A stretch of DNA of 64,000 nucleotides from IMGVR_UViG_3300032236_002285:62001-126000; one strand, 5' to 3'. Positions 1-64,000 are shown, counted from the first letter of the stretch. Notes: a model not told the origin generated them from the sequence alone. Translations and numbers: made by a program.

Positions 1-114
1 ACGTTACTGCGATTATGGAAAGATTCAAAAACATCTAATCTATAAAAAATCCACACTTACGAAAATCAAGTAAATAAAGGGTTATATATAGATCATAAAA
101 AAAAATAAAAAATT

Positions 115-1809
115 ATGTCACACATTAGAATAGACAAAACAAAAGCAGTTAAGAAATGGGCTCCTGTATTGGAGAACATGGGCGTTGCTGCTGATAGAGT
201 TGAATGGATGTCAGAAATGGCTGAGTATCACTCAATCAATGAAAACGCATATGTAAATGCTTCTAACGTAGCAGGTATGGGTAGTGTATTGAATCCAGTT
301 GTTGGTTCATTAGCTGGTAACCCAGGTAACTACACAAATGCTTACGGTAACGTAGCAGGTTCTGGCGACGTAGGTCAAAACTTACTTCCAGTAGCTATGA
401 AAATCGCGGGTCAAACTATCGGTTTAGACTTAGTAGCTGTTAAACCAACTCCTGGTCCAAAAATCGATTTGTTATATATCGACTTCCAATATGACGATAT
501 TAACACATCATCAAATGAAAGACCACAAGTTTTCAAATTGACTTGTGATAACGTAGCAGCTATCGAAGCAGCTATTACTTCTGATCTTTCTGGTTATTCA
601 ATTAATCAAAGTCAAGGTGGTTTACAAGGTGGTAGAGTATTCTACGGTATTACTGCATCTAGCGTTTATAAAACAACAACTGAACCAGGTACTAAAACAA
701 ACATCGTTGAGTTCTTAGGTTTCTCTCGTGTTGATGGTTTACCAATGTTCAGAGCTTACAGACAAAATAACTCTACAGCAGTAGGTGCTTATAATAACAC
801 TTTTGACGCAACTAAAAACACTTTTGACCAAACTAGTCCAATAGTTTCTCAAATTTTAAGTATCTCTGGTGTAACTCCAACAGCTAACTCTAATAAAGCA
901 GTTCAATTAGTATCTGCTCTTGAAGATCATCTTCCTGGTTTCTCTGCAAACTGGACATCTTCTACAGGTGCTGCTTCTGGTAACTACCCAATGGGTCGTC
1001 AAGCAGATGATGACAGCTATGCTGGTGTTATCGGTCCAAAAATTTCTTCTAAAACTGTTGCAGTTGGTACTATTGAAGTATCTTCAGCTCTTAGAAGAAC
1101 TGAAATTGAAGATATCAAAGCTAATACAGGTATGGATATCGTTCAAAAAATGGAATCAATCCTTGTTAACGAACTTTCTCAAACAATCTCTAAACAAATT
1201 GTTGCTAAAGTATTCGAAATGGGTGATTTGAACAGAACAGGCGCTCCTGCTTCTTCTGCAACTGCTAACCCTAACTCACTTTCAGGTTGGACAATTTTTG
1301 ACTTGGATACTGCATACGCATCTAACCAAGTTGGTGGTGAAACAACTCACGCTGTTCAACGTAAGTTGATCACTAAGATTGCTCACGCTTCTAACTATAT
1401 CGCAACTGAAGGTCGTGTTGGTCCTGCTCAATACCTTATCACAAACGGAGGTCTTGCTGCCGCTTTACAAGATATCGCTGGTTATACAATTAACCCAGTT
1501 AAATCTAAATTAAACGGTCAAGGTCAACTTTATCCAGTTGGTTCAATCGGAGATATCTCTATCTATGTAGATCCATATCAAAGATACAACGATAATAGAA
1601 TCGTTCTTGGTAGAAAAAACAACCCAGATCAACCAGGTATCATTTTCGTACCTTACTTGATGGCTCAGTCTATCTCAGTTATCTCTGAAGCTACATTCGC
1701 TCCACGTATGTTACTTCGTTCAAGATACGCTGTAACTGAAGTTGGTTGGTACCCACACAAGCAATACATGACTATTAAAGTTAATGATGCTGCTCAATTA
1801 CTTAACTAA
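115..1809 (+). CDS. gp23: Major capsid protein, T4 gp23-like
   Basis: KWAPVLE N-terminus, IGLDLVAVKP, YVDPY, PGIIFVPY and FAPRMLLRSRY motifs; strongly biased codon usage; terminator downstream. Confidence 0.95.
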   Translation: MSHIRIDKTKAVKKWAPVLENMGVAADRVEWMSEMAEYHSINENAYVNASNVAGMGSVLNPVVGSLAGNPGNYTNAYGNVAGSGDVGQNLLPVAMKIAGQTIGLDLVAVKPTPGPKIDLLYIDFQYDDINTSSNERPQVFKLTCDNVAAIEAAITSDLSGYSINQSQGGLQGGRVFYGITASSVYKTTTEPGTKTNIVEFLGFSRVDGLPMFRAYRQNNSTAVGAYNNTFDATKNTFDQTSPIVSQILSISGVTPTANSNKAVQLVSALEDHLPGFSANWTSSTGAASGNYPMGRQADDDSYAGVIGPKISSKTVAVGTIEVSSALRRTEIEDIKANTGMDIVQKMESILVNELSQTISKQIVAKVFEMGDLNRTGAPASSATANPNSLSGWTIFDLDTAYASNQVGGETTHAVQRKLITKIAHASNYIATEGRVGPAQYLITNGGLAAALQDIAGYTINPVKSKLNGQGQLYPVGSIGDISIYVDPYQRYNDNRIVLGRKNNPDQPGIIFVPYLMAQSISVISEATFAPRMLLRSRYAVTEVGWYPHKQYMTIKVNDAAQLLN

Positions 1810-1828
1810 TTTGAGTTACCAAATATTG

Positions 1829-1855
1829 AAAAAAGACCCTTTATGGGTCTTTTTT
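1829..1855. terminator. Intrinsic terminator after the capsid gene
   Basis: aaaaaagaccc-ttta-tgggtctttttt hairpin with flanking A and T tracts. Confidence 0.85.
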
Positions 1856-1889
1856 CTTTTTAAACAATTTTGAATTTAATATATACTTT

Positions 1890-2576
1890 ATGAAAAAATA
1901 CTTACTTATTGAGGTAAATTCTGATGATGATATCATTGTTAAGTACTTTGATGATTTAACTGATGTACATTCTTATGTTTGTCATGAGTTAATGTACGAG
2001 GACTTAGATATAGAAGATTTTAAAAATGACCCATATGGTAGTGTTGAAGAAAGAATTGAAGAACATGAGTCAAGTTTTTACTTATTTGAAGATGAAAAAG
2101 AATTATTTCATTTGATAATAGGTGATATAAAACAAGGTGATTGGGATAAATTTACAGATTTATGTTTAAAAACTATGAAAGAAAGTAAAATTATGAACTT
2201 TAAATTGTTCACAGAGGGTAAAAAAGACAAATTTCCTAATATTCAAAAAGTTGATATTGATGGATTTGTTGTTTATGTTGGTAAAGATGCTAAATCTAAT
2301 GACCACTTAACATTTAATGTTGCTGATAAAGAAGATATATGGATGCATGTTAAAGGTGTTCCTGGCTCACACGTTGTTATTCGTGTTAGAGAAAATCTAC
2401 CTGCTGAAAATGTTATAAAAGCAGCAGCACAATTGGCTAAAAAGAATAGTAAAGCTTCTAAAGATGATAGTGCTACTGTTGTTTATTGTCAAAGAAGATT
2501 TGTTAAGAAAGAACCTGGTATGAATGATGGTCAAGTTAAAGTTGATTATACAAATTCATATCAAATTGTAGTTTAA
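1890..2576 (+). CDS. NFACT-R (DUF814) RNA-binding domain protein with an acidic N-terminal extension
   Basis: VYVGKDAKSNDHLTF, DIWMHVKGVPGSHVVI, AAQLA and VVYCQRRFVKK match NFACT-R. Confidence 0.8.
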   Translation: MKKYLLIEVNSDDDIIVKYFDDLTDVHSYVCHELMYEDLDIEDFKNDPYGSVEERIEEHESSFYLFEDEKELFHLIIGDIKQGDWDKFTDLCLKTMKESKIMNFKLFTEGKKDKFPNIQKVDIDGFVVYVGKDAKSNDHLTFNVADKEDIWMHVKGVPGSHVVIRVRENLPAENVIKAAAQLAKKNSKASKDDSATVVYCQRRFVKKEPGMNDGQVKVDYTNSYQIVV

Positions 2577-2611
2577 TAATTAATATATACACTAATAAAA
2601 TAAATTAAGAA

Positions 2612-3967
2612 ATGGCTGATAAAAAATCTACACGAGTTAAATTTTCTGAAGAATTACATGATTTACTAAGAATCCTTGAGGATGATGGTAGTTATGTTGC
2701 TTTTGAATTACTTTGGTTAAATGAACCAGATTCAAAATATCATAATGGATTAGATGTTGAAGATGTTGATATATCCAAAACAAGATCTTGCTTAGATGTT
2801 AATATTAGAGGTAGAGTTCATCCTATGAAAATAGAAAACTTTATTAAATATTTTTTCAAAAATTATTTCCAATCAGATGTTGTTTTAGATTTTATTGAAC
2901 AATATAACATATTAGCTGGTGGTGGCGGTGAGTTACAAGATACAAGAACTAAAATTATACCAGAACCTTTTAAATATAATCCTAAAGACGTTAGAAGTAC
3001 ATTTATTTCATTAGTTACTAAAACATATCCACACGGACATGAAGAAGAAGTTATGCAGTTTATGCCTAAATTGGATAAAGATTCTGTGGGTAACTATTAT
3101 AAAATTATTGGTGAGAATCCAACAACTATGTTTACATCTCACTTAGATACTGCTGATAGAAAACAAGGAATCACTAAACTTCTTTCAATGAAAGACGAGA
3201 ATGGTGATGAAATTATCTATACTGATGGTTCTACTATCTTAGGTTCGGATGATAAAGCCGGTGTTGCTGTTATGTTATATATGATGGCTCATAATATACC
3301 GGGTCTTTATTATTTCTTTATGGGTGAAGAAAGAGGTGGTATCGGTTCAGGTTTACTTTCTTCTGTGTATGATGAAACTCCTTATCTTAAAAATATTAAA
3401 AGGTGCGTTTCATTTGATAGAAGAGATGTTAAATCGGTTATTACTTCTCAATTAGGTAGAACTTGTTGTTCTGATACATTTGGTACTGCTTTATGTAAAG
3501 AATACAATGCTCATGGTCTTAAATTATCTTTAGATCCTACGGGTATATACACAGATTCTGCTTCATTTATTGACCAGATTCCTGAGTGTACTAACATTTC
3601 TGTTGGTTATTATAATGAGCATACTGGTAAAGAAAGACAAAACATTAACTATTTAGAGAGATTAGCTAAAGCAAGTGTTTTGGTTAATTGGAATTCTCTA
3701 CCAACTGCTAGAAAGATAGGAATTGATGAGGAAGTTATCAGAAAATATGGTAGATTCATTAATGAGCTAAAGGCTACTCCAATGGGAATTGATATCAAAG
3801 TTATGGCTGAAGAAGGTGGTGGTACTGTAATTGCTTGTGATATGGAAGAGGGTTATATTGATGCAACGTATGAGTCACTGACAATGTTACAATTCTTATT
3901 AAATAAACATAAAATCAATCAAACAGTATATTTTGATGGTGATTATATAAAAATAGATTTATCATAA
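2612..3967 (+). CDS. M20/M28-family Zn peptidase-like protein (paralog 1)
   Basis: FTSHLDT, LGSDDKAG, GEERGGIGS, SFDRR, TDS and HT metal-ligand motifs. Confidence 0.8.
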   Translation: MADKKSTRVKFSEELHDLLRILEDDGSYVAFELLWLNEPDSKYHNGLDVEDVDISKTRSCLDVNIRGRVHPMKIENFIKYFFKNYFQSDVVLDFIEQYNILAGGGGELQDTRTKIIPEPFKYNPKDVRSTFISLVTKTYPHGHEEEVMQFMPKLDKDSVGNYYKIIGENPTTMFTSHLDTADRKQGITKLLSMKDENGDEIIYTDGSTILGSDDKAGVAVMLYMMAHNIPGLYYFFMGEERGGIGSGLLSSVYDETPYLKNIKRCVSFDRRDVKSVITSQLGRTCCSDTFGTALCKEYNAHGLKLSLDPTGIYTDSASFIDQIPECTNISVGYYNEHTGKERQNINYLERLAKASVLVNWNSLPTARKIGIDEEVIRKYGRFINELKATPMGIDIKVMAEEGGGTVIACDMEEGYIDATYESLTMLQFLLNKHKINQTVYFDGDYIKIDLS

Positions 3968-4404
3968 TGAAACTTAAAAAATTCAACCAGTTATTTGAAC
4001 GTGAAGGATTTGATGATATAGACCAACCTTTTGACGAAGAAGACGAATATTCAATTCCTGAAGAAGATGATTATGATCCAAGTAGTGATGATGATATGGA
4101 ACATCTTTGTTACTTATTAAGACAAATGTTTAATAATAGCAATATTGATGTTAGTGTTGAGAATAGCGGACTGGATGTATCTATAACTGCTCAGTTTGAT
4201 AGAAAAGAATCATTAAAAGATGTTATAAGACTATTTGAGATTGTTAAAAAGATTAAAAAAGATATTCTTGCTCAGTATGATTCTTCATATGAGATGTGGG
4301 AAACAAGATCTGGTAATCCTATGATTACTTTTGATTTTAATTTAGATGAAGATTCTGATAAAGATGGTGTTACTACTGGTGATAAAGATGATTATCCTTG
4401 GTAA
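3967..4404 (+). CDS. Hypothetical acidic protein with CTS-like N-terminus
   Basis: ORF overlapping the upstream stop; starts MKLKKFNQLFERE. Confidence 0.7.
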   Translation: MKLKKFNQLFEREGFDDIDQPFDEEDEYSIPEEDDYDPSSDDDMEHLCYLLRQMFNNSNIDVSVENSGLDVSITAQFDRKESLKDVIRLFEIVKKIKKDILAQYDSSYEMWETRSGNPMITFDFNLDEDSDKDGVTTGDKDDYPW

Positions 4405-4450
4405 TATTTAAATAAATTTCAAACTTTTTTCTATTTTGAAATATTATATA

Positions 4451-4458
4451 TATCTTTG
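4451..4458 (+). promoter_or_regulatory. Bacteroidota-type -7 element upstream of tmRNA
   Basis: TATCTTTG ends 18 nt before the tmRNA 5' end; no canonically spaced -33 TTTG. Confidence 0.55.
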
Positions 4459-4476
4459 TAAGATAATAACACACTT

Positions 4477-4855
4477 GGGGATGTTTTAGAATTGATTTGC
4501 GGATTAGTGGTAGTTATGCAGGTATCGGATGGTTAAGTACCCGATTAATAAATTAAGTGATAAATTTGTAAACGGCAACGTTAATGAAGTAGCAAGCAAT
4601 GAAGACTTAGTATTTGCTCTACAAAACAACATGCTCTTGGTAGAAGAGCCAGCAACTGTCTAACAGCAGTTCCTGTAGAAAAATTCTCCACCTTGTATCA
4701 CACAAGAATAAAATGGTGAAATGGGTTTTTGTTACTTATTAGAGTTTATCAAAAAAAGTAAATAGTTTGTGAGTTTAGAAAAATTTAACAAGCCTGTAAA
4801 TGAATAATTATTAATAACTGAAAAAGACACGATGGGCAGTACATCGTCATCTCCA
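4477..4855 (+). ncRNA. ssrA: tmRNA; tag ORF ~4574-4663 encodes GNVNEVASNEDLVFALQNNMLLVEEPATV
   Basis: 5' GGGGATG pairs with 3' CATCTCC including G3-U; discriminator A; T-arm cgatg-GGCAGTA-catcg; internal open tag frame; 379 nt. Confidence 0.9.
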
Positions 4856-4860
4856 CAAGT

Positions 4861-4910
4861 CCGATAGTAATATCGGTTTTTTAGACCTCACTTCCTGTGA
4901 GGTCTTTTTT
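4861..4910 (+). terminator. Two tandem terminator hairpins after the tmRNA
   Basis: ccgata-gtaa-tatcgg-tttttt and agacctcac-ttcct-gtgaggtct-ttttt. Confidence 0.8.
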
Positions 4911-5001
4911 ATTTTATGAAAATTTGAAAAAATTATATATATTTGTGTTATGAAAAATTTAAGAGATAGAGTAGATATGTAAGTAAAAATAAACTTACAT
5001 T

Positions 5002-5325
5002 ATGTCTAAACACAATAATAAATACTGGTTGAGAGAAAAGCAATACCGTTCTTTACTAAGAGAGCGTGAATCTATATGGGATGAAACCACTTGGAGATAC
5101 GGTCTTAGATCTCAACATAAAAGACTTCAAGAGATATATGAAATCTTAAAGCAAAGATTCTACGATGAAGAATATGGCTGGTATCAAACTGCGCCTAAAC
5201 ATTATCGTAAAACCTTGAACCGTATCCAAAGAGCTAAACAAAAACAAGTAATGCACAAAATTATCTCTGGTGAAGAAAACTTTGTTTTTGAGGATAGTTA
5301 TAAAGATGCTCCTTGGTACTGGTAA
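5002..5325 (+). CDS. Hypothetical basic protein ending PWYW
   Basis: 107-aa ORF; TATATTTG at 4938-4945 upstream. Confidence 0.7.
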   Translation: MSKHNNKYWLREKQYRSLLRERESIWDETTWRYGLRSQHKRLQEIYEILKQRFYDEEYGWYQTAPKHYRKTLNRIQRAKQKQVMHKIISGEENFVFEDSYKDAPWYW

Positions 5326-5354
5326 ACTTTATCCTATTCATTAATATAATAATT

Positions 5355-5873
5355 ATGATTGATAAATTTGAAGGTCGTTGGAGATTTCTTTCTAATTTCT
5401 ATGCTTGTCGTATAGAACACCAAGGTATTACATATCCTTCGGTTGAACACTTCTATGTAGCGATGAAAGTAAATGACCAACAACTAATTGATGGTAGATA
5501 TTACACACCTGGTGATTTCAGAGAAATGATTGCTAGGATTTCTAATCCAGGTTCGGTTAAAAGAATTGGCTCTAAAGTTAAGCTAAGAAGTAACTGGGAT
5601 GAAAAGAAATTAGATATTATGAATTGGGCCGTTCGTCAAAAATTCAAAGATGAATCTTTAGCTCAAATGTTATTATCTACTGATGGTCAGGAATTAATTG
5701 AAGGTACTTACTGGCATGATAAATTCTGGGGTATATGTACCTGTGCAAAGTGTTCTAATAAGGGTGAAAACCACTTAGGTAAGATTCTTATGCAAGTAAG
5801 AGAAGAATTAAAATTAGCACATCAAAAACCTTCAATAGAAGATATAATAAAAGATAAAAATAAATTAAATTAA
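5355..5873 (+). CDS. NADAR (YbiA/DUF1768) family protein
   Basis: FLSNFY, YPSVEHFYVAMK, LRSNWDE, RQKF, LIEG-YWHDKFWG and GENHLGKILMQVR; start revised from TTG 5313 to ATG 5355. Confidence 0.9.
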   Translation: MIDKFEGRWRFLSNFYACRIEHQGITYPSVEHFYVAMKVNDQQLIDGRYYTPGDFREMIARISNPGSVKRIGSKVKLRSNWDEKKLDIMNWAVRQKFKDESLAQMLLSTDGQELIEGTYWHDKFWGICTCAKCSNKGENHLGKILMQVREELKLAHQKPSIEDIIKDKNKLN

Positions 5874-5883
5874 TTTATTTTTT

Positions 5884-5913
5884 GATAGTAGGTTAAATTA
5901 CTTCGGAGGGAAA
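5884..5913 (+). pseudogene. Remnant copy of the methyltransferase 5' end (SRLNYFGGK)
   Basis: tac ttc gga ggg aaa (YFGGK) mirrors tat ttt ggt ggc aag at 6775-6789; no start codon in frame. Confidence 0.6.
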
Positions 5914-5936
5914 TGGTATTTTTTTATATATAGTAT

Positions 5937-6758
5937 ATGAGAAAATTAAAAGACCTATCTGATATTGAAAAATCAGAAATTTTAAATCAAAGAAAACTTG
6001 GAACTACAGAAAAAGAAATATCATCTAAATTTGATATTTCTTTAAGGCAATATTATAACTTATTGAAGCTAAATAACGTTGAAAGAAAAAACAAAGTAGT
6101 TAGGTATAATTTTGATGAAGATTATTTTGAATCTATAGACACTGAAGATAAAGCTTACTTTTTGGGATTTATTGTTGCTGATGGTTGTATTAGTGATAAG
6201 ACAAATACTATTAAGATAATACAGAAGGAAATTGATATATTATATGAATTTAAAAAGTATATTAATTCAGACGGTGGTATATTTACATCAAAAAATAGAA
6301 ATATTTCAAGCTTTAGTGTATCATCTGCTAAGACTAAAGATGATCTTGAAAAGTTGGGAATACATTCAAATAAAACAATGGTTGTTAAATATCCAAGTAT
6401 TCCTGATAATTTACAAAATCACTTCATGAGAGGTGTCTTTGATGGAGATGGTTGTATTACATTGAGAACAGATAAAAGAGACAATCAACAAAGAGGACAA
6501 GTAAATATATGTTCAGGTAGTTATGATTTTATAAAAGAATATTATGATAAATTAGTATTATTTGCTAATTTATCAGGTAGGAATAAAATAAGATGCCCTA
6601 AAGGAACATATCATGTGGTTGACTGGGGTGGTTTATCAGATGTTGAGAATATTTATAATTTTTTATATAAAGACTCAACTATATACCTCAAACGAAAAAA
6701 AGAAACTTTCGAAAAAGTAATTAGTATAACTAAAGATAAAAATAAATATAGAAAATAA
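5937..6758 (+). mobile_element. Free-standing double-motif LAGLIDADG homing endonuclease with N-terminal HTH
   Basis: YFLGFIVADGCI and HFMRGVFDGDGCI motifs; C-terminal YLKRK; own TTATATATA motif upstream. Confidence 0.9.
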
Positions 6759-6759
6759 T

Positions 6760-7746
6760 ATGGCATGTATAAGTTATTTTGGTGGCAAGAGTTCATCAGT
6801 ATTCCAAGAGTTTATTAACTCAAAAATCCCTAAAGATGGTACTATTAAAACGTATTTAGAACCATTTTCTGGCTCAATGGGAACGTATATGGACGACCCA
6901 AAACTAAAGTTTGATGTAGTTATCTATAATGATAAAAATCGTCACCAGGTGAACTTATATAAGTGTTGTGCTCAACCTGAAATCTTTGCTCAGCATTTAG
7001 AGAATCTTAAAAATACTTTACTTCATACAACTGAAACTGATCCGTTAAAAAAGTGGGATTTTTACAAAGCTATTTACAAAGAGTATATTAAGAATGATTT
7101 CTTAGATGACATGAACTTTGAGATTGGTGATTACGAAAAAGCGGCTATCTATGCTTTCTTAATTACTTCAGCTCACAATTCAGTTTATCCTCGTGGTGCT
7201 GGTTTTAATGGTTATAAAAAAGATAAAGACCGTTTGAAATTAGAAGTTCTTATTAAGAAGTTAAAAAAGAATGATTATACAGATAAGTTAAAATCTATTA
7301 CAGAATATCTTAATATTGACTTTGAAGAGTTGATTAATAAATACGACGCAGAAGATACTTATATGTATTTAGATCCACCATATGCTCGTTTTGATGAGGC
7401 TAAAGGTGAAGATGATGCTAAAAGATTGTTCTGGTATGGTGCAGATAAAGATGGTATGTTTGGACCAGCTTCTCATAGAAGATTATTAGAACTAATTAAA
7501 AAATCCAAATCTCGTTGGTCATTATCTTATTACTATTTTCCTTTGTTAGAAGAATTGTTACCAAGAGACCAATATATCTGGACTGAAAAAGAAGTATTTA
7601 GAAGTTCAGCTCAAGGTGGTAATAACTCAGATGGTAAAGGTGAACAAGCTAAAGGTGTTGAGTTGTTGATTATGAACTACGATCCAGCTACTGGTAAAAA
7701 ATTAAACATTCAAGATGGTGTATCCGTTACCGAGACAAAGATATAA
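6760..7746 (+). CDS. Dam-like DNA adenine methyltransferase
   Basis: SYFGGK, YLEPFSGS (motif I), YLDPPY (motif IV), ELLIMNY. Confidence 0.9.
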   Translation: MACISYFGGKSSSVFQEFINSKIPKDGTIKTYLEPFSGSMGTYMDDPKLKFDVVIYNDKNRHQVNLYKCCAQPEIFAQHLENLKNTLLHTTETDPLKKWDFYKAIYKEYIKNDFLDDMNFEIGDYEKAAIYAFLITSAHNSVYPRGAGFNGYKKDKDRLKLEVLIKKLKKNDYTDKLKSITEYLNIDFEELINKYDAEDTYMYLDPPYARFDEAKGEDDAKRLFWYGADKDGMFGPASHRRLLELIKKSKSRWSLSYYYFPLLEELLPRDQYIWTEKEVFRSSAQGGNNSDGKGEQAKGVELLIMNYDPATGKKLNIQDGVSVTETKI

Positions 7747-7915
7747 GCATTATAAAGGTGGTACTTATGAAGTAATTACTTTAGCCACTCATACAGAAAC
7801 AGGGGAAAAGTTAGTAGTCTATAAGTCTATTAACTTTGGCTCTATTTATGTTAGACCTTTGGATATCTGGAATTCAACATCAGAAGATGGACAAAAAAGA
7901 TTTGAACTTATATGA
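7715..7915 (+). CDS. DUF1653-family protein
   Basis: RYKHYKGGTYEVITLATHTETGEKLVVYKS...YVRP...RFE. Confidence 0.85.
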   Translation: MVYPLPRQRYKHYKGGTYEVITLATHTETGEKLVVYKSINFGSIYVRPLDIWNSTSEDGQKRFELI

Positions 7916-8661
7916 GTAATATAGTTGATTTATTTAATAATAACTCTAAAGAGTTTATTGTCACCCAGCGTTGGATGGTTGAAAATAAAAACCTTACCAA
8001 CTTTGAGACTAGGAAGTTCTCAGTTCCGGTTTTAACATCAGAAATGAAAAATGAATATCTTAACATGGATATGACACCTCATCTAATTAGTGTTATTAAA
8101 AAAGAAATTAGTCAAGATGTAAATAACTTATTTAATAAAAAATTATTTACTACTAATAAGTTTGATTATTTAGATTTAAGACCTGATGGTTCTTTAATGA
8201 CAGGTAGATTATATCTTGAGAAATTGGTGAGTTTGATACTTAGTAATAATTACAAGAATTTAATTACTACTATACTTATATCTTCAGAGTTACAAGATAG
8301 TGCTTTTTTTTCGTCTTATATGACAACACATGACTTAAAGACTAGTGGTTTGCTTGAGTGTTATGGTAAATTGGGTAGTGTTGAAGTTTATGTCGACCCA
8401 TATATGAGGTATAATGATGGAAGAATATGTTTATTCAATGAAGTTGAGTTCAATATAGGCGAAATGAAGGCTTATGAGACTACACAAATTGGCTCCTTGG
8501 TTCCTAGAATTATTATAGAATATGATATTGATTATAATGTGGGAGATTCAAAATTAATCTTTGTTATTGAGAATGAAAAATCTGAGGCATATATGCAGTA
8601 TAAATCTCTACAAAGAGATATAAAAATTGACAACATTTTAGATGGCGGCACTACTTCCTAA
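7912..8661 (+). CDS. Degenerate major-capsid-derived protein
   Basis: GKLGSVEVYVDPYMRYNDGRICL vs capsid GSIGDISIYVDPYQRYNDNRIVL; ends RDIKIDNILD. Confidence 0.75.
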   Translation: MSNIVDLFNNNSKEFIVTQRWMVENKNLTNFETRKFSVPVLTSEMKNEYLNMDMTPHLISVIKKEISQDVNNLFNKKLFTTNKFDYLDLRPDGSLMTGRLYLEKLVSLILSNNYKNLITTILISSELQDSAFFSSYMTTHDLKTSGLLECYGKLGSVEVYVDPYMRYNDGRICLFNEVEFNIGEMKAYETTQIGSLVPRIIIEYDIDYNVGDSKLIFVIENEKSEAYMQYKSLQRDIKIDNILDGGTTS

Positions 8662-8863
8662 TACATTTCAAGTTACTAATCCAGGAGGATCAAACGCAAT
8701 GACTGTTGATCCGGATGGTAATACAGTTATAAATAAACTGGTTCTTTTAGATGAGAAAACTGGTAATAAATGGCAAGTTAAAATATCAGATGGTGAATTG
8801 GTCGTAGAACCACTAGAATTAGAAGATAAAAGAGAATTTAAATTAAATGAAATACTAAAATGA
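8642..8863 (+). CDS. Hypothetical protein with C-terminal REFKLNEIL motif
   Basis: ORF overlapping both neighbours. Confidence 0.65.
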   Translation: MAALLPNTFQVTNPGGSNAMTVDPDGNTVINKLVLLDEKTGNKWQVKISDGELVVEPLELEDKREFKLNEILK

Positions 8864-9408
8864 AAAAGTACAAAGTTTCTATATATGGATATGGAGCAGA
8901 AGTAACAATTGGCTCTGTAACTGAAGAACAAAAATTACTACTAACTAATCCTGATAAAGAATTGGTTGATTGTGTTCTTGAAGATTTAGAAGATTGGGGT
9001 GGATGGTATGAGATTGATAATCAGTACCATCGTTGGGGAGCCGCTGGTAATTTTACTATTCTTATTGAAGATGAAGAAGGTAAGATTTTGTATAAAATTG
9101 ATTCTGAGAATATTCATCAATTTGATACAGATGATTTTGAATTAGTTGACTATGAGTGTATTGAAGTTGATGAATCTCAAGACTTATTAATGTGTGTTGC
9201 TTATGAAAAAGGTTCTTTCTTTGAAGGTGATATTGAAACTGATGATTTTAATATTTCTAAATTGAGAATTAGAATTGACGGTGAGATTGGAATTGATGAG
9301 TGTTACTATGGTGATATGGTTCGTGGTGTTTACTATGATGATGAAGAAGTAGATAACTATGGTGGTAGCACCGATGGTAAATCATTTGAAGTTTATAAGA
9401 ACTTTTAA
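8860..9408 (+). CDS. Hypothetical acidic protein
   Basis: ATGA overlap with upstream gene; followed by terminator. Confidence 0.7.
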   Translation: MKKYKVSIYGYGAEVTIGSVTEEQKLLLTNPDKELVDCVLEDLEDWGGWYEIDNQYHRWGAAGNFTILIEDEEGKILYKIDSENIHQFDTDDFELVDYECIEVDESQDLLMCVAYEKGSFFEGDIETDDFNISKLRIRIDGEIGIDECYYGDMVRGVYYDDEEVDNYGGSTDGKSFEVYKNF

Positions 9409-9412
9409 AAAG

Positions 9413-9442
9413 AAAAAACCTCAGAGAAATCTGAGGTTTTTT
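9413..9442. terminator. Bidirectional terminator
   Basis: aaaaaacctcaga-gaaa-tctgaggtttttt between convergent genes. Confidence 0.85.
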
Positions 9443-9456
9443 AATTTATTAATATT

Positions 9457-9897
9457 TTACATCCAACCACCTTGTTGATTACCATGTGGATTTATTTCTT
9501 GACCATCCACCATTAAGTGAATTTCACCACCAATATTTTTTAGAGCGTTTTGTATAGCTTTAACAGCATATCCTTTTACAAGACCTTCTCCCTCAATTGA
9601 GATGTTACAAATACCTGGTGAGCCACCAAATTCTTCGTTAGTACCTTCTAACTCTTCAATTGCGTCAATTTTATCTTCAATCTCAGCTGGACTTAAATCG
9701 TCCATTTTATGAGTTACTTTATTGTACTTATATCTTGAATTAGCAAAATTCTTTTGATGCTCATCAGAATTTGGCTTGTTTTGTCTGTCCATTTTCTTCA
9801 ATTCTTCTTTTTCAGCATTAGGATTAGCCAAGAAGTCCTTGAAGTTAACCACTTTTCTATTTACATTGAAAGTTGGTTGGTTATCTTTATAGGTCAT
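9457..9897 (-). CDS. Hypothetical protein
   Basis: 146-aa ORF; TAATATATA upstream on the minus strand. Confidence 0.7.
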   Translation of the reverse strand: MTYKDNQPTFNVNRKVVNFKDFLANPNAEKEELKKMDRQNKPNSDEHQKNFANSRYKYNKVTHKMDDLSPAEIEDKIDAIEELEGTNEEFGGSPGICNISIEGEGLVKGYAVKAIQNALKNIGGEIHLMVDGQEINPHGNQQGGWM

Positions 9898-9979
9898 TTT
9901 ATAGAATTACTTTTTTGTATATATTAATTATCAAATCTCATTTATTTTATTTCAGAGACTCGGTTTTTTATATATAACT

Positions 9980-11347
9980 ATGATAGAAAACAAAAATCAA
10001 AAAATAGTGTATAATAAAGACATGAGTAAATTAGTAACATTAAACGGAAATAATGACCAAGAACTATTAAGTTCAATTTTCGACAATGAAATTGTTGTAT
10101 TTGAAGATATTCAAGGGTCAAAGATATGGGTAAATTGGAACGGTAAGGAATTTATTATTAAGCCAAAATCTACAAATAATGACCCAATTAATCTTATTGA
10201 TATGGCTATTCAAAATTATTACAATCCGGGTATTAAATACTTAGAGTCTTTAGATACAAGAGTTAAGTCATTATTGAATAAAAAATGGTGGTTTTGTTTT
10301 GAGTACTTTCCAGATGAGCAACCAGCTAATATTGAATATTCAAAAGTTCCTAAGAATCATTTAGTTTTAACAGCTATTAATAAAGGTGGTAAATACGACT
10401 TTAGTATTGAAGAGTTGGATGAGTATGCTAGATTGTTTGATGTTGATATGTTACCTATAGTTTTTCAAGGTAAGTTAAATGAAAGAATGATTGAAGCTAT
10501 TAAGTACTTTATTAATACAAGTGAAGATGATTTAGAGTATGTATTTGGTGAAAAGTCATTTTCTTTTTTCTTCTATAAGATATTAAATCCAAGTTCTACA
10601 AATTCTTTTTTAATGGATGATGAGAATTATCAGTCAAATTTAGAAAAGTTAATTGTTAGAACTAAAAAAGGTGATATTTCATTTGAAATATTAAATCCTT
10701 TATATAAAAGATTGAGTGATAATAACTCAACTGATTTTGTTGAAATTTATACATTGATATTAGTTAACTTCTTAAATTTCTGTCAGTCATTTAACTTAGA
10801 TGAGATTAAGTTAAAAGGTGAAAAAAGAGACGAGGTTTATATTTACCTAATGTCTAAGTTATTCAATGTTTATGTATCTGAAGTAAAACAAGATTTATTG
10901 GATTTTGACTTTGTGGTTCCTGAATTTTTTGATAAAGAAAAATTCAAAATCAATACAGAATTAATTCCTAATAAATTAACTAAAGACTACATTAAAGAGT
11001 CTGACAAGTTAGAATATATTTTTAAAGTTGTTCTTGGTTCATTTAACAAGAAAAGAAAAAAAGCCATTGGTGTATTTACTGATAATACCGTTATTTTATT
11101 TAATACGTTTGTTAATGATATTAACACTTATATTGAAAAGTATTTAAATAAAGTTCATGAGGTTGAGCTAACAAGAGCAGGTCTTTTAGATTTTGGTGAT
11201 TTCTTTGAAATTCAATATGACCAAGATTCAGAAGGTGATGTTTATCCAGATGTTTATTCTGAATTTGAAAAAGGCGCACCAGAGCAAAAGAAAAAAGGTA
11301 AAGGCGGTAAAGGCTTGCCTGTACCAGAAAGTCCATCTAAAAAGTAA
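9980..11347 (+). CDS. RNA-ligase (Rnl2)-like fold protein, catalytic Lys apparently replaced
   Basis: VFEDIQGSKI at the KxDGS motif-I position; FCFEY; LPIVFQG. Confidence 0.45.
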   Translation: MIENKNQKIVYNKDMSKLVTLNGNNDQELLSSIFDNEIVVFEDIQGSKIWVNWNGKEFIIKPKSTNNDPINLIDMAIQNYYNPGIKYLESLDTRVKSLLNKKWWFCFEYFPDEQPANIEYSKVPKNHLVLTAINKGGKYDFSIEELDEYARLFDVDMLPIVFQGKLNERMIEAIKYFINTSEDDLEYVFGEKSFSFFFYKILNPSSTNSFLMDDENYQSNLEKLIVRTKKGDISFEILNPLYKRLSDNNSTDFVEIYTLILVNFLNFCQSFNLDEIKLKGEKRDEVYIYLMSKLFNVYVSEVKQDLLDFDFVVPEFFDKEKFKINTELIPNKLTKDYIKESDKLEYIFKVVLGSFNKKRKKAIGVFTDNTVILFNTFVNDINTYIEKYLNKVHEVELTRAGLLDFGDFFEIQYDQDSEGDVYPDVYSEFEKGAPEQKKKGKGGKGLPVPESPSKK

Positions 11348-11547
11348 TGAAGTCTATTGATCTTAATATAAACTCTGTTGAAGTTAAAACCAGTGTAAAA
11401 TCTATTAAATCTACTTGGACTCAACAGCTAGCTTTTGATTTAGAATCATTCCATGGTGTTGATATGAATGAGTTTGAAAGAGTTTTTATTAGGGAAAAAA
11501 GAAAAAATGATAGAAAAAAATCTATCAATAAAATCTTCCAAAATTAA
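11347..11547 (+). CDS. Mini-protein derived from a gp23 spine-helix segment
   Basis: VKTSVKSIKSTWTQQLAFDLESFHGVD resembles the T4-type gp23 segment AKSRxLKAxW/YxxELAQDLxAxHGxD. Confidence 0.65.
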   Translation: MKSIDLNINSVEVKTSVKSIKSTWTQQLAFDLESFHGVDMNEFERVFIREKRKNDRKKSINKIFQN

Positions 11548-11548
11548 G

Positions 11549-11574
11549 AAACATACACTTTAATTTTCATATAA
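11549..11574 (+). promoter_or_regulatory. AAAC-N16-ATATAA candidate promoter
   Basis: Same motif and spacing at 15094(-), 19229, 20061, 25283 and 28487. Confidence 0.55.
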
Positions 11575-11579
11575 TTTGT

Positions 11580-12815
11580 ATGACGGTTTCAAGTGTAATT
11601 AAGTTAAGTGATATAGAATCATATTCATCAATCAAGAAGAATTTAGAAGGTAAAAAGTGTAGTTTACAATTTCTTCCAATTTCGTTAGAAACAATTTCCA
11701 AACAAAAGAATTTTACTTATAAAGGCCAAAAGCTGAAGTCAGCTTATTTAATTGATATTATTCATAATTTAATACTAAAGTATTATTTTAAGAAGGATAA
11801 TAAATTTCACTTAATGTCTCCTATTCTAAAGGAGAAGTATGGCTACTTATATAACTATTATATGGACTTCCTTATAGATAATGGCGTTCTTGTTTTATTA
11901 TCAAAGCATCAAAAAGGCAAAAGCTCAAGAGTATATGCTATTAGTGAATATATTCTAAGAGGAAGTATTATACGATTCAATAATAGTGATAAAGTCTTAT
12001 TAAAGAAATATAAGGCAAAAGTATCTCAGATTGAAGAAGATAAAATGGAAAATTCCTTAATAGATAATGATATCAAGATTAAATTAGTTAATGACTTATT
12101 TAAGGTCCAAGTTCAATTTGACCGTTCTATATTTTACTTAGATTCATTAAAAGGTGATGATGTTGATATCTATAATAGAAATAGATATTCAGTAGAATGT
12201 ATTAACGACAAACACATATTTTATCACTTTGATAGTTATGGTCGTATGCACACTAACTTTACCATCTTAAAATCATTTATTAGAAAGAATTGTTTATTGA
12301 TTAATGGTGAAGAAACCGCAGAAATTGATATTAAAAACTCTCAACCACTTTTCTTAACTAAGTTAATACAAGATTCTGGGTCTAAATGGGTTCATAAAGA
12401 CGAGTTTGAGTTGTTCAAAAGTCTTACAATAAATGGTACTTATTATAATTACATAATGGATCATCTTGGTACAAAAGATAGAGGTATGGTAAAAGAATTA
12501 ACTTATAAAGTTCTTTTTGGTAGAAATGGTGTTAATAGTAAAGCTGATAAGATTTTTAGTAGTTTATTTCCTACAATACATTATTTTATTAAACTTTATA
12601 AGAAAGAACATGGTGATTATAAAGTGCTAGCTTATGAGTTACAAAAGTCTGAAAGCAATCTTGTTTTCAATAAAATAATTAGACAAGTAATGACACTTTA
12701 TCCAGAAATAAATTTAGTTACCGTTCATGATAGTATAATCATGCAAAAGTCTTACAGGGATTCGGTTTGGGCTATATTTCAGACTAAACTTTATGAAGAA
12801 TTTGGGCTTATTTAA
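11580..12815 (+). CDS. Family-A polymerase-like palm protein without exonuclease domain
   Basis: YGRMHT, EIDIKNSQP (motif A), RGMVKELTYKVLFG (motif B), LQKSES, TVHDSI (motif C). Confidence 0.6.
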   Translation: MTVSSVIKLSDIESYSSIKKNLEGKKCSLQFLPISLETISKQKNFTYKGQKLKSAYLIDIIHNLILKYYFKKDNKFHLMSPILKEKYGYLYNYYMDFLIDNGVLVLLSKHQKGKSSRVYAISEYILRGSIIRFNNSDKVLLKKYKAKVSQIEEDKMENSLIDNDIKIKLVNDLFKVQVQFDRSIFYLDSLKGDDVDIYNRNRYSVECINDKHIFYHFDSYGRMHTNFTILKSFIRKNCLLINGEETAEIDIKNSQPLFLTKLIQDSGSKWVHKDEFELFKSLTINGTYYNYIMDHLGTKDRGMVKELTYKVLFGRNGVNSKADKIFSSLFPTIHYFIKLYKKEHGDYKVLAYELQKSESNLVFNKIIRQVMTLYPEINLVTVHDSIIMQKSYRDSVWAIFQTKLYEEFGLI

Positions 12816-12840
12816 GTATTAAAAAATTATATATAGTTAT

Positions 12841-13002
12841 ATGGAATTCAAACAATATCATTTAAAATCTAAATCAGCAAAAGAAACATTTGCTAAATAT
12901 ATGGCATCTAGTTTAGAAAGTGCTATTGAATATTTCTCAAGATTAAAAAGATTGCCTGTCCAGGATTTACTTGAAATCTATATTGTTACAGATCAAGTAT
13001 AA
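12841..13002 (+). CDS. Small hypothetical protein (53 aa, not in the ORF track)
   Basis: MEFKQYHLKS...IVTDQV; TTATATATA just upstream; fills the intergenic gap. Confidence 0.6.
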   Translation: MEFKQYHLKSKSAKETFAKYMASSLESAIEYFSRLKRLPVQDLLEIYIVTDQV

Positions 13003-13020
13003 TATTTTAATATATACTTT

Positions 13021-13560
13021 ATGATCGGATTAGAACACAAAGATGCTTCTTTTATTTTACTTTCTTCCACAAGGCTTGAAGATATGATTTCAATTCTTTA
13101 TGCTAAAGAATATCAAATTATCCCTATAAAGGGTTATTATAAAGGTCAATACGAGGATTCTGTTATGGGTTATGGTCGTGTTGATAATGATACTCTAAGA
13201 AATGATGTTCTTTTCCTATTAAACCACTTTCATGAAGAGTGCGCTATCATTAAATATAATGGTGAAACTAACGCTAAAAAGATATTCAGAGATGGCTCTG
13301 AAAAACCAATGGGTATTGTGATGTATAATACAGATGCTGATAACATGTCTTATTTATATAATGGTACATCATTTTCTTTTGTTGAGTCAAAAAGATATTG
13401 GAAACCAACTAAGAAAGAAGATTTCAGAGTTGGTATGTTAGTTGAGTATTTTAATAATAATAAGTGGTATGAAAAGCTTGTTGAAAATCCTAGTGATGAA
13501 TATGAAAAGCTTTATAAGTTACTTATAAAGTATGATAAAGTTAGAGTAGCTTCTAGATAA
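13021..13560 (+). CDS. Hypothetical protein
   Basis: TAATATATA-cttt-ATG start. Confidence 0.7.
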   Translation: MIGLEHKDASFILLSSTRLEDMISILYAKEYQIIPIKGYYKGQYEDSVMGYGRVDNDTLRNDVLFLLNHFHEECAIIKYNGETNAKKIFRDGSEKPMGIVMYNTDADNMSYLYNGTSFSFVESKRYWKPTKKEDFRVGMLVEYFNNNKWYEKLVENPSDEYEKLYKLLIKYDKVRVASR

Positions 13561-14329
13561 TTTCAAACCAATTTATACACTTTTCAAAATTTGGTGTTTC
13601 TTTTAAGAAATATCTCATGTCATTTGGACAATTTATTACATTTAATCCATTATCAGTTTTCTGAACATTTCTCATCATAATAATCTTATTTGATTTAATA
13701 TAAGGAGAAGGTATAACATTCATACCGTTAATATTTCCAGTTACAACACCGTCATTACTAGAAACCATCATTACATAAGACATAAGAAGATATTTATAAG
13801 CATCTAAACCAACTATAATAGTATTAGCTAACCCCATTCTACTTGTAGAAGCTATTAAATTACTAATCATTGATATTCTTGTCATAATTCTTTTAGATTT
13901 AGACATTTCATTTTCATAATCAGTTAGATTTCCATCTTTTATATAACTAATATTTAGATTTTGTGGAATATTCATAGGATTTGATGTTAATAATTCTAAA
14001 GTATTCATAACATCTGTATAAATATCTGTTAAATCTAAATATGTTTTACCTTGTACATTAATAGAATTAACCTTAGGTGATATAGTTGACATATATCCTT
14101 CATTGTCTAATGAGTTTAAAAACGGTTCTCTATTCTTAAACTCTTCTACTTTACCATCTACAATAGCATCAATAGCAAGTTCTCTATTCTTTCTTTTTAA
14201 CTCTCTTTGATACTCTTCATTTGGAGTTTCTTCAAAATCAATATACATCATCAATGTTTGAGGTTGTGATGGTTTTGTAGATTCTACATAGTTACAGATT
14301 TTTTCTAAATCTTTAGATGAAATTATCAT
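13553..14329 (-). CDS. Degenerate major-capsid-derived protein
   Basis: KRIMTRISMISNLIASTSRMGLANTIIV vs capsid RKLITKIAHASNYIATEGRVGPAQYLIT; GNINGMNVIPSPY vs GSIGDISIYVDPY. Confidence 0.7.
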   Translation of the reverse strand: MIISSKDLEKICNYVESTKPSQPQTLMMYIDFEETPNEEYQRELKRKNRELAIDAIVDGKVEEFKNREPFLNSLDNEGYMSTISPKVNSINVQGKTYLDLTDIYTDVMNTLELLTSNPMNIPQNLNISYIKDGNLTDYENEMSKSKRIMTRISMISNLIASTSRMGLANTIIVGLDAYKYLLMSYVMMVSSNDGVVTGNINGMNVIPSPYIKSNKIIMMRNVQKTDNGLNVINCPNDMRYFLKETPNFEKCINWFEII

Positions 14330-15074
14330 ACTTATTCTTCATTCCAATTTTTGGCAATTGGTTAAGAATAACCTTTTGTAATTGTGATTTGTCCATATTG
14401 GCAGTTGTGTTTAGTATTTGTAAGTTTCTTTGATACCATCTTGTATCTGGTTGAACTTTTTCATGATAAAGATGAAAACAACGAGCTTGTAATTCTGTCC
14501 AGGTTAAAAAGTTTTTTACTTTTAATGTTTGAAAATCATCTTCTCCACCCCAACCAATAAAGTCTTCATTCCAGCCTGCAATTCTCGTAATAGCATCTCT
14601 TCTAAACATAGCAATACCACCTGAGATATTAATTTTTTGATTATCATTTTCACCTCGACCAGGTCTGTTGATTTGAATCATTTGCTCAAATGGTAAAGTG
14701 CTTTCTTGTTGTGTTAAATCAACAACTGAGTGATAAGGGCTAACCATTTCATATTGGTTTAATTCATTCAAGCCTGTGATAAATTGATTTGGTTCCATGA
14801 TTAAGTCAGAGTCACCAAATACAATGATATTTGAATTAGCATTTTTTATAGCCACATTGAATGCCCAAGAACGATTGTAAGGCATATTTGATCTTGTGAA
14901 TATTTGTTTGGCTTTAAGATTTAGATGAGATATTTTAGAGTGTTTATCTTGTTCTATAAGAAGAACTTCAACATTCGCAAACCCATTAATCCAATCGAGA
15001 ACCCTTCTTAGATTTTGTAATCTTTCGGGATTGTGTCGATAACCTATAACATAGGTGAAGGAGTAATTTGACAT
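14313..15074 (-). CDS. Glycosyltransferase (GT2/GT7 C-terminal type)
   Basis: YNRSWAFNVA, FGDSD, GGIAMF, GWNEDFIGWGGEDDF. Confidence 0.85.
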   Translation of the reverse strand: MSNYSFTYVIGYRHNPERLQNLRRVLDWINGFANVEVLLIEQDKHSKISHLNLKAKQIFTRSNMPYNRSWAFNVAIKNANSNIIVFGDSDLIMEPNQFITGLNELNQYEMVSPYHSVVDLTQQESTLPFEQMIQINRPGRGENDNQKINISGGIAMFRRDAITRIAGWNEDFIGWGGEDDFQTLKVKNFLTWTELQARCFHLYHEKVQPDTRWYQRNLQILNTTANMDKSQLQKVILNQLPKIGMKNKYDNFI

Positions 15075-15188
15075 TATGAATATTATTTTTTATTTATATC
15101 AAATACTCTTCTTTTGTTTACTATCAATTTTTATTGATTTGGTAACTTTTTTATTTTTTTAATATACAATTAACATTAAATGTAATTA

Positions 15189-15590
15189 ATGGATAAAAAA
15201 GTAGGAAGAACTGAAAGTATTTCTTTTCCAGAACTAAATATAAAAAGCGTTAATGCTAAGATTGACACGGGTGCTTATGGTGTTGTAATGCATGTGGATA
15301 ATGTGGAATTAATTGATGATAAGTTGCACTTTTCAATTAATTCTAATACATTTGTATATGATAAATTTAAAACCATATCTGTTAAAAACTCTTTTGGTAA
15401 AGTTCAAAATAGATTTTCAATTTTGACTAAAATAGTAATTGGTGATTCAATATATAATTTTTATGTATCTTTAACCAATAGAAAAAAGATGAGATATCCT
15501 GTTTTAATAGGTCGAAGATTTCTTTATAAATTCAACTATTTAGTTGATGTAACAAAAAAGAATATAAATGATAGAAGTAAAGAGGTGTAA
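15189..15590 (+). CDS. Retropepsin-like protease (RimK-associated / Zn_protease family)
   Basis: AKIDTGA, VSLTNRKKMRYPVLIGRRFL. Confidence 0.85.
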   Translation: MDKKVGRTESISFPELNIKSVNAKIDTGAYGVVMHVDNVELIDDKLHFSINSNTFVYDKFKTISVKNSFGKVQNRFSILTKIVIGDSIYNFYVSLTNRKKMRYPVLIGRRFLYKFNYLVDVTKKNINDRSKEV

Positions 15591-16083
15591 TTATATAACT
15601 GGTAATCCTTCAGATGTTTCTTATGCAGTCAAAAAAATAGTTGACTTTTTAGAAATTGAAGGTAGAAACCCTCTTTTGCTTTATAAACCCTCTGAATCCA
15701 ATATCAAGTACTTCTTGTCTACAAAAATAGAATTTAATAATCTTAACCAGTTTATAGAAGTTATACATGATAAAAGTAAGCTTTTCAGAGTAGATTTACT
15801 TATTTTTGATTTCTGGCATTTAAGTGTTTCATCTATTATTGAGTATAAGTCACACATAGACAATTTAGGTATTGACTATATAATACTCGCTAAAGAATAT
15901 CATTATAAATCATCTGATGATGTTAATGATTTTCATGTTAAGTCTGAAAGAAAAGAAAGTTTTTCTAATGAATATTGGATAACTGATAAAATATCTGGAT
16001 GGACCTCTGATCTTTCTGGTCTTACAAAATCCTACATTCGTAATAAAAAAATTGATGATATCTTTAATAAAGATTCTGAATAA
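15568..16083 (+). CDS. Hypothetical protein with C-terminal RNKKIDDIF motif
   Basis: ORF in operon. Confidence 0.7.
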   Translation: MIEVKRCNYITGNPSDVSYAVKKIVDFLEIEGRNPLLLYKPSESNIKYFLSTKIEFNNLNQFIEVIHDKSKLFRVDLLIFDFWHLSVSSIIEYKSHIDNLGIDYIILAKEYHYKSSDDVNDFHVKSERKESFSNEYWITDKISGWTSDLSGLTKSYIRNKKIDDIFNKDSE

Positions 16084-16115
16084 TTTGTATATTGTTAATA
16101 AATTATTTATATTTG
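16084..16115 (+). promoter_or_regulatory. Bacteroidota sigma-70-type promoter
   Basis: TTTG-N20-TATATTTG. Confidence 0.7.
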
Positions 16116-16142
16116 TATAAATAGTAATATAATAGCAATATA

Positions 16143-17237
16143 ATGAGAATTAGACGCAAGTTTTTACAACTTACAAGATATACTTATCCTTATGGTACAG
16201 AAGGATTTCTAAAGTCATATCTACCCGAAGGTACTAAAAAAGATGCCTATGGTAACTACTATCACCTGGTAGGAGAAAATCCAACAACTATGTTTACTTG
16301 TCACTTAGATACCGCTTGTTCAAAGCAGGTTAAAGTGAATCATGTCTTAGTAGGAAATACAATTAAAACTGATGGTAAAAGCATTTTAGGTGCTGATGAT
16401 AAAGCCGGTATGGTTGTTGTTCTTAACATGATTGAAAATAAAGTTCCAGGGCTTTACTATTTCTTTATAGGTGAAGAAGTTGGTTGTATTGGCTCTGGTA
16501 AATTAGCAGAGAATTGGGCTAATATTAAATTTAGTAATACTATTTCCAAAGTTGTTTCTTTTGACAGACGAAGTGATTGTTCTGTTATTACACATCAATT
16601 TTATGGTCGTTGTTGCTCTGATGAATTTGCTGAAGAGCTTTCTTTTAGATTAAATTCAACTGGTCAAAGATTAAATTTAGAACCAGATGATACAGGCGTT
16701 TTAACTGACTCGGCTCAGTTTATGGAGATTGTACCAGAGTGTACAAATATTTCTGTTGGTTATATGTATGAGCATACTACAAATGAGTGCCAAGATATTG
16801 ATTATCTTCAAAGATTATGTAAGGCTGTTTGTTTAATTGACTGGGAATCTTTACCAGTTGAAAGAGATCATACAGAAGAAGAATATGATTATGATTACTA
16901 TGATGAAGATGATTATGAATATGAGGAGGTTAAGTTTGTTGAGGATTTCTACTCATATTTTTTGGTGAATGGTAAAACTAAAAAGATGTATATATCAAGT
17001 GATGTGATTGCAAAAGAACATGATATAATTTTTAATTGGTTACAAGCTTATGGCTATTCTGAATTAGAAAGTATTGACTGGAATGGTAACTCGTTACATG
17101 TTAAAACTAGTAATGGTGCTCAAGAGTTTGTTGGAAATAGAGTTGAACTTATGGAGATGATTTCTGAACTAAGTTCAGTTCCTATGAGTAAGATTAAAGA
17201 GAATTTAAATAATGATAAGTCGGAATTAGTACTTTAA
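16143..17237 (+). CDS. M20/M28-family Zn peptidase-like protein (paralog 2)
   Basis: FTCHLDT, LGADDKAG, GEEVGCIGS, SFDRR, TDS, HT. Confidence 0.8.
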   Translation: MRIRRKFLQLTRYTYPYGTEGFLKSYLPEGTKKDAYGNYYHLVGENPTTMFTCHLDTACSKQVKVNHVLVGNTIKTDGKSILGADDKAGMVVVLNMIENKVPGLYYFFIGEEVGCIGSGKLAENWANIKFSNTISKVVSFDRRSDCSVITHQFYGRCCSDEFAEELSFRLNSTGQRLNLEPDDTGVLTDSAQFMEIVPECTNISVGYMYEHTTNECQDIDYLQRLCKAVCLIDWESLPVERDHTEEEYDYDYYDEDDYEYEEVKFVEDFYSYFLVNGKTKKMYISSDVIAKEHDIIFNWLQAYGYSELESIDWNGNSLHVKTSNGAQEFVGNRVELMEMISELSSVPMSKIKENLNNDKSELVL

Positions 17238-17238
17238 T

Positions 17239-17268
17239 AAAAAAGAGGACTTTAAGTCCTCTTTTTTT
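17239..17268. terminator. Bidirectional terminator
   Basis: aaaaaagaggact-tta-agtcctctttttt. Confidence 0.85.
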
Positions 17269-17455
17269 ATCCTAATATCAAACCAGGTGTTTTATATTGT
17301 TTTTGAGATACAATTTCTAACATTTGGTTAGTTGATAATTCTTTTGGATTCCAACCTTTACTTTTAGAGTATTCGTTTAAGAATTTTTCTCTTAGTAAAT
17401 TTAGTTCTTGTTGTGATAAACTTGAATTTTTGATTAATTCTGAATCGTTGTTCAT
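17267..17455 (-). CDS. Small hypothetical protein
   Basis: 62-aa ORF ending at a terminator. Confidence 0.65.
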   Translation of the reverse strand: MNNDSELIKNSSLSQQELNLLREKFLNEYSKSKGWNPKELSTNQMLEIVSQKQYKTPGLILG

Positions 17456-17472
17456 AAAAATTTATTTATTTT

Positions 17473-17901
17473 TTATAATAGGAATAGGTATATAAAAACT
17501 TGAGCTAGTATACCAACTGACATAGCCAAAGTTCTTTTTTTATAAGATGTTAATGGCGTAAATGGTGGAAAAGTTTTGGACTCATCTGTCCATCTTTTTG
17601 GATAAGACCTTCCGTCTAATTTATTTCTTGTGTAATAGTAAGTTCCGTTATGAAAAAAGCTAAACATAAACACCATTGAGGCTACACTGAGTATTGAAAT
17701 AATACCTAAGCTTAAAAATAAAAAACCTCCCATTGTTAATAAAACTAAAGCTCTTTGTAGATTAAATATTGGATTGATGTCAAAGTCACATACTCTTCTG
17801 CTATTATTTTCATAATGCCAGTAAAAACCTTCTCGTACACCTTCTGTTAGTGCATATCCAACCCAAATTAAATTTGATAATATAAGTGTAGTTAATATCA
17901 T
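17473..17901 (-). CDS. Hypothetical membrane protein
   Basis: Several hydrophobic segments. Confidence 0.7.
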   Translation of the reverse strand: MILTTLILSNLIWVGYALTEGVREGFYWHYENNSRRVCDFDINPIFNLQRALVLLTMGGFLFLSLGIISILSVASMVFMFSFFHNGTYYYTRNKLDGRSYPKRWTDESKTFPPFTPLTSYKKRTLAMSVGILAQVFIYLFLL

Positions 17902-17951
17902 ATTCTTGATTATTTATTGTATATATAAAATTTTATTTGTATCTTTGTATC

Positions 17952-18425
17952 ATGTTAGAAATGAAAGGCATATTAGAATTTGACCCAGTTAACGTCACCA
18001 AGAAGCACTTAGCTCAGTCTTCTTGGAAGAGAACTGCTATGGTTCGTTTTGATTGTGACCTTTGGGAATACTATGCTTGGTTTCTTCAAAAAAGATTCAA
18101 CTTAAAGTTAAATAAGCCTTTAAGAGGAACCCACTTAACTATCATTAACGATAGATTTGAATCTGATGAATTATATGCTCAAGCTCGTCAATTATTTCAT
18201 GGTAAAGAAATTACCGTGCAATATGACCCTTCTAAAATAAGAGCAAATAATAAAGGTCACTGGTGGATAAATGCTGATAGTGCAGATGCTAGAAATATTA
18301 GAAGTGTAATAGGATTAGATCCTAATCCTTACTTTGGTTTCCACATCACTATTGGTTTGGCTACTCACTTGCAATTAGAACACTCTAAATATATCTTAGA
18401 TCAATGTATAAGATTCAACCTGTAA
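17952..18425 (+). CDS. 2H phosphoesterase-family protein
   Basis: Two HxT motifs (GTHLTII, GFHITIG); TATCTTTG at 17940-17947 upstream. Confidence 0.65.
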   Translation: MLEMKGILEFDPVNVTKKHLAQSSWKRTAMVRFDCDLWEYYAWFLQKRFNLKLNKPLRGTHLTIINDRFESDELYAQARQLFHGKEITVQYDPSKIRANNKGHWWINADSADARNIRSVIGLDPNPYFGFHITIGLATHLQLEHSKYILDQCIRFNL

Positions 18426-18892
18426 TAGATCATATTCAGAAAGCATATGGATTTGAAATTGTCCCTTGTTCAATACCAAGGGACAATTTTCAATATTTTA
18501 AAATGTTTGTTTATTTATTTATACTTGATAAAGTAAGCAAGAGGTTGTTCTTCTTTTTAAGAGATAAAGTTTCACCTATTAGATATTTAGATGAAAGACC
18601 AAATAAAGAACTTTGGTTTTGTAAAAAAAATTCAAATGGTAAAGTTTTAATGGAAGTTGAGATAAAGCCTATTCTAGTTTCAGCGTGTATTTATACAACA
18701 GATTATAAGAATATATTTAAACCAACCTGTGGAAATTATAAAGTAAAGTTATATTTACAAGGTCAAGGTGAAATAATGACTTTTCCTCTAAATCATATTA
18801 GAGGTATTGAAAATATAGATGCTCATTTTAGTGATGTTCTGGAGTTGAAAGAGATATTAAGAGATTATAAATTAAAAAATATTCTAAACTAA
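18404..18892 (+). CDS. Hypothetical protein with C-terminal RDYKLKNIL motif
   Basis: ORF in operon. Confidence 0.65.
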   Translation: MYKIQPVIDHIQKAYGFEIVPCSIPRDNFQYFKMFVYLFILDKVSKRLFFFLRDKVSPIRYLDERPNKELWFCKKNSNGKVLMEVEIKPILVSACIYTTDYKNIFKPTCGNYKVKLYLQGQGEIMTFPLNHIRGIENIDAHFSDVLELKEILRDYKLKNILN

Positions 18893-19242
18893 TGGATGAC
18901 TTCTTTGATAGTTTTAAGGGTAAACCAAAACACGATCATAAAGTCAGAGTAGTTCACTTTAAGAAAGAACCTTTTGATATTTATATTGGTCGTCTTCCAA
19001 ATGGTAAATATAACAAATGGGCCTACCCAAAAGAACTGCGTGAAAGCTTTCCAGAAGGTACTCCTCGAAAAGTTATTGTAGATGCTTATGAACAATATCT
19101 TCTTTCTAATGAAGAACTAATGAATGATTTACATGAACTAAAAGATAAAGTTCTTGGTTGTTGGTGTAAAAATGAAGGTGGTGGTGGTAAATCTTGCCAC
19201 GGTGACATACTTGTTAAATGGGTTAAGAAAACTTGTAACTAA
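18892..19242 (+). CDS. DUF4326-family protein
   Basis: VVHFKKEPFDIYIGR, LKDKVLGCWCK, CHGDIL. Confidence 0.85.
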   Translation: MDDFFDSFKGKPKHDHKVRVVHFKKEPFDIYIGRLPNGKYNKWAYPKELRESFPEGTPRKVIVDAYEQYLLSNEELMNDLHELKDKVLGCWCKNEGGGGKSCHGDILVKWVKKTCN

Positions 19243-19275
19243 AATTTGATATAATCAATATCAAATTTATATCAG

Positions 19276-20061
19276 ATGCCAGAACTAGCAGAAATCAAAA
19301 TAATGTCCGATTATATTAATCATCATAGTAAGGACAGAACATTCAAAAAAATATATCACGTTGAAAAGGGTAACATACCCGTTGACTCAAATCTAATTGA
19401 AAACTTCAAAGTAGAAGCTGTTTCTAATGGTAAAGAGTTAGTTCTAAGGGTCTATCATGATGATGCCGATCTTAAATTCTCAATATTTATGGGTATGTCT
19501 GGTAATTGGCTATTTACGCCAACTGAAAGTTGGTCTGATAGAAAGTTCACCAGAATGAGATTAGATACAACTGATGGTAACTCACTTTTACTTTATGGTC
19601 TTTATATGGGTCCTAAATATCGTTTAGGTGGCTTTACTGGTGTTAAGAGAGGCTTTGATCCAACTAAAGAATTTGATAGCTTCAAAAAAGAAGTTATTTC
19701 TAATTTAGATAAAAAGGTATTTGACAAACCTATCTGTGAGGCTTTATTAGACCAAAAATACTTCAATGGCATCGGTAACTATTTAAGAAGTACAATACTT
19801 TATTACTTAGATGTTAATCCATTTGAACAAGCAAGAAAAGTTATCAAGGATTTTCCTAATGTTTTAGACTTATGTAAGGATATTCCATTAATGGCTTATA
19901 AATTAAATGGTGGTCAGTTAGCTGATTGGAAGAATCCTTTTGATAGTGACTTTGAAGAGTTCAAAAAGTGGGTATTTTATCAAAAAGGCATTTCTTGTAA
20001 GGATAAAACAGGTAGAACTTTTTGGTATAATGAAAAGTGGAAAGATGATTGTCCATACTAA
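19276..20061 (+). CDS. Fpg/Nei-family DNA glycosylase (zinc-finger-less)
   Basis: N-terminal MPE; GKEL; MGMSG; H2TH LLDQKYFNGIGNYLRSTILY. Confidence 0.9.
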   Translation: MPELAEIKIMSDYINHHSKDRTFKKIYHVEKGNIPVDSNLIENFKVEAVSNGKELVLRVYHDDADLKFSIFMGMSGNWLFTPTESWSDRKFTRMRLDTTDGNSLLLYGLYMGPKYRLGGFTGVKRGFDPTKEFDSFKKEVISNLDKKVFDKPICEALLDQKYFNGIGNYLRSTILYYLDVNPFEQARKVIKDFPNVLDLCKDIPLMAYKLNGGQLADWKNPFDSDFEEFKKWVFYQKGISCKDKTGRTFWYNEKWKDDCPY

Positions 20062-20089
20062 AACATATTTACAATAATTAATATAATAA

Positions 20090-20572
20090 TTGATGTTTGA
20101 TAAAAATTTCAATATTATACATGGTGATAGAGTGTCTGGTAGAACTCAGTTTATACTCACTATATCTAGAATTTTCAATGAGTCAGGTGTTAAACTTTTC
20201 TTTTTAGCTTGTGCTGGTGATAATATTGATAGTTCTCCTTTTGACGATTATAGAATAATAAACACATTTGATGAGGTTAATAATCAAAAAGTTATAGAGG
20301 TTATTAAAGAACTAACAGATAAAAAGAAATATAATTTCCTAATTATAGATGATATTGACTATTTACCAAAATCTTGTTTAGATTTATTATCGAATATAGA
20401 TGTAATTAAAATAGCAACTTGTCTAACAGATAATTGTAAAAAATTACCAGAAGAATCAAACTTTTATAATATTAATGATGTTAGTGACTTATCTGATATC
20501 AATGATTTTATAAAGGGTATAATTAGAAATCAAAAAATAAATTCAGTATTAAAAGATGATAAAAGCAGATAA
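20090..20572 (+). CDS. Degenerate P-loop-like protein with C-terminal RNQKINSVL motif
   Basis: GDRVSGRT and FLIIDDID resemble Walker A and B. Confidence 0.5.
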   Translation: MMFDKNFNIIHGDRVSGRTQFILTISRIFNESGVKLFFLACAGDNIDSSPFDDYRIINTFDEVNNQKVIEVIKELTDKKKYNFLIIDDIDYLPKSCLDLLSNIDVIKIATCLTDNCKKLPEESNFYNINDVSDLSDINDFIKGIIRNQKINSVLKDDKSR

Positions 20573-21395
20573 GTATTACATTGACAATCTTAAAAGAATT
20601 GTCTATGGAGATGGTGATGGTACTTGGGATGAAAATCCAAGACCAAAATATGCCGATGGTCAACCTGGTCATAGTAAATTTATAACCCAAGTTTTTGAAG
20701 AATATGATATTTCAAAAGGTGAGTTTCCAATTACTACATTAAGAAACACCGCAATTAAAACCGGTATTAGAGAAGTGCTTTGGATTTATCAAAAACAATC
20801 TAACTCATTAGAAGTTGCTAGAGAAATGGGTATCAATTGGTGGGATGAATGGAATGTTGGTGATGAAACAATTGGTCAAAGATATGGAGCAACGGTTCAA
20901 AGATATGACCTAATGAATAAGTTATTAAAATCGTTAAAGGATGATCCTTTTTCAAGAAGACATATTATGAATATGTATCAAGAGTCAGATATGGCTGAAA
21001 CTAAAGGTTTACATCCTTGTGCTTATGAAACTATGTGGTCTGTTAGAAGAGTTGATGGTGATTTTTATTTAGATTTAACATTAAACCAAAGAAGTAACGA
21101 CTACATTATGGCTGGATATATAAACAAAATTCAGTATGTGGCTTTACAAATGATGGTAGCTTCTCACTTATGTTATAAAGTAGGTAAGTTCTGTCATTTT
21201 GTTCAGAACCTACATGTTTATGATAGACACTTTGAAGCAGCATCTGAGTTGTTAAATAGAACACCATTAGATAAACAACCTATGATTGAATTAACTTCTA
21301 ATAAGTCATTTTATGATTTTATGGTAGATGATTTTAGAATTATAGATACTGATGGTATTAAAAAAATAGAAAGTAAGTTAGAAATAGCTATATAA
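20556..21395 (+). CDS. thyA: Thymidylate synthase
   Basis: PFSRRHI, LHPCAY, NQRSND, NLHVYDRH. Confidence 0.95.
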   Translation: MIKADKYYIDNLKRIVYGDGDGTWDENPRPKYADGQPGHSKFITQVFEEYDISKGEFPITTLRNTAIKTGIREVLWIYQKQSNSLEVAREMGINWWDEWNVGDETIGQRYGATVQRYDLMNKLLKSLKDDPFSRRHIMNMYQESDMAETKGLHPCAYETMWSVRRVDGDFYLDLTLNQRSNDYIMAGYINKIQYVALQMMVASHLCYKVGKFCHFVQNLHVYDRHFEAASELLNRTPLDKQPMIELTSNKSFYDFMVDDFRIIDTDGIKKIESKLEIAI

Positions 21396-21409
21396 AAATA
21401 TTTATAAAA

Positions 21410-21883
21410 ATGGGAAGATATGATAATTTAGTTAGTCAGATTCAAAGTATAGAAGTTGAACAGATTAAAGACTGGGATTCTAATACTGATCCGGCTATGA
21501 AAATAGTAGAAGAACAAAAAGTCTATATTTGGATGAGGCTTTATCTAAAAGAAGAATCTAATGTTGAAATTGGTGATGATATTATGATGACTTATACACC
21601 AAGTGGTGAGAAGTTGGAAACTAAGTTTATTTGTTACGGTAAAACTGATATGGGTAAGGATCATGATGATGAGATTATTAACTATAATCCAGAAGATGAT
21701 AAAAAAGTTCTTTGTTTAATGGTGGATCAAGAAAAGATTAATAAAGGAACTGATATACCATTTATTAGAACTTTATTTAAGAATTGCGCACACTATCAAG
21801 AACAATTATTTAAAAGAAGTGAATTACTATTCATGAATAACAGAACTGGTGAGAGTTTAGAATATTTTGATTGTGATTATTAA
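21410..21883 (+). CDS. Hypothetical protein
   Basis: 157-aa ORF. Confidence 0.7.
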   Translation: MGRYDNLVSQIQSIEVEQIKDWDSNTDPAMKIVEEQKVYIWMRLYLKEESNVEIGDDIMMTYTPSGEKLETKFICYGKTDMGKDHDDEIINYNPEDDKKVLCLMVDQEKINKGTDIPFIRTLFKNCAHYQEQLFKRSELLFMNNRTGESLEYFDCDY

Positions 21884-21943
21884 AAAGTAAAAAAGTGATT
21901 TTTATAATATAATATATACATTATAAAAATTAACAGATCTAAT

Positions 21944-22465
21944 ATGAGATATTTAAAAACTTATGAATCATTTCAAGTAAATGAAGAATTGTTTGGTGGT
22001 GCTAAATTACCTTCAAGAGAAGAATTGAAAAAACTAATGGATGAGGCTAGAAATAAACCAGAGTATAAACAAGCTTTTGCTAATTTAGATTCTGAGTTGA
22101 GTAAACTATCACCTGAAGCTAAGGCTGATTTAAAAGAACTTTCAACTAAAAGTCCTGAAGAAATTAAACAAGAACTTCCTGATTCAGTAGAAAAAGAAAT
22201 GACAAACGAAAGTCTTATTCTTGAAGAAATAGATTGGAAAAATATTGCTTCTAAATTCTTTAAGGGTTTAGGTATCTTAACCGTATCTAGTGGATTGATA
22301 TCATCTATAATCGCTGTAATTAAAATGAGTATTACAGGTTCTGGTTATTCTGAATTATTTGGATCACAAGCAGGTCACGTTGCTGGTATGGGAATGGTTA
22401 CTATGTTATGTGCCCTTATTCCAATGGCAATCTCTATCTTATTAGAACCTAAAGAAGCACGTTAA
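21944..22465 (+). CDS. CTS-like N-terminus plus two transmembrane segments
   Basis: MRYLKTYESFQVNEE; hydrophobic C-terminal helices; TAATATATA upstream. Confidence 0.7.
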   Translation: MRYLKTYESFQVNEELFGGAKLPSREELKKLMDEARNKPEYKQAFANLDSELSKLSPEAKADLKELSTKSPEEIKQELPDSVEKEMTNESLILEEIDWKNIASKFFKGLGILTVSSGLISSIIAVIKMSITGSGYSELFGSQAGHVAGMGMVTMLCALIPMAISILLEPKEAR

Positions 22466-22486
22466 TTTTAATTAATTTAATATAAT

Positions 22487-22519
22487 AAAAAAGAGTGAGA
22501 ATTAATTCTCACTCTTTTC
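22487..22519. terminator. Bidirectional terminator
   Basis: aaaagagtgagaa-tta-attctcactctttt. Confidence 0.85.
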
Positions 22520-22732
22520 TTTTTGTTCTTTGTAGTATTGCTTAGCTAATTCATCTAATCCACTCATTTTTAATGAGAAATTAGAAGTAAAGTAAGCAAT
22601 TACTAAAGCAAAGATATCAAATAAAGGATTTGCCATATCAGCTTTAAATCCAGCTAATAAAAAAATACCAAAAGTTATTGCGATTCCACAGATGTGAAAC
22701 ATTGCTTTGTAGTTGTTGAAGAAAAATTTCAT
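22502..22732 (-). CDS. Small membrane protein
   Basis: Two hydrophobic segments; host-type promoter upstream. Confidence 0.7.
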   Translation of the reverse strand: MKFFFNNYKAMFHICGIAITFGIFLLAGFKADMANPLFDIFALVIAYFTSNFSLKMSGLDELAKQYYKEQKEKSEN

Positions 22733-22767
22733 AATTGTAGTGATTATTTTGTTTATTTATTACTCAA

Positions 22768-22798
22768 CAAAGATATGACATTTTATTTAAAATACAAA
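22768..22798 (-). promoter_or_regulatory. Bacteroidota sigma-70-type promoter
   Basis: Minus strand TTTG-N19-TATCTTTG. Confidence 0.7.
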
Positions 22799-22858
22799 AT
22801 AAAATAACTTTTTTATAAAAATATTCTATAATTAGAGTAAAAATATAAAAATGATGAA

Positions 22859-24385
22859 ATGTTAATTGAAACACAATATTTAACAAATAGTAAGAAATTA
22901 GTAGTTAGTTACGTTGATAAAAGTGGTGATATAAAGCTTAAATATTATAATTGGGACAATCCAATGAAATATGTTGCTTGTGAAGACAGCGATCCACTTA
23001 GACACCCTGAGTTTAAATCTTGGGATGGTAAACACGTTAAGCAAGTAGAAGTAAATCAACCTGATAGATATGCTATCTATGAATTTTTAGATGGCTTGCC
23101 TGAATCAGAAAAAAATGAAATCTTTGAATTTAATCTTCCTAAGATTTACTTTATAGATATTGAAACTGAAATCGTTGATGGTTTCCCTGAAGCAGCTGAT
23201 GTTAAAGATGTTAATGGTAATGTAACTAAAGAAGGTGCTTCAACACAAGTTCTTTCTATCTCTATTGTTTATGATGATAAAATCATTCTTCTTGGTTTGA
23301 AAGAAATGCCAGAGGAAATGCAAGATAGAATTATCACTAATACTAATAAATACTTTGAAAAGTTTGGCACTGAGTATAAATTCAAATATATCAAATATGA
23401 TGATGAATTTGATATGTTGTATGCTTTCTTTTATAAGATGATTCCTAAGATGCCTATCTTAACTGGTTGGAACTTCTTAAAATATGACTGGTTATATTTA
23501 GTAAATCGTTCAAGAAAAATTTCAAAATGGGCTAATGGTAAAGAATATAAAATTGACCCAGCTGTTTCTTCTTTAACAAAAAGAATGAACAAGATTTGGT
23601 CAACTGAATTTGAAGTACCGGCACATCGAATGATTTTTGACTATATGCAGTTGTATGAAATCTGTGATACTTCTATTAAAGTAAAAGAATCATCATCATT
23701 AGACTTCGTTGCTAATAAACTGGTGGGTGTTGAAAAGATTAAGTATAATGGATCTTTACAGAAATTATATGAAGATGACTTTGAAACATTTATGTACTAT
23801 AACGCTGTCGATAGTGTACTTGTTCAAAAAATACATGATGCTCGTAACTATATCTCAATCATTTACGCGATTTCATCATTAGCTCAAATCAGAATTATTG
23901 ACGTTGTTTCTCAGATGAATAATGCGTTAGGTTCTTTGGCTATTACAGAAGGTGTTTTAAGAAATAGATTCCGTAAGATGGATAACATTGTTCTTTTCCG
24001 AGATGAGAAAGGAGATGCTGAATCTACAATTGCTGGTGGTTGGGTTAAGGATCCTGTAGTTGGTATGAATCAGTGGTGTGTGACCTATGACTTTGCGTCA
24101 CTTTATCCAACAACTCAAAGACAATTTTACATTGCACCAGAAACATTTGTTGGTCTTCAAGATGAAAAAGATAAATCTAAGTGTACAAATGGTAGACCAA
24201 TTGATTTAACTAAGCACGTTCTTTGTGTGAATGGTGTTGTATTTGAAAAGAGAAAATCGCCTACTTTGCTTATGCTCGAAGATGTTTATGCTGATAGAAA
24301 GAAAGCTAAGAAAGTGATGATGGATAAGAAAGAAGATTTGAAAAAAATAATGGATGAGATTAAACAATTAGAAGCAGAAATATAA
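22859..24385 (+). CDS. DNA polymerase family B, N-terminal subunit (exonuclease plus motif A); split gene
   Basis: FIDIETE, GWNFLKYD, YNAVDS exonuclease motifs; GGWV and YDFASLYP; ends in the fingers with no KxxxNSxYG or YxDTDS. Confidence 0.9.
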   Translation: MLIETQYLTNSKKLVVSYVDKSGDIKLKYYNWDNPMKYVACEDSDPLRHPEFKSWDGKHVKQVEVNQPDRYAIYEFLDGLPESEKNEIFEFNLPKIYFIDIETEIVDGFPEAADVKDVNGNVTKEGASTQVLSISIVYDDKIILLGLKEMPEEMQDRIITNTNKYFEKFGTEYKFKYIKYDDEFDMLYAFFYKMIPKMPILTGWNFLKYDWLYLVNRSRKISKWANGKEYKIDPAVSSLTKRMNKIWSTEFEVPAHRMIFDYMQLYEICDTSIKVKESSSLDFVANKLVGVEKIKYNGSLQKLYEDDFETFMYYNAVDSVLVQKIHDARNYISIIYAISSLAQIRIIDVVSQMNNALGSLAITEGVLRNRFRKMDNIVLFRDEKGDAESTIAGGWVKDPVVGMNQWCVTYDFASLYPTTQRQFYIAPETFVGLQDEKDKSKCTNGRPIDLTKHVLCVNGVVFEKRKSPTLLMLEDVYADRKKAKKVMMDKKEDLKKIMDEIKQLEAEI

Positions 24386-24396
24386 TTTCTGCTTTT

Positions 24397-25053
24397 TTAT
24401 TTTACTCTAATAGTTGTAAAATCCAAGTTAGGTAGTTTTTCCTTAACTACTTTAGTAGCTTTTTTGATATATTTAGCGTTGTCATCGTAAAATATAGCTT
24501 TAGTAAACCCTGTTTCATTTATTAACTCAACTATCTTTTCGCCTTTCCAAGTTCCTAGGTTTTTAGCACCGGTTGGGGCCATATGTAAACCGTACTTTGG
24601 AAGTTTTAGACCAAGTTGTTCTAATCTACTAACAATTTTGTTTCTGATAGATTCATCTCTAGCTGTAATTATACATTTGTTTTCAACTGATTTGTATAAA
24701 TCAGATATTTCTGTTTTAAGAGATTTTGGTAAACTAATATCAGCTGTGTGAAAAGAATTTGGTGAGAATAGATATAATCTATCACCTTTTCTAATCCAAT
24801 TAGCATATTCTTTATATTTGTGTTCTGGATCTAAAATATAGATTTTACCATCTTGCCATTTTAAATCTTTTAATGAGACACCTATTCTATTAACTGATTG
24901 ATTTAATAAATCTTTGATTGTTATATCTTCTTTTAAATATTCTATTGCTAAATCTTCAAAGCTTGGGGAATTTACAAGCGTGTCATCAAAGTCAAAAATG
25001 TAAAATACATTCTCACTTGTAAAATCATTGTAGTTTTTAATCTTCATATTCAA
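24397..25053 (-). CDS. HAD-superfamily hydrolase with CTS-like N-terminus
   Basis: FDFDDTLV, IITAR, FYDD. Confidence 0.75.
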   Translation of the reverse strand: MNMKIKNYNDFTSENVFYIFDFDDTLVNSPSFEDLAIEYLKEDITIKDLLNQSVNRIGVSLKDLKWQDGKIYILDPEHKYKEYANWIRKGDRLYLFSPNSFHTADISLPKSLKTEISDLYKSVENKCIITARDESIRNKIVSRLEQLGLKLPKYGLHMAPTGAKNLGTWKGEKIVELINETGFTKAIFYDDNAKYIKKATKVVKEKLPNLDFTTIRVK

Positions 25054-25222
25054 AAAATATATCTATAATATCTTTAAACTCTTCACCAAAGTGTTTAAGA
25101 CATAGACTATATATTTCTTCCTTCAACTCATATCCTTGTAAAAGTAGTTGCCCTACATAATTTTCTACATCATCCGTAGATGTGTATATGTTGAATTCGT
25201 CATAGTCTGGTATCATTAGCAT
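25037..25222 (-). CDS. Small acidic hypothetical protein
   Basis: TAATATATA upstream; overlaps the next gene. Confidence 0.6.
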   Translation of the reverse strand: MLMIPDYDEFNIYTSTDDVENYVGQLLLQGYELKEEIYSLCLKHFGEEFKDIIDIFFEYED

Positions 25223-25333
25223 AAAAAGAGAATATATTTTAGTGTATATATTACCAAAAACCTTTGAAAAATTGATTTTTTCAAACTATTTTTGAAAAAT
25301 TAATATAATTTTTACAAAAAAGATCTAAGAAGT

Positions 25334-27001
25334 ATGTCGTTGAAGAAAGACCTTGCTAAATACAAGCCCAGAACAGAACAAAGAGAAGCGTTAAATTTTA
25401 TTGAATCAGAATATCAAAAGAATAAATTAAATAAATTTTTCTTATTAAATCTTCCAGTTGGTTCTGGAAAAAGCCATTTAGCATTAATGATTGCTGATTG
25501 GTATAAAAAGAATGTTAATAAATTAGCTAAAGTTGACATTATTACAAATAGCAAGATTTTACAGGATCAGTACTCTGGTACTTATGAATCTATTTCCGAT
25601 CTTAAAGGTAAAGAAAACTATGAGTGTGAATCTTATGCTTGTTCTTGTGCTCAAGGGTCTGAATTTAATCGTTTGAATAAAACATCTTGTGAATCTTGTC
25701 CTTATACTTTTGCTAAAGAGTCTTTTATTAGTGGTAATATATCATTAACCAATTTTTACTTATACATACTTTATGCCATCTATAATCCTAAGTTATTAGA
25801 AAGTAGAGATTCAAGAGTTCTTATTGTTGATGAGGCTCATGAGTTTGATGATGTTATGTCTGACTTTATAACTATTAAAATAACTGAAAACATAATTAAA
25901 AGATTCAAGTTTGGTGGTGAATATGATATATTAAAAAAACTTAAAGATGTCACCACAATTAATCAATATGTTGAGTTTTTAAGATATTTAAATGGTGAAG
26001 TTGTTCAAACTCTTGACTCTATGGAAAAAGGAATGTCAAAGACACCAAGAAATGTAAAGCAAGATAAAAGAGATTTAAAAATCAATAAACTTATTGGTGG
26101 TAAAAACTCTGATGTTAAGATGATGCAATTGGCAACTGATTTAAGACAACTTCAATTAAAAATTGAAATTTTCTTAAAAGAGTATAAAGAAAATCCTAAC
26201 AATTGGGTTTTAGAAACATACTATAATGAAAAAGTAAAGCAAAAAGAATTATCACTTGAACCAATTTGGGCATATGATTACTTAGATAAGTATGTTTTTA
26301 GTAACTATGATATGGTTATTTTAATGTCAGGTACTATTCTTGATAAGAATCTATTTTGTCAATTAAATGGCTTGGATGTAACTAAAGCTGTTTATTATTC
26401 AATTCGTTCACCTTTCTCGGTTAAGAATAGACCGATTTATTATATGCCTTTAGGTAAGATGTCTTATAAATCTAAAGAAGAAACTTTTAAGAAGTATGTT
26501 CCTTATATTAAGAAGTTACTTGAGAAGTATAAGAATAAAAAAGGCATTATACATACTAACTCTTTTGAATTGGCTAAATGGATTGAACAATCAATTCAAG
26601 ATCCAAGATTGATATTTCATGATTCTTCTAACAAAGATGAGATGTTAAGGCTTCATAAAGAATCAGAAGAGCCAACGGTTATTGTTAGTCCTTCTATGGA
26701 TACTGGCGTTTCTTTTGACAATGATGATGCTCGTTTTCAAATTATTGCTAAAGTTCCTTATCCATCTTTAGGTTCTCAAAAGAATAAGTTAAGACAATCA
26801 AATAATCCTGATTGGTACTCATGGAAAACGGTTGCTGGTTTAGTTCAGATGACTGGTAGACCGGTTCGTTCAGAGATTGATTATGCTGACACTATCATAT
26901 TAGATGGTTCATTTGGTGATGTTATTAAACATAGTTCACACTTTATACCTGATTGGATTCAAGAGGCTATAAAAAAGATTAATATTAATACTACTGCATA
27001 A
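25334..27001 (+). CDS. DinG/XPD-like SF2 helicase
   Basis: PVGSGKS, DEAH, MSGT, SPSMDTGVSF, QMTGRPVR; Cys cluster CESYACSC...CESCPY. Confidence 0.85.
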   Translation: MSLKKDLAKYKPRTEQREALNFIESEYQKNKLNKFFLLNLPVGSGKSHLALMIADWYKKNVNKLAKVDIITNSKILQDQYSGTYESISDLKGKENYECESYACSCAQGSEFNRLNKTSCESCPYTFAKESFISGNISLTNFYLYILYAIYNPKLLESRDSRVLIVDEAHEFDDVMSDFITIKITENIIKRFKFGGEYDILKKLKDVTTINQYVEFLRYLNGEVVQTLDSMEKGMSKTPRNVKQDKRDLKINKLIGGKNSDVKMMQLATDLRQLQLKIEIFLKEYKENPNNWVLETYYNEKVKQKELSLEPIWAYDYLDKYVFSNYDMVILMSGTILDKNLFCQLNGLDVTKAVYYSIRSPFSVKNRPIYYMPLGKMSYKSKEETFKKYVPYIKKLLEKYKNKKGIIHTNSFELAKWIEQSIQDPRLIFHDSSNKDEMLRLHKESEEPTVIVSPSMDTGVSFDNDDARFQIIAKVPYPSLGSQKNKLRQSNNPDWYSWKTVAGLVQMTGRPVRSEIDYADTIILDGSFGDVIKHSSHFIPDWIQEAIKKININTTA

Positions 27002-27028
27002 AAAAACCCACCAAATTGGTGGGTTTTT
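27001..27028. terminator. Bidirectional terminator
   Basis: aaaaaacccacc-aaatt-ggtgggttttt. Confidence 0.85.
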
Positions 27029-27046
27029 ATTTTATATTAATTTTAA

Positions 27047-27562
27047 TTATTTCTTTTTCTTTGCTTCAATTGCTTTTCTTAAACCTTCTGGTAATTTCTT
27101 TTGTGCTGCAGTTAAACCTTTTCCTTTAGATTCTTCTTTTTTGCCTTCTTTTTCTTTAGCTTCTTTAGCTGCTTTTTTCATAGGCTCTTTTTTATCACCA
27201 TCTTTGTCTAAATCTAAGAAGTCAGGTTTAGCTTTTTTGCCACCTTTTTCTTCTTTCTTTTTTCCAGCTTTTTTATCTAAGTAAGCTTGAAAACCAGCGT
27301 TGATTTTTTTCTTCTCAACTACTTCGTCACCCCAAACTTTACCTTTTTCTTCTTCTCTTTCTTCTTCGTAAGTTTCATCTTCATGACCTTCTTCTTCGTC
27401 ATCATCTTCTTCGTGATGATGTTTGTATTCATCTTCTTGCATGTCTTCATCCTCGTCAAACGCTTGTTCGTTTTCTTCAGGGCTAATCATAGACATTTTA
27501 TTTTCTTCTTCATCAGAGAATCTACCAAGGTCGAAGTTTTCGAATTTTTTTAAGTATTTCAT
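27047..27562 (-). CDS. Highly charged CTS-like protein (possible prohead core/internal protein)
   Basis: Start revised to MKYLKKFENF; acidic then basic halves; KPDFLDLDKDGDKKEPMKKAA. Confidence 0.7.
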   Translation of the reverse strand: MKYLKKFENFDLGRFSDEEENKMSMISPEENEQAFDEDEDMQEDEYKHHHEEDDDEEEGHEDETYEEEREEEKGKVWGDEVVEKKKINAGFQAYLDKKAGKKKEEKGGKKAKPDFLDLDKDGDKKEPMKKAAKEAKEKEGKKEESKGKGLTAAQKKLPEGLRKAIEAKKKK

Positions 27563-27691
27563 TTTAGCACAATAATTTTTTATAACATATATATTAATTG
27601 TAAAAGTCGGAATCTTATATTTTTTAGTTGTTTTGAAAAATATTTTTAATATTAATAAAAATGATAGTTTATAAAATAATATATACCTAAT

Positions 27692-28477
27692 ATGAATATT
27701 CAAAGATTTAGTGATTATAATTTACAATATGAAATGGCTGATGAATTCTTAAAATCATTTGATAGAATGGTTAAAGAATCTGAAGGTGGTTCATTTAAAA
27801 GAGTCGCTAAAAAAGTATTGTCTGACTTAAAACTTAATACTAGCCTTGTTTTAACTTTTGGTGCTGGTATTGGTGCTTGTTATCCAGTTGTTGAGAGTTT
27901 AATGAAAAATATGGGAATCGATTCTTTTAATTTATCTGAAGAATCTATAGTTCTTTTAACTATTTGTGCCCTTACTATAATTTATTTAGAAGAAAAGAAG
28001 TTCAAATCCTCTAAAGAAGAAGTACAATTAACTAAAGATTCTAAATCTATGTTAGAAGAATTAAAATTGAGAGGTTTTGGAAATGGGATTGTTAAAAAAC
28101 TTATTCAAGGTTTAAAATCAATCAAAAACATATTTTCAATAATTGGAAAACATCTTGGTGCTGTTGTTGGAGGTGTTATTGATATGTTTGCTTATACATC
28201 ACTTTTAATACCTATATTAAATGGTGTTATGGCTGTTATACATAAATATAATTTGAATATGGAAAGCCTGCCTCAAAATTTCTTAGGTTTAGCAACCGGT
28301 GTTGGTACAATTATAGCTAAGCACGGAATTGTTGAAATTATTAGCAGACTTAAAAGTAAATTTACTATCAATCAAAAAGAAGTTTTAGACGAAATAGAAA
28401 CGCCAGTTATTCAGAAATTTGCAACATTTGGTGATTCTGAGAAGAAACAATCAGGGGATTTAATCAAGGAGCAGTAA
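27692..28477 (+). CDS. Hypothetical membrane protein with CTS-like N-terminus
   Basis: MNIQRFSDY; several hydrophobic segments. Confidence 0.7.
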   Translation: MNIQRFSDYNLQYEMADEFLKSFDRMVKESEGGSFKRVAKKVLSDLKLNTSLVLTFGAGIGACYPVVESLMKNMGIDSFNLSEESIVLLTICALTIIYLEEKKFKSSKEEVQLTKDSKSMLEELKLRGFGNGIVKKLIQGLKSIKNIFSIIGKHLGAVVGGVIDMFAYTSLLIPILNGVMAVIHKYNLNMESLPQNFLGLATGVGTIIAKHGIVEIISRLKSKFTINQKEVLDEIETPVIQKFATFGDSEKKQSGDLIKEQ

Positions 28478-28533
28478 GTTAATTTTAAACTTAGTTCTAT
28501 CATTTGATATAATATAAAAATGAAAATGGTTAA

Positions 28534-29868
28534 ATGACTCCACAACTAGAAAAGGTATTTTTTAATTTTATACTCAAGAACAAGAAGTACTTTGATATTG
28601 TAAAGCCTTACTTTTTTAGAAACTCTGAAATCCAATTTGTATATGGTGTTATTCGTGAGTACATGATTAAAGGTAACGATACTCAAACTCCGACACCCCG
28701 TCAGATTTTGGATATGGTTTCTTTAGAAGATAAAGAAGGCATTATTACAAAGGAGATACTTAAATCTATTTTACAGATTGATCTTAAAGAATATGATGAG
28801 AAAAACTTTATCGAACCTAAGTTTAATGCTTGGGTGCTTTCTAATAGATTAAAAACTGGTACCGTAGATATTATAGATGAAACAAGAAATCTTGACTCTA
28901 TATCTGATTTTGAAAAGGCTATTGAAGCCGCTGATAGAATTAGAAGTATAGTTGATGAGATGTCATCTACCAATTTCGTACAAGATGATGATATGGGTTC
29001 TGACTTTGATGACCCAGAAAATCACGTTCAAGACTCCTCTAAATTTAAAGTAAAATGTGGATTTGAATCTATTGACCATATGTTAGGTGGTGGATGGGAT
29101 ATTTCAACTCTTAATGTTGTAATGGCTGAAACTAATAATGGTAAGTCATTATGGATGCAGAATTTTGCTTTTAAGGCGGCTGATATGGGTAATAACGTTC
29201 TTTATATAACACTTGAAATGAGTGAAAGAAAAGTTATGAAAAGGATTGGTGCTATGCGTTTGAGAATTCCTATTAATGATTATGATGTCATGTCAAAAGA
29301 CACTGAAATGATTAAGAAGAAAATTCAAGGTCTTAGTAAACCAGATGGTGGTGGTACTGACTTATTTGAAAGAAAAGTTGGTAAAATCTACACTAAGTTT
29401 TGGGCGGCTGGTACAGCAACGGTAAATGATTTTGATAATTATATCCAAAAGCTAAAAGAAAAAAAGGATATTAAAATCGATTTAGTTATTGTTGACTATA
29501 TCACTCTTGTAACAGCTGGTAAAGTTGCTGCCGCTGATAACCTTTACACAAAAGGTAAATTTTTAGCAGAAGCTCTAAGAGCTTTGGGTGCTAAATATAA
29601 AGTTCCGGTCATTACCGGTGTTCAAGTAGCTAAGGATGCTTGGAACTCAGCTGATATTACATTAGAAAGTGTTCCAGAATCTAAAGCAATAGCTGAAACT
29701 GCTGACACATTTTTTGCTATAATAAGAACAGAGGAAATGAAAAGACAAAATATTTATAGATTCAAACTATTAAAACAAAGAGATGGTGACTTCTTAAAAT
29801 CACAAATCAGATTAAGTTTGAATCCTATTTATTTGACTCTTGAAAATGACCAGTTTATAGACCAATAA
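28534..29868 (+). CDS. gp41: DnaB-like replicative helicase (T4 gp41-like)
   Basis: MAETNNGKS, YITLEMSE, VIVDYI, ESKAIAETAD, KQR. Confidence 0.9.
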   Translation: MTPQLEKVFFNFILKNKKYFDIVKPYFFRNSEIQFVYGVIREYMIKGNDTQTPTPRQILDMVSLEDKEGIITKEILKSILQIDLKEYDEKNFIEPKFNAWVLSNRLKTGTVDIIDETRNLDSISDFEKAIEAADRIRSIVDEMSSTNFVQDDDMGSDFDDPENHVQDSSKFKVKCGFESIDHMLGGGWDISTLNVVMAETNNGKSLWMQNFAFKAADMGNNVLYITLEMSERKVMKRIGAMRLRIPINDYDVMSKDTEMIKKKIQGLSKPDGGGTDLFERKVGKIYTKFWAAGTATVNDFDNYIQKLKEKKDIKIDLVIVDYITLVTAGKVAAADNLYTKGKFLAEALRALGAKYKVPVITGVQVAKDAWNSADITLESVPESKAIAETADTFFAIIRTEEMKRQNIYRFKLLKQRDGDFLKSQIRLSLNPIYLTLENDQFIDQ

Positions 29869-29897
29869 TCGGTCTAAAAAAAATTAACAAAAACTCT

Positions 29898-30872
29898 ATG
29901 GCTAAAAAAGTTAGAGATGAAGAGGAATTTGATGATCTAGAAAATGATGATGAAATTGAATCAAGTGAGGAAGTTTTAGAAGAAGATCAGAAAGATGAAT
30001 CTGAAGATACTGATTTAGAAGGTGAAATAAGTATTAATGATGATGATGATGATGACATCGACCTTGTTATTGAAATAGACGAGGATGATCTTGATATTAC
30101 TGAACCTGATACTGAGGTGAAGACAGAAGAAACCACAGATGCTGAAGATGTTGTGCTTTCTAAACATAAAATTGAGGGTAAGCACTCATTAAAATATGAC
30201 TCTATCTTCAAAGGTAAAAAAGAAGATCCTTTAGATGAAGAAGATGGTAGTGGTTCTTTTGATTTATATCAAAAAGATACAATTGAAGTAGATAGATCGT
30301 CTAACTATTATTTTGAATCTATTGATAATGAAAAATATATTAGAGCTAAATTAGTTAAAGAAAAAGTATATGAAGTACTTGCTGAAAATACTACAATTAA
30401 TTTCTTAAATAATCGTAGAAAGCCTTCTAGAGCTGATTTTAATCAATATTATAATATTTTGAAAAACAATCTTCAAAGTGAAAGCTTCACTAATGTTGAG
30501 TTGTTTAATGAATTAGCTGTTTATTTCTCAGATAATTTATTTAATATGTTCAAATTGTTAGATAAAAAATGGAGAAATCTTATAATAACTGAATTACAAG
30601 ATCATATTGGCAGAACTACCAACTCCAAAGAAATTACTAATAGAAATATTTATGAAGGTACTGAGATTGAGTTTCAATGGCTTGATGAATTCTCAAATCA
30701 CTACATAACAATCACTGGTGATGTTGTTGAAGTTGATTATGAAAATTCAAAGTTTAAAGTTAATTCTTATGAAAGAATTTATGATGTAAATCTTGACATG
30801 ATTAGTAAGATCCTTAACAACACTAAGTTTAAACACAATCTAAATAAACTTAATAATATTGATTTTTTATAA
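29898..30872 (+). CDS. Hypothetical protein with very acidic N-terminus
   Basis: 324-aa ORF. Confidence 0.75.
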   Translation: MAKKVRDEEEFDDLENDDEIESSEEVLEEDQKDESEDTDLEGEISINDDDDDDIDLVIEIDEDDLDITEPDTEVKTEETTDAEDVVLSKHKIEGKHSLKYDSIFKGKKEDPLDEEDGSGSFDLYQKDTIEVDRSSNYYFESIDNEKYIRAKLVKEKVYEVLAENTTINFLNNRRKPSRADFNQYYNILKNNLQSESFTNVELFNELAVYFSDNLFNMFKLLDKKWRNLIITELQDHIGRTTNSKEITNRNIYEGTEIEFQWLDEFSNHYITITGDVVEVDYENSKFKVNSYERIYDVNLDMISKILNNTKFKHNLNKLNNIDFL

Positions 30873-30970
30873 TTTTTTAGGGTGTATAAAAAACCTCAAA
30901 AAAACAAAATTATAGAATTTTTAGTAAAAAAACGAACCAATATATAAAAGACAAAAAAAATTAATAAAGT

Positions 30971-33517
30971 ATGAACATAAAAGTAGTAAAAAGAAATGGG
31001 AAGAAAGAACCGGTAATGTTGGATAAAATCTTAGATAGAATTACACAGCAGACATATGGTTTAGATAAGTTGATTATCCCTTTTGAGGTAGCTCAAAAAG
31101 TAATTGAAGGTATCACTCCGGATATTAAAACATCGACATTAGACCAATTAGCAATGGAAACTGCTGCGGCTTTGGCAACAAAACATCCAGATTACTCAAT
31201 CTTAGCGGCAAGATTAGCAATCACAAACCTACACAAAGAAACTAAAAAGAGTTTTTCTGAAACGGTTACTGATTTGTATAAGTATATTGATCCAAAAACT
31301 GGTAAGCACTCACCAATAGTTTCTGAAGACTTCTATAACATCGTTAAGAAAAACGCAGATGATATTGATTCAGCTATTGTTCACTCAAGAGATCATAACT
31401 TTGATTACTTTGGTTTTAAAACATTAGAAAAATCATATCTTTTGAAACTGGATGGTAAAGTTGCAGAACGTCCTCAATATATGTATATGAGAACAGCTAT
31501 TCAAGTATGGGGTGAGAACTTAGAAAAAGTGATAGAGACTTATAATACACTATCAGAAGGCTACTATACGCATGCAACACCAACTTTATTCAACTCTGGT
31601 ACAACAAGACCACAATTATCATCTTGTTTCTTATTAGATTTAGAATCAGATTCAATTGAAGGTATCTTTAATACTCTTAAAGAATCGGCTCAAATCTCTA
31701 AAAACGCTGGTGGTATTGGTATTGCTTTCACTAAAGTAAGAGCTAAAGGAACTTACATCGCTGGTACTAACGGTACTTCAAACGGTATTATTCCTTTCTT
31801 GAAAATTTATAATGAAACTGCAAGAGCCGTTGACCAAGGTGGTGGAAAACGTAAAGGTTCAATTGCTATCTATATGGAACCTTGGCACTCAGATATTATG
31901 GAGTTCTTAGACCTTCGTAAAAACCAAGGTAAAGATGAAGTTCGTGCTCGTGACTTATTCTTGGCTATGTGGATGAATGATTTGTTTATGGAAAGAGTTG
32001 AACTTGATGAAGATTGGACTTTAATGTGTCCTCATGAGTGTTCTGGCTTAACAGAAACTTATGGTCAAGAGTTTAGAGACCTTTATATTAAATATGAAGG
32101 TATGGGTAAAGGTAAAAAAACTCTTAAAGCAAGAGAAGTTTGGAATAAAATTCTTGAATCTCAAATTGAAACAGGAACTCCTTACATTCTTTACAAAGAC
32201 TCTATCAATGAGAAATCAAACCAAGCTAACATCGGTGTGGTTAGAAGCTCTAACCTTTGTGCTGAAATTGTTGAGGCTACAGGTATTACAAAGACTCAAG
32301 GTGATATTTTGAAAAACAAAGAATTACTTACTAAATTAGGATTAGGTGAGTTTTATGGTCAAGAATCGGTAAATGAAACAGCTGTTTGTAATTTAGCTTC
32401 TATTGCACTTCCTAAGTTTGTTAATAAAAACAAAACTTATAATTTCAATAAATTGTATGAAGTTGCTTATGCTGCTACAATCAACTTAAACAATGTAATT
32501 GATGTGAACTTCTACCCATCACCTGCTGCTAAGTTTTCTAACTTATTACACAGACCAATTGGATTAGGTGTTCAAGGTTTAGCTGATGTATTCTTTATGT
32601 TAGGTTTGCCTTATGAGTCAGACGAAGCTAAAGTATTAAATAAAGAAATCTTTGAAACTATTTATTATGCTTCTATTAAAGCTTCTTGTGACTTAGCTAA
32701 AACAGAAGGCGCTTATGCTACTTATGAAGGATCACCTATCTCTCAAGGTAAATTACAATTCGACTTATGGGGTGTTACTCCAACTAAGAGATGGGATTGG
32801 GATAAATTAAGAGAAGATATTAGTAAGTATGGTGTTAGAAACTCGTTAACAACTTGCATCATGCCTACAGCTTCTACAGCATCTATTTTAGGTAATGAAG
32901 CATCTTGTGAAGCTCAAACTTCAAATATGTACACTCGTTCAGTTCTTTCTGGTACTTTTATCTTAGTTAATAAATATTTAGTTAAAGAATTGATTAAATT
33001 GAACTTATGGGGTGATTCTTTAAGAAAGAAAATTATTGCTGAAAATGGTTCTGTTCAGAATATTCCTGAAATACCAACAAATATTAAAGAAGTATTCAAA
33101 ACCGTTTATGAAATTAAACAAAGGGATGTTATTGATATGGCGGCTGATAGAGGTGCTTTTATCGACCAAACACAATCAATGAATATCTTTATGGATTCTC
33201 CAAACTTTGCGAAATTAACTTCAATGCACTTCTATGGTTGGGGTAGAAGAAACTTCATCTTAAATGCTGATGGTACTCCAAACATTCCTCAAGGTGATAC
33301 AATTGAAATCATTTATGATAAAGATGGTAAACCAAGATGTTATCGTGATAAGAAATCAAATCTTAAAACTGGTATCTATTACTTGAGAAACAAAGGTGCT
33401 ACTGATGCTGTTAAGTTCACAATTCAAGAAGAACAAAAGAAATCAGTTGAAGAACAAATGTCTGAAATCAGTTGTTCACTTGATAATCCAGATGATTGTT
33501 TAGCTTGTGGTGCTTAA
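30971..33517 (+). CDS. nrdA: Class Ia ribonucleotide reductase alpha subunit with ATP cone
   Basis: VVKRNG ATP cone, ATPTLFN, QLSSCF, SNLCAEI, MPTAS, KTGIYYLR, C-terminal CLAC. Confidence 0.97.
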   Translation: MNIKVVKRNGKKEPVMLDKILDRITQQTYGLDKLIIPFEVAQKVIEGITPDIKTSTLDQLAMETAAALATKHPDYSILAARLAITNLHKETKKSFSETVTDLYKYIDPKTGKHSPIVSEDFYNIVKKNADDIDSAIVHSRDHNFDYFGFKTLEKSYLLKLDGKVAERPQYMYMRTAIQVWGENLEKVIETYNTLSEGYYTHATPTLFNSGTTRPQLSSCFLLDLESDSIEGIFNTLKESAQISKNAGGIGIAFTKVRAKGTYIAGTNGTSNGIIPFLKIYNETARAVDQGGGKRKGSIAIYMEPWHSDIMEFLDLRKNQGKDEVRARDLFLAMWMNDLFMERVELDEDWTLMCPHECSGLTETYGQEFRDLYIKYEGMGKGKKTLKAREVWNKILESQIETGTPYILYKDSINEKSNQANIGVVRSSNLCAEIVEATGITKTQGDILKNKELLTKLGLGEFYGQESVNETAVCNLASIALPKFVNKNKTYNFNKLYEVAYAATINLNNVIDVNFYPSPAAKFSNLLHRPIGLGVQGLADVFFMLGLPYESDEAKVLNKEIFETIYYASIKASCDLAKTEGAYATYEGSPISQGKLQFDLWGVTPTKRWDWDKLREDISKYGVRNSLTTCIMPTASTASILGNEASCEAQTSNMYTRSVLSGTFILVNKYLVKELIKLNLWGDSLRKKIIAENGSVQNIPEIPTNIKEVFKTVYEIKQRDVIDMAADRGAFIDQTQSMNIFMDSPNFAKLTSMHFYGWGRRNFILNADGTPNIPQGDTIEIIYDKDGKPRCYRDKKSNLKTGIYYLRNKGATDAVKFTIQEEQKKSVEEQMSEISCSLDNPDDCLACGA

Positions 33518-33536
33518 TCATTAATAATTAATATTG

Positions 33537-33566
33537 AAAGAGATTGTAACAACAATCTCTTTTTTT
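33537..33566 (+). terminator. Terminator after nrdA
   Basis: aaagagattgt-aaca-acaatctcttttttt. Confidence 0.8.
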
Positions 33567-33594
33567 ATTATATAAAATAAAAAGAATAATTTTT

Positions 33595-34239
33595 ATGAAT
33601 AAAATTGAAATAGATGGTAAGTTAGATAAAAGCTGGGTCATTGAATTGATGGCTAATGGTTATAACACTTATGATATAGCTACAAACTATGAACTACCAG
33701 AAGAAACTATTTTAGAATGTGCCGATCTTTTAGATAAAGAAGTTCTTTTACAAGGTTTGAACTTTTCAGAGAGTTTTATAGTTAAAGCTATAAAGTCTGA
33801 GTTCTTTTCTACTGAAGATATTGGTGAATTAAATATGACAACTTATTCTAATTTATCAAAAGAGTTTATATCTAAGTATGAAAATTATATTAATTGGAAT
33901 AGAATGATTCTTTATATTTCTACTCAATCAGATTCATTTGATAAATATACTGATATTATTGATAGTAAAGGCTTGTGGAGAGTTATAAGTGTTAATGACT
34001 TACCAATTGATTTTATTAGACAATGGAAAGATAAATTAGATTGGTCTTATTTATCAATGGTTAAATATTTTAGCGAAGATGAAAAGCTAGAATTTGCTGA
34101 TTATATAATGACACCTGTTCAGAAAGATTTGGGTAGTGAAAGCCTTATTAATACTGATGATTTGAAGTTTACTGATAAGATGTCTGATGAAGAATTGGAA
34201 AATTTAATTTACGAAATTTCTAAACATATTGATAAATAA
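33595..34239 (+). CDS. Hypothetical helical-repeat protein (INW/LDW repeats)
   Basis: YINWNRM and KLDWSYLS repeats. Confidence 0.7.
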   Translation: MNKIEIDGKLDKSWVIELMANGYNTYDIATNYELPEETILECADLLDKEVLLQGLNFSESFIVKAIKSEFFSTEDIGELNMTTYSNLSKEFISKYENYINWNRMILYISTQSDSFDKYTDIIDSKGLWRVISVNDLPIDFIRQWKDKLDWSYLSMVKYFSEDEKLEFADYIMTPVQKDLGSESLINTDDLKFTDKMSDEELENLIYEISKHIDK

Positions 34240-34389
34240 AACATATAACTTGTCTGTAAATAATCCACCTTTGAAAAAATTGAAATTTTAGAGGTTGATA
34301 TATACTAAACAAAATAAAAATTGAATTTTTTTTTGAAGATTTAAAACTTTTTGAATCTTCTTATATAAAAGAAAGACAATTAAATTATT

Positions 34390-34454
34390 CCAGTAGTGAA
34401 TTGAAGTGTTACTTCGCTAGGATTGAAAAAACACACTTTGATAACTTACTCTGG
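34390..34454 (+). ncRNA. Short Y-like RNA (Ro-binding stem only)
   Basis: ccag-UAGUGA-auugaagu..UACUUCG..acuuugau-AAC-UUACU-cugg; same architecture as 34470-34756; upstream of Ro60. Confidence 0.7.
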
Positions 34455-34469
34455 TCAACATAATTAAAA

Positions 34470-34756
34470 CGCAAGCATAGCGATAGTTTGAGATACTTCG
34501 ATACAAATATCAATTACTATGACAGCCAAAGTGCCGAGCCGACAGCAAAGCTACCACCGACAAGTGTCACACTTGTAGGTTCAATCTCTAACGAGTTTGG
34601 TAAAATGGTGAAAAGTCCGAAAAGCAACCACGTTAAAGGTCTAAGGAATTCAGAAACTTCCTTTAAATAAAGAACTGAGTGAGATAGTCACTATAACCAT
34701 CGGCAAAGTTTCGGGAGAATTCTTTGTAACGCTTAGGCTAAATTTACTTGTTTGCG
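34470..34756 (+). ncRNA. Long Y-like RNA (287 nt) with a large internal domain
   Basis: cgcaagca/uguuugcg terminal stem; UAGCGA/UUACU; 9-bp uaguuugag/cuuaggcua stem; UACUUCG; T-loop-like UUCAAUC hairpin; GC-enriched relative to flanks. Confidence 0.75.
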
Positions 34757-34764
34757 ATAATTAT

Positions 34765-34807
34765 AAAAGACCAGATTAACAGAAATGTTATCTGGTCTTT
34801 TTTTTTT
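34765..34807 (+). terminator. Terminator between the Y-like RNAs and Ro60
   Basis: aaaagaccagat(t)aaca-gaaa-tgttatctggtcttttttttt. Confidence 0.85.
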
Positions 34808-34841
34808 GTAAAAAAATTAATAAAAATTAAAAATATAGATT

Positions 34842-36293
34842 ATGTCAAAATTTAACACAACAATGCCAAAGGCAAAGACTTTAACTGAAAACTTAGCAGG
34901 TGGACAAGCTTATTCACAATCTGATGAATTGGCTTTGGTATCACTATTATTAACATCATTTGTTAATGACCAGTTTTATAGAAATGCTCAAACATCATTA
35001 GATGAGTTGAGAAGACTTTCTGCTAAAGTGAAAGATAAAGAGTTTGTTGCTAAGGCGGCTATCTTTGCTCGTGACCGTTTCGGTATGAGAAGTATTACTC
35101 ATGCTCTTGCTGGTGAATTAACTTCACAACTATCGGGTGCTGAGTGGGGTAAAAACTTCTACGACAAAGTAGTTGTTCGTGTTGATGATATGACTGAAAT
35201 CATGTCATACTACTTAGCTTATAAGACTTCTAAAGATAGTCCTAAGTTTCCAAACGCCTTGAAGAAAGGTTTTGCTAAGGCTTTTGATAAGTTTGATGGT
35301 TACCAATTAGCTAAGTACAAAGGTGACAACAAAGAAGTGAAACTTGTTGACTTGGTTAACATTGTTCACCCAGTTCCTACCTTTAGAAACAAAGCGGCTC
35401 TTGAGTCACTTGTTAAAGGTGAGTTGAAAAACACACAAACTTGGGAATCTATGTTGTCTCAAGCTGGTCAAGTAGCTGAGTCTGAAGAAGACTTGACTAA
35501 ATTGAAGTCTGATGCTTGGTCTGAATTGATTTCTACTAAGAAGATTGGTTACTTTGCGCTTCTTAGAAACTTGAGAAACATTATCACTCAAGCCCCAACA
35601 GCTGTTAAATCAGCTTGTGAAATGTTAGTTGATGAAAAGTTGATTAAGAACTCAAGAGTTCTTCCATTCCGTTTCTCAACTGCTTATGAAGAAATCAGTA
35701 AGATTGGTTCTTCTAAAGAAGTAAGAGATGTTCTTATGGCAATTAACCAAGCGCTTGATATTTCTGTTGCTAACGTACCAGTATTTGACGGTGAAACACT
35801 TGTTGTTATGGACGTCTCTGGTTCTATGAGTGGTAGACCATCTGAGATTGCGTCATTGTTTGGTGCTATCTTGGCTAAAGTTAATAACTGTGATGTTATG
35901 ACTTTCTCTACTGATGCTAAGTATATGTCTTATAATCCAATGGATTCTGTAATGACTATTAGAAATAGCTTCAGATTCTCTGGTGGTGGAACAAACTTCC
36001 GTTCTATCTTCCAGAAGGCTAACAAGAAGTATGACAGAGTTATTATCTTGTCAGACATGCAAGGTTGGGTGGGTTATACTAGTCCATCTGCGGACTTTTC
36101 TCAGTATAAAAAGAAATACAGTGCTAACCCATTTGTATATTCTTGGGATCTTGCTGGTTACTCTACACTTCAATTCCCAGAACAAAATGTCTTTGCTTTG
36201 GCTGGATTCAGTGATAAGGTTTTTCAAATAATGTCTCTTCTTGAAGAAGATAAACAAGCATTATTGAATGAAGTCAGAAGCATAAAAATATAA
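34842..36293 (+). CDS. rsr: Ro60/TROVE-domain ribonucleoprotein
   Basis: NLAGGQAY, LAKYK, HP, TWE, ALLRNLRNI, VLPFRF; vWA MIDAS DVSGSM, GGT, IILSD. Confidence 0.95.
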   Translation: MSKFNTTMPKAKTLTENLAGGQAYSQSDELALVSLLLTSFVNDQFYRNAQTSLDELRRLSAKVKDKEFVAKAAIFARDRFGMRSITHALAGELTSQLSGAEWGKNFYDKVVVRVDDMTEIMSYYLAYKTSKDSPKFPNALKKGFAKAFDKFDGYQLAKYKGDNKEVKLVDLVNIVHPVPTFRNKAALESLVKGELKNTQTWESMLSQAGQVAESEEDLTKLKSDAWSELISTKKIGYFALLRNLRNIITQAPTAVKSACEMLVDEKLIKNSRVLPFRFSTAYEEISKIGSSKEVRDVLMAINQALDISVANVPVFDGETLVVMDVSGSMSGRPSEIASLFGAILAKVNNCDVMTFSTDAKYMSYNPMDSVMTIRNSFRFSGGGTNFRSIFQKANKKYDRVIILSDMQGWVGYTSPSADFSQYKKKYSANPFVYSWDLAGYSTLQFPEQNVFALAGFSDKVFQIMSLLEEDKQALLNEVRSIKI

Positions 36294-36758
36294 TTATGCT
36301 TCTGGTTTTCTAACCTCATTATTTTCATGTCTTTTTATCCAATTACAATTATGACATAATATTTGATAAGTGTTATCGGTATCCGATAACACTTTTTTGT
36401 AATATGAAAAAACAGATGAACGACTTTTAAGCTCTTTATAACCACCTCCATTTATATGATCTATACATAAAGCTCTCTTGTCTTCAAATCCACATCTTGA
36501 ACAAGAGTGTCCTAGTTTGTCAAATATTTTTTCTTTAATATCACCTAATTTGTCTTTAGACCATTCTTTTTGATATACTCTTCTATAATCCTTATTATTT
36601 TCCTTCCACTCTTTTTGTTTCTCTTTCTTTCTTAAAATTCTTTCAGGATTTTCCAATTTATCCTTTTCATATTTTTTTTTATTTAGAGCTTTAATTTTTT
36701 CTGGATTATTTTTTCTCCATTGTCTAATATATTCTCTTTTTTCTTCTATTGTTTTCAT
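36294..36758 (-). mobile_element. HNH-type (beta-beta-alpha-metal) endonuclease
   Basis: CSRC...IDHI...LCHNCN; basic helical N-terminus. Confidence 0.75.
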
Positions 36759-36899
36759 TTACTTATTATCATTTTTTATATCAATGTAGATATATCTACC
36801 TGATGGAAGTGTTTCTACTTTTATCCATCCTTTTTTAACCCAATTACTAAGAGTATTTCTTGTAATGTTGTATTTTTCCATTATTTCTTTTGCTTTCAT
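36759..36899 (-). CDS. MerR/IS607-type HTH mini-protein (46 aa, not in the ORF track)
   Basis: MKAKEIMEKYNITRNTLSNWVKKGWIKVETLPSGRYIY; TAAATG coupling to the HNH gene. Confidence 0.65.
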   Translation of the reverse strand: MKAKEIMEKYNITRNTLSNWVKKGWIKVETLPSGRYIYIDIKNDNK

Positions 36900-36996
36900 A
36901 ATTTATATATTAAATCAGAAAAATCATTTTTGTATATTTTTGTATATTTAATAACAAGGTCTTAATAAAATAATATATAAAGAAAATAAAAATGAC

Positions 36997-37284
36997 ATGA
37001 AAATAGATAAATTTAATGAATTTGTTAGCTCTGAAATATACACTCTTATAGAAAAATCTGAATCCACGCCATTGTCTGATCCAATAGCTATTTCACAAAG
37101 AGATTCCTACAAAAAGTTACTATCTATGGGTGATAAAGTACTACCATATATTTTAGAAAGAAAATCATACATATGGAATATAGCTCTTAAAGAGTTAACC
37201 GGTGTTGAACCTATTGGTGATAAGAGTAGTGAGATAATGGAATTTTGGGAAAAATGGTCAATTGAAAATGGTTATAAGAAGTGA
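36997..37284 (+). CDS. Hypothetical protein with CTS-like N-terminus
   Basis: MKIDKFNEF; TAATATATA upstream. Confidence 0.7.
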   Translation: MKIDKFNEFVSSEIYTLIEKSESTPLSDPIAISQRDSYKKLLSMGDKVLPYILERKSYIWNIALKELTGVEPIGDKSSEIMEFWEKWSIENGYKK

Positions 37285-37696
37285 TATTGAATATTGGTTT
37301 CCTAATATAGTAGGTAAAAATTTTAAAATAATAAAATCTGAAGGTGATTTTAATTGTGTCTCATATACATTGGATATATATGATGGTTGGATGTGGACAA
37401 ATACTGAAATTTGGCCATATGATAAAATACCCAGAGATTCAGGAATTAATGGTTTTAAAAATTTATATAACTTATATGGATATTTTGAGTGTGAGAATGC
37501 AAATTTTGAGGAGGGATTTGAAAAAGTAGCATTTTATTCAAAAAATGGATATCCAACTCATGCTTCTAAACAATTTGGTAATATTTGGCGCAGTAAACTA
37601 GGTCCCTCTGTTATAATAGAGCACGAAAAAAGTAAACTAAAAACCCACTCAATTGAGTGGGCTTTTTTAATCTCTAAAAATATAATCATCGATTGA
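37262..37696 (+). CDS. Papain-like Cys-His protein, probably C-terminally truncated
   Basis: FNCVSY, THASKQ, WRSKLG; the last codons run through a terminator into the convergent gene. Confidence 0.5.
   Translation: MKMVIRSDIEYWFPNIVGKNFKIIKSEGDFNCVSYTLDIYDGWMWTNTEIWPYDKIPRDSGINGFKNLYNLYGYFECENANFEEGFEKVAFYSKNGYPTHASKQFGNIWRSKLGPSVIIEHEKSKLKTHSIEWAFLISKNIIID
37639..37668. terminator. Bidirectional terminator
   Basis: aaaaacccactc-aatt-gagtgggctttttt. Confidence 0.75.
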
Positions 37697-38386
37697 GTTG
37701 GTTATTTCAATTTCATCTATTGTGAATTGTTTAGTTGTTTTATTATATGATCCTACTCTGTATAAATCATCATTAACGAAAACACCAACTTGAATATAGT
37801 CTTCATCATCAACGGTATCCATATATCTATCAAAGTCTATATTATCCTCTTTATAAATATCTCTAAGTCTTTTTAATCCAGCTAAATATTCTTTATCTTG
37901 AAAATTAATATAATCTGTATAAGATTTTTTCAATTCTTCTGTACTTATTTCATTGCTAATAAAATATATTTCAAAAGTATGAACAACTCTTTCATGTCCG
38001 TTTGTTTTATCTATATTATATTCACTTTTTTCAAGTTTTAATCCTTCTTCTTCAACTCTATCTATCATTTCTTCTACAGAAATTTTAATAGTATTTAGAT
38101 TTTCAAGAACCTTATTGAAATTATTTTTACCTGGAACTAAACTGTATTGAATTTGACAAGTGTAAAGTAATCTATATTTTTCATTATCATCAACCTCAGT
38201 ATTAACAGCATGACCTTTTGAGTCAATTAGATATCTGTAGTTATTAACTCTAGCAAAGTCTTTGACATCAACTAAACTATCATTGAATATATCGGTTGAT
38301 ATAGCTTTAGATTTTATGAAATCCGAATATTCTTGAGATGTTCCAAAAGACTCTTTAATAAAGTCATTATACCTCTTTAATCTCAT
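37667..38386 (-). CDS. Hypothetical protein with CTS-like N-terminus
   Basis: MRLKRYNDFIKES. Confidence 0.7.
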   Translation of the reverse strand: MRLKRYNDFIKESFGTSQEYSDFIKSKAISTDIFNDSLVDVKDFARVNNYRYLIDSKGHAVNTEVDDNEKYRLLYTCQIQYSLVPGKNNFNKVLENLNTIKISVEEMIDRVEEEGLKLEKSEYNIDKTNGHERVVHTFEIYFISNEISTEELKKSYTDYINFQDKEYLAGLKRLRDIYKEDNIDFDRYMDTVDDEDYIQVGVFVNDDLYRVGSYNKTTKQFTIDEIEITNSIDDYIFRD

Positions 38387-39219
38387 TTGAATGATTGATT
38401 TTTTAATATCATTTTAACATGAGTCGAATGAGTTAAATCTACATTAAAGTCTCTTTTTACTTCTTTTTTCAAATAAGGTAACACAAAATCATCTTCATAT
38501 TGAATTGAATAGTCAGATGGTATTTTAGACTTTAGTGTTTCTAATGTTATTGGTAAATAGTTTTCATTTACTTCTCTTTGCCAGTTGTCAGTATATTTAT
38601 ACTTTAGTAAGAAATGTATAAAGTTTCTATAATCTGAGTTTATACTACCCCATATGTTTTCAAAAGAAAGAAGATAGTTTTTGTCAGCTTTTCTTCTTAC
38701 CTTTTTAGCGTCCTCTTTGAAGTTATTAATCTCATTTCTTGTTAATTGTACAGATGGCATCATATCTCTTATTGTGATATATTTAAAATTACCACCAAAA
38801 ACTTGACTATTCCAAAACTTATTAACCGTTAAACTATTTGAATATGAATAAACCTCATGTATAACAGAACTTAAATTTAGCAAAGGATGTTTTAATCCTG
38901 ATAACTCTTTGATTACAATTTGCCAATCGTTAGTTAATATTGCATTCTTTGGTAATTTACCAGAAGCTTTATCTAACATTGTTTGGTCTAAATCATACCC
39001 AATGATTTTAACATTTGGTCTCATCTTAGATACACTTTGTAAAAAAGAACCATCGGCGCAACCAAAGTCAACAATAACATCAAATTTTACCTCTTCTAGA
39101 AAGAATAACTTATCAGACATGGTTGTATTCATGTCGATGATATACTTATCATAGTTAGATATAGGTTTTTCACCTACTAATTCTTCTAAAAATAATTGCC
39201 AAGATAAAATTCTATTCAT
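38383..39219 (-). CDS. Class I SAM-dependent methyltransferase with CTS-like N-terminus
   Basis: IVDFGCADG, IIGYDLD, LSSVIHE, IRD. Confidence 0.8.
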   Translation of the reverse strand: MNRILSWQLFLEELVGEKPISNYDKYIIDMNTTMSDKLFFLEEVKFDVIVDFGCADGSFLQSVSKMRPNVKIIGYDLDQTMLDKASGKLPKNAILTNDWQIVIKELSGLKHPLLNLSSVIHEVYSYSNSLTVNKFWNSQVFGGNFKYITIRDMMPSVQLTRNEINNFKEDAKKVRRKADKNYLLSFENIWGSINSDYRNFIHFLLKYKYTDNWQREVNENYLPITLETLKSKIPSDYSIQYEDDFVLPYLKKEVKRDFNVDLTHSTHVKMILKNQSFK

Positions 39220-39234
39220 AGTGTATATATTAAA

Positions 39235-40005
39235 TTATTTCCAAATTTTTTCCAGGTCTATCTTTGAGTTTATATCAATTACTTTATTACCTTTCTTTAA
39301 TGAGTACTTTTGAATAGGTTGGAACATTTTAATTATTTTCTTAACTTTTTTAGCATCAGAATCATCTATATCATAATTAAATATCTGAATTAGATTTTCT
39401 ATCTCATTAAAATTAATACTTTTCTTATTACCTAAAAAGTATATAAAATCATAGTTATACTTATTATATCTAACTGCATCTGGCTCATCTGATTTACTTA
39501 TAAGGTAATTAGTTAAACAATTCTCAACACCAATTGATGGTAGACTAAATTTAAAATCTTCAATGATAAACTCTTTTGATTCAGCATTGTAGCTTTTCAT
39601 TACATCTTTATCAATCTTGAAGTAATTAAAATAATTTGATGAAAACTCAATATCAGTTTCTTGTCCTTTGTCATCATCAAAATATTTTAGACTTATAGCT
39701 TTTCCTTTTGTAAATCTTACTATTTCTAAGAATAAGAATACTATGTCAATGCTTTTTAGGTCGTTAAATGAGTAGCCATTTAGGAATATGGCATTTTTTT
39801 CTACAATTTTTTTAAGTTTAGTTATTACTAAACCCAAATCATCTTTGATGTAATTGTACTCGTATTCAATAATGTCCTCAATGTCGGCTTTTTTAATCAC
39901 AACTTCAAAGTCATTATTGTAGAATAAACCTTGAGAAGGAAGTGATTTAGTATCTACTTTCTTTTGAAGATTTAATAACCCCTTTAATAGATTAGATAGA
40001 TTCAT
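39235..40005 (-). CDS. Baseplate hub protein, T4 gp26-like
   Basis: LPSQGLFY and DIVFLFLEIV with a second LPSIG repeat. Confidence 0.6.
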   Translation of the reverse strand: MNLSNLLKGLLNLQKKVDTKSLPSQGLFYNNDFEVVIKKADIEDIIEYEYNYIKDDLGLVITKLKKIVEKNAIFLNGYSFNDLKSIDIVFLFLEIVRFTKGKAISLKYFDDDKGQETDIEFSSNYFNYFKIDKDVMKSYNAESKEFIIEDFKFSLPSIGVENCLTNYLISKSDEPDAVRYNKYNYDFIYFLGNKKSINFNEIENLIQIFNYDIDDSDAKKVKKIIKMFQPIQKYSLKKGNKVIDINSKIDLEKIWK

Positions 40006-40068
40006 ATTTTACTGGTTATTTTTTATTATATATTATTTTTATGAAGGTCATGTTGTCGAATATATACT

Positions 40069-40788
40069 TTGATGATTTTACAAGGTGATTGTTTTGAATT
40101 AATAAAAAATGTTGAAAGTAAGTCTGTGGATTTGATTTTAGTCGATCCACCTTATTTAATTTCAAGAGATTCAAACTTCAAAAGTTATTCAGATGATGCT
40201 TCAAAAGAACTAATAACTAAGTATGGTAAAGTATCAATAGACTTTGGTGACTGGGATAAAGGTGAGTTAGATTGGGATTTTTTATTCAAAGAATACAATC
40301 GTATTTTAAAAGACGGTGGTACTTTAATTATCTTTTATGATGTTTGGAAATCAACCGAGATTAAGGCTATGGCTGATAAATACAAATTCAAACAACCAAG
40401 AGTTTGTCAATGGCAGAAATCAAATCCAGTTCCTATTAATTCTAAATTGAATTACTTATCAAATGCTATTGAATTCTTTTTCACTTTTGTAAAAGGAAAG
40501 AAACCTACTTTTCATTCAGTTTATGATAATGGTGTTTATAAATATCCAATTTGTCACGGTAAAGAAAGATATGAACATCCAACTCAAAAGCCATTACAAC
40601 TGATATCAGACATTATAAACAAACATTCAAATCCGGGTGATGTGGTGCTTGATAATTTTGCTGGTACTGGTACAACAGCACATGCTTGTATATTAAATGA
40701 TAGAAGATATATAGTTATTGAAAGAGATGAGAAGTATTTTGAAATAATAAAATCAAGAATTGATGGTTTAGTAGAACCAATAAAATAA
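40069..40788 (+). CDS. DNA N4/N6 methyltransferase (beta class)
   Basis: DPPY precedes HPTQKP and VVLDNFAGTGTT. Confidence 0.9.
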   Translation: MMILQGDCFELIKNVESKSVDLILVDPPYLISRDSNFKSYSDDASKELITKYGKVSIDFGDWDKGELDWDFLFKEYNRILKDGGTLIIFYDVWKSTEIKAMADKYKFKQPRVCQWQKSNPVPINSKLNYLSNAIEFFFTFVKGKKPTFHSVYDNGVYKYPICHGKERYEHPTQKPLQLISDIINKHSNPGDVVLDNFAGTGTTAHACILNDRRYIVIERDEKYFEIIKSRIDGLVEPIK

Positions 40789-40799
40789 AATATAAAATT

Positions 40800-41195
40800 A
40801 TGTCTATTGTAGTAAGAAACTCAGATTTAAATGAAGAAACGTTAGCCGCTTTAAATAAATTGGTTGATGTTGATATTAATGCCTCGGTTGCTTTTAAGTT
40901 AATGAGAATTATTAAAGAAATTACATCTATTGTTGATGATAAAACTAAAATGGAACAACGCCTTATTAATAAACACGCCGAAAAAGATGAAGATGGTAAT
41001 GTTATTAGAGTTCAAGATGATAATGGTAATCCAGTTGGTGTTAATATTAAAAATATGGATGCTTACTCAGCTGATATGGCTAATCTAATGGAGATTGAAA
41101 ATGAAATAGGTTATGAAAAGATTAACTTTGAAGACTTAAATCTAAAGACAGCAAGAGTAAAGGATTTAATAAGATTAGAATTTCTTTTTAATTAA
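40800..41195 (+). CDS. Hypothetical helical protein
   Basis: 131-aa ORF. Confidence 0.7.
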   Translation: MSIVVRNSDLNEETLAALNKLVDVDINASVAFKLMRIIKEITSIVDDKTKMEQRLINKHAEKDEDGNVIRVQDDNGNPVGVNIKNMDAYSADMANLMEIENEIGYEKINFEDLNLKTARVKDLIRLEFLFN

Positions 41196-41247
41196 TCCAA
41201 TAAATAGTCTTGTCTTTTTAATATATACAAAAAAAGATTACGACTAA

Positions 41248-42843
41248 ATGCCAGCTACATATAGTATAAATGTTGGAACTCCAACAGAAGCTTTAAGAAA
41301 GCAAGATATTAATAGTGTACTATTAGATTTACCTGATAATACTCAAAAACTAATATCCCCTAAAGATGTTAGAGATGCTTTTCTATCAGCTTGGGCTACG
41401 TCAGCTTTTAAACAAACAATTGGTCAGGCAAGTATAGAATATCTTGGTATTGATTCAGGTAATCCTGATAATAGAGATATTAAAGAAAAGATTTTCATTG
41501 GTAAGAGAAGTTATACTGGATTGGATATAATGAACAATTCTCTTCTTGGTGATAGTAACAACGATATTTATATTTATAATACTAAGCCGGACTCGGCTAC
41601 TCAGAGTACTAAAATTGTTATTTTAGCTGGCACTAACTCATCATTACATGTTAATGCTCCTTATATTCAATCAAGCTCTGTAAATTCTAGCACAGCACTT
41701 GATTTAAATTTAGTTAACCCTTCTTTATTTTCAGGTCCTATTAACATTTATAGTAATACTGGTAGAGTGGCTATCAATGGTATAACTTTTCCAACCGTTG
41801 CTGAAACATCAGCATCAGCATCAAATGGTAAAATTTTAAAGTATTATGGTTCTTATCCAAATGGTGTTCTTAAATGGGCTGATCCATCTGTAAGTATAGC
41901 TTCTATTGGTACGCCTGGTTCACCAACAAACATTTATGGTAGTCCAAGTAATGTAAATGGTCACTCATTAGAGTTTGTTGATAATACAATAGTTCCTTTA
42001 AGTGTTGGTGGTGTTCAACAAGGAAGTTCTTTTTCAGCTGGTTCTTATCAAGGTCAGAATTGGCCTTTATCAGAGGTTATTAGAAAGCTATTATACCCTT
42101 ATGTTCCACCAACCTTGTCTTGTAGTGTGACAAATACACAAAATAGTACAAATTATTTTTCAACCGGATTAACATATTCTTCAGGTTATCCAGGTGCTTT
42201 ATTTAGATATTCAATTACCAGATATTCAAGTGATATTAGTAGTTATAATATAAGTGGTACAACATATTCAGGCTTATCATTTTCAGGAAATGTAGGTAGT
42301 CAATTAGTTGCTACTTTTAGTTCTGCTATTTATAGTAATACTGCTGGTACTCAAAGTTATGTTTTAAATGTTAGAGATAACAATGTACTTATGACATTTT
42401 CATATAGTGCTACTGCTTCCGCTGTATTTGTTCATCCTTCTTTTTATAGCTTTAACTCAACCTATATTGACTTTTTTGGAGGAATACCATCAACTGTTTC
42501 TGCTCAAGTTGGTGCTTTAATGAATTCTTCAACTAGATTGGCTTTTCCTTATATAGCATCGAATTCTATATTTCATAGACAAGATATATCTCTGAACTAT
42601 GTAGGTAGTGGTTACATATATTTTGTAATTCCATCTTCGTATCAATTATCACAGATTAAGGATCCTAATGGATTTATAGTACATGACTATACAAGAGTAG
42701 GTTCATCGGCGTTTACTTATTCAAATCCTATTACTCCAACGGGTGGTAATAATTTACCAACTCCACCTACAACATGGGTGGTGTATAGAACAATAGCAAC
42801 TTGTAGTTATACAGGTGGTGGTAATTTTGAATTTATATTTTAA
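41248..42843 (+). CDS. Putative tail/virion structural protein (paralog A)
   Basis: S/T/G/N-rich beta-type sequence; late motif upstream; paralog of 42847. Confidence 0.65.
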   Translation: MPATYSINVGTPTEALRKQDINSVLLDLPDNTQKLISPKDVRDAFLSAWATSAFKQTIGQASIEYLGIDSGNPDNRDIKEKIFIGKRSYTGLDIMNNSLLGDSNNDIYIYNTKPDSATQSTKIVILAGTNSSLHVNAPYIQSSSVNSSTALDLNLVNPSLFSGPINIYSNTGRVAINGITFPTVAETSASASNGKILKYYGSYPNGVLKWADPSVSIASIGTPGSPTNIYGSPSNVNGHSLEFVDNTIVPLSVGGVQQGSSFSAGSYQGQNWPLSEVIRKLLYPYVPPTLSCSVTNTQNSTNYFSTGLTYSSGYPGALFRYSITRYSSDISSYNISGTTYSGLSFSGNVGSQLVATFSSAIYSNTAGTQSYVLNVRDNNVLMTFSYSATASAVFVHPSFYSFNSTYIDFFGGIPSTVSAQVGALMNSSTRLAFPYIASNSIFHRQDISLNYVGSGYIYFVIPSSYQLSQIKDPNGFIVHDYTRVGSSAFTYSNPITPTGGNNLPTPPTTWVVYRTIATCSYTGGGNFEFIF

Positions 42844-42846
42844 GAT

Positions 42847-44346
42847 ATGATGACATTTAGTATTAATATAGGAACTTCTACCGAAGCATCAAACTACAAC
42901 ATAATTGGTGCTACAGCTGTTGATTTATCACCGGTGCTAAATGTTCTATATGATAACACAGATAAAGAGATAAATCCAAAAGATATAAGAGATGCTGTTT
43001 TGACCTCTTGGTCAAGCTCATCATTTAAGCAAACATTAGCAACACAATCCTCAATAAGCTATATTGGTATTGATAATGATAATACTGACTATTCAAATAA
43101 AGATGTTAAAAGTAAATTTTTAATAGGTAAAAGGTCTTATTTAAATACCGACATAATGTCACCTTCTTTATTAAATTCTGATGGTGATATATTTTTGTAT
43201 AATACTAAAAAAGATACCGTTTCTAATAGTAAAACAAGAATTTCTATTTTATCTGGTACTAACTCTTCTTTATATTCATACTCCCCTTATATACAATCAC
43301 AAATAATTACGGTTGGTACTTATTCATCCTTATCTTTGGATATAGTAAACCCTACTTTAACTGGTGGAACTGCGACAACTATTAACTTAAATAGTAGTTA
43401 TGGTACTGTTTCAATTAATAATATATCATTCCCTACTAATCAAGAATCTGGTCTATCTGCTTCTGATGGTAGAGTTTTAGCTTGGAATAACGGCAAATTA
43501 ACTTGGAGTGATATTACTTTTTCGGGTAGTAATTATATTGGTACTACTGGTAGTGCTATAAATATCTACGGTACTCCTGTTAGTGTAAATGGTCATCCGT
43601 TTGAGTTTACTTCTACTGATCCTTGTACAGTGGCAATCGGTGATATTAATTTAGGAGAAACTTTTAATTCAGTTTCAATTGTTGATATGTTGAGAAGAAT
43701 TGTTTATCCTTATTTACCACCTTTGTGTAGTTTATCAATTTTACCACCATACTCTTCGGGGTATGTTGAAGTTGGTTCGGCTCCTATAGTAAGTTTGTCA
43801 TATACTATTAACAAAAGAAGTTTACCTACATTAACAACTTCATTATCTTATATGATACCAAGTAGCTATCCACCTATAAGTAGCTCAGGTCAATCTACTA
43901 TTTCAGGTACGGCTAATGGTGTTGTTATAACTCCGGTTACCTCAGCAACTTCATCTTTTACTATAACAGTTACTGATGGTACACAATCAAACTCTTCAAC
44001 TGCTACTCTTACTGGTGTTTATCCTTATTTTTATGGATTTAGTTCGTTACCAACAATGACAACAGCTGGTTTGGCTTCTTTAACAAAGATTATTGAACCA
44101 AAAAGTGATAAATCTGTAGATATTTATGGAAGTGGTAATTTATATTTTATTTATGATAGTAGTTACCCTGCGTTGAGTAATATTTACGATGAACATAATA
44201 ATGTAATTTCAAGTTCTTTTTCATCAAGTTTGTTGACTTTATCATCACCGACAGGTCTTTGGGCTTCAAAACAATTTAGAGTTTATCAGTGGAATGGAGT
44301 TCCTTTAATTGGACCACCATCGGTAATTTACCAATTCAAATATTAA
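42847..44346 (+). CDS. Putative tail/virion structural protein (paralog B)
   Basis: SINIGTSTEA, NPKDIRDAVLTSW and LRRIVYPYLPP align with paralog A. Confidence 0.65.
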   Translation: MMTFSINIGTSTEASNYNIIGATAVDLSPVLNVLYDNTDKEINPKDIRDAVLTSWSSSSFKQTLATQSSISYIGIDNDNTDYSNKDVKSKFLIGKRSYLNTDIMSPSLLNSDGDIFLYNTKKDTVSNSKTRISILSGTNSSLYSYSPYIQSQIITVGTYSSLSLDIVNPTLTGGTATTINLNSSYGTVSINNISFPTNQESGLSASDGRVLAWNNGKLTWSDITFSGSNYIGTTGSAINIYGTPVSVNGHPFEFTSTDPCTVAIGDINLGETFNSVSIVDMLRRIVYPYLPPLCSLSILPPYSSGYVEVGSAPIVSLSYTINKRSLPTLTTSLSYMIPSSYPPISSSGQSTISGTANGVVITPVTSATSSFTITVTDGTQSNSSTATLTGVYPYFYGFSSLPTMTTAGLASLTKIIEPKSDKSVDIYGSGNLYFIYDSSYPALSNIYDEHNNVISSSFSSSLLTLSSPTGLWASKQFRVYQWNGVPLIGPPSVIYQFKY

Positions 44347-44364
44347 AAAATTTATATATACACT

Positions 44365-45504
44365 ATGTCAATACAAATTATAGATGGTTTTCAAGTAAAT
44401 ACAGCCTTACCAATAGATAATAGAATCGTAGCTTCTGGTTCAGTGGCTAGAAATGCTATACCTTATAAATATGAGGGTTTAAGAGTATTTGATACTTTTG
44501 ATGGTATTCCTTATGTTTGGTTAAATGGTGCTTGGGTTGGTGAAAATGCTTCAGGTGTTGCAGGTGCTGGTTCAGCAAGTCATATTCCTTTGTACACCTC
44601 GTCTAATGTTATTGGTAATAGTTTATTATATCAATCAGGTTATAACATTCTTACTGTTGACGCGGGTGGTGGTGCTAATAAAATCTCAATGAATGCAAAT
44701 AACGGTTTAATCATTGCTGCTTTTAGTGGTAATGGTGCCCAAGTTACTAATATTGATGCTGGTAATATATCAAGTGGTCAATTGAGTCTTAGTAGATTAA
44801 CTAACGGTTCTACTAATTATATTCTAACAGGTGGTTCAGGTGCTCCAGTATATACAGATCCAAGTCAAGTTACGGTTGGTACTGCTTCGGTTGCTGTTGT
44901 TGCTAATGTTGCAACCAGTGCTAATGTTTTGAATAATGTGTCAAATACTACAAACTATTTAACTTTTGTTTCTGGTACTTCATCTCAAAATATTAAAATA
45001 AATTCTTCTGGCTTATCATATAATCCATCGACTGGTGTTTTAAATACTAATGGTGGTGATATTTATTTATCAGCATCTGCTAATGGATATGTTATAAATA
45101 GTTGTCGTAATTATTCAGCTAGTGGTATAGGTTATGTATCTGGAAACATAATGATAGCTAGTGTTGTTGTTCCTTCTCTTGCTTCTATAACTGTTGAAGT
45201 AACATTTACTGGTAATATCAAAGAATATTCTGGATTCTCAATTGTTGGTTCTCAATATAGAAGTGCTAAATTTGTTGCAGCTTATAGCACAAGTAATACT
45301 GGTGTTATAACACAATCTGGATCAACAAATACAATTTTGGATGTTGCTTCTTTGGGTTCTGGTTCCGCAACTTTAAGTACCGGTACAATAAATATATCAA
45401 CTGCTGGTGTAATAAAGTTCTATCAAGGTTATACAGGTCCTTCTACTAGTGGACATACAGGTGCTGTGAATCTTACGGTTGATTACAAAATAACTATTAG
45501 TTAA
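44365..45504 (+). CDS. Putative tail fibre protein
   Basis: GFQVNTALPIDNR...YEGLRV N-terminus; TNYLTFV and YNPSTG fibre-type motifs. Confidence 0.65.
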   Translation: MSIQIIDGFQVNTALPIDNRIVASGSVARNAIPYKYEGLRVFDTFDGIPYVWLNGAWVGENASGVAGAGSASHIPLYTSSNVIGNSLLYQSGYNILTVDAGGGANKISMNANNGLIIAAFSGNGAQVTNIDAGNISSGQLSLSRLTNGSTNYILTGGSGAPVYTDPSQVTVGTASVAVVANVATSANVLNNVSNTTNYLTFVSGTSSQNIKINSSGLSYNPSTGVLNTNGGDIYLSASANGYVINSCRNYSASGIGYVSGNIMIASVVVPSLASITVEVTFTGNIKEYSGFSIVGSQYRSAKFVAAYSTSNTGVITQSGSTNTILDVASLGSGSATLSTGTINISTAGVIKFYQGYTGPSTSGHTGAVNLTVDYKITIS

Positions 45505-46190
45505 TCTTCTATTTTCTCAAACCACCAATTAAAGTAGATATAATTGTCACCGACTAGATTATAATAATCTGTTTCGTATTTAACAATTATTTTATTATCA
45601 TGTGCTCTAACTACTTCAATTTCGATTCCTTTTTCCATTTTTAATTGTTTACCAGTTTCTGTTGAATAACAATATAGTTCATCGTTTAGTAGTTTATACA
45701 TACCTGGTTCAGGTTTTAACCAAGTTTTTATTGTTTTAATAACAAGACCTTTTATTTTAATAACCCATTCTTTACTTTGATGTAGGTCAAAGTCTTTAAA
45801 AACTTCTGATGTAAATTCAGGATTAGCACTCATAATATTTTCAACAACGCCCCAATACTCTTCACCATCAATGATAAAAGTAATATAAACATCATAAAAA
45901 ATACTATTTGATTTAACTATTCTAAGAATTTTCATCTTTTGGATATCTTGATGCTCTAGTGCTAGTTTGCTTCTTAAATTTCTATAAGCATTTGTACCAG
46001 AAAGGTTATAAAGAATGTCATTAATTCTTGACATTGCTTGTCTAATACCATCAGCATATCTATCAAACGCGTTTGTAGACAAAGTAGGATCATTTACCTG
46101 ACCACCAATTGCACCAGCTGCTGAGTCCGGATTCATTCTTTGTAAATTAAATTCTGTGAATTCTAAGATAAGTTTATTCCTGCGTTTCAT
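45501..46190 (-). CDS. Hypothetical protein
   Basis: 229-aa ORF; divergent TATATATA region upstream. Confidence 0.7.
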   Translation of the reverse strand: MKRRNKLILEFTEFNLQRMNPDSAAGAIGGQVNDPTLSTNAFDRYADGIRQAMSRINDILYNLSGTNAYRNLRSKLALEHQDIQKMKILRIVKSNSIFYDVYITFIIDGEEYWGVVENIMSANPEFTSEVFKDFDLHQSKEWVIKIKGLVIKTIKTWLKPEPGMYKLLNDELYCYSTETGKQLKMEKGIEIEVVRAHDNKIIVKYETDYYNLVGDNYIYFNWWFEKIED

Positions 46191-46226
46191 AATTAAATAT
46201 ATATATTAAAATATCAAACTATTATT

Positions 46227-46544
46227 ATGAAAATTAGAAGATTTAATGAAGATGAACAAGTAGATATCTCATCTGAAAGAATTAGTGAAATAAATGACCA
46301 ATTAAAAGATTTTGCTGCTACTATGTTAGATAAGTCAAAATATGTTGAATCTCTTCTAAACGAACTTAATAACTATAAGAGTGATTCTACAAAGGGCAAT
46401 GACCAGATAGATGATTCTATTGCTGCTTTACAAGTTATTAAAAAAGACGTAGATGATTGTAATGATAAGATTGATACTGTTATTAATAATCTAACTGATT
46501 ATAATGATGGTGGAAGAAAATATATGTACACTGAAAACAAGTAG
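46227..46544 (+). CDS. Coiled-coil protein with CTS-like N-terminus
   Basis: MKIRRFNEDE; heptad pattern. Confidence 0.7.
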   Translation: MKIRRFNEDEQVDISSERISEINDQLKDFAATMLDKSKYVESLLNELNNYKSDSTKGNDQIDDSIAALQVIKKDVDDCNDKIDTVINNLTDYNDGGRKYMYTENK

Positions 46545-46565
46545 TTAGATTTTTAATATAAATTT

Positions 46566-46730
46566 ATGGCTATTTGGGAAAATATTCCTTTGATTAAAAG
46601 AGAATCTATAAAAAAATCTTTATATAGATTTGATAGAATACAAAGCAGGAAAAAGAAAATTATCAATTTGTTATGTCATTTGCAAGAGGTTGGGGTAAAG
46701 ACGGCTGGAAACACAGACAAGAAGATTTAA
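46566..46730 (+). CDS. Small protein (54 aa, not in the ORF track) with RKKKIINLL
   Basis: MAIWENIPLIK...TDKKI; TAATG coupling to the next small ORF. Confidence 0.5.
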   Translation: MAIWENIPLIKRESIKKSLYRFDRIQSRKKKIINLLCHLQEVGVKTAGNTDKKI

Positions 46731-46831
46731 TGAAGGAATCTTGGGAGATTTTCAGAATAACAAATAGAAAAAGAATAAGAAAATCTAAAATTAATAACAT
46801 ATTTAATGAAGTTAGGAAAGAAGTCAAGTGA
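46730..46831 (+). CDS. Small protein (33 aa) with RKSKINNIF
   Basis: MKESWEIFRITNRKRIRKSKINNIFNEVRKEVK. Confidence 0.45.
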   Translation: MKESWEIFRITNRKRIRKSKINNIFNEVRKEVK

Positions 46832-47066
46832 TTTAGAACCAGGTTATGTTTATGTTCCTTATATTCCAATAACAACATCACAAGTTATAGTTGGTTATGG
46901 TTCTAAAAACATAAATAGAAAAAGAAAGATTAATAAAATATTTGATTTAGGTTTAGATATTAAAGATGAATTCTCACCAAGTAAATCAATTATGAGTAGA
47001 TACTCAACAAAGAATATAAATAGTAAATATTACGGAACTATAGAAATAAAAAATCCCACTTTATAA
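46806..47066 (+). CDS. Mini-protein derived from the capsid C-terminal segment
   Basis: PGYVYVPY...FSPSKSIMSRYS...YYGTIEI vs capsid PGIIFVPY...FAPRMLLRSRYA...YMTIKV. Confidence 0.75.
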   Translation: MKLGKKSSDLEPGYVYVPYIPITTSQVIVGYGSKNINRKRKINKIFDLGLDIKDEFSPSKSIMSRYSTKNINSKYYGTIEIKNPTL

Positions 47067-47076
47067 GTGGGATTTT
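47048..47076. terminator. Bidirectional terminator
   Basis: aaaatcccact-ttata-agtgggatttt. Confidence 0.8.
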
Positions 47077-47078
47077 AG

Positions 47079-47978
47079 TTAAATTTCATCCATGAATAAT
47101 GAATCTAAGTAGTCAATTGTTTCTTTATAACCACCATTTAATTCCCAATTGTCTTCTAAGTAACCAGCAATTTCTGTTGATTTTTCCTCAACTGATAAAT
47201 TATCATCATTTGCTACTTCCATGAATTTATTGTAAAGGTCTTCTTTACCATCATATAATTCAAAATCTTTTTCATTTAACCAATCTTGAAATTTATTCCA
47301 ATGTGATTCGTATCCATTTGAATCAAACTCTTCATTAAATCTTTTAAGATTCTTTAATTTCTTACTTTCACCAATTGACCAGATTTCTCTACCTTGTTCA
47401 TCTTCACCTTTTTTCTTCATCTTTAATTGATTCATTTTATCTAATGCTGCATCAATTTCTTCTTCTGATAAACCACCGGCAATTGCATTTAACTCTTCTT
47501 CTGAGAAAGTGGCCATTAATTCCATTGCTTGTTTGATTTGAATTATTTGATCATAATCTTCTTGAGTTAAAAGATTTTCACCACACTCAGGACAAGGTTT
47601 ATTAATTGACTTTTCATAGTCACTAAATGGAACTGACATATCACTCCAATTGCAATTAGGATTATCACACTTCAATCCGTGTACATCTAAACCTTCTGGT
47701 AAATCATGATTCTCAGATAGGAATTTTTCACCATCTAAATTTTTATTAGAAGGTTTGTTAGGTTTTCTTAAATTAACTTTAGGGTCAGCTAAGAATTTCT
47801 CACCATCTAATTTTTTATTAGAAGGCTTAGATGTTTTCATTGAAACATCCGCATCACTTAAAGATTTATCTGCATCTAATTTTTTATTAGATTGTGGTTT
47901 AACATGATCTTGTTTTTTCATATCCTTTGATAAATTTGATAATTTATCATTAACTGGATGTTTCTTAATGTGCTTCAT
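47079..47978 (-). CDS. Hypothetical protein with three KPSNKKLDGEKFL-type repeats and a CxxxxC/CxxC zinc ribbon
   Basis: Repeats visible in the translation; CDNPNC...CPEC. Confidence 0.7.
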   Translation of the reverse strand: MKHIKKHPVNDKLSNLSKDMKKQDHVKPQSNKKLDADKSLSDADVSMKTSKPSNKKLDGEKFLADPKVNLRKPNKPSNKNLDGEKFLSENHDLPEGLDVHGLKCDNPNCNWSDMSVPFSDYEKSINKPCPECGENLLTQEDYDQIIQIKQAMELMATFSEEELNAIAGGLSEEEIDAALDKMNQLKMKKKGEDEQGREIWSIGESKKLKNLKRFNEEFDSNGYESHWNKFQDWLNEKDFELYDGKEDLYNKFMEVANDDNLSVEEKSTEIAGYLEDNWELNGGYKETIDYLDSLFMDEI

Positions 47979-47979
47979 A

Positions 47980-48546
47980 TTATTTATTGTAGGTTAATTT
48001 GTAGATAGTTCTATATAACAAGGCTACTACCTCGTCTACTAAATTATGTAGATGTGTATCTTTCTCATCAAAGCATTTTCTTTCTGCTCTTATCCATTCA
48101 ACAACTTCTTTGAAGTAGTCTAATTTATCTTTAGATTTAGTATCTGTTGTATCAATTTCGTCATATCCTTCAAGTAGACCATATTGACCTTGATAAACCT
48201 CAACAATTTCATCAATATGTTCAATTACGCCTTCATAGTAAGCTTCTAAAGCTAGGTGAGCAGCGTGTGAACCCATATCACCTTTAACTGTCCAGTGATA
48301 AACTTGAGCCATTTCTCTTGATTGTAATAATTTAGACATGAATTTAACAACGGTTACATCACCTGTTGTTTCTGTTTTTTCTTCTTCGGCCTCATCTTTA
48401 TTATCTTCGGCTTCTTTAGTCTTAGATTGACCAGCCATTAACTTAATCAATTCTTCTTTTGACATATCTTCATAGTTTTCAGGAAGATTAGCTTCTGATT
48501 CGAATATCTTCTTTTTAACTGGTTTAAAATCTGAAAATTTTTTCAT
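47980..48546 (-). CDS. Ferritin/Dps-like four-helix protein with CTS-like N-terminus
   Basis: YHWTVKG, HLALEAYYE, IDEIVEVYQG, YKLT. Confidence 0.7.
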   Translation of the reverse strand: MKKFSDFKPVKKKIFESEANLPENYEDMSKEELIKLMAGQSKTKEAEDNKDEAEEEKTETTGDVTVVKFMSKLLQSREMAQVYHWTVKGDMGSHAAHLALEAYYEGVIEHIDEIVEVYQGQYGLLEGYDEIDTTDTKSKDKLDYFKEVVEWIRAERKCFDEKDTHLHNLVDEVVALLYRTIYKLTYNK

Positions 48547-48582
48547 TTTTAATTTTTAATTTTTATAAAGTATATATTACTT

Positions 48583-48795
48583 TTATAAATCCGATATTCT
48601 TTCATCGGTTTGTTCAATATTATCTATTGTATAGTTAGAACCGTTTTCAATTGATGACAAAGCTGAATCTGCTAAGTATCCTGCTTCACCTTCATTTTCG
48701 GCTGGTATGATTAACTCAACTTGAGCAATTACTTTGTAGTATTTCTGATTTGAGTTATTTTCTAGTATTTTACTGAATTTCTTCATTTTTATCAT
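48583..48795 (-). CDS. Small hypothetical protein with CTS-like N-terminus
   Basis: MKKFSKILEN. Confidence 0.65.
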   Translation of the reverse strand: MIKMKKFSKILENNSNQKYYKVIAQVELIIPAENEGEAGYLADSALSSIENGSNYTIDNIEQTDERISDL

Positions 48796-49891
48796 TTATT
48801 ATTTTTGATATTTTCTTTTTAATGTTGTCACCATTTTTATTGAACTGTCTACCCCAATACTCAATAAACTGTTTACAACTCATTTTTCTGAAAGTATCTA
48901 AAGGTATAATTGGTTTTGCATTTTGGTCTTTTACTTCTTTTTCATAAACTTCAACCCACATTTGTTTTAACTTATCAGCAACTTCTTTTTCATCTTTACA
49001 ACCAGCTAGAAGCTCATTACTCGTATCTTTCCAATTGTAGTGAGCCGATATTTCATTAATTAGATATACATAAAACATATCAGCATCAAATTTTTGCATC
49101 TTATCAAATGTTTGCCAAATTTTAAATTCTTTAACATCCTTCTCAGGATATTTTGTAATAAAGTATTTAATTTCTTGAACATTGGCGTTCATCTCGTGTG
49201 ATTCACTCATATAAATATACTTTAGAAATTCACTATTCCATTTTTGCCAAATAGCTTTAGGGAATTTCCATTTGTTATTTTCAGCGTATGTAAGAGATGT
49301 GTTAAAGCTTCTATCATAAATAGGTCTATACTCACCTCTTTTTGTTCCTTTTTTAGTTCTTTTATAGTGTTCGTAACAGTGATTTAACTCATGATATAAA
49401 GTAGAAGCTATCCCATCTATTATAGATTCTTTATGTTCTGGTTTATTTATATCAAAATTAATTTTATCAATATCAATACCAACAGATAATTGAATAATAA
49501 GTCCGTGATCTGTAACTTGTTTTACTGGTTTAACAATTTTAGAATAATTTTTCCAGTTTTTATTACCAAATCCTGAGGCATAACCACCTATGGCTGTGTA
49601 ATTTGCATAACCATATAAAGAATTAAATTTTAAAGGCATCATTTTTTTGAAATCTAATATTAGTTCAAATCCAACTACTGGGAAGTCAGCATATAATTGT
49701 TTATCCTTTATATAAGGAACTAATGTTCTGTATTTTATCTCAACTCTTTCGTCTAATTTTGTTTCTTTTGAATTTAAAAAATCTATAAAACTATAGTATG
49801 TTTTATTCTCAAGAACATCAACAAACATTAAACTTGATTCGGAAACACCATGTCTTTCTAGTAGAAACTGTTTAAAATTAAAAATCCCCAT
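48770..49891 (-). CDS. HExxH (zincin-like) protein with CTS-like N-terminus
   Basis: LYHELNH plus downstream ESHEMNA. Confidence 0.55.
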   Translation of the reverse strand: MGIFNFKQFLLERHGVSESSLMFVDVLENKTYYSFIDFLNSKETKLDERVEIKYRTLVPYIKDKQLYADFPVVGFELILDFKKMMPLKFNSLYGYANYTAIGGYASGFGNKNWKNYSKIVKPVKQVTDHGLIIQLSVGIDIDKINFDINKPEHKESIIDGIASTLYHELNHCYEHYKRTKKGTKRGEYRPIYDRSFNTSLTYAENNKWKFPKAIWQKWNSEFLKYIYMSESHEMNANVQEIKYFITKYPEKDVKEFKIWQTFDKMQKFDADMFYVYLINEISAHYNWKDTSNELLAGCKDEKEVADKLKQMWVEVYEKEVKDQNAKPIIPLDTFRKMSCKQFIEYWGRQFNKNGDNIKKKISKIINDKNEEIQ

Positions 49892-49922
49892 AAGTCTATA
49901 TATTAAAAACCTATGGGGATTT
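49882..49922 (-). promoter_or_regulatory. Hairpin with a late-type promoter in its loop and the start codon in its 3' arm
   Basis: 11-bp perfect inverted repeat aaatccccata/tatggggattt; loop contains TAATATATA on the minus strand. Confidence 0.65.
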
Positions 49923-49937
49923 ATTTAATTTATTAAA

Positions 49938-50375
49938 TTAGTTTTTACTATCTAATACGTCACTGAGTTGTTTGTTTCTTAAAGATTGAATATCAATATC
50001 AGTTTCAACATACTCAAAGAAATCTAATTCTACCATTTCTCTGTATTTTTTTGATTCTTCTTCATTGGCCATGTTGTGTAGTCTATTTTCAACTGACTCC
50101 CATTTATTTTTAGCCTCTGGTTTACCATATTTTTTATTGAGAGATTCATTGAATTTTTCATATTCTTCGATGCTGACTCTTAGGATATCTTCCATTTCAT
50201 ATGTGTACTCACTAATAGAACACTCCTTAAACTCTTTAGTGTTCAGTTCATCAACTTTTTGTTGAGCTTCTTCTTTTGAAAAAACTATTAGATTTGGATT
50301 CCCACCTTCTGTTGGGTTGTAAATGTTATCATCATATTCAAATCCTTTTCTTAAAATTACATACGCTTTTTTCAT
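49938..50375 (-). CDS. Hypothetical protein with C-terminal RNKQLSDVL motif
   Basis: 145-aa ORF. Confidence 0.7.
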   Translation of the reverse strand: MKKAYVILRKGFEYDDNIYNPTEGGNPNLIVFSKEEAQQKVDELNTKEFKECSISEYTYEMEDILRVSIEEYEKFNESLNKKYGKPEAKNKWESVENRLHNMANEEESKKYREMVELDFFEYVETDIDIQSLRNKQLSDVLDSKN

Positions 50376-50376
50376 A

Positions 50377-50862
50377 TTACTTTATTTCTATATTAGTTAA
50401 CCATTTATTTACTTGATGTTCCGCCATATCACAAATTTGTTCCTTTGTGAAGCCCATATTTGTCATTATATCAAATATCATTATTAAACAATCGGTTGAT
50501 TCTAATAAGATATTTTCTTTTATTTTTTCTTTACTTTCGTTACTTCTTTTATACTCAATTAGTTTAAGGATTTCTGCTGATAACTCACCATACTCTTCTC
50601 CTAATTTTAAACCTCTTTCTAAAAGACCGTGTTTTTCATACTTAGAAGCATTTGTAACTAAGTCATATACATAGTCTATCAGTGGTTCTGTTGTTATATC
50701 TTCTTTTGTTGGGTTTCCTTTTCTTTCAAATTCTTCCATTAGAATTTCTAAAATTTCAACATTGTTGGATTCTTCTTCGTTTAGCTCACTATGGAAGATT
50801 GATTCTAAGTATTTCTGAGCTTGATTGTAATCGTATAGTGTTCTAATTGGTTTTATTTTCAT
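50377..50862 (-). CDS. HigA-like N-terminal domain fused to a MazG-like NTP pyrophosphohydrolase
   Basis: MKIKPIRTLYDYNQA..LESIF..EILEILMEEFE; KLGEEYGEL...ESTD. Confidence 0.65.
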   Translation of the reverse strand: MKIKPIRTLYDYNQAQKYLESIFHSELNEEESNNVEILEILMEEFERKGNPTKEDITTEPLIDYVYDLVTNASKYEKHGLLERGLKLGEEYGELSAEILKLIEYKRSNESKEKIKENILLESTDCLIMIFDIMTNMGFTKEQICDMAEHQVNKWLTNIEIK

Positions 50863-50921
50863 AAAAAGTTAATTTCTTGAGTGTGAAAAATAATATATAC
50901 TACAAATATAATTGTTTATAC

Positions 50922-51167
50922 ATGAAATTAATAAAAAAGTTTGAAGAATTTGTTTACGGTGCTGGTTCACCTGCTCCTTCTACAAATCCTACTACAGCAC
51001 CTACAAAGCCTGCTACAAGACCTTCTACAAAGCCTGGTAAACCTAGTCCAATTAGAAGAGATAAGCCAGCTGTTGAACCAGCTCCTAAAGCTGAGAAGAA
51101 ATTAAAAACAGCTACAATGGAAGAGGTAATTCATAAGTTTGCGGACTTAACAAATCAAAAATACTAA
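50922..51167 (+). CDS. Pro/Thr-rich protein with CTS-like N-terminus
   Basis: Start revised to MKLIKKFEEF; PAPSTNPTTAPTKP. Confidence 0.7.
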   Translation: MKLIKKFEEFVYGAGSPAPSTNPTTAPTKPATRPSTKPGKPSPIRRDKPAVEPAPKAEKKLKTATMEEVIHKFADLTNQKY

Positions 51168-51168
51168 T

Positions 51169-52686
51169 ATGAAAGATTTTAAAAAATTCTTAGAAGAAGT
51201 AACTATAAAAGGCAACCCTGGTGTTCCAAACGAAGGTGATAAAAGACCTGGTGATAAAGACTATCTTAAAGATACTGAAGCAAGAGCTAAGGCTCGTTTA
51301 GGTTTATCTGGTCGTGAACACCCTATGCAAATTGGCCCTAGATTAATGCAGTTGGTTGATCAATCTCAACAAGCAACTCGTGGACACGAAGAAGAGTTAG
51401 AAAACTTAGCTAAGGAAATTATTACACAAAATTATGGTGAGATTCTTGATGGTGTTGAACTTGATATTAAATTATTAAGATCTGGTTCTCAAATTGCTCA
51501 ATTTATGCAAGACTGTGAAGAAGAACAAGATGAAGAAAAAGAAGCTCCAAAGTTTAGACAAATTCAAGATCCTGCTACAATTAATAAAATACACAAGGCT
51601 AAATTAGGTAATAATATTATTCAAGGTGAAGCTAAAAACACTAAACATATTATTGCTACTGAAGAAGTTAAGAATGGTTTGATTGATATTTTTGGACCAA
51701 AAGCTGATCAGATTTTAAATATGTGGAAAGAAATTAGTAATCTAGCTGATAAAATGGATTGGATTATTCCTATTGAAGTTAAGGCTGATATGATGGAAAG
51801 AGCTCCACAAGGTATGGCTGGTGCTGTTTCTGTTGATTGGAAACCTAAACAAAAAGAAGAAGAGGAAGAAAAAGAAGAAAGTGATGAAGACTTTGCTACT
51901 AGAATTCTTAATGACTTAGCAAATAGTGAAGAACCAAATGAAGAGGATAAAGAAGAATTTGGTGAAGAAGTTCAAGGTGCTACTCCAAGAATTAGAGCTC
52001 GTGGTATTGACTTTCCAATGTTGATTCATGAAACTGTTAAAGGTATTTATGAATTGATTGCTTCAATTCAATTTCCAGCTGAAGGTTCTTCAGAAGAAGA
52101 AGTTAAAATGGCACAAACTGTTAAATTAAATGTTTCTTCATTTGAAGATGAAGCTGAGGATTTCAGAACAGGTCCAGAGATTGCTGCTGACTTTAGAGAT
52201 TTTATCAATGAGAATCCAAATGTTGAACATCCAAATATGAGAGCATTTATTTTTGGTAAATTAATGGATTCAAATTACATTTCTGATGCTGACTTCTTAA
52301 AATTATTTAGAGGTATCTTAAATAAAACTCCAGAGGCTCGTAGAAAAATCGATGAGATGATTGATGAGATTAATCAAGAGTTAAATAGATATGAATTGGG
52401 TCAAGTTCTTGATGTTGAAGAACCATATGAACAAGAGCATGAAGAAGATGATGATACTATGATGCCAGGTAAAGCTGAGCAAGAGGTTCCTCAAAAAGCG
52501 GCTGAAGTAGATTATTCTGAATTGACTCAAAGAGAATTACAAGAATTAATTGATGATGCTTTGGATGAAGGTGATTATGATAAAGTTAGAATGTTATCTC
52601 AATATATGAAAGAAGGTAAAGAAATTTATCTAAAAGAATTAGAAAGAATTAATGAAGGTCATAACTTTCATACAAGAAGAAAATAA
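51169..52686 (+). CDS. Large acidic putative virion protein with CTS-like N-terminus
   Basis: MKDFKKFLEE; FPMLIHETVKGIYE. Confidence 0.7.
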   Translation: MKDFKKFLEEVTIKGNPGVPNEGDKRPGDKDYLKDTEARAKARLGLSGREHPMQIGPRLMQLVDQSQQATRGHEEELENLAKEIITQNYGEILDGVELDIKLLRSGSQIAQFMQDCEEEQDEEKEAPKFRQIQDPATINKIHKAKLGNNIIQGEAKNTKHIIATEEVKNGLIDIFGPKADQILNMWKEISNLADKMDWIIPIEVKADMMERAPQGMAGAVSVDWKPKQKEEEEEKEESDEDFATRILNDLANSEEPNEEDKEEFGEEVQGATPRIRARGIDFPMLIHETVKGIYELIASIQFPAEGSSEEEVKMAQTVKLNVSSFEDEAEDFRTGPEIAADFRDFINENPNVEHPNMRAFIFGKLMDSNYISDADFLKLFRGILNKTPEARRKIDEMIDEINQELNRYELGQVLDVEEPYEQEHEEDDDTMMPGKAEQEVPQKAAEVDYSELTQRELQELIDDALDEGDYDKVRMLSQYMKEGKEIYLKELERINEGHNFHTRRK

Positions 52687-52695
52687 TTATAAAAA

Positions 52696-54651
52696 ATGAA
52701 ATTATTTAAGTATAACCAATTTTTAGGTGATAAGCCATTAAATGAGAATCTAGACAAAGCTAAAAAGTTCTTGAAAGATAGATTTTTATTAAAGACTGCT
52801 GCTACTGATCTTGGATTTGTTCAAGGTGAGTTAAAAGCTCAGTTAGATCATAAAGAAAAAAGAAGCTTAGTTTTAGGTGATTTTACACCAGAACAACAAG
52901 AAGAGATAAAAGGTAAACTAAGAACTCTTAAATTAAAAGATGATGAAGTAAGAACTATTGAGAGAGATCCTGAGTTCTTAAAAATCAGAGAAGCTTTAGG
53001 TCAGCAATATATTGGTTGGACTTATCCTTTTACTTATTTCTACTTTGTTGAGATGGTTTCTATGGATGAACTATTCACAAATGAAGGAAGTATATTCAAT
53101 AAACTTATTGAGTATAAAGGTTTGTTAGATAAACTACCTAAGAAATTTGACCAAAACTTTATTGACACAAATATTCCTAACAATGCTGAGGTTTTAATTG
53201 ATGGATTAGATTCTTTAGAAGATTATAGAAAGATTAAGAAGGTAATTGATAAGTTAACACCGGTTCTTAAAAAAGACTATATGGATTCACCAGAAGTTAT
53301 TAAAGGACAATTTGCCGATGTTTGTAGAGGTTTTGACCAATTAGGTGGTGAAGATGAAGTTAAAAAAGAAAAACTATGGAAGTCATTCTTTGGTGAAGTT
53401 AGAACTATTGATACTGACCAAGTTATTCACGGTAAAGCTTATAAGAAAGGTGATAAAAGATATTTTGGACCACTTAACAGATATACTAACATTAGAGAGT
53501 TTATTAAAGCGGCTCAAAATTATTTAAAATCATCTGAGAATGAAACGGTTCTTGCTTTCTATGATAAGATTAATGCTTGTAACGAAAAATATGGTACACA
53601 AGGCGCTGATACAGTATTTGAAGAAAATGGTATTTTAATTATTGAAGTTAAATCTTTCCAAGCTAATCAATTCTTAAATGGTCACACAAGACACTGTATT
53701 AAAGATTACTCTTCACAATGGGAAAACTATGTGGCTTCACATAACAATAAACAATATTATATTTATAACTTTAATATTCCTCAATATGATAACCTCTCAA
53801 CTATTGGTATCACAATTGAACCTGGTCAAAAAATTAGAGCTTGTCACCTTAAAGATGATGCTGGATATTCGAGTAGTATTAAATCTACTTTGTCTAAATG
53901 GCAAAAAGAATATGATATTAAAGAAGACCTTTTTGCTCAACTTAAACCTATGACTGAAGAAGAAATTAGAAGAAGAGAAAGAGCTAAACTTGCTGAAAGA
54001 GAAATTATTAAGAAAGGTTTATCAATTGAACAAATTAAACAATATGTTAGAGAAGATGGTGCTAATATCAATAAAGATAATTGTGTAGCTCTTTTACATG
54101 CTGTTGAAGAAAACAACCACGAGAAAGCTAAAGTTATTTTAGAATTAGGTGGTTCTCCAAACTTGAGAAGTAAAGCAGATGCTATTATTAATAAGGCACA
54201 AGACTTAGATATGATTAAACTACTTGTTGCTAATGGTTCTGAATTAACAGGTGAGGTATTTAATAACATTTGTAATGACCTTGAGGCAGTTGAATATTGC
54301 TTAAAACAAGGATTAGATCCAAACTTTGATAACTCACTTCCAATCAGAAGATGTTGTAAAGGTGGTTGGAAATCTAAAGATGATATTGGTGAAGGTTATT
54401 TTGATGTATTCCAGTTACTTGTTAAATATGGTGCTAGATTAGCAGACGAGGGTGGTAGAAATATGGCTATCAAATGGGCGGCTGAATATGGTAGATTAAA
54501 CTTTATTGATTATATGATTAGTAAAGGTGTTAAAACAGGTTTCAAAGCAGCTTTATCTTGGTTAAATCATAGTAGAAAAACACCAGATAATGTTAAGAAA
54601 ACAACGGTTGCTTATCTTGAAGATAAAATTAAACAATACGGTGATGTATAA
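52696..54651 (+). CDS. Ankyrin-repeat-containing protein with CTS-like N-terminus
   Basis: ALLHAVEENNHEKAKVILELGGSPN, IKLLVANGS, AIKWAAEYGRLNFIDYMISKG. Confidence 0.7.
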   Translation: MKLFKYNQFLGDKPLNENLDKAKKFLKDRFLLKTAATDLGFVQGELKAQLDHKEKRSLVLGDFTPEQQEEIKGKLRTLKLKDDEVRTIERDPEFLKIREALGQQYIGWTYPFTYFYFVEMVSMDELFTNEGSIFNKLIEYKGLLDKLPKKFDQNFIDTNIPNNAEVLIDGLDSLEDYRKIKKVIDKLTPVLKKDYMDSPEVIKGQFADVCRGFDQLGGEDEVKKEKLWKSFFGEVRTIDTDQVIHGKAYKKGDKRYFGPLNRYTNIREFIKAAQNYLKSSENETVLAFYDKINACNEKYGTQGADTVFEENGILIIEVKSFQANQFLNGHTRHCIKDYSSQWENYVASHNNKQYYIYNFNIPQYDNLSTIGITIEPGQKIRACHLKDDAGYSSSIKSTLSKWQKEYDIKEDLFAQLKPMTEEEIRRRERAKLAEREIIKKGLSIEQIKQYVREDGANINKDNCVALLHAVEENNHEKAKVILELGGSPNLRSKADAIINKAQDLDMIKLLVANGSELTGEVFNNICNDLEAVEYCLKQGLDPNFDNSLPIRRCCKGGWKSKDDIGEGYFDVFQLLVKYGARLADEGGRNMAIKWAAEYGRLNFIDYMISKGVKTGFKAALSWLNHSRKTPDNVKKTTVAYLEDKIKQYGDV

Positions 54652-54652
54652 T

Positions 54653-54681
54653 AAAAAACCCACTTAATTAAGTGGGTTTTT
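54653..54681. terminator. Bidirectional terminator
   Basis: aaaaaacccactt-aa-ttaagtgggttttt. Confidence 0.85.
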
Positions 54682-54735
54682 AATTTTAAATACTTGAGAA
54701 TATTTATTTCTGAATACAAATATACGGAATATTTT

Positions 54736-55473
54736 TTATCTCTCCCTATTCCCTTTGAGGATTTGATATAAAAGCCACCCATCATTTATATCTTCATATG
54801 GTTTAGGTATTGTTGAAACAGCCATAAGTTCATCTTTTATAGATTTACAATGCTTAGACCAGAAGTCATTTATTTTATCATTTTCAATTATTGAAAGGGC
54901 CATGTCATTTTTGGTAAATTTACCACCAGGTATGCCTAACTTATTTCTATATTCTTCAACTATCTTAATCTTTTTGATACCAGTTTCTTTTCTAATTGGT
55001 TCATATGCCAGCTTACAAGCTTCTAATTTAAGAGTTGATGGAGACATAACTAAAATGTCTTCAGACACCTGGTCAAACAATTTTTTTCTCAAAAGTGTTG
55101 AGAAAGTTACTAAGTCAATAAGGTCACCTACTTGAGCACCAAAGTTATAACCTTCAATGCCTATTTTAGTTTCTTTATTAGGGTCAATATTTGCTAAGAT
55201 ATCTTCAATTATTTGATCAGTTATTGCATCATAATCTTTTAACTTAGTTAATTCACCTTCTGAATAATCCTCAAATTCTCTATACTCAATGAACTTATAA
55301 GTTACATATTGTTCAGCGGATTTGAACCATTTAGTGATTCCTTTTTTACCAAATACTTTAGATTCTCTACAATAGTTGTAGATTTTAAAACTATCACCAG
55401 AACTTACTACAAGTGCGGTTGATATTAATGAAGGGTCAATTGCTACTATATTCATAATTCTATATAGTAACAA
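54736..55473 (-). CDS. RuvC-like Holliday junction resolvase
   Basis: IVAIDPS, IGIEGY, PSTLK, DINDG acidic triad. Confidence 0.75.
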   Translation of the reverse strand: MLLYRIMNIVAIDPSLISTALVVSSGDSFKIYNYCRESKVFGKKGITKWFKSAEQYVTYKFIEYREFEDYSEGELTKLKDYDAITDQIIEDILANIDPNKETKIGIEGYNFGAQVGDLIDLVTFSTLLRKKLFDQVSEDILVMSPSTLKLEACKLAYEPIRKETGIKKIKIVEEYRNKLGIPGGKFTKNDMALSIIENDKINDFWSKHCKSIKDELMAVSTIPKPYEDINDGWLLYQILKGNRER

Positions 55474-55480
55474 TTCATGT

Positions 55481-55882
55481 CTACCACTCTCTTTCTTTAT
55501 CTTTTGGTTTGTGTCCTATTTTAGATATTACTAATTCATAGTAGGCATCAGTTTGACCAAAATCTGAAGAATACACATATAAATTAAACTCTTTTAGATG
55601 TTCATTTACATCATTAATTAGTTCAAATATCTTTGGTTCAACATAATGTAAAACAGATAAATCAATCATAGATTCATATCCGGACTCATTAAATACAATA
55701 ATAAAACAATTATCATCTTTTTCAATTAAAGATGATTGTAAAGAATCTTCTACATAGTATTCTAATTTAGGGAACTCATCAGTTATATGATAAAGTATCT
55801 CACTTAAATCTTGATATGATATATCAAAATCATTTTGTAGTGAAAATCTTTCTGTTATAAATTGATTGTATTTCTTTATCAT
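55481..55882 (-). CDS. Hypothetical protein with CTS-like N-terminus
   Basis: MIKKYNQFITE. Confidence 0.7.
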   Translation of the reverse strand: MIKKYNQFITERFSLQNDFDISYQDLSEILYHITDEFPKLEYYVEDSLQSSLIEKDDNCFIIVFNESGYESMIDLSVLHYVEPKIFELINDVNEHLKEFNLYVYSSDFGQTDAYYELVISKIGHKPKDKEREW

Positions 55883-55884
55883 AA

Positions 55885-56358
55885 TTAAACTAAGCTAAGG
55901 ACTATAGTTCTCAAATCTTTCATCCCTACGTTCATTTTTGTTTTTTCTTTGTATTCACCTTTAAGATACTGTTCAAGTTCTTCCCAGGATAAGAGTTTAT
56001 CACTTAGTCCACCAAATGATTTTTCAATATAGTATAACATTTTTACTCCTGATATTTCTTTTTCAGATATAAGATATTTTATTCTAGGTGTTACGAAGTC
56101 AATAAACTTATCATATTTTGACTTTATTTCATCTATATTATACTCATCTTTTAAACGTCTTCTATTATACTCTTCTGAATCATGATATATCTTGTCAATT
56201 AAAGCAAATACTATTGATGGTCCACGATCACTAAAGTTTTTAGAATAGTAGCAAACAGGAATACCAAAGTATTCATTGATATCCTCAATAAGGTCAACAA
56301 CTAATATTTCTAAATCATCTTTAGATTCGTTTAGAAATTGATTATATTTCTTTATCAT
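55885..56358 (-). CDS. Hypothetical protein with CTS-like N-terminus
   Basis: MIKKYNQFLNE; TAATATATA-cttt-ATG. Confidence 0.7.
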   Translation of the reverse strand: MIKKYNQFLNESKDDLEILVVDLIEDINEYFGIPVCYYSKNFSDRGPSIVFALIDKIYHDSEEYNRRRLKDEYNIDEIKSKYDKFIDFVTPRIKYLISEKEISGVKMLYYIEKSFGGLSDKLLSWEELEQYLKGEYKEKTKMNVGMKDLRTIVLSLV

Positions 56359-56373
56359 AAAGTATATATTAAT

Positions 56374-56404
56374 TTTGACAATTCAAGTATTTTCTTTATC
56401 TTTG
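56374..56404 (+). promoter_or_regulatory. Bacteroidota sigma-70-type promoter
   Basis: TTTG-N19-TATCTTTG. Confidence 0.7.
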
Positions 56405-56422
56405 TATTATAAATCACTACAA

Positions 56423-56875
56423 ATGCAAGGTCGTAAGTTAAAAAATTCAGATGCTCTTAAATTTATGTTTGCTGGTAAATCTATTGTTACTTTTTTGAAT
56501 ACCAAAACCGGCAATCGTTTTACTTTTAAGATAAAAGCCGCTAAAGACTCTAATATGTTTTTTGTTAGTATTTTGAATGGTCCTGAAAACTTTACTTATA
56601 TTGGAACTTGCATTGAAGGTAAGTTTAGACACGGTAGCAAATCTAATATATCAGCTGATGCTCAGTCTGTAAAAGTATTTGATTTTGTTTTAACTAAGCT
56701 TGTATTAGGAACTTTACCAGAGTTTGTTGAAGTTTGGCACGAGGGTCATTGTGGTAAATGTGGTAAAAGATTAACAGTTCCTTCTTCTATTAAAAATGGC
56801 TTAGGACCGGAGTGTATTAAAACTCTTACTAAGATGGAAAAAAGAGATAAATTTTTACAATTGATACTATCATGA
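56423..56875 (+). CDS. DUF6011-type zinc-ribbon protein
   Basis: CGKCGKRLTVPSSIKNGLGPEC; start revised to ATG 56423. Confidence 0.8.
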   Translation: MQGRKLKNSDALKFMFAGKSIVTFLNTKTGNRFTFKIKAAKDSNMFFVSILNGPENFTYIGTCIEGKFRHGSKSNISADAQSVKVFDFVLTKLVLGTLPEFVEVWHEGHCGKCGKRLTVPSSIKNGLGPECIKTLTKMEKRDKFLQLILS

Positions 56876-57351
56876 TTGTAGCTTTAATGCCTTTTATTTT
56901 TATTGCTTATTATATTTTTCTAATTAAAAAAAGAAAGAGTATTTCATATGATCTTAAACATGGTTTAAGATGCTTTTCTTGTAAAGAAGAAATAGAAATG
57001 AGTGATATTGATAAATATAATCTACTATCTGATATACTTAATAAGTTAAAAAATAATGAAGATGCAAAGAAATTTACCATTTGTAAATCCTGTGAGCGAA
57101 ATCAAAAATTAGATGATTTAGTTACACACAAAGGAGTATCAAGAATTAATAAATTAAAAATATTTCTTATATCTGAAAAATCAAATAAATTAAATTTATG
57201 GTTAATATTTGGCTTAGTTTTATTTCTGTTAATAGATGTCTTTTTTAGGATATTTTTTAAAATTAACTTTTTCAGCTATATTTATAATATCTATCTGTGC
57301 TTTTACTGGTGTATTATGATATACAAACAAAAAATTACTTCAATAAAATAA
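56872..57351 (+). CDS. Membrane protein with CxxC/CxxC zinc finger
   Basis: CFSC...CKSC; N- and C-terminal hydrophobic segments. Confidence 0.65.
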   Translation: MIVALMPFIFIAYYIFLIKKRKSISYDLKHGLRCFSCKEEIEMSDIDKYNLLSDILNKLKNNEDAKKFTICKSCERNQKLDDLVTHKGVSRINKLKIFLISEKSNKLNLWLIFGLVLFLLIDVFFRIFFKINFFSYIYNIYLCFYWCIMIYKQKITSIK

Positions 57352-57386
57352 AAAAAACCTCTGAAAATTAATTCAGAGGTTTTTTT
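57350..57386. terminator. Bidirectional terminator
   Basis: aaaaaaacctctgaa-aatta-attcagaggttttttt. Confidence 0.85.
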
Positions 57387-57423
57387 AGGGCCGACTGGAT
57401 TTGACTCCCTTCCGCATCCACCA
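57387..57423. other. 37-bp tRNA/tmRNA end-like remnant
   Basis: agggccgactggatttgactcccttccgcatccacca; GC-rich; ends CCACCA on +; reads AAATCCAGTCGGCCCT on -. Confidence 0.45.
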
Positions 57424-57425
57424 CC

Positions 57426-57644
57426 TTATTTTTCTAAACAAGGAAACTTATTCGTTTCGATATAACTAATTATACCTCTTATGAATAATTCTTTTATCAC
57501 AGACTCACAAGTGTATGTTTTATCTGAATAAAATTCAATGTTATTTCTAACATTATCCATTCCAATCTTATATAGGACATCATCTGGAAAGTTTTTAGTT
57601 TCCACATTTCTTTCTAATAATAATTGTCTTATCATCTGTTTCAT
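57426..57644 (-). CDS. Small hypothetical protein
   Basis: 72-aa ORF in operon. Confidence 0.6.
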   Translation of the reverse strand: MKQMIRQLLLERNVETKNFPDDVLYKIGMDNVRNNIEFYSDKTYTCESVIKELFIRGIISYIETNKFPCLEK

Positions 57645-57660
57645 TGGAATGTTATTTTTT

Positions 57661-57831
57661 TTACTTTTTACCTTCTTCAGTAGATGCTGCTCTGTAAGGA
57701 GTAACTAATTTCTTAATTTCACCTAAAGCTTTTCTTGCTCTTGAATCAGACACTTTGCTAGTAGCATTGTGATTTTTTTCAAATTCATCCCAAAGTTGTT
57801 TCAATTGATCAAAAATTTCTTACTTTGTCAT
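57661..57831 (-). pseudogene. Histone H1-like Hc1-type protein with an in-frame TAA at codon 4
   Basis: MTK*EIFDQLKQLWDEFEKNHNATSKVSDSRARKALGEIKKLVTPYRAASTEEGKK. Confidence 0.65.
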
Positions 57832-57879
57832 TTTATTTTATTTTATTTTTGTAATCCCTTAGTATTAAAGGGATTTAGT

Positions 57880-59106
57880 TTATCCGAAAATATCGTCAGC
57901 GTCAGATGAGTCAGTGAAACCATTTGAATCATCTTCTTCGCCTATCATTTCATTAAATTGACTCTCTACTTTATCCATCTCATCAATTGACTTAAATCTA
58001 AAGTAATCGTTTACAATCGGAGCCATTTTTTGTAAAACTTCTGGTGTGAAAACATCAGAGTTAAATAATTGTTTAGTTGTTACTGTTTTATCTAAATGAG
58101 AAACATACCAACGATTTCCACCAGGAACAAATGTCATTTCACCTGTTTTTTTATCAACATCCATTTTACCTTGCGCAATACCAATTTGATTAAAGTATTC
58201 AGGACGACAAAAAGCATCTAAACCAGTATATGGATTAAGACCATTTAAGAAAGAGATATCAAATCTAATTTTCTTAGGTTTAGCTAAACGATTCTTTTGA
58301 GTTTTGAAAAGAACTGAAATACCTGATTGACCTAAGTCCATATCATCTTCTTCTCCAGTTTTTAATTTAGATTTAGAAAGAAATCCTAAAACTGATGCTG
58401 AGTAAACAAGACCCATACCACCTTTAGAAATCTCTTTTGGAAATAAATCCTGTGTTAAATAAGTGTGGTTACAACAAACCATTGGAATATCAAGATAACC
58501 TAAGTCAGAACTAATACTTCTGAAAAGAGCATTTAATTGTTTAGCTCTTGTCATATCTTGTTTGATATCACCTTTTAATAAGTCAGCTTTTTCTTTGTTA
58601 GATGACATCATACCAATAGAGTCAAGTACTACTAAGATTTTTGGAATTTCAAATCCACCCATTTTAGCTTCTTTTAATTCATCTAATAGTTGAGTTAAAG
58701 AGATATTAATATCTTCAACTTTGTTAGATCTAATTAATCTAAATTTGTTTGTATCATTGTCAATACCCATTTTAGTAATACCTTCTAAGTCAATAGAGTT
58801 TTCTGTGTCAATATAGATAACTGAGTAGCCATCTTTTTGAGCTGATTTACATATTGAGTAGGCAATAAATGATTTACCTGCTCCTGATTCACCTAATAGA
58901 CCGAAAATACGACCTGCTAAGATACCACCACCTACTAGTTTAGCTGATAGAGCGGCATCTAATAAATAAACACCTGTAGAGATGTAACTTCTTTCTTTAA
59001 TTTCTTTTTCAATTTGAATTGGAACTGACTTTGCTATGTTGTCCAAAATAGTCCCTACTTTACTGAATTCAAACTTCTTCGTTTCTTTTCCTGTTGCTTT
59101 TGCCAT
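57880..59106 (-). CDS. uvsX: RecA-like recombinase UvsX
   Basis: ISTG, GESGAGKS, YIDTENS, VVLDSIG, NHTY, GG.G..YSAS. Confidence 0.92.
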   Translation of the reverse strand: MAKATGKETKKFEFSKVGTILDNIAKSVPIQIEKEIKERSYISTGVYLLDAALSAKLVGGGILAGRIFGLLGESGAGKSFIAYSICKSAQKDGYSVIYIDTENSIDLEGITKMGIDNDTNKFRLIRSNKVEDINISLTQLLDELKEAKMGGFEIPKILVVLDSIGMMSSNKEKADLLKGDIKQDMTRAKQLNALFRSISSDLGYLDIPMVCCNHTYLTQDLFPKEISKGGMGLVYSASVLGFLSKSKLKTGEEDDMDLGQSGISVLFKTQKNRLAKPKKIRFDISFLNGLNPYTGLDAFCRPEYFNQIGIAQGKMDVDKKTGEMTFVPGGNRWYVSHLDKTVTTKQLFNSDVFTPEVLQKMAPIVNDYFRFKSIDEMDKVESQFNEMIGEEDDSNGFTDSSDADDIFG

Positions 59107-59212
59107 TTTAATAATTTTTATTTTATAATTTATATATTAAGAAACTTACTCCCCCTTTCAAAAAAAATTAAAATAATTTTGAAAGGGGGTTAGGATTTTT
59201 TATATATACTTT

Positions 59213-59896
59213 ATGACAAGATTTGAATTCTTAGAAAAAGCAAGAAATATACACGCTTATAAATACAATTATTTAGATTTGTCGTTTAAGATAACCTTAA
59301 ATGACAAGATTAATATTGAGTATAAAGGTGAAGTATATACTCAAACTGTTTCTAAACATTTAATGGGTAGATGTCCAGAAAAAGCAACTAAAAGAAAAAC
59401 AACACAAGAATTTATTTCAGAAGCCAAGAATATATGGGGTGATAAATATGACTATTCAATTACTGAATATACCGGTGCTTTGAATGATATTAAAGTTATT
59501 TATAATGGCATTGTTTATGAACAAAGAGCCAGTTCTCACTTATTAGGTCTTGCTCCTGAATTTAGAAATAATGAAGATAGTTTATTAAGAGATAAAGTAA
59601 ATCAATCAGATAAAGAAGGAATTAATGATATTAAAGAGTTCTTAAAAAAGTATCAGATTGAATACGAAGTGAATAAAAGCCTATATAATAATATATTTCA
59701 GTTTTATTTACCAAATAGAAGAACTGTAATAGAATACCTAAGTAAAGAACATTATCTAATTAAAGAATTAGATAAAAAGAAAGAAGACTACTGTGAGGAT
59801 AACTATATTGATTTAATTAAAATTAACTACAACCAGTTTGATGATATTTATAGAATACTTTGGGATAACCTAATTAAAACAAAAAAGACTAGTTAA
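59213..59896 (+). mobile_element. Degenerate homing-endonuclease-like protein (two DUF723-like repeats plus decayed nuclease)
   Basis: FLEKARNIHAYKYNY and FISEAKNIWGDKYDYS repeats; FQFYLP..IEY where DFYLP..IEYDG is expected. Confidence 0.6.
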
Positions 59897-59909
59897 AACT
59901 AGTCTTTTT
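59881..59909. terminator. Bidirectional terminator
   Basis: aaaaagactagtt-aa-aactagtcttttt. Confidence 0.85.
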
Positions 59910-59911
59910 AA

Positions 59912-60298
59912 TTAAATATAATCATCATCATCAAAGTCATGAAATGTTTTTAGATTAATGAAGTATTTTTTACCATCTTCAGTTTCTATATTAAGCAGAT
60001 GACTAATACTTTCATCATCATCTTCGATAGTTACATACATATCAGTAACATCTTTTTTATTTTCGTTTAATAAAGATTCTTCAACCTTTCCAGGTATTTC
60101 TAAATATTGATCCAATACTTCTTTAGTTTGATGATCAGTTTCATCAAATTTAACCTCATTATCATAAAGGCTAACTTTCTTATCAGCAATCAACTTTTGT
60201 AAAAGCGGCTCGCTTGTAAATAAACTCACTTCTTCTGGAGTAAGTTTTACTGATTTTGAGTGTGATTCCTTAATGAAATCTGCGTATTTCTTTATCAT
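59912..60298 (-). CDS. Hypothetical protein with CTS-like N-terminus
   Basis: MIKKYADFIKES. Confidence 0.7.
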   Translation of the reverse strand: MIKKYADFIKESHSKSVKLTPEEVSLFTSEPLLQKLIADKKVSLYDNEVKFDETDHQTKEVLDQYLEIPGKVEESLLNENKKDVTDMYVTIEDDDESISHLLNIETEDGKKYFINLKTFHDFDDDDYI

Positions 60299-61049
60299 TG
60301 TTTTCTGTTTGAGGTTTTATTTTATAAAATAATATAACTGCTAATATTAAAATATTAGTAGCGTAATTTAATAGTAATGGTAAATCTAATTTATCATAAA
60401 CATATGCTAAAGCAAAGATTTCACCGAATGCCCAAAGAAGAACAAACCCCCAAGAAATTCCGTGAGAATGTTTATCTTTGATTGATTGCCAAGCTTGTGG
60501 AATTCCACAAATAGCTAAACATATAGAACCTAACCAACCAAGAATTTCAAATAGTGACATTCCTTTTGTTTGTTCTGATATACCAGCCGCTGAAATTTCA
60601 TCCAAATTTTTTGGTTCAATCTTATAATCGTATTTATTTTCAATATGTGATGATAGCTTACTAAATAATTCTTTGAACTTTTCTTGATCATTATTTTTTA
60701 TATTAGATTTAATTTCATCTAATAAAGCAGATAATTCAGCGTCTTTAGAAATATCTTCTTTTTTTCTTATATCAGAAATTTCTTGAGCTTTATTCTTAAA
60801 AACAATAACACCATCTTTTTCAGCAGTAATAGTTGTTGGTATTATATCTTTACTTTGAGACATAGCCGGAGTTGATGTTAGAAGTGACCCAGCTAATGAA
60901 GCTCCTATTAAACCTTTCTTCAAATCTAATTCTTCTTTCACCTTGGTTACTTTAACTTTAGGATCTGGCATCCAACCATATGTCTTTTTAGATGGTTTAG
61001 GATTGAAATTTGATTTCAAAAATTGTTGATATGTTTTTACCTTTTTCAC
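60270..61049 (-). CDS. CTS-like and signal-like N-terminus fused to a PQ-loop/SemiSWEET domain
   Basis: GWLGSICLAICGIPQAWQSIKDKHSHGISWGF...LLLNYATN; GTG start. Confidence 0.8.
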   Translation of the reverse strand: MKKVKTYQQFLKSNFNPKPSKKTYGWMPDPKVKVTKVKEELDLKKGLIGASLAGSLLTSTPAMSQSKDIIPTTITAEKDGVIVFKNKAQEISDIRKKEDISKDAELSALLDEIKSNIKNNDQEKFKELFSKLSSHIENKYDYKIEPKNLDEISAAGISEQTKGMSLFEILGWLGSICLAICGIPQAWQSIKDKHSHGISWGFVLLWAFGEIFALAYVYDKLDLPLLLNYATNILILAVILFYKIKPQTENNDKEIRRFH

Positions 61050-61060
61050 TTAGTTATATA

Positions 61061-61582
61061 TTAATTTTCATTATCATTTTCATCTTCAATTAAGTCAGCT
61101 GCTTTATTCATATTGATTTTAATATGATCAATTCTTTTGGCTTCTTTATCATTCTCATATACTGATTTGACCAATTCAACTAATTCTTTAAGTATTTTTG
61201 GATTAGCTTTACAATTTTCAGGTTCTCCTTCACAAATAATATTTAACTTATAGAATTCTTTATTATTATATTTTGAAATTTTTTTACTTGCTAAAAATTC
61301 CTGACTTTGTAAGTCAAAACCACCAGATTTGAAAGAAATAACAGCCCAGAGCTTAATTGGTGTATCTTCAAAATCAACTGTCCATTTATCAACTTTATGA
61401 CTTGTTTGTCCATGAATCGCATAGCCACCATCGTTTTGCGTACTAGTAAATTCAATCTTGTATGGTGAAATATCTTTAACTTTCTTTAAACGAGCTATAT
61501 ACTCTAAAGCGATTTTATCATCTTCAGTTGGTTGACTCTTAAAGAAGTCAAAGAAACCTTCATATGTTTTTAGATTCTTCAT
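61061..61582 (-). CDS. Hypothetical protein with CTS-like N-terminus (paralog of the N-terminal part of 63085)
   Basis: MKNLKTYEGFFDFFK..DDKIALE..RLKKVK; AADLI. Confidence 0.7.
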   Translation of the reverse strand: MKNLKTYEGFFDFFKSQPTEDDKIALEYIARLKKVKDISPYKIEFTSTQNDGGYAIHGQTSHKVDKWTVDFEDTPIKLWAVISFKSGGFDLQSQEFLASKKISKYNNKEFYKLNIICEGEPENCKANPKILKELVELVKSVYENDKEAKRIDHIKINMNKAADLIEDENDNEN

Positions 61583-61600
61583 TAAAGTGTATATATTAAT

Positions 61601-61631
61601 TTTGATTTTATCAAAAAATGTAGTATATTTG
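61601..61631 (+). promoter_or_regulatory. Bacteroidota sigma-70-type promoter
   Basis: TTTG-N19-TATATTTG. Confidence 0.7.
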
Positions 61632-61635
61632 AAGT

Positions 61636-62151
61636 ATGAGAACTGTATTATTTATCATCTTAATGATTATTAACTCAATTGGTTTTGCTCAAACTAAGCT
61701 TGATAGTTTAGTTTTTGTTAAAGTAAATGAGTATAGAGTTTCTTTAGGTCTTAATAAAGTAGAATTTGATACCGCTTGTTATAAAGCTGCTGATTGTCAA
61801 GCTACTTATCAAATGGCTAATAATGTTTGTGGCCATACTCAAAAATCACCTGGATTTGAAACCTTAGATAAGAGATTGAAATACTTTGGTAGAAAGAATT
61901 ATATGTTTGCTGGTGAAGTTTGTGCCGCAGTTCCTGTTAATGGTCGAGTTACTGATACTACTGTTTATGATAGATTAGCTACTGCTATAGTTGAAGGTTG
62001 GAAACACTCACCAAGTCACAATGAAGTTTTAATGGATCCAAAATATAAATACGCAGGTGTTAGTTGTAAGTTACAAATTACATCAAGTGGATTTAAGAAC
62101 ATCTTACACTACTTCTCTTTTGATAGTATGGAGTTTTTTGATAAAAAATAA
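61636..62151 (+). CDS. CAP/SCP-domain exported protein
   Basis: Signal peptide; VNEYRVSLGL, GHT, GWKHSPSHNEVL. Confidence 0.85.
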   Translation: MRTVLFIILMIINSIGFAQTKLDSLVFVKVNEYRVSLGLNKVEFDTACYKAADCQATYQMANNVCGHTQKSPGFETLDKRLKYFGRKNYMFAGEVCAAVPVNGRVTDTTVYDRLATAIVEGWKHSPSHNEVLMDPKYKYAGVSCKLQITSSGFKNILHYFSFDSMEFFDKK

Positions 62152-62175
62152 AACCTCTCAATTGAGAGGTTTTTT
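62150..62175. terminator. Bidirectional terminator
   Basis: aaaacctctc-aatt-gagaggtttttt. Confidence 0.85.
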
Positions 62176-62176
62176 A

Positions 62177-63073
62177 TTAAAATCCAAAACACTTTGATAT
62201 ATTCTTATAATGCTTAACTTTTCCGTGATGATGGAATAGTTTAATATGTGGGAATTTAATTTTAATTCTGTGATATTCTTGAGATTTAACATCCTTACTT
62301 AAATAGTAAGTTTTTGATTCTTCCGGTGATATTTTTTTAATAGTATTAGATTTAATTACTACATCATTCTCTAAGTAAATAATTTTTACAGTTACAAATC
62401 TTGCTGATGGATCTTGTTTTCCTTGTCCCATTTCAAAAAGATGTGCAGTATCAATTAAGCTATCATCAATACCTTCATTCTCAATGATGTATTTTGAAAT
62501 AGATTCACATCTTGCTTTAGCTAAACCTTTATTATTTGGTTCGTAACCTTTTGCTTTAAGTTCGTTTTGTAGTTTTATTGACAAACCTTGTTTATCAGTT
62601 GATGATTGAATTTGAATACCAATGATTGTATGGTTACTTGATTCAATATTATTAATTACTTGTGAAACACTATCAGCCATTTCAGGTGAAATAGTATAAA
62701 CGCCAGAAGCAAAATATTGATTATCGCCAAAAATAATCTTTTCACCTTTTATAACTGTTTCAGGTGCTGTTTCTGTCAATTCTTTAAAAAGTGTATCAAC
62801 AACTGTTGAGTCTAAGTTATAACCTTTTTTTTGTAATCTTTCTAATGATTTTTCATCAGTTACTTTTTTATGTAAAGTTTTTGTAACTTCTTTACCAGGC
62901 CACTTAACCTCGATGCCACTTTTGTTTACTTTTATAGGTCCAGGTCCACTTGGTGATGCCTTCATTTGACCGGGTAATAATGAACCAGCAGCTATAGCAG
63001 TACCTAAAAGAGCATCTTTCCAACCCTCTTCCTCATTGATTTGAAATTCATCAAATTTTTTAATATTCTTCAT
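62177..63073 (-). CDS. OmpA-like C-terminal domain protein with CTS-like and signal-like N-terminus
   Basis: YFASGVYTI, SSTDK, NKGLAKARCESISKYI, RFVTV. Confidence 0.65.
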   Translation of the reverse strand: MKNIKKFDEFQINEEEGWKDALLGTAIAAGSLLPGQMKASPSGPGPIKVNKSGIEVKWPGKEVTKTLHKKVTDEKSLERLQKKGYNLDSTVVDTLFKELTETAPETVIKGEKIIFGDNQYFASGVYTISPEMADSVSQVINNIESSNHTIIGIQIQSSTDKQGLSIKLQNELKAKGYEPNNKGLAKARCESISKYIIENEGIDDSLIDTAHLFEMGQGKQDPSARFVTVKIIYLENDVVIKSNTIKKISPEESKTYYLSKDVKSQEYHRIKIKFPHIKLFHHHGKVKHYKNISKCFGF

Positions 63074-63084
63074 AAGTGTATATA

Positions 63085-63888
63085 TTATTTAAATTTATTT
63101 GGGAATATATGTCTCCACTCGTGACCTTGTGGAACATCTGAGACTTTAACACCAAATATCTTTTTTTCTGGACAAGTGTCCTTACCATCCATTAAGAAGT
63201 TATTATTACAAGCCCAAACTTCTACATTTCTTTGTAGTAATTGACCTACTGAAAAAGGAAATCTAATTCCTGTTTCATTTTCAATACCAGTGATTCTACC
63301 ATCTGGTGATTTAGTAACAACTATTTCTAATCTTGGGTTTCTTTTATTAGTGAATTTAACTTCTCTTTCGTGTATAGACTCATCAATTAAATCAGCCGCT
63401 GGATTGATTTCAGTTTGAATTCTATCCATTCTTTTTCTTTCGTTATCTTCTTTATAGATTTTATCTATTAGTTTGAATAATTTAATTCTATAAGATTCTT
63501 TAGATCTAATTCTTTCACATAAACCGGAATTATTACCAATAAATAGTTTCCATTTATTTACACACTTTTCTTCTCTTGCTGGAAGTCCAGTATCTGTGTA
63601 TACTAGAGTATGTCTATCATTTGATATAATTAAATCAACATCATCAAATCTAACAACATATATAACGCTATAATATTCTGATTTAACTCCATTTTCAACA
63701 CTATCTGCTGCTTTAGACATCCAAGCAGGTAACCTCATTTCTTCACTCTGTATATCATGAATTTCATATGGATTATTGTCTTTGACTTTTTCAAGACGAT
63801 GTATCATATCCAATGTGATTTTATCATCATTGGTATCTTTCTTAAAGTAATCTAAGAACCCTTCATTATAAGATTTTAAGTGTTTCAT
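63085..63888 (-). CDS. Hypothetical protein with CTS-like N-terminus
   Basis: MKHLKSYNEGF; paralog of 61061 plus an extra C-terminal domain. Confidence 0.7.
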   Translation of the reverse strand: MKHLKSYNEGFLDYFKKDTNDDKITLDMIHRLEKVKDNNPYEIHDIQSEEMRLPAWMSKAADSVENGVKSEYYSVIYVVRFDDVDLIISNDRHTLVYTDTGLPAREEKCVNKWKLFIGNNSGLCERIRSKESYRIKLFKLIDKIYKEDNERKRMDRIQTEINPAADLIDESIHEREVKFTNKRNPRLEIVVTKSPDGRITGIENETGIRFPFSVGQLLQRNVEVWACNNNFLMDGKDTCPEKKIFGVKVSDVPQGHEWRHIFPNKFK

Positions 63889-63906
63889 TAACACTATATA
63901 TTATTT

Positions 63907-63999
63907 TTAGAAACAAGAAAGATATTTTTCTCCTCTATCACATAATATAGTAATGATATTACCTTCCATATCTGGGTATTTTTCTAACAATCTTTCTGA
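63907..63999 (-). CDS. C-terminal end of a probable cysteine synthase (PLP-dependent); partial
   Basis: ..EGNIITILCDRGEKYLSCF* resembles the CysK/CysM IVxILxDxGERYLS end; runs off the window. Confidence 0.55.
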   Translation of the reverse strand, partial: SERLLEKYPDMEGNIITILCDRGEKYLSCF

Positions 64000-64000
64000 T

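What the first reader, a model, noticed from the sequence alone, without database searches (positions are those of the whole stretch)
34502..34728. Unexplained ~215-nt structured module inside the long Y-like RNA
Seen: inside the Y skeleton, uacaaa/uuugua closes a GC-enriched domain. It holds a long-range ugccga/ucggca helix, hairpins acaagug-uca-cacuugu and aaggaa..uuccuu, and a T-arm-like hairpin uagg-UUCAAUC-ucua whose extension (cuug/cgag) competes with the acaagug hairpin. Known: YrlA RNAs carry a tRNA-like module of well under 100 nt. Inference: this domain is much larger and shows no full tRNA mimic, so it may be an undescribed effector module, switch or ribozyme-like fold delivered by Ro60.
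Basis: partly seen in the sequence, partly recalled or inferred. Interest (0 to 1): 0.8.

Follow-up and report, generated by a model that had tools for sequence, protein, structure and literature searches.

The report
Giant pseudoknotted Y-like RNA beside phage Ro60
A huge bacteriophage encodes, just upstream of its Ro60 gene, a roughly 340-base Y-type RNA in which the usual small tRNA-like part is replaced by a conserved 215-base domain held together by three pseudoknots, a form of Y RNA I found described nowhere.

Summary

- **Location:** window 34460-34807 is a non-coding RNA directly upstream of a Ro60 (TROVE + vWA) gene in a T4-like huge phage.
- **Family:** I collected 81 distinct homologues. 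In 106 of 106 loci with enough flank, Ro60 follows on the same strand.
- **Y-type stem:** the basal stem carries the same signature (UAGYGA-N9-RWUACUUCG) as a small neighbouring hairpin (34390-34454) and as small RNAs, one of them scoring as tRNA, beside more distant phage Ro60 genes.
- **The insert:** covariation supports hairpins P_a, P_b (a hypervariable arm), P_d, P_e and P2', plus three pseudoknot pairings (PK1-PK3). Helices are 84-99% canonical, against about 10-70% in most slid controls. Pseudoknot PK3 shows four complementary triplet types across 64 of 64 sequences.
uacaaa/uuugua and ugccga/ucggca are not conserved and clash with supported pairs. The T-arm-like hairpin exists only in this genome, inside the variable arm.
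- **Databases:** no Rfam family and no tRNA or tmRNA matches.
- **Expression:** metatranscriptomes cover the RNA far more deeply than Ro60 mRNA. Two of them carry a head-to-tail joint (3' U-tract to about 34461-34465), which suggests a circular form. This is unproven.
- **Best reading:** a new Y RNA variant with a novel effector domain.

The parts
34363..34372 (+). Candidate promoter TATATAAAAG for the module 1 + module 2 transcript
   Evidence: Conserved upstream block in alignment A1. The likeness to the T4 late promoter TATAAATA is from my own knowledge and is an inference. The window has a Gp23-type capsid gene.
34390..34454 (+). Module 1: small Y-like hairpin (CCAGUAGUGA...GUUACUUCG...ACUCUGG), a paralogue of the module 2 stem
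   Evidence: Conserved in all homologues. It carries the same 5' signature as module 2 and as the small RNAs next to distant Ro60 genes.
34460..34466 (+). S0 5' strand (AUAAUUA), pairs with 34758-34764
   Evidence: Minimum-free-energy fold. It is AU-rich and its covariation was not tested rigorously.
34470..34480 (+). S1 5' strand (CGCAAGCA-U-AG), pairs with 34747-34756; U34478 is bulged
   Evidence: 99% canonical with 6 compensatory pairs; slid controls 31-57%.
34484..34492 (+). S2 5' strand (UAGUUUGAG), pairs with 34732-34740
   Evidence: 97% canonical with 4 compensatory pairs.
34493..34500 (+). AUACUUCG motif, the presumed Ro60 contact (a CGA(A)-type motif)
   Evidence: AGAUACUUCG is invariant in the family. 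The core UACUUCG is also in module 1 of this window, and GUUACUUC is in each L023-L025 and L032 unit, three of the five distinct ones followed by G. The CGAA motif is required for binding by the closest solved Ro60 (PMC12135203).
34500..34511 (+). H1, a small weak hairpin GAUA-CAAA-UAUC
   Evidence: Present in some lineages only; weak.
34533..34551 (+). P_a / P_a' hairpin (GC...GC-CGACA-GC...GC); its loop GAC (34541-34543) forms PK3
   Evidence: P_a 84% canonical with covariation CG/UA/AU. PK3.
34553..34609 (+). P_b arm: conserved base ACC/GGU closing a hypervariable hairpin.
   Evidence: Base 96% canonical with CG<->UA compensation. Arm sequence and length differ between close relatives. Energies.
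34610..34617 (+). A-rich linker GAAAA plus GUC (34615-34617), the PK3 partner of the P_a' loop
   Evidence: 64/64 sequences complementary. Triplet types: GAC/GUC 40, AAC/GUU 10, GUC/GAC 10, CUC/GAG 4. GGC/GCC was read by eye in L043 and L055, outside the 64-sequence set. My script scored 55/64; the other nine show GUC in the printed loop. Shuffled partners: mean 27.5, maximum 38.
34618..34632 (+). P_c: variable small hairpin, weak in this genome (CG...CG)
   Evidence: Homologues show CGAG/CUCG, CGAG/CUUG, CAGG/CCUG, CGG/CCG.
34643..34663 (+). P_d hairpin AAGGAA-UUCAGAAAC-UUCCUU; optional, absent in one subgroup
   Evidence: 95-96% paired. Absent in L007, L008, L123 and similar sequences.
34675..34677 (+). 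PK2 partner (CUG) of the P_d loop nucleotides 34651-34653 (CAG)
   Evidence: All 3 pairs show compensatory changes; 96-97% paired.
34678..34692 (+). P_e hairpin AGUGA-GAUAG-UCACU
   Evidence: 85-87% paired with compensatory changes.
34697..34701 (+). PK1 partner (CCAUC) of the P_e loop 34683-34687 (GAUAG)
   Evidence: First pair GC 46 / UA 14 / AU 1. Fourth pair alternates G.U (32), G-C (14) and A.C (8). GAAA/UUUC in L018. 90% paired.
34703..34727 (+). P2' hairpin GCAAAG/CUUUGU with apical UUC-GGGA-GAA (a GNRA loop)
   Evidence: Found de novo by RNAalifold. 94% paired with CG<->UA and AU<->GC compensation.
34732..34764 (+). 3' strands of S2, S1 and S0
34765..34807 (+). Intrinsic terminator (AAAAGACCAGAU...AUCUGGUCUUUU plus U-tract). 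Its stem sequence is unusually conserved.
   Evidence: Fold; terminator-like Rfam sub-threshold hits; near-invariant columns in A1. RNA joints place the 3' end at 34802/34803.
34842..36293 (+). Ro60 orthologue (TROVE + Ro60-type vWA)
   Evidence: Pfam TROVE E = 6.7e-18. vWA_Ro60 E = 5.3e-06, but at 26.9 bits it falls just under Pfam's 27.7-bit cut-off. Closest solved structure is Thermus phage phiLo Ro60, E = 1.2e-22.

Best explanation
Window 34460-34807 encodes a giant Y-type RNA (module 2, about 340 nt). It is made together with a small Y-like hairpin (module 1) from a promoter upstream of the phage's Ro60 gene.

Its terminal stem (S0-S2) and the adjoining AUACUUCG motif are the Ro60 docking site. 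This is inferred from the signature it shares with the other Ro60-linked RNAs and from the role of the CGAA motif in the closest characterised phage Ro60.

In bacterial YrlA a tRNA-like module of under 100 nt sits at this position. This RNA instead carries a 215-nt domain that folds into a compact body. The body consists of hairpins P_a, P_b (a free, hypervariable arm), P_c, P_d, P_e and P2' (capped by a GNRA loop), locked by three loop-to-strand pseudoknots (PK1-PK3) and joined by A-rich linkers. The fold is shown by covariation.

The domain most likely acts as the effector or adaptor part of the Y RNA. It would give a nuclease-resistant surface that tethers phage Ro60 to a partner. By analogy with the Ro60-Y RNA-PNPase complex, that partner would be a host 3'-5' exoribonuclease such as PNPase. 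The domain may also gate the Ro60 cavity. This step is inferred and was not tested.

The RNA's ends (about 34461-34465 and 34802/34803) lie side by side as a nick between the stacked S0 helix and the terminator hairpin. They may be ligated into a circle.
For: **Linkage.** Ro60 identity. In 106 of 106 loci, Ro60 lies directly downstream on the same strand.

**Family size.** 81 distinct homologues from viral and metagenome contigs.

**Shared stem signature.** It occurs in module 1, in module 2, and in the RNAs beside the distant Ro60 genes of L023-L025. One of these scores as tRNA in Rfam, and two carry a GGUUCGAAUCC T-arm.

**CGAA-dependent binding.** The nearest solved Ro60 binds upstream Yrl RNAs in a CGAA-dependent way and forms complexes with host PNPase (PMC12135203).

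**Covariation for the fold.**. With the dedicated tool: 92.4% of cells paired against 37-55% when slid, 12 pairs changed on both sides against 3-5, and 0 of 500 shuffles as good.

**Expression.** Metatranscriptome depth is 25-150 over the RNA, 4-12 over most of the Ro60 coding sequence, and near 0 over the upstream gene.

**Not coding.** Arm lengths differ by numbers that are not multiples of three.
Against: - No binding data exist for this RNA or this Ro60.
- The motif is UUCGA(U/A), not the published GNCGAAN0-1G.
- The partner of the large domain is unknown. No PNPase, RtcB or RNA ligase gene was found among the 34 of the window's 69 ORFs that I scanned with Pfam. The rest of the 476-kb genome was not examined.
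- The covariation tests do not use a phylogeny-aware null model such as R-scape.
- Metatranscriptome depths come from assembled contigs of mixed relatives and are only rough.
Confidence: 0.6

Rival explanations
1. The element is a cis-acting leader (a riboswitch or attenuator) of the Ro60 mRNA. The pseudoknotted domain would sense a ligand or protein and control the terminator at 34765-34807, so it would not act in trans as a Y RNA.
For: The RNA ends in an intrinsic terminator only about 35 nt before the Ro60 start codon. Ro60 is always downstream. Pseudoknotted domains with conserved unpaired A-rich linkers are typical of aptamers. The terminator's 5' arm GACCAGA is complementary to the 3' end of module 1 (UCUGGUC), which offers a possible alternative pairing (read from the sequence).
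Against: The domain is enclosed by its own long stem and does not overlap the terminator, so there is no evident anti-terminator competing with the aptamer. The stem signature is shared with free-standing small RNAs in other Ro60 phages. The RNA accumulates well above the downstream mRNA. No covariation supports the alternative pairing.
Confidence: 0.12
2. The RNA is an autonomous structured RNA, such as a ribozyme or a mimic of another cellular RNA. Its work would not involve Ro60 binding, and the synteny would reflect co-regulation only.
For: The complexity is comparable with small ribozymes: three pseudoknots, a GNRA loop, and high sequence conservation in the joining strands. The head-to-tail RNA joint could in principle follow self-processing.
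Against: Association with Ro60 is perfect in 106 loci. The family pattern found nothing in 185,579 species' genomes. The stem is a paralogue of the adjacent small Y-like hairpin. The 3' end of the joint falls in the terminator U-tract, as expected for termination rather than cleavage. There is no match to any Rfam ribozyme.
Confidence: 0.1
3. The head-to-tail joint is a library artefact: reverse transcriptase switches template from the 5' end to the adjacent 3' end. The RNA would be linear only.
For: Only 2 of 4 runs show the joint, and both list RT-PCR as their library selection. Linear ends create no competing branch in a de Bruijn graph, so rare chimeric reads could close a cycle. Two runs show contigs ending in adaptor at 34476, 34736 and 34759. 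Depth over the terminator hairpin is 0-74% of the body, which suggests a 3'-trimmed linear form.
Against: The same joint (34802->34461 and 34803->34465) appears in two different studies and in two different strains. One contig is a closed 315-nt cycle at depth 58.6 with an exact 30-nt end overlap. No head-to-tail DNA copy exists in 120 loci or in the viral contig collection. In the predicted fold the two ends abut as a nick in a stacked helix, which is a natural ligase substrate.
Confidence: 0.5

Closest known systems
YrlA (bacterial and mycobacteriophage Y RNAs; Chen et al. 2014, PMC4201824)
   Same: Encoded within a few hundred bases of Ro60 on the same strand. The 5' and 3' ends form a long stem. 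There is a short CGA(A)-containing motif on the 5' strand, and a separate internal 'effector' module.
   Different: YrlA is 80-130 nt, and its module is a tRNA mimic with nearly invariant T and D arms. Here the RNA is about 340 nt. The module is 215 nt with three pseudoknots and no conserved T or D arm. Neither ARAGORN nor Rfam finds a tRNA-like hit. The motif is UUCGA(U/A), not GNCGAAN0-1G.
Yrl1/Yrl2 of Thermus phage phiLo (PMC12135203)
   Same: They are phage-encoded and lie upstream of the Ro60 gene. That Ro60 is the closest solved relative of the one here (E = 1.2e-22). There are two RNAs per locus, each a stem-bulge-stem with a CGAA motif, and they bind host PNPase in vitro.
   Different: The phiLo RNAs are small simple hairpins: in Yrl2 the resolved stem spans residues G4 to G59. 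They have no large pseudoknotted domain.
Deinococcus radiodurans Yrn1 in the Ro60-Y RNA-PNPase (RYPER) complex
   Same: It gives a functional model: the stem binds Ro60 and the other module tethers an exoribonuclease.
   Different: The Yrn1 effector part is a large internal loop with some tRNA-like features, not a pseudoknotted fold.
tmRNA
   Same: A terminal stem formed by the two ends encloses a string of H-type pseudoknots. Overall size is similar.
   Different: ARAGORN, which also searches for tmRNA, reports none in the window. No conserved T-arm was seen, and the one internal ORF is not conserved. The resemblance is recalled from memory and is a lead only.
Large ornate phage- or lake-associated RNAs (GOLLD, ROOL; PMC12286853)
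   Same: They are elaborate structured RNAs of unknown biochemical role carried by phages in freshwater metagenomes.
   Different: No Rfam family reached its threshold. GOLLD and ROOL are much larger and are not linked to Ro60 (own knowledge).

Membership tests
Y RNA / YrlA-type Ro60-associated RNA | Encoded near the Ro60 gene (within 4 kb) on the same strand | tested here: met
   The RNA ends about 35 nt before the Ro60 ATG. The arrangement is the same in 106 of 106 loci.
Y RNA / YrlA-type Ro60-associated RNA | 5' and 3' ends form a long stem that carries the Ro60 binding site | tested here: met
   S1 and S2 are 97-99% canonical with 10 compensatory pairs. Binding itself was not tested.
Y RNA / YrlA-type Ro60-associated RNA | GNCGAAN0-1G (CGAA) motif near the 5' end | tested here: inconclusive
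   An invariant AUACUUCG is followed by A or U. 'CGA' is always present, CGAA only in some members, and the leading G is replaced by U.
Y RNA / YrlA-type Ro60-associated RNA | Physical binding to Ro60 | not testable with these tools
   Needs EMSA or co-immunoprecipitation.
YrlA subfamily (tRNA mimics) | Nearly invariant T and D stem-loops forming a tRNA-like domain | tested here: not met
   ARAGORN finds 0 tRNAs. Rfam gives no tRNA or Y family hit even at E <= 10. The only T-loop-like hairpin (34576-34590) is absent from all homologues.
YrlA subfamily (tRNA mimics) | Length 80-130 nt | tested here: not met
   About 340 nt between the RNA-defined ends 34461/34465 and 34802/34803. The inner module is 180-260 nt across the family.
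Any Rfam 15 family | Score at or above the family's gathering threshold | tested here: not met
   0 matches in the whole window. Only terminator-like sub-threshold noise appears at E <= 10.
Riboswitch / transcription attenuator | Aptamer pairing mutually exclusive with the terminator (an expression platform) | tested here: not met
   The domain is closed by its own S0-S2 stem and shares no nucleotides with the terminator hairpin. The alternative pairing of the module 1 3' end with the terminator 5' arm has no covariation.
Circular RNA | Back-joined 3'-5' junction present in RNA but not in DNA | tested here: inconclusive
   The joint is seen in 2 of 4 metatranscriptomes, once as a closed 315-nt cycle. 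It is absent from 120 DNA loci and from the viral contig collection. An artefact of reverse transcription is not excluded.

The most novel reading that the evidence does not exclude
The giant Y-like RNA is processed away from module 1 and its ends are sealed in vivo, giving a circular Ro60-bound RNA. The triple-pseudoknot domain would then be a new docking or sensing module that redirects or blocks host exoribonucleases during infection by a huge phage. I know of no report of a circular Y RNA, nor of a non-tRNA structured effector module in one.
Probability: 0.3. Interest if true: 0.9.

Novelty: new variant of a known kind. Interest (0 to 1): 0.78.

Why it matters
Y RNAs are thought to be small (80-130 nt), with either a loop or a tRNA-like module as the effector part. 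A family of more than 80 phage Y-type RNAs with a conserved 215-nt triple-pseudoknot domain would widen what Ro60 ribonucleoproteins can be built from.

The family also gives a tractable, covariation-defined RNA fold for structural work. It makes two questions directly testable: what a phage Ro60 particle docks to during infection, and whether its RNA is circularised.

Tried and rejected
- **Known RNA families.** Rfam gave nothing at gathering thresholds over the whole window, and nothing relevant in E-value mode over 34200-34900. ARAGORN found no tRNA or tmRNA.
- **Whole-module RNAalifold.** On the full alignment it found only the basal stem, because the variable arms are misaligned. MAFFT Q-INS-i was not installed.
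- **Raw mutual-information ranking.** It is heavily confounded by subgroup structure, so I used it only to seed helices.
- **P1 (UACUU/AAGUG).** This candidate helix, and a UCG/UGA pairing with the conserved CUAUGA, are complementary in many members. Neither covaries, and both are absent in the distant subgroups, so I left them out.
- **P_a outer pairs GU/AC.** Rejected because they compete with P_b, which does covary.
- **P_c0 (GUCC/GGUC).** Rejected because it overlaps PK3.
- **11-nt tetraloop receptor.** A UAUGG/CUAAG receptor reading was considered. UAUGG is better explained by the covariation in PK1.
- **Search of isolate and MAG genomes.** The family pattern gave 0 hits, so no host clue came from it.
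- **Neighbouring genes.** Pfam scans of 30 neighbouring ORFs found no RNA ligase, RtcB or PNPase.
- **Coding potential.** The 60-aa TTG ORF at 34488-34670 was dismissed, because insertions and deletions in homologues are not multiples of three.

Full report
**Context.** The finding lies in the 600-bp gap between an unannotated ORF (33595-34239) and an ORF at 34842-36293.
- That ORF is a Ro60 orthologue. Pfam TROVE scores 6.7e-18. The Ro60-type vWA domain matches at 5.3e-06, just under Pfam's cut-off.
- Its closest solved relative is the Ro60 of Thermus phage phiLo (E = 1.2e-22, aligned over residues 12-476).
- The window is part of a 476-kb viral contig. It carries a Gp23-type capsid gene, a class I ribonucleotide reductase, a DnaB-like helicase and a thymidylate synthase.
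- Its nearest GenBank relative is a 635-kb 'uncultured phage'.
- A strong intrinsic terminator (34765-34807) ends the non-coding stretch about 35 nt before the Ro60 start.

**Known families.** Rfam 15 gives no match at gathering thresholds anywhere in the window. In E-value mode it returns only terminator-like noise. ARAGORN finds no tRNA or tmRNA.

**Is the single-sequence observation more than chance?** No.
- All the quoted strings are there.
- However, 6-bp complements are common in shuffles of the region: 12 observed against 6.4 +/- 3.4, and 35 of 500 shuffles do as well.
- The region's folding energy is ordinary (z = -0.35).
- Only the whole RNA, including the long terminal stem and the terminator, is unusually stable (z = -3.74).

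**Homologues.**
- A protein-based scan found 32 viral loci with Ro60 relatives.
- A pattern from the invariant 5' strand found further viral copies.
- A two-module pattern found 64 metagenome loci, largely from aquatic samples, and nothing in 185,579 species' genomes.
- An nhmmer search gave 120 loci with exactly one copy each and 81 distinct sequences.
- Wherever at least 200 nt of flank is present, a Ro60 gene follows on the same strand (106 of 106).

**It is a Y-type RNA.** The transcript has two modules.
- Module 1 (34390-34454) is a 65-nt hairpin.
- Module 2 (34460-34764) has a long terminal stem.
- Their 5' strands are paralogous: CCAGUAGUGAAUUGAAGUGUUACUUCG against AGCAUAGCGAUAGUUUGAGAUACUUCG. 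Their 3' strands are paralogous too (AC.CUU.G..UAA..UUACU).
- The same signature, GUAG(U/C)GA-N8-10-GUUACUUC, heads four tandem small RNAs upstream of the more distant Ro60 of L023-L025, with a fifth, slightly divergent unit among them. It also heads one RNA in L032.
- Two of the L023 units carry a GGUUCGAAUCC T-arm, and one of them scores as tRNA in Rfam.
- So the stem signature marks Ro60-linked RNAs in this phage clade, some of which are tRNA mimics of the published kind.
- The literature defines YrlA by a GNCGAAN0-1G motif plus T and D arms, at 80-130 nt (PMC4201824).
- The phiLo Ro60 binds two small upstream RNAs through a CGAA motif and forms complexes with host PNPase (PMC12135203).
- Here the motif is UUCGA(U/A).

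**The fold of the 215-nt insert.** I aligned 64 distinct module 2 sequences and tested pairings with slid-partner controls.

| Element | Pairing | Canonical | Compensatory pairs |
|---|---|---|---|
| S1 | 34470-80 / 34747-56 | 99% | 6 |
| S2 | 34484-92 / 34732-40 | 97% | 4 |
| P_a | 34533-34 / 34550-51 | 84% | 1 |
| P_b base | 34553-55 / 34607-09 | 96% | 2 |
| P_d | 34643-48 / 34658-63 | 95% | 1 |
| P_e | 34678-82 / 34688-92 | 85% | 5 |
| P2' | 34703-08 / 34722-27 | 94% | 3 |

P2' has an apical UUC-GGGA-GAA. This GNRA loop is GACA in L046. Slid controls give about 10-70% for most helices; for P_d, PK1, P2' and above all the 3-bp apical stem of P2', a few slid registers reach 71-93%.

Three loop-to-strand pairings are also supported.
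- **PK1** joins the P_e loop (34683-87) to the strand just 5' of P2' (34697-701). Its first pair is G-C (46), U-A (14) or A-U (1). Its fourth pair alternates G.U (32), G-C (14) and A.C (8). A distant subgroup has GAAA/UUUC instead of GAUG/CAUC.
- **PK2** joins the P_d loop (34651-53) to 34675-77, and all three pairs show compensatory changes.
- **PK3** joins the P_a' loop (34541-43) to the GUC after the GAAAA linker (34615-17).

Details of PK3:
- Its triplet types are GAC/GUC (40), AAC/GUU (10), GUC/GAC (10) and CUC/GAG (4). GGC/GCC occurs in L043 and L055, which lie outside the 64-sequence set and were read by eye.
- All 64 sequences are complementary, against a mean of 27.5 (maximum 38) when partners are shuffled. 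My script scored 55 of 64; the other nine were cut off by a trimming step, and the printed rows show GUC in the loop.
- The AAC/GUU change recurs in several separate subgroups.

On a 27-sequence alignment of the 3' half:
- The dedicated tool gave 92.4% paired cells against 37-55% slid.
- It found 12 pairs changed on both sides against 3-5 in the slid controls, and 0 of 500 shuffles were as good.
- RNAalifold found P2' de novo.

P_d and PK2 are missing together in one subgroup. P_c is a short variable hairpin that is weak in this genome.

- uacaaa/uuugua is 51% canonical. Its 3' strand is the 3' strand of P2'.
- ugccga/ucggca is 75% canonical without clean compensation. It uses nucleotides of P_a, PK1 and P2'.
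- The acaagug hairpin and the T-arm-like hairpin both sit in the P_b arm. The sequence and length of this arm change even between 86%-identical relatives.
- The T-loop-like sequence GG-UUCAAUC-UC occurs in this genome only. The conformer that contains it is about 6 kcal/mol less stable than the competing one.
- aaggaa/uuccuu is P_d.

**Expression and ends.** Contigs from four metatranscriptomes were laid on 33900-35400.
- Depth is 25-150 over 34424-34803, 4-12 over most of the Ro60 coding sequence, and near 0 over the upstream gene. These are rough figures from mixed relatives.
- One run has a 334-nt contig running from module 1 into module 2, so a joint precursor exists.
- Two runs from different studies show a head-to-tail joint. 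One is 34802->34461. The other is 34803-A-34465.
- The second joint lies in a 345-nt contig whose first and last 30 nt are identical. With k = 31, that is a closed 315-nt cycle, at depth 58.6.
- Its variable arm length (71 nt) fits the L118/L127 type, whose DNA is collinear.
- No head-to-tail DNA copy exists in 120 loci or in the viral contig collection.
- In the predicted fold, S0 ends at 34764 and the A/U-extended terminator hairpin starts at 34765. The 3' end (34802/34803) and the 5' end (34461-34465) therefore face each other as a nick in a stacked helix.
- This fits ligation into a circle, but template switching by reverse transcriptase is not excluded.
- Two runs show contigs ending in adaptor at 34476, 34736 and 34759, and depth over the terminator hairpin is lower than over the body. 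A 3'-trimmed linear form may therefore also exist.

**Interpretation.**
- *Shown:* a conserved, expressed RNA that is strictly linked to Ro60. It has a Y-type stem and a large multi-pseudoknot domain with one free variable arm.
- *Inferred:* the stem and motif bind Ro60. The domain is the effector or adaptor part that replaces the tRNA-like module, with a host exoribonuclease as the most likely partner by analogy with the D. radiodurans and phiLo complexes.
- *Open:* the partner, any ligand, and circularity.
- *Rivals:* a cis-acting leader or an autonomous ribozyme is less likely. The domain does not overlap the terminator. The stem is shared with free-standing small RNAs. The family was never found apart from Ro60.

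**Novelty.** Full-text searches for Ro60, Y RNA, YrlA, phage, jumbo or huge phage, pseudoknot and circular RNA found the YrlA papers, the phiLo study and a jumbo-phage survey. That survey mentions TROVE proteins 'with a tRNA-like partner'. Nothing describes this RNA. I rate it a new variant of a known kind.

Noticed in passing
window 34390-34454: A small Y-like hairpin (module 1) lies directly upstream of the giant RNA. It has the same UAGUGA...GUUACUUCG signature and is conserved in all homologues, so it is probably a second Ro60-binding RNA, analogous to YrlB or Yrl2.
   Followed up: partly
window 34461-34465 joined to 34802-34803 (RNA only): A head-to-tail joint appears in two metatranscriptomes, one of them as a closed 315-nt cycle. 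No such DNA arrangement exists. This points to a possible circular RNA or to a reverse-transcription artefact.
   Followed up: partly
window 34769-34797 and 34449-34456: The terminator stem sequence (GACCAGAU/AUCUGGUC) is nearly invariant across the family, which is unusual for a terminator. Its 5' arm is complementary to the invariant 3' end of module 1 (CUCUGGUC). The reason is unexplained. It might be an alternative pairing, a protein site, or part of the ligation junction helix.
   Followed up: no
window 34363-34372: A conserved TATATAAAAG lies upstream of module 1 and resembles the T4 late promoter consensus TATAAATA. The RNA may therefore be a late transcript.
   Followed up: no
L023 2416-2960 (also L024, L025): Five tandem small Y-like RNAs lie upstream of a distant phage Ro60 (57% identity). 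Two have a canonical GGUUCGAAUCC T-arm, and one of these scores as tRNA in Rfam (33.7 bits).
   Followed up: partly
L020 about 2893-3000: A GC-rich insertion of about 90 nt lies between the terminator and the Ro60 start codon. It is absent from all other homologues and could be a small mobile element or another RNA.
   Followed up: no
L001 about 3200-3240; L114; L147: An extra hairpin (UUGGUACUUUCGGGUUCCACCAA) is inserted in the joining strand between the CUAUGA box and P_a.
   Followed up: no
L082 7563-7869 (-): A group I intron (Rfam 68.7 bits) lies a few kb from the Ro60 locus of a related phage.
   Followed up: no
window 5937-6755; 115-1806 and 13556-14329(-); 22859-24382: There is a LAGLIDADG-type ORF and two Gp23-like capsid ORFs. 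A family B DNA polymerase ORF is only 508 aa long and looks split or truncated.
   Followed up: no
window 34476, 34736 and 34759 (metatranscriptome contig ends): Contigs in two runs end in sequencing adaptor at these positions. Depth over the terminator hairpin is 0-74% of the body. A 3'-trimmed linear form ending in the stem may coexist with the full-length or joined form.
   Followed up: no
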